Source of the DNA: Vicugna vicugna
Lineage: Eukaryota
Assembly: GCA_013265495.1 (NCBI GenBank)
Contig: MU063541.1
Coordinates: forward strand, 434,001-498,000
Length of the DNA: 64,000 nt
Direction of reading: 5' to 3'
The notes below the pieces were generated by a model. That model did no database searches and was not told the DNA's origin. It worked only from the letters and a program-made list of their open reading frames with translations. Position numbers and translations under genes: made by a program. Every line of letters starts with the position of its first letter. The stretch's first letter is position 1. Of this stretch, positions 1 to 64,000 are shown in pieces.

Positions 1-300
1 GATAATTAAACTAACAGTTTAAAGAGTTCTGGGAACCAGGTGACCTGGGTTCTGGTCCCACCTGTAAGGCTATCTGTGGTGTAACTTTGGGAAAGTCTGC
101 TTCCCATCTCTGGACTTCAGTCTCCACATTCTGAAAGGGAGGCTTGTGGTCTCCAAGGTCCCTCCATTTTTGCCATGTGTAATAATCTCTACCCGTCTCG
201 AGGTTCAGCCTTACCAGGCTTCACAATGTGCACCTGGCTAGCACCAAGCATTGCCTCCCCATCACCCCAGCGAAGTTCCACCTAGGGCCGAGGCGCTCAC

Positions 301-928
301 CTTCAGCCAGTCCCCGTAGTGGACGTAGCCCCCGATGTAGGCAGCGTAGGTGCTAATGGCCAGCTGGAGGGCCGCCCCCAGAGCGAACCAGCGCCGCTTC
401 ACTCCAAAGGACATGAAGCTAGCGCACAACACGGCCGCCCCCATGTCGAAGTACAGGTAGGGCACTGGGATGTCGGGCTTCCTGGAGCCAGGAGGGGGAA
501 AGGAATGAGGACAGAATGAAGCGGGGAGAAGAGCCATGAGACCCCTTGAGTTCCCGTAAGCTCCACTGCTCCCCCAAACCGAAGCCCCCTCTCATGGCCA
601 GGACCCCCGTACTAGGCTTGATACCCACCTTGCACCAGACCAGAGCCCCTAACAAGTCCGAGGTCCCACTTCCTCCCAGTACAAGGATCCCAGTTTCTGG
701 GTCCCAACGTCTTGTTCACCTCACCGCACCCCCATTCCTGGGACCGGCCGGACCACCCCCACCGCATTCGGCAGCTGCGCTGCCCGCTCACCGACGCGCC
801 TCAGCCCTCTCAGCGTACAGCATGAGCTGGCTGAAGCAGCCCCAGAAGGGACAGCGTGTGAGTAACACCGAACCCAACTGCATGATCAGCTGCAGCATCC
901 ACCGTCGCGAACCCATCTTCGACGCCAT
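301..928 (-). CDS. TMEM101: Transmembrane protein 101, coding exons 1-2 (remaining exons lie left of the window)
   Basis: Exon 1 is 792-928 (137 nt, MASKMGSRRWMLQLIMQLGSVLLTRCPFWGCFSQLMLYAERAEAR, donor GTGAGC). Exon 2 is 301-481 (181 nt, RKPDIPVPYLYFDMGAAVLCASF...GDWLK, AG acceptor, GTGAGC donor). Phases join, and the peptide matches recalled TMEM101. Confidence 0.97.
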
Positions 929-1060
929 CTTGAGGAAGGGCAAGCCGCCGGCCTCACTCCGGCCAGGGACGCGGGCGCGGAGATGCGACGCGCAACTTCC
1001 GGGTCTCGCGGGGTTTTGTGGGTTTCCCTCCCCACTCCTTCCGTTGGGAAACAAAGCTCT
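700..1060 (-). promoter_or_regulatory. TMEM101 CpG-rich promoter / first exon
   Basis: CpG-dense. ETS/GABP motif CCGGAAGT (995-1002 on -), YY1-like CAAGATGGCG overlapping the ATG (923-932), TCTCGCG at about 1004-1010. Confidence 0.75.
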
Positions 1061-1225
1061 CGCTCTCTAGTTCTGAGCTGTAGGAAGTGTTCTAGCTCCG
1101 GGATTCAACCCTTCCTTCAGCCCATGGAGACTTAAGGGTTCCCCTTGTAGCTGCAAAATTGAACACTAGAGTAGATTAAGGAACAGTAAGCGAACTAGTT
1201 TTTGAATGCCGCTAAACCTGGCCTC

Positions 1226-1561
1226 TGCAGGGAAAGTGGAGTTACTCCCATTCCCTGGCGGACATCGGGTTCCCAGTGGCTCAGCTATATTATCCAGCAT
1301 GCGCAGTACCCATGTATCGCTATATAAGCCTGACGCGCTGTGCAAGCTCAAAGGTTAGGCCATAGGTCATAGTTGGATAGATGCCGGCTATGTTAGCCTT
1401 GATATAAAAGGCAGAGGGGACTTGCTGCCGCCGCTGCAACTGAAGCCTGTGTATTCCACCTAGCAATAAAGGCGTGTCAGAGATACCTAGGGCTCCGCAA
1501 GTGTTCTTACGTCTGCCCGAATTCCAAGTGAATCTGCCAGGCCTTGAGCCCTTGCAATACA
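1226..1561 (+). repeat. 5' LTR of provirus
   Basis: Starts TG, ends TACA. TATAAAA 1403-1409, AATAAA 1465-1470. About 80% identical to the 3' LTR by eye (21 differences in the first ~110 aligned nt). Confidence 0.95.
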
Positions 1562-1563
1562 AT

Positions 1564-1581
1564 CGGTGTAGTTGGCAGGAT
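1564..1581 (+). other. Primer-binding site complementary to tRNA-Ser
   Basis: CGGTGTAGTTGGCAGGAT versus the tRNA-Ser 3'-end complement TGGCGTAGTCGGCAGGAT: 15/18 identical, with two mismatches being CpG-to-TpG changes. Lies 2 nt after the 5' LTR. Confidence 0.85.
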
Positions 1582-1596
1582 TGGCCGTGGACTGGT

Positions 1597-2990
1597 ATGG
1601 AACCCTCTGCACCCCCAGTGGGGTGGACTTGAGGGGTGGCCCTCGACCGAGTACGTGGTACTCGGTGGCGAGCCTTCTTTCTGCTTGGGCACCACCCCAG
1701 GACAGGCCCGAGGTGAATGGGTCCCCTGCCCAAGTGGGAAAGGCCCTGCAGAAGGTGGAGGAGTCCCTAGAAAAGCAGAATGCCCACAGGGCTGCCAGGA
1801 CCGTGGGGTGGGTGTTCCTCACAGCCCTGTGGGTTGAAACCAAAACCTCGCTGTGAGAGGCAGCGAAGGTTTGGGAGTTACAGGGAAAGGAAGAGGCTTT
1901 GGAATCCCGCATCTGTGCCCTAGAGGAAGATTTACAGACCCTGGAGAACTAACTGTTGCCCCCGTTGGTAGTGGTAAACTTCTCTGAATAAGAAGAGCCA
2001 CGACTGCGAGCCTGACCAGTAACACAGCAGCAGCAGCAGCCGCAGCAGCCGCAGCCGCAGCCGCAGCCGCAGCAGCAGCAGCAGCAGCAGCAGCCAATGG
2101 CCCCAGGAGAACAGATTGCTGGCCCACTGCAGATGACTGAGTTTACAAGGTACCACCCATGTACTCAGGCAGAACTGGTGGAGTTGGGCAAGCAATTTCG
2201 CCAAAAGCCTGGGGAGCCATTGGCAGCCTGGATATTACTCGTGTGAGACTTAGGGGTGGAAGGGATTATCTGTACTCCCCACGAAATGGAAAAATTAGTC
2301 TCAATGACCCTGCATCCGTCCTCAAGGCAAAGGCTACAGAATAGCCAGTGCAACAGCCAGAGTAACCATTCCTTGTTGGATTGGGTAATGGCCGCAGTGC
2401 ACATGGTGTGGGCCAATGTGGAGGACGTGCCCGAGACTGTAAGTAAATGGCAGTCCTATGCGGAACTGGTGCAAGTGCTCTGAGAGTTAGGGGTGCGACA
2501 GGCTGTGTTCAATGTAAAAACATATGGCCTTGATGAGGAGGGGTTTACAGCAGAATGAGGGATTTGGTGTTGCAAAACACCCCCTCAACATCTCTCAGGT
2601 CCCTTAGGATTAATGAAGTCACCATGGTGGTGGCAAGTTTGGGGAAGGCAGAAAGCCATCGTCAGCAAAAGGGCATACGGGCCATCACCTGACAACTGGG
2701 GAAGTTAGCTAAGAAGACTGGGAAACCCATCAAGGCCACATGCACTCAGATGTGGGTAGACCTTGCAGAGGCTGGTGTAGATCAAACTTAGAGAAAAAAC
2801 CTAATACTTATTTACTAGAGTTATGATAACAGTTCGGGGAGGATCAGAGGCTCACCCCCATGAAAAGGAACACCCCTGTGAAGAGCAACAAGGAGTCCCA
2901 GTGGACCCGAGTAGTACCCCTTGAGGACCATGTGCTACCCCAGGAGGTACCCAGGGGAGGGGATACTTTATTTACATTTAAATAGGATGA
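1597..2990 (+). pseudogene. ERV gag remnant (ERVL/HERV-S type)
   Basis: WYSVASLLSAWAPP...GSPAQVGKALQKVE...VGWVFLTAL, and CTQAELVELGKQFRQKPGEPLAAWIL (ERVL/Fv1-like capsid region). Multiple stops and frameshifts; boundaries approximate. Confidence 0.75.
2025..2093 (+). repeat. Compound trinucleotide repeat (CAG)5 CCG (CAG)2 (CCG CAG)3 CCG (CAG)8
   Basis: 23 uninterrupted CAG/CCG triplets (69 bp) read directly from the sequence. Confidence 0.97.
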
Positions 2991-3029
2991 AGGCCAAGGA
3001 ACCCTTCTACAGGGGGTGGGCAGGGACCA

Positions 3030-3340
3030 GAGGCCCCATGTGGAGCTTGCTATCTGCTGGTCCCTGACCAATGTACAGCAGGTATTGGCCTTGATGGACA
3101 CAGGGGCTGAATGCCAAAAACTCACTCATGGCAACCCGGATAAATTTTAAAGCCCGGTGTCATACATAGATGGCTATGGGGGGAGAAGTATCCGGGAAAG
3201 CTATACAACTACCCCTTGGGATAGTGCAGTTGCCCCCTAGGAACTATAAAGCTCATGTTTCCCCAGTACCAGAATATATACTGGGCAGAGACGTGCTCCA
3301 AGGCCCATGGCTACAGACAACCACTGGTGAGTTCCGCCTG
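3030..3340 (+). pseudogene. ERV aspartic protease remnant
   Basis: PHVELAICWSLTNVQQVLALMDTGAEC, with catalytic DTG at 3097-3105. Downstream VSPVPEYILGRDVL resembles the retroviral protease GRD motif. Confidence 0.85.
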
Positions 3341-3379
3341 CGAGTATGGGTGGTGAAGATGGTAGAACGGGGACGCACA

Positions 3380-5790
3380 AAACACCCTCCAGTGCAGCTC
3401 CCTGTTCCCCAGCGGGTCACCAGTACCAAACAATACAGACTGCCAGCAGGTCATGACGAAATTACTGGCACCACTGCAGAATTGGAAAAGGTGGGTATTT
3501 TATGGCTGGCCCATAGTCCGTTAATTCTCCTGTATGGCTGGTGCTTAAACCCAGTGATTCTTGGAGAATGACTCTGGACTGCCCAAAGTTAAATGCCACA
3601 GTACCCTCGGTGGCCGAATTGATGGATCAACTAAGCCATAAGCTGGGCATTTACCATTTCTTGGCCAATCTGGCTAATGCTTTTTCTTCTATTGACATCA
3701 CCCCTGAGAGTCAAGATCAGTTTGCCTTCACCTGGGAAGGGTGACAATGGGCATTTAGGGTCCTACCTCGGGGATGTTTACATAGCCCTACATTGTATCA
3801 TGGTTGGTAGCCTCCGACCTAGCTGGATGGGAATGGCCACCTACAGTGTCCATGTACCATTACATTGATGATGTTCTTTTAACTAGTGATTCTCTTGCAG
3901 ACTTGGAGAAGGCTGTGCCCCTTCTGTTGTCACACATGAAAACGTGGCTGAGCGCTAAACAAAAACAAATTGCAAGGGCCTGGATTGTCTGTCAAGTTCC
4001 TGGGCGTTGTGTGGTCGGGTAAGACTAGAGTTATTCCTGATGCGGTTACTGATAAGATATAGGTCTGTCCTACCCCAACTACAGTGAAGCAGTTACAGAC
4101 CTTTCTGGGTTTGTTGCGGTACTGGAGAGCTTTTGTCCCCTACTTAGCCCAGTTGATACGGCCTTTGTATGCCCTGGTACACAAGGGAGCCACATGGGAT
4201 TGGACCCCAGATGCAGGACGGGCCTTTCCTGATGCCAAGAGAACAATTAAGGTGGCTCAAGCCTTACATGTTTCTGATCCCACCCGGCCCTGTGAATTGG
4301 ACATGATGTCACTCCTGCAGGATTTGGTTGGGGTCTGTGGCAGCATTCAGAGCATTTGCAACAGTCCATAGGGTTTTGGTACCAACTACAGAAGGGAACA
4401 GAAAGCCGGTTTTCTCTCACGGAGAAACAGTTGGCTGCCATATACGCGGCATTACTGGTGACTGAGAGTATAACTGGCTTGACGCCAGTGACGGTACAGA
4501 CCACCCCCCCATAGTGGGTTGGGTAAGAGAGGACCTTGAGGCTCCGAGGTAGGGCAACACAAACACCTACACTGGCAAAATGGTGGTGGGGGCAAACTTA
4601 CAGCAGCAGAGTGTGTTCTCCACTAGCCCTTTACGCGCGGAGCTCCAGGAGGTCCTGGAACTGGTGACTTACGTGGATAGTATATCCTCCGCCAAGCCCC
4701 CTTTGGAGACAGAACCAGAGGTTAGTTCCTACCAAGAAGGTAGGGACCCCGTGCCAGCAGATGCATGATATACAGATAGTTGAAGGCAAGGGCAGGCTCC
4801 GACTTGGACAACGGTTGACTTCCAGCCTGCGTCTGATACTATTTGGTATGATACCGGGACTGGCCAGAGTAGCCAGTGGCCAGAACTATGTGCAGTATGG
4901 TTGGTTGTAGCCAATGAACCATCACCCATTGCTGCCTGTACTGACAGTTGGGCAGTCTATAGAGGACTGACTCTATGGATCTCTACCTGGCATTTCAATA
5001 AATGGGACATGCATAGGCCCTTGTGGGGCCAGGCCTTGTGGCAGGACCTATGGGAGTTGGGACCAGAAGCAGGTGACTGTGTTCCACGTGACTGGACATG
5101 CACATCTGGCCTCACTGGGGATTATGAGGCTGATACCGTGGCGAAGTTCAATGACTAGAAACTGCCCCGCGAGATAAGGCTCCCGACAGCCATGTGGCGC
5201 AATGGCTGCACTGACACCTGCTACACACAGGGCAAAAGACAATGTAGGCAGCTGTGCATGCCTCAGTCCTACCAGTGACCTTGGCAGAGGTACAGAGTGC
5301 CAAACTCGCTGGCAAGTGGACGTTATTGGCCCGCTGCCTGCCCCACTCTTAAGGCTACTGTTATGCCATCACTTGTGTAGGTACTGCCACAGGCCTGTGA
5401 GTGGCCTATCTGGCTCAACACCCAGATCAGAGGGCTGTGTTGCATGTGCTAGCACGCCTCTGCGCAGCGTATGGACGCCCTCTGGTGAATGAAAGTGACC
5501 AGGGAACTCATTTTACTGGAGCCCAAGTGCAAAGATGAGCGTGGGACATGAACATTGAATAGAAGTTTCACGTCCCTTATAACCCAAAGGCCACAGGTAT
5601 TATAAAGCAGAACAACGGCCCATTGAAGCAAGGACTGCAGACCACTGCGATAATGCCAACTTTGGCAGGATGAACCAGAAGGTTATGGGATGTCCTGTGA
5701 GCACTTAATGAACGCAGCCAACAAGGTGGCCTAGCCCCAGTAGAAGCATTGTCCGTCGCGCCACTGCACCTATCCAGGTCCAAGTCCAGA
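3380..5790 (+). pseudogene. ERV pol remnant (RT, RNase H, integrase)
   Basis: LKPSDSWRMTLDCPKLN, DLANAF-like NLANAFSSI, QFAFTWEG, YIDD at 3861-3872, KQLQTFLGLLRYWRAFVP. RNase H YTD at about 4768 and CTDSWAV. Integrase WQVDVIGPLP at about 5310 and HVPYNPKATGII. Frameshifted. Confidence 0.9.
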
Positions 5791-5829
5791 TGAAGGATAT
5801 TTTGCTAAAACCTGGATTCAGACAACAGG

Positions 5830-6950
5830 GTTTGTTGGGACTAACACCCTAGCTGATTGGGCGCACATTTACGTGACAATTGCTAACCAGTCGGCTTGCT
5901 GGATCTGTACTGAATTACCTGTTAGCGCCTCAAATGGGCTCCCATGGAAAAGTAAATCAGCCACTGAGGCTAATTGGACTTGGTTAAGGTTGTGAAATGA
6001 CACTAACCCACAGTGGAACTTAACCAAAAAGAAAGGTATTAGCTGGGGTAAGAGAGCGTGTAAATGCTCTTAGCTCTAGATGGGATATTCAATATGGGAT
6101 GGTCTCGGCAGGTTGACAGTGGATATGGTAGAACCTGTTGCACCCATCCCCCTCTGCACTGAGTTTGGACAGAAGGGCCCATGTTGAATGGACCCCGCCT
6201 GGCCTATGCATTAATGTTACCCAAATGACGCAGAAGGAGAAATGGGGAAAGAGGAATGGCAGCTTGGCCTGGCCTGTCCTTTACAGGAGCCTTTGGGTCT
6301 GTGGGCAGAATGGCGGCCATATCTTCTCCACAGTTGGACTGGATGATATACATGGGGGTGGCCACTTCTCCCTGCGCAGGTAATGCCTACCTTACAAACC
6401 TGCCCAAGTAATTGAAGAGTATTTAAGGCACGCCACGGAGTATAGTGTACCCTTGGTGGTATTATCCCTTAGCCCCTTTTTCCCCCAAGGGGCCACCATA
6501 GTGACAAAAGCAGAGGTCACTGCTTTAGCAGTGCACGTGGCCAGGGCATTCATTGAGACCCATAAAGCCCTGGGCCTCCTTAATGATGAGGTATAGCAAC
6601 TACGAAAGCTAGCTTTACAAAATCCTATGGCACTTGGTATTTTTGACAGCCTCAAAGGGCAGTGTGTGAGCTCTTATAGGGTCAGATTGCTGTGTTTATG
6701 TTCCAGATGCTCACCATATCAGCCAGGCTCTAATGGCCTTGGGAAAAGAGACAACAGCTGTTGAACACCTGACTGGAGACCCCCTACAAGAATGATGGGG
6801 ATCACTGACCTCCAAGTGGCGCTTGGTAGCAGCCATTCTGGGAGGATCTGCTTGTGTATTAGAGACCTGCTGTTGCAGTCTCTATTGTTGCTGTGGATCA
6901 TGGATGCAAGGGTCCATCCTTCTCGCCAAGGGACCTTCGCGGAAGACAAC
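5830..6950 (+). pseudogene. ERV env remnant, gamma-type
   Basis: SU: CWIC (5897-5908) followed by GLPW. TM: LQNPMALGILTASKGSV*ALIGSDCCVYVPD after removing one T at about 6640 (ISD-like segment and CX6CC with the first C mutated to a stop). Hydrophobic anchor followed by CCCSLYCCC. Confidence 0.85.
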
Positions 6951-6992
6951 TAATGCGTAGATTGTGCGGCGAGTGACCCTCAAGGGATGGAA

Positions 6993-7338
6993 TGTAGGGG
7001 AAATGGAGTTACTCAGGCTCCCTTGCTGGACATCCAGTGCCCAGTGGCCCAGCTATGTTATCCCACATGCACAGTACCCATGTATCATTATATAAGCATG
7101 ACTTGTGCTACACAAGCGCAAAGGTTAGCCCATAGGTCATAGTTGGATAGATGCTGGCTTTGTTAGCCTTGATGTATATATAAGGTGGAGGGGACTTGCT
7201 GCCGCCACCACCACCATTAAAGCCTGCGTATTCCTCCCTGCAATAAAGGCATGTCAGAGATACCTACAGCTCCGTGAGTGTTCTTCCGTCTGCCTGAATC
7301 CCGAGTGAATCTGCCAGGCCTTGAGTGCTTACAGTACA
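6993..7338 (+). repeat. 3' LTR of provirus
   Basis: Starts TG after the PPT, ends TACA, followed by the TSD GCCTC. AATAAA 7242-7247. Confidence 0.95.
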
Positions 7339-7343
7339 GCCTC

Positions 7344-7485
7344 CAACCCTAACTGTGACTTTGGGCATGTCGCCTACACTTTCCAAGATTCATCTGGGAA
7401 ATGGAGGTGACATCTACCTCACAAGGTTGTTGTGAGGTTGAAATGTGACGTTGGTCCTAGAACATAGTAGGGGTTTAATAAATGG
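7344..7485 (+). mobile_element. MIR SINE fragment adjoining the provirus
   Basis: ctgtgactttgggca...catctgggaaatggaggtgacatctacctcacaaggttgttgtgaggttgaaatg resembles the MIR core. Confidence 0.7.
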
Positions 7486-9069
7486 TGTACACAACACACA
7501 CACACCTCAGAGGAAATCCCTCTGCTTCTATTTAAGTTCAAAGTAAGGGGTTCTCCTAAGAGCCACTCTAGAGAAGTTTGGTCTTGGCCTGCCTTTCTTC
7601 TGTCCCCTGAGAGACATGGACATAGGGGACATCTCAAACAGTTCATTTTCTCCAATGCTCCCACTCTGCAGCAGGCTTACAACTGGTCTCCCCCACTTCT
7701 TTGGCCTCTTTTGTTCTCAACTCCTCTATTCTGAGTTTACCTGCTACCTAGGCTTCTGGCAAAAATCATCTCAACCTGAGACCCAAGCATCCTGATCCCA
7801 TCGCCACCCCTCATTCCATTATTTCTAATAGGGATGAAAGGCAATCAGGGAAGATGGCCTTTTTAATCCTTTAGACCATCTTGACTCCCACTCCACCTCA
7901 CTTATTTCCCACATGGTCTCAGGAGCAACTTTGTCTGCTCCTGCAAGGACAGAGCTTCAGCTAGATCCTGGCCAATGAGGTGAGGGCCTCAGGTGGAACA
8001 CCTATGCACCCACGTGTATTCCTGCACTATGTGCTGAGTGCAGCCCCAGCCCAGGAATGGCAAGAGGAATCTCAGCTCTAGCTACCTGCCCTGCTGGCCT
8101 CCTGCTAGAGCCTCACCCCACAAAAGCAATGGCAATCAGCTCTCAGGAAGCCAAAGCCCTGAGCATGGGGATGGGGGACAGGTTGAGGAAATCTCCAAGG
8201 CCTTTTGGCCTTATATCCAGGGGAGCAGGACCCCGCCCTGCTTTTTCTAAGAACAGGTATTCCTCCCCTCCACCCCCTCCTACCTTCTGGAGCCCCAGCT
8301 CCTGCTCTTTCTCTTGTCAGGATGGCAGCTTGAGGCCCCTTGGAGCCCTACCTCAAGTCAGGAAACAGACAGGTGTCTCCTCTCTGATTCCTACTTCCTA
8401 AAGCGTCTAGGCACAAAGGAAGGGAATGTTCTTTCTTGTTCTCGTTAGGCCTAAGGCTCAAACACTCCCCTCTGGCCTTCAAGGAGTGCCCAGCATCTCC
8501 TGGAAGAGGGGCGTGGGGCCAGTGTGTTTGTACCCAGTGCTTCTGCCTTGCCCAAGGAGGCCAAACTAGTTAGTTTCTCTCTAGGTTCCCAAGTGTGCTC
8601 ACAAGCTCCACCCAGCAAACTCTTAAGAGAATAATGGCCACATAGAAGAGTTGGTTACCAAGGGCCAGGGCATCTCATTAAAGACTTCATTATAATCCTC
8701 AACTGAGACACTCATCTCACAGATTAGGGAACTGATGCTTGGTAAGGCCAGGGAAGTTGCCAAGTCATACTGCTAATTAGTGGCAGAGGTAAAATCTGAC
8801 ACAACTCAGGCCTTTCTGAATCCAGTTGTGCTCCTAACTACTAAGCTCCTGTGCCCAAAAGACTGGGCCACTGTCCCCCATGTCAGCCAAACACCCATCT
8901 AAGAAGTCAAGGTCACATGTAAGTAACACAGATGAGGCCCAGAATGGGAAGAGCAGCTGAGCCACCACCAACCTGGGGTATTGGTCTGAGCCTGTGGTTG
9001 ATCACAGACTTGAGCCACTTTGAATTAATTCAAGTGATCTGGTTCAAGCAAATTATACTGGAAAAACAT

Positions 9070-9750
9070 GAGGAATCATTGTCAATAATCTGAGAAACCA
9101 TTATAAACAGAAGGTTACCAAAGATTTGAACACAGTACAAGTTCCAATTTTCAAAAGTCAGATAAGTAAGTGTTAAGAACAGTTAACAAAGTGCAAAAAG
9201 GGCTCATTGAATATGTAGTCTCTCACCAGTGACCTAAAACATGATGGCCACTAGGTGCCCACACAAGTTCACTAAAAATAAGTTATATCCAAACTTTATT
9301 TCCTTTGATACTTATTAGATGGCTATCACAGACAAACATCTGGATCTTATTTAAGTCTTTCATGATGTCCCTTTGGGTAAGATGAAAGCATAAAGACAGT
9401 ACACAAAATTGGGATGGATAACTAGTATATTGGATTATAGCACCAAGAGTTTTTAAAAGCTCTTAAGAGTTTGGCTAAAAATAAGCCATGTCACTGGAGA
9501 AGACAAGATAGCTCCCAGTCATCATCTACCTGTTTAGCAACTTCGGGGCCCCTCACTTAAGGGCATGAAGAGCAAGGACTAGGATGCAGGAGACCCGAGC
9601 TCTAGCCTGTTCTGCTGCTCGGAGGACAGTTATCACATGTTGCTTCTCAAAGTAATGAGCTCCCCATCAGTGAAAGTGTCCAAGTAGGGGCAGAATGTTG
9701 AAGATGCTGTAAGAGAGGCTATTTAAACTGGGAGGCTGGACTATTCCATA
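9070..9750 (+). mobile_element. L3/CR1 LINE fragment
   Basis: Decayed CR1 RT-like sequence (gttcactaaaaataagttatatccaaact...ctttcatgatgtccctttgggtaagatg) and CR1 3'-like aaagtaatgagctccccatcagtgaaagtg. Boundaries approximate. Confidence 0.55.
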
Positions 9751-10229
9751 TAAGCTTCAAGATCACTGGCATTTCTAAGTACTAGATACCTGTGCTGAGC
9801 TAGAGACTGCAACTGGCCCACTCCTGGAACTAGAAGCATCTGTTAGCACACTGTTCACACACTGACTTCTGGAGTTACCTGGCTGCATAGCCTTCCCATA
9901 GCCAGTGCACGCGGATGACAGCAAGTCACTTTCACACTCATCTGAACAAGAACTTCCGTATTTGATGCGAGCATGCATCTGGAGGAGTCAAGGGTCCACT
10001 GCTATCATCACTCCCCCTTACAAACTCTGAGCCGAGCTCCCTTCTCACTCCACAGCGCAGAACTGATAAACCTCCCATCCCACTTGTACCCAACTATCCA
10101 CCTTCTGTGTCTATACTTAGGTCACTCAGTATGACTAACAGTCATACAGTGGACACCTAGTTACACCCTAACGCACAAGCAAACACCTCTAAAGGGCACT
10201 CAGTAATCTTACAATAGTTCCCTGGCATG

Positions 10230-11000
10230 TTTACTGAGCCACCAGCCATGTCCTCCCTCACCCTCATCTCCCTGCCAAATCTACAAACTCACCTGCAACT
10301 ATACTGTCTTCTCCTTCTTTCCTCTTTATCATGGGGGAAGGGCCCCCTCCTATCAGAGGCCAAAACCTCCACTGTGGCCATGGATCTCATCCCTCACTTC
10401 TTGGCATTCAGGACAAGGTCATAAATCCTAAATGTCTAGTTCCAGCCCGGTCCTCTCCTCTGAACTCTAAGCTCATTTATCCAGCTGCCCATTTGCCATC
10501 TTCTCTTCAGTGTTTCATGGGCAAGACAAAAATCACAAAACAGAATTCCATTTTCCCACAAACCTCTTCCTCTCCCATTGTTCACCATCCACCAAGAAGT
10601 CATTCTTAGTTCCTCTCTTTCCCTCACCACCCTGCCCTGCCATCCAATCGGTCCTGCGATCACGTTTGTCACCACCATCTCCTGCCTGAACCACTGCAAC
10701 AGCCATTTCTTAATGCCAATAATCTTTCTACTTCCACTGTTGCCCTACTGCCCACTGAAGCCTTACAGTGGCTACAAGGCCCTGCATGCTCTCGCTCCTG
10801 CCAGTTTCTCCATCTTGCTCACTAGGCTTCAGCCACCTATATTCTAATAGTTCCTAAACATCCCAAGCTCCTATCAACCTCCACTTTAGCTCTTGTCGGT
10901 CCTTCTATCCAAGTTCTCTTGGCTGGCACCTCTCTTCTGATTTCAGCTTAAATCACCTCTAAGAGCCATCCCAGAACATTCTCTATAGAGCAGTACCTGT
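10230..11000 (+). mobile_element. L2 LINE fragment
   Basis: L2-like blocks such as tctagttccagcccggtcctctcctctgaactc and caccaccatctcctgcctgaaccactgcaacagcc. Confidence 0.6.
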
Positions 11001-13428
11001 ACCTCCCTACAGTAAGCATAAGCAACTACTTTAAGCTAGGACAGACCAGAAACGAGGCCAGATCAGAAAGCCACCACTTGTTTGTCCCTCCACAGAAGAC
11101 TAACTGCTGGAGTCAGCATTAGGATTAGCTGGGGTAAAGGGGAGAGAGATTAGTTGAGAAGTCAGAATTGCCTTACCCTCACCTCGTCAGTTCAGGAATT
11201 TAGTTTTCTAGTCTTTTCAACAAAATTGGAAATTACGGGAAAATGGGACAGGGAGGCCAGGTAGGAAGGCAAGCCACAATCTGATCTGCCTTGGTCCCAG
11301 CTGCCAAAATCTGCTCTGGAGAAACCGGGGGGAATGCCCTGCTTTTTTTCAAGCTGGAACCAGGTAACCCTCCTCCCCAGCTCCTTCCACATGTTTACTC
11401 TCTCATCTTTTGTCCGAACTTAACTTCAAGCTTTCCTCAAAACCCAGTCTTCCTGGACTACTTTTCATCTTGGCTCAAGCAACTTATCCAGTTATTAAGC
11501 TGAAGATTTTCAAAACTCTACCTTTAGTCTTCTCTCGACAGCTGGGTGCTAGGGAATAATACATTATCCTTGCCTTAGAGCCTCAGAATTCCCCATTAGA
11601 CCATTAAAGATAAACCTAAACAAATAACTACAATGCAAGTCATACACGCCACATGGCATGAGTGATATAAACAAACTGTAGGAATCACTTTCCATTTTCA
11701 TTGTCGAGAATGGCTTCACAGGTGGCTTTGAAGCAAGGTATTGTAGGATAAAACGGTGAAGATAGAACAAGATAGACTATTGAGGTTAGAAGTAATCTGA
11801 GATCACCTAGCCCCCATACCATATATAGATATTCTAAGATGCTCAACAGATTATAGAGTGCACTTTGTGGGCTAGAGGGGTGAGAGAACTAGTTGGCAAG
11901 TTTCTTTTGATATGGTAAAGTGTGTTGCATTTTCAGAAATGCAAGAGGCAGAAAGAAGCATGTAAAAATCTAGAGGACATGAAAGATGTCAATAATGTTT
12001 TGGGGGTGGTAAATGGACAGTGTTTGCCTTATTTTCTAGTTTTCTTGTGATGATCCATGTAAAGCTTTTACAATATAAAAGAACAAAACTCATTTTGAAA
12101 CTTTACTACCCAGCAGCAGTCTATCACCAGTGGATGGCAGCCCAAGAGCATCCCTTTTTCATCTGCAAGGTACTCTGTGCTGTAATGTTAAACCCCTTAA
12201 GTTTAGGCAGCACATGCTGATGATTTCAAGTTTCTTAAAGGGGAATTCTCTGGAGGCACTTAAAGCAGCCTCCAGCAGTGATGGGAAAGCAAATCCACCA
12301 TGTAAACAATGACCATCCTCCAACCCAGGTGACCAAGTCCAGTTCCCAAACTCTTGTCCCAACATTCATCCTGTGCACTGCAGCTTCTAGAATTATATGT
12401 TCTCATTACACATTCTCAGTATCTTCCATACCAACAGGACAGTAAATTCCATCTCTGTGTATGAAGGCAAGCCCTCTACATCTTCCTTTATCAGTACGTC
12501 CTATGGGAGAACAGATTTTGACACATACATTCTTAGCTTCAAAAATGTCAAAGAGCCTTTACCCTGAATCAGTGGTTCCCAGACTGGAGCCTCTTAACTA
12601 ATATACAAAAACAAAAACAAAAGTCAGCAATGAGCTGTTCAAACTTAAACAGCACAGATTCAGTATCAACTCACTATGGTGAGGGTGTTTATACCACACT
12701 GACTGGATGCTCTAACTAGCAGTAAACCCAAAGGCACATACGTGGTAGCAAGAAGGTAATGGGGTGCTAGGGTGTAAAGGTGTGTGTGTGAGGAGAAAAA
12801 GAGAATGCCTCAAAATCAAGGAGACATTAGAAAACTGCCTGTACACATTCCACCACAGATGCAAGCCCTCTGTACCACACTCAACAGTTTAATGTTCTTT
12901 CAATCTGGGGGGCCATTTCTGCCACTCTCAACAGTCTCCTCTGTGTTCCTCTCCAAACCTGGCTCACACAAGTGAGCAACACACACACCACAGTTCAGAA
13001 AGTCAACAGGGTAGCATTAGGAGCCCACAAGTGATAAAGCCTGGGGTCTGTTCCAGCTCTGCCACCATAGGCAGTGGCGGTATTCTCAAATCACTTAGCC
13101 CTGGTAGAACCCACTCACCTTCGCTGAAATGAGTGGTTTTCAAATTACAATCAAAGAAATTCTTCAGACACTGCAGGGAAGAGGTAGGGGTGGGATTTGT
13201 GAGAGGCTGAGAGGCCAGGGCTCTGAGGCCCCCTACCCCTGCCCAAATGTTTTACTATTAGCCATGTTTTACTAAAATGCCATCTAAACAAAGACTTCTA
13301 AAACAAAGTTGGGGCCTCTGAAAATCAGCTAATCCAATCTCATCTCCAGATTTAATCATCCCAGGACCAAGCTAACATTTACATTAACATTCACAGAGCA
13401 CCTTCTAAGTATCAATGGGGAGTATTTA

Positions 13429-13560
13429 GGGGGACGGTATAGCTGAAGCAGTAGAGTGCATGCTTAGCACACACAAAGTTCTCGGTTCAATCCCCAGCAC
13501 CTCCTCTAAAAATAAATAAATAGATCTAATTACCTCCCCCCAACCCCGCCCACAAAAAAT
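13429..13560 (+). mobile_element. tRNA-derived SINE (camelid vic-1-like)
   Basis: GGGGACGGTATAGCTGAAGCAGTAGAGTGCATGCTTAGC...GGTTCAATCCCCAGCACCTCC, with A/B boxes, an A-rich tail and ctaattacctcccccc. Same family as the copies at 27855 and 36104. Confidence 0.85.
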
Positions 13561-14445
13561 GCCTTACCTAACACTTTGCACCAATTCTAGATGAATATTA
13601 GTTCTGTGTTTTTAGTTGCATTAGTTGTACAGTTAGAGAAACTAAGGCTTAGATGGGTAAAATGACTTATCCAGTCACAAATGAGGAAATGGACGTGAGG
13701 ATTTGAAGCCAACTATTCATGTCTCCGAAGTACTTGCTCTTCCTTCTATACTGCCTGTCTTTCCCACCATATTAACTGCACCTTTTGAACTGCTCAAAGT
13801 TCCCCTGGATGGTTTCACAAAGAGTCAAAACTGCTTCTTACCAGAAACAGTTGGTACCGCTGTTTTCCACTCACAGACCTAGACACTAGGGCTGTGGTGG
13901 GAGGGGGGGAGGGCAGTGATGACATGGGACATGAGGCATGAGGCATAGAGCCTTTTTCCAGGCTTGCCATTTCCCATTAATCACGTTCACTTTTTTAATC
14001 TCATTCCTTAAGTTTTCTAGATCATGCAAAGGTCTATTCTCTTCTCCCTCTTTTACCTTCTCCAGAAGTCTACATTTCCATGCAGACTAAATCAAAGGCT
14101 TCGTACTTCAAATCAAGTTCTGAAAAATGGCAGGTGAGTATGAAAGTACACTTCTCAGTCTTCTCTCATTTCTCCTCCAAACAGTTCTGTGACAAATAGT
14201 CATACGTATGTACTCACCCCCTTTATTCCTCTACAACTCCCAACCCTGGATCCCCTTCTTAAATTACACACTTTGTACTGTATTTCTGGATGAATTCTCA
14301 AGGGTAGAAGGAGAGAGAGTAAAGAATAGGAAGCAGAGTCTAAAGGGAAACGTTATACCAAACATGCATCCTGAGACACTCTCCCTCCAGGGCCTTTAAA
14401 GCAGTACAAACCCGAGACATGAGTGATGGTTAAAAAAATTTGGGT

Positions 14446-14451
14446 TTTATT
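14446..14451 (-). terminator. LSM12 distal polyadenylation signal AATAAA
   Basis: TTTATT on + at 14446-14451. Further candidates at 14527-14532 and 15325-15330. Confidence 0.6.
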
Positions 14452-15984
14452 GTTTTTGCTAAACAATACTAAAAAAAAAAAAATTTCATTTTGAAGGCAG
14501 GGCTTGAATTATTTAATTTTGATCCATTTATTTAATTAAAAAAAAAAGGAAGGGGAAAGAGATCATGGCCAAAATAATAGTAGTTAATCCCCACCCCACC
14601 CCCGAAGCTCTAGCCAGTCACATGAGCATCACCCACTCCCACACAGTGCCTGATATTCAGAGGGTGGCACACTCTACCCCACTGGACTGCCTTGAAGGCA
14701 CAGGGGTAACAGGTGCCAGTTTTAGCTCTCAGCAGGTTAGTCAAACCAGACAAACTGGTGGGCTAAAGTCCAGAAATTCTTCCCAGGTTTTCTGCCCATT
14801 GGCTGAGCACATACAAACTGTCGTAAGCTTATAAAATTTCAAGGGGTGGGGAAGGGCATAAGAGCAGGAGGTTGGCAGGAGAAGAAAAACAATAGGTCAT
14901 CCAAGCTTCCTCCTGGGCTAGTGGCTCTGGATACAGACTTAAGAGAGGTTGGGATAGGTGGACTCCAGATTTCTCATGAAAGAAAACCATCCCTCGAGGA
15001 GGAGCTGAGATGTGCCGTGCAAAATAGTTCTTCCTGCAGAGGGCACAGGAGAAAGGGCAGTTGATGCTCCTGTCTAGGAGACAGGAGAGTGATGAGGAGG
15101 TTCTTCTAGTACCATGAAGTAAGACAAAGGCAGAGGGAGAATCCTGAGGTTTTGGCCAAATGTGAGACGGTACACACACAGTTCAAGACTAAAAAGCCAC
15201 CAGGAACCCTCAAAGCCAGATCCCATCCGCATACACTGGCTCTACAAAGTGCTGCAGAGGATTCTCGCTGTGAACTAAGTCAGGTTAGTTGTCTGGCTAT
15301 GGGTGGTGGGGAGGGCAATAAATTTTTATTTTCAGAGGAATGAGGTGGGAAGAGNNNNNNNNNNNNNNNNNNNNNNNNNNNNNNNNNNNNNNNNNNNNNN
15401 NNNNNNNNNNNNNNNNNNNNNNNNNNNNNNNNNNNNNNNNNNNNNNNNNNNNNNNNNNNNNNNNNNNNNNNNNNNNNNNNNNNNNNNNNNNNNNNNNNNN
15501 NNNNNNNNNNNNNNNNNNNNNNTGCTCTAGTCTCAACTTAAGTATCACAGTCAGCTTGTTACTTTTATTTTGGAAGAGAAGATGTAAAAGTTTCTTTCAA
15601 TCACTTAGAAGGCAAGTGTAGCCACTTATAAAAACAGAATGGCAGAGACAGACTGGGAAAGGAAAGTCAGAGGTAAAAGGGCAGAGCAGAAAAGGAATAT
15701 TCAAAAATAAAATTAACAAGGTGACTGTTCCAGAAGGGAGCTGTGAAAAGGACATGGTGGACCAAAGTCTGTTAGTCAAGTAATGATTCAACTTTTAAAT
15801 TATTCTCTTGTTCTTTTGTTGGGTGTTTTTTTTGTTCAAGTCTAAGATTTGGAAATGCCGACCCTCTGTTAACAAGAGCCAACAGGAAATATAGGATCCC
15901 TTCCCTCCCCCGGCCTGCCTCCGCTGAAGCCACCACCATCGCCTCCTTGGCTGGATGCTGGAAGAGTCCTCCATATGTGTGGAC

Positions 15985-32800
<16,816 letters not shown>

Positions 32801-35169
32801 NNNNNNNNNNNNNNNNNNNNNNNNNNNNNNNNNNNNNNNNNNNNNNNNNNNNNNNNNNNNNNNNNNNACGGGGCGTGCTGACGTCACGCTCCGGGGCGTG
32901 GCCTGGGGCTGGGTGGGGCGGGAGCCTAGGTGGTACAGTAAAGAAGAGGAAATAAAGGGGAATCTGAATAATTATGTTTGTGCAGCTATGCCCGCTTAGT
33001 AAGGTGCTTGCATGGTCCATTTTAGAAGTTAAAGATAAATGACCTACGTGGAATGAAAAAGAGGAGAAAGGAAATGCAGTCTCCATTACATGCACCCCTT
33101 GCTTGACACACGAATTTAATGAATGAACTCTATCATTTTACATATGAGGAATCCGAGCTCCAGAGGACTTAATGAAACTTGCTCAAAACGATTATACCTA
33201 ATTACAAATTGGTAATGGAAACAACATTGGCCGTAGAATTAGCCAAACCGGAACTGGGATCCCACTAAGTTGTATGACCTTGAGCAAATTACTAAACCTG
33301 ATCCTGTTTCTTTACTCCTTCTCTATTATCACTACTGAGCATCCAACAACCCTTCGAAGTGGGAATCAATATCCTCATTTAACAGATGAAGAAACTAAAT
33401 CTTAGACTAAACTTTGTCCAGGGTCGCTCATCTAACAAGGATTCAGTCTACCTGTTTCCAAAGACGCTGAGCTGCTATTTACTGCTCTGCTATATTAGGT
33501 AATACTTAATAGAGTGCTTAGGTTATATGAGATAATGTGTACAAATGCATGGCATTTAGTAGATCTTTAATAAATGATACTTCCTGTGTTATCACCTATC
33601 ACCCTTGGAACTCAGGATTCTTCCCCATCTTGCCCTTTTCTCTAGAAAACAAGGCAAAGGGCTATACTGAGGAGCAGTGGCAGTGACAAAGGAATTTTGG
33701 GCCCCCCATTAATAACCATCTTGTATACAAAACAGTCTTCTTAAGGTGTAAGTACTATGCAGATGCATTTTCAAGCACGACCATCACCAATTGCTATCCC
33801 TAACCCACCTACCCTTCCACTGTAGAAATTCTAGAGCCTCCTGTATGAATAACAACAGGTTGATCTTTCTCTAGTTCAGAGGGAGGCAATGGGCCAGTCC
33901 TGGCACTACTTAACCTGAACAATTTCAAAAGTGTTTCCTTGCCTTGCAAGAGACATCAACTTCCTAATGTTGGGCCAATATTAGTACAATCACTGTAATA
34001 GAAATAAACATTCTGCTCCCTCATACTTCAATTCTTTCAGAGAACTTTCCTGTCTCCCCCATAACAAATCATAGGTAACTGGCACTCCACTTTTTATATG
34101 GCATTGTAATTATAGGTTTTCATATATGACTGCCAGGCACTCTTAGGAAAAGCTTCCTGAAGGAAGTGAAAAATCTGAGATGTGAGGACAAAGAGGGAAA
34201 GAGTGTCCATGTTCCAGGCAGAGGGAACCACACATGTCAGGATCCCTAAAAGGAGAGAGACTTGGTAATTTAAGGGATGATATAGTAGCTCAGAAATATT
34301 ATGAAACAGAGTGTGGGAGTGGGCTATTGTTTGTCCGGCTAGAACCCAAGCAAACTTTCAAAGCCTTAGAAAATTTAGGCTTTTACCCTGGGGCAATTGA
34401 AAAACACTTAGCAAGGGAGTGAAATGAGATTTTTATCCAGCTTCCTTCCCCCACACCTTTTTAATCAGTGAAATTAATCTCTTAACAAGAAGAGCCCAGA
34501 TTTACAGTCTCATTTTCACCCCTCAAAAAACTCTCCAAGAACAAAATTGCTTGAGATAGGAACTGGGGAGCCACTTCAACAGTCTCCTCCTACCACTCCT
34601 CTGCCTCTAGGCAGGACCTTACCTAGGAGAGCTGAGATTTCTATTTTCTGCGTGTGTTCCTCCAGAGAATTATTCCAGATTTTGTCGTGGGTGTTTGCCC
34701 CTCCTCTTCCCGTACTAACTCAGCTACTACCTCATGATTTATCTGCCCAGCGGGGTTTTGGAAGAGAGGTAACGGAAGGAGATGGACAAGGCAACCTTAG
34801 AACTGGGAGGAAGTGACTTAGACTGTGCTATATGTAAGAACTCTCAAGTCTTCAGGGAAGACTCCTCAAAAATCAAGAGCCTTATTTGTCAGCCTCCAAA
34901 TCAACAACGAATGAATTCGGGCGAGAGAGTCTTGGGCTAGGGGAGGAAGGCATGGACCAATGAGTTGTGTGTGCAAACTTATTAGAGTCCGGCTTCCGCG
35001 TGGACCCGTGATTCCTGGCTCCCGGGAGCAGGGGTTGTTCCTAGCTCTCTCTCCAAGAGATTTCGAAATATCTTTGGAAGGTAGCGGTACTGAAGGAGAA
35101 AGGTCTGGTCTGGAAGGAATCCTGGCCCTGGAGATTACATATCTATCTTCACGACAGCAAAGGAAGAAC

Positions 35170-35567
35170 TCTTGACGCGCCGCCGATCCTCAGATTAGTC
35201 TGTCCCTTGACCCGGAACAGCAGCAGGAGCCGCCTCTACACCCGATGCCCACGTGCCGGCAACAGCAGCCACGTGGGGCTCTACGGAAACGCCTTCGCAA
35301 AGATTTGTCCCCTGCGCTGCCCAGTAGAAAGGAAGGCCGGGGAGGAGCTCAGGAGGAAACGGTACCGGGTGGGAGGCCGGGCTCGCCCTAGCCTGGGACT
35401 GCCGGGGGCGGGGTAAGGGGCGGGGTTTCGCCGGCCGCAGTTGGGGGGCGGGGTCTCTACTTGGACGGGTGGGCTTTAGAGGGCAGTGAGTAGCAGCTTC
35501 CTTGCCTCCTGGGCTCCTCGTCTTCCGCCCTAGATCAAACGCTGGCCGGGTCGGCTTCTGGGTCGCC
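35170..35567 (+). promoter_or_regulatory. G6PC3 CpG-island promoter / 5' UTR
   Basis: Tandem GC boxes GGGGCGGGG at about 35405-35424 and about 35445-35453. Two CACGTG E-boxes at 35250-35255 and 35270-35275. Confidence 0.75.
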
Positions 35568-39669
<4,102 letters not shown>

Positions 39670-39940
39670 CTTGAGGTGCATCCTACTGCCACATTCCCTC
39701 TCACAAGGCCAACACTCCGTGACCTCCATACTCCAGGAGGCAGCCCGTCCCCTTCCAGCTTCCAACAAGCCCTGCTCATCTTGAATTTTCCACTTCTCCC
39801 ACCACCTGTCTTAGCCCCAAAGAAGGGCCTTCTATCTCCCAGGAAGACTGGTCCTCCTTCCTGTCCCAAGTCCCTAAGAGCAAAGGCAACAGTAAGACCA
39901 GCAGGTTCCTGAAACACTGTGAGGGGCTCAGAGCAGCCCC

Positions 39941-39946
39941 AATAAA
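39941..39946 (+). terminator. G6PC3 polyadenylation signal AATAAA
   Basis: First AATAAA after the stop codon, about 270 nt downstream. Confidence 0.75.
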
Positions 39947-40375
39947 GCCCTTCAACACCTCTGGCCTCCTCTCTTGCCTCTGTGCCAATCTCCACTGGAC
40001 TTGCCTGTGTGGGTGTTAAGTGGAACCCTTGCCAGGCCGCCTGTTCTACACCCGCTCCAGCCCTGTTCCCACAGAGGTAAAATCAAAAGGAAAAAAGAGA
40101 CCTTCAGCTCTGGGCCCCCTACCCACCATCACCACCTAGGCCACACAGAGGTCCCAGGAGATGCTGTGGCTATGTTCAGTGAAACCTTGTTCTTAACCTA
40201 CCGGACAGAGATCCCGTTCCCCCGACCCCAGCCTCTTGTTTCCTATATCAGCTAGTCCAAGGGCTGGAGAAAAGAAAAGCAGATTTTTTGGCCAGGAGGG
40301 GGAATGAGAGCCTCTACTCCATTTGGGAGCCCAGAGAACAGAGACACGGCCCCAGAAGGCACTGCCAGGAACAAG

Positions 40376-40381
40376 TTTATT
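40376..40381 (-). terminator. HDAC5 polyadenylation signal AATAAA
   Basis: TTTATT on + about 1.6 kb past the HDAC5 stop, followed on - by GT-rich sequence. Confidence 0.65.
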
Positions 40382-41993
40382 TACACAAGGACACACAGTA
40401 TAACAGGTTACAAAAAGACTTTACTGAAATCCATGTCCAGGGAGACAAAGCAAGGAGTGGGTTTACATGAAAACCAGACTAGCCATGGGGAGAGGAAGGG
40501 GTAAGGGGCCCAGAGCTGGGGCTCAGCATGGGAAGGCCTGGTACACTGGGCCCAGCCCCAGCCCCCAGGAGGCTCTAGAACACACAAGACATAAGCACAC
40601 GATGAACCAAACGGTGGTGGTGGTAGTGGGACTCCTGCCCTCCCCTGGTTCCCTCAACCCTGCTCAGGCCCCCAGCAGGATAATAAATATGTAAACAAAT
40701 TGGTGGGGCCCTGGGGATGGGAGGAAAGAAAGTATAAGTGGTATTGGGAAGAAAGAGGGAGGAAGACTCAGCCCCCTAGGAACTGCTTCCCATCTTTGGT
40801 TTCCCACAGGCTGGATAGCATTCTCTAGAAGCCTTGAGGGCTCCCAGCCCCGGAAACAAGTCGGCTAGGCTGCGCTCCTGGGAAAAAGAAAGGGCAGCAC
40901 CCAGCCCCATCCTGGTCTTAGTTCCTTTGGGGTAGTGGCCCAGAAAGGAAGCCCAGGAGGAAGGGAAGCTATAACTGAGGGCAGACTCCTGGGTTCTGGC
41001 CCTGCCCCTTCTGGACCCCCCACTCTCACCATCCCCAGGCTTCGAAGCCAAAGGCCCAGGAGGGAGGTGGGCCACTGACCCTTCTGCTGGCAGCATTCTG
41101 GGTGTCTGGGGAAATGTGGTCCTGAACAGCAGGGGGGCTCTCACTAGCCTGGAGCCCCCCTGCAGGGACCACCTTCTCCCCCTTCCCAAGCTGTGCCAGC
41201 AGAAGGGCAGGAAGGCCGACAGAGTAAGATGGAGAGCAGGCCTGGTTCCTTGGCTCCTCAGAACCCAAGAGTCCAGTCCCATTCCCTCCCCACACTTTCA
41301 CCCTCTCCAGCCTCTGAGAAGGGGAAATAGGCCCTGAGGAGTGTCAGGCAAGACAGCCCTGCCCACAGACCTCAGGCACACATCCTCACATCCGAGAGCA
41401 CAAACCTTCCCTTCAGTGCTGAGGGCAGGAGAAAGGGGTCTGTGTGGAGATGGTGGGGACAACAGGGGAAAAGGGTGAGCATCGCAGGGCAGGAGCCCAC
41501 CTCCCCTCCACTCTACCTTTAGACTGTAAAGGGACCCTCCAGATCCTCCCCTGGGGCTGGAGAGGGGAGGAGGGTGAAATTAAGGCATTTCCCCCCAAGT
41601 CAGCTGAAGCCAAGGCACCGAACTTCCTGTTCCCTCTTCATTCAGAGACCCCAGAACCAGAAGGTACTGTCTAGGCCCTGAAGCCCACCTTGAGCTGGCC
41701 CACGCTCCAAGGGGGACAAGGACAGAATGCAGGATGTAGGTGTGGGATACGAGGGGGAAGGGCTGGAGAGGGTACCCCCACCACCACCCCCACGCCCTAC
41801 AGAGGGAGCAAACTTCTAGAACTGAGACGTGGGCCACGGAGGCAAGGGGAGCCTGAGGCAGCTTAGAGGAGCAGGAGGGGCGAGGCTGAGAGACCCACAC
41901 AGCACTCGTTGTTGAATGTGTGACTTTTTGTTTTTAATAGAAAAAATAAACAAAATCACAATGATGAAGCCCAGAGGGATGGGGGCCAGGGCG

Positions 41994-63799
<21,806 letters not shown>

Positions 63800-64000
63800 C
63801 TGCTGAGAAACAGGATTCCGTCTCATAGATGGTCTGCAGCATCTCCACAAGCCCCTGAGCCTTGGGCACCAGCAGCATGCCAGGGAGGGGGACCGCCCGA
63901 GGCGGGAGTCAGCCAAAGGGAAGGTGGTCGGGTGGGGCTCTCACTGCTCTGCTCGAGGGCTCCCTCAGGCCACTGCTGCTGGGACCCGCACCGTGGGGAG

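Follow-up and report, generated by a model that had tools for sequence, protein, structure and literature searches.

The 64-kb window of Vicugna vicugna contig MU063541.1, by which we mean the whole stretch of DNA analyzed, contains a 6.1-kb provirus with two LTRs and four broken genes, gag, pro, pol and env. Very probably, this provirus is a class III element, likely of the ERV-S lineage, that likely integrated 15-60 million years (My) ago in a likely ancestor of camelids; its decay since then has likely been neutral.

The element has two direct LTRs with TG...CA termini, a target-site duplication, a primer-binding site (PBS) and a polypurine tract (PPT), which together identify it as an LTR provirus (Table 1). 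The duplication is an exact 5-bp match on both sides, with a chance of 1 in 1024. A by-eye comparison with an antisense probe published for tRNA-Ser(AGA) (PMC13478228), whose 3' end is the same in PMC3299991, shows the PBS to match at 15 of 18 bases (16 of 19), and two of the three mismatches are of the CpG-to-TpG type expected from decay. An earlier note on this DNA had described a provirus with both LTRs, a perfect GCCTC duplication, a tRNA-Ser PBS, a PPT and the gene order gag-pro-pol-env. All of these features were found, including remnants of the four genes, with env located by motifs and a by-eye match. No further copies of the LTR or the interior are present in the 64-kb window. The 5' LTR lies upstream of the host gene TMEM101, starting 298 bp from its ATG. 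TMEM101 lies on the opposite strand, and the gene and the provirus are directed away from one another.

Table 1. Features of the provirus and the neighboring host gene, in positions of the window
Feature	Position	Strand	Details
TMEM101 first coding exon	792..928	-	Pfam TMEM101 E 3e-12; ATG at 928; ATG and splice donor from sequence
Left target-site duplication	1221..1225	+	GCCTC
ERV-S-like provirus	1226-7338	+	6.1 kb
5' LTR	1226..1561	+	336 bp, TG...CA; TATAA at 1323 and 1403; AATAAA at 1465; 13 CpG
tRNA-Ser PBS	1564..1581	+	15/18 matches by eye; begins two bases past 5' LTR
gag remnant	1650..2985 (start approximate)	+	Disrupted by stop codons and frameshifts; TAG end at 2983-2985 in the pro frame
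CAG/CCG microsatellite	2025..2093	+	23 triplets (Gln/Pro), within gag
pro remnant	2986..3340 (3' end approximate)	+	DTG at 3097-3105
pol remnant	3341..5831	+	RT with YIDD at 3861-3872, then tether, RNase H (about 4769 onward) and integrase (about 5173-5831)
env remnant, class I (gamma) type	5832..6960	+	Broken in several places; stop at 6958-6960; basis motifs and by-eye blocks
PPT	6982..6992	+	10/11 purines, directly 5' of 3' LTR
3' LTR	6993..7338	+	346 bp, TG...CA; AATAAA at 7242; 6 CpG
Right target-site duplication	7339..7343	+	GCCTC

Phylogenetic analysis of the reverse transcriptase (RT) assigned the element to class III. From some 240 fetched proteins 50 were chosen for the tree, 46 of which passed the coverage filter (P0007, P0033, P0120 and P0132 were dropped), giving with the window 47 of 51 rows over 284 columns. 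The window falls into a 100/99 clade of nine rows, whose other members are three galliform rows, two unnamed ones and one each from mole, armadillo and colugo. This clade is nested in a 100/99 class III group of 30 rows comprising ERV-L/ERV-S-like elements; the class I-type rows lie outside this group, as does feline foamy virus. A branch separate from the window clade holds the rows that bear a dUTPase, among them a mouse MuERV-L-like cluster recognized by its Mus members and its dUTPase. The tree of the RNase H-integrase region (27 of 29 rows; P0007 and P0156 dropped) agrees with the RT tree, placing the window and the mole element in a 100/97 clade. The RT of the window shares 73.6% identity with the mole, 58.5% with the chicken, 37.5% with the mouse MuERV-L-like, 30.9% with the foamy and 30.2% with the lizard class I-type sequence. 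The best PDB matches of the RT are foamy-virus RTs (E 6e-24), compared to which class II RTs are far weaker (E 4e-5 and up), the RT tree itself having no named class II row. The RT tree, which the earlier note had proposed as a check, thus sets the window apart from the class I-type rows, the foamy virus and the MuERV-L-like row, with HERV-S itself in neither Pol tree.

The Ser PBS, the env remnant and the separate Pol clade all distinguish the element from ERV-L. An origin from a canonical ERV-L that lost its dUTPase and acquired env and a Ser PBS would accord with the existence of noncanonical env-bearing HERVL chains (PMC4724089), and the lack of a dUTPase in the element (best E 2.4) proves little against it, as the region that holds the dUTPase in ERV-L is itself missing from this copy; dUTPase absence is therefore weaker evidence than the earlier note had stated. 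Nevertheless, the RT identity of 37% to the mouse MuERV-L-like sequence versus 74% to the mole, and the parting of the window from dUTPase-bearing rows in both trees, largely refute this origin. Moreover, P0004 and P0002, the closest full-length relatives of the element, lack a dUTPase in Pfam, and their best match to three dUTPase segments is non-significant (E 0.08). We attach next to no weight to the ERV-L derivation.

Within class III, the name HERV-S is reached by two indirect links, since HERV-S is absent among the fetched proteins. The first is published clustering: according to Vargiu 2016 (PMC4724089), the HERVS Pol clusters with the avian AviERVIII/GGERVL18, which is likely, in our view, the galliform cluster of P0002. 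The second is a set of by-eye blocks against the published HERVS proteins, which are identical to the window at 14/16 positions in Gag, 25/29 in Pro, 15/18 in RT, 19/31 in SU and 13/19 in TM, though such blocks overstate the overall identity, being hand-picked from the best-matching stretches. For the MuERV-L-like P0028, the RT block gives 7/18. Vargiu 2016 lists as HERVS markers a PBS for Ser, a PRIMA41-like class I env and the lack of both a zinc finger and a dUTPase (PMC4724089); motif searches of its supplements gave no match. The lineage is also marked by a Pol C-terminus free of dUTPase and GPY/F, a region that this copy has lost. In the window, the Ser PBS, the lack of a Gag zinc finger, the class I-type env motifs and a Pol that groups with the galliform rows, apart from the MuERV-L-like ones, correspond to the ERV-S lineage. 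By eye, the match extends to all four genes, env among them, which is hard to explain unless the element belongs to this lineage. The earlier assignment to class III and the HERV-S/ERV-S lineage, with a Ser primer and an env and distinct from canonical ERV-L, is thus upheld by two Pol trees and the HERVS block matches.

Instead of ERV-S proper, the element might represent a sister group of env-bearing class III elements, either one that is HERVL66- or HERVL32-like or one that forms a laurasiatherian branch of its own. HERVL66 is described as highly similar to HERVS, with common envelopes and likewise no dUTPase (Vargiu 2016, PMC4724089), neither HERVL66 nor HERVL32 is represented in the two Pol trees, and another class III element of the dromedary, P0033, which is more distant, shows that camelids have several such branches. 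By contrast, the PBS of HERVL66 and HERVL32 is listed as "T?" (PMC4724089) compared to Ser in the window, and all four window genes match HERVS blocks, so that we regard a sister-group origin as very unlikely and the ERV-S assignment as preferred.

The gag remnant resembles by tblastx the gag of loci L001, L002 and L004, with 36-40% identity over 112-157 residues; the best match shown is to the intact-gag locus L001 (35.7% over 157 residues, 129 bits). No strict or relaxed CCHC zinc knuckle was found in the three frames of 1562-3100, where decay could mask one. The pol remnant contains the Pfam domains RVT_1, RT_RNaseH, RNase_H and rve (rve E 7e-9). Frameshift-aware alignment against P0002 revealed 15 stops and 14 frameshifts over positions 3085-5811 of pro-pol. 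In addition, two parts of the integrase are missing: about 27 residues of the zinc-binding region near 5303, and the C-terminal part, as the alignment stops near 5830, leaving 78 (mole) and 148 (chicken) reference residues unaligned. Hence the word "complete" in the earlier note is apt for the layout but not for the coding regions, and the provirus now encodes nothing.

The env remnant is recognized from where its motifs lie and from its match, judged by eye, to the HERVS Env in the literature. A CWIC motif (5897-5908) is followed by the SU/TM junction near 6436, an ISD-like stretch from 6615 and an X-x6-CC motif at 6667-6693, in which X is an in-frame stop. The spacing of about 180 codons between CWIC and the SU/TM junction equals the size reported for a minimal gamma-type SU that has no separate receptor-binding domain (bioRxiv 2024.03.17.585361). 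No significant match to env was obtained in Pfam, PDB or the ESM Atlas, and the homologue search returned none among 607 candidates.

Both HERV-S (HERV18/HERVL18, LTR18; HERVS in Vargiu 2016) and the window element have a class III pol, a Ser PBS, no Gag zinc finger and a class I env with an N-terminal CWIC and a similar ISD, and their gag, pro, RT, SU and TM blocks look alike by eye. They differ in the host, which is primate for HERV-S and non-primate here, in the two missing integrase parts and in the CAG/CCG repeat in gag of the window copy. The nearest sequence found is the class III pol of the mole Talpa occidentalis LOC129144682 (XP_054543882, P0004), with 488 of 683 residues identical (71%) over RT-IN, and in both trees no other row lies at a shorter path length from the window. 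It differs in being an uninterrupted predicted protein of 825 residues, and therefore the mole insertion is probably younger; the comparison with it covers this protein. The galliform P0002 shares 470 of 873 pro-pol residues (53.8%), gag homology and the same 100/99 RT clade, whereas the galliform cluster is avian, its L001 has gag and pro-pol in different frames, and no env match of note to the window was observed.

The black rhinoceros ERV-S.1-Dbi is alike in its Ser PBS, 5-nt duplication, env and a gag and pol in one frame with a stop between; as published, it is intact, its two LTRs are identical and 792 bp long, and its env is alpha-like and lacks CXXC, compared to the 340-bp LTRs and CWIC env of the window. 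XtERV-S of frogs, also of class III, likewise has a Ser primer and carries an env of class I, and its gag and pol share one frame with a stop between (PMC8278194). MuERV-L and HERV-L share with the window a class III RT with YIDD, a 5-bp duplication (PMC8278194) and no zinc finger, but have a Leu PBS, a dUTPase and no env, and lie at 37% RT identity on a separate branch.

From this anatomy and these relatives, we propose that reverse transcription of the parent virus would have been primed by tRNA-Ser. A staggered cut of 5 bp would have been made by its integrase a short way upstream of the CpG-rich promoter of TMEM101, leaving the provirus directed away from the gene. Read-through of the TAG at the end of gag, which is in frame with pro, may have yielded Pro-Pol, as far as the degraded sequence allows; the intact rhinoceros ERV-S (bioRxiv 2024.03.17.585361) and XtERV-S offer a parallel, each with gag and pol in one frame and a stop between. 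The Env of the parent virus was presumably of class I type as in HERV-S, a covalently linked gamma-type protein.

Alignment of the two LTRs by BLASTN (E 2e-93) showed 284 of 336 ungapped columns identical (84.5%, or 82.1% with gaps). The differences comprise 35 transitions, 17 transversions and 4 gap events, corresponding to a K2P distance of 0.177 +- 0.026, the check that the earlier note had called for, or 0.150 without CpG columns. The mammalian rate is in the range of 1.5-3.0e-9 per site per year, at which the insertion would be 25-59 My old. At the published camelid rate of 2.5e-8 per 5-year generation (PMC8605555), our arithmetic gives 15-18 My. As the substitution rate is uncertain, the age spans a four-fold range of roughly 15-60 My. 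The LTR identity of about 80% given in the earlier note is slightly low.

Of 36 aligned Trp positions, six face a stop, near the roughly four that we estimate from half the LTR distance under neutrality, and APOBEC-type hypermutation was accordingly rejected. Gene conversion between the LTRs was rejected as well, as the differences are randomly spread and no stretch of identity stands out by its length (p 0.52). The provirus has likely decayed neutrally since its insertion.

DNA words of positions 700-7700 were present at a share of 0.88-0.94 in 14 of the 24 listed runs (12 guessed to be DNA and 2 unlabelled), which come from 6 studies and carry 3 organism labels (12, 1 and 1 runs). The element as a whole is thus not confined to a single assembly, with the proviso that one of these runs may be the assembly source. 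Six RNA or RNA-guessed runs contained 0.11-0.32 of the words, above the share of the TMEM101 end; as their contigs may be DNA or a relative's copy, we note this as a lead only. A 20-base LTR motif had no matches in metagenome contigs, and a search of viral contigs with the mole protein returned no relative (none of 4 candidates). Alignment of the ERV-S clade against metagenome contigs retained 5 of 169 candidates, the best segments being 51-63% identical to the mole protein; none of these segments is near the window at the DNA level (65-76%, in short patches). As a separate observation, three copies of a tRNA-Ala-like simple SINE lie in the window, and this SINE, which we take to be Vic-1, was all that Rfam and ARAGORN detected there. 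SINEBase describes Vic-1 as a simple SINE of camels (PMC3531059). Taken as Vic-1, these copies by themselves would make a camelid host likely.

The earlier note had implied that an S-lineage element in a non-primate host is a surprise, which the literature does not support. HERV-S-related ERVs are reported in 29 of 61 bat species (PMC12402889), the black rhinoceros carries the intact ERV-S.1-Dbi with a Ser PBS and a 5-nt duplication (bioRxiv 2024.03.17.585361), and the avian relatives AviERVIII/GGERVL18 are in print (PMC4724089). The last source also reports that the env of horse ERV3-1N_EC clusters with PRIMA41, as does that of HERVS, and that HERVS Pro matches GGERVL18 and CARERVR1 in Repbase; the horse EqERV-S families take their name from the PBS alone (PMC5682256). 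Further background is found in PMC1224870, PMC10536682 and PMC11089739. The escape from solo-LTR recombination, also considered remarkable before, needs no special explanation, since camelid genomes hold 987-1316 two-LTR elements of the ERVL class each (PMC8605555). A literature search that covered subscription journals thinly found no published camelid ERV-S and no description of this locus. The provirus is likely an ordinary new copy of the known ERV-S lineage, and a catalogue may already include its family.

The only hint of a present role is the position of the element beside the TMEM101 promoter, as seen in the sequence. The 5' LTR could have been co-opted into the promoter region, as an enhancer or a divergent transcript start, with the locus kept by selection, which would be compatible with the main explanation. 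It adjoins the CpG-rich promoter at the distance of 298 bp upstream of the ATG, holds 13 CpG compared to 6 in the 3' LTR and retains TATAA and AATAAA motifs. This CpG asymmetry, however, is non-significant (7 versus 2 decay-type sites, sign test p 0.18) and expected from mere nearness to an unmethylated CpG island, and the random spread of the LTR differences likewise speaks against co-option. The sequence analysis found no sign of it, and a search for papers on TMEM101, its promoter and an LTR, in which subscription journals were thinly covered, found none. We therefore consider co-option very unlikely, and slightly less likely still a broader proposal, in which an uncatalogued camelid ERV-S family close to the younger mole element would indicate cross-order laurasiatherian spread, and the 5' LTR in the TMEM101 promoter would drive a camelid-specific divergent transcript or tune TMEM101. 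Only if the 5' LTR proved active in that promoter would the locus gain greater importance.

The provirus, likely an ordinary and neutrally decaying member of ERV-S, is a modest addition, one more data point, likely from a camelid, on the hosts of a thinly sampled lineage in which a pol of ERV-L-like type is paired with a class I env. With its two LTRs and exact duplication, it is datable and can serve as a presence/absence marker for camels, South American camelids and other artiodactyls. Moreover, a mole element whose pol frame is open lies close to it, which is relevant to the time span and the breadth of ERV-S virus circulation.

Outside the element (about 8000-64000), the ORF fragments at about 35500-39700 and those on the minus strand from about 43400 presumably belong to G6PC3 and HDAC5, respectively, and a CpG-rich, gapped stretch near 32500-33000 would be the promoter of LSM12; all three names are assumed from human synteny. 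The window contains 1216 N, with none inside the element. Three copies of a simple SINE resembling tRNA-Ala(AGC) were also found, with 77% identity to the middle copy; we take this SINE to be the camelid Vic-1, and it provides most of the evidence for the host. SINEBase gives vic-1 only as a simple SINE of camels (PMC3531059).

Repeat features in the window
Feature	Position	Remark
CAG/CCG microsatellite	2025-2093	23 triplets, in frame within gag remnant
tRNA-Ala(AGC)-like SINE	13430-13520	A-rich tail
tRNA-Ala(AGC)-like SINE, middle copy	27855-27950	A-rich tail
tRNA-Ala(AGC)-like SINE	36109-36198	A-rich tail

The two LTRs of the element differ in CpG content, with 13 CpGs in the promoter-side LTR (1226-1561) versus 6 in the far LTR (6993-7338); the decay-type sites stand at 7 against 2 (p 0.18). 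This excess hints at a lower germ-line methylation close to the CpG island. The microsatellite in gag likely expanded after insertion; the Gag described for the human group HERVS has no run of this type in the published account (PMC4724089).

The metagenome contig L001 harbors a galliform-type class III element (118-5189) with an open gag of 563 codons and an open pro-pol of 1142 codons. Its gag and pro-pol lie in different frames, whereas they are in-frame in the window element, as is the gag/pol arrangement described for the rhino ERV-S (bioRxiv 2024.03.17.585361).

The ERV-S-like pol prediction of Talpa occidentalis (P0004, XP_054543882) runs for 825 residues without interruption, and its branch is very short (0.03-0.08) in both the RT and RNase H-integrase trees. 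It possibly represents an ERV-S of the Iberian mole that is young and well preserved. In addition, the Camelus dromedarius protein P0033 (KAB1258119, Cadr_000022945) includes fragments of RNase H-integrase that represent a second class III lineage. In the RNase H-integrase tree, it branches outside the group of chicken, mole and window sequences; therefore, camelids have more than one such class III lineage.
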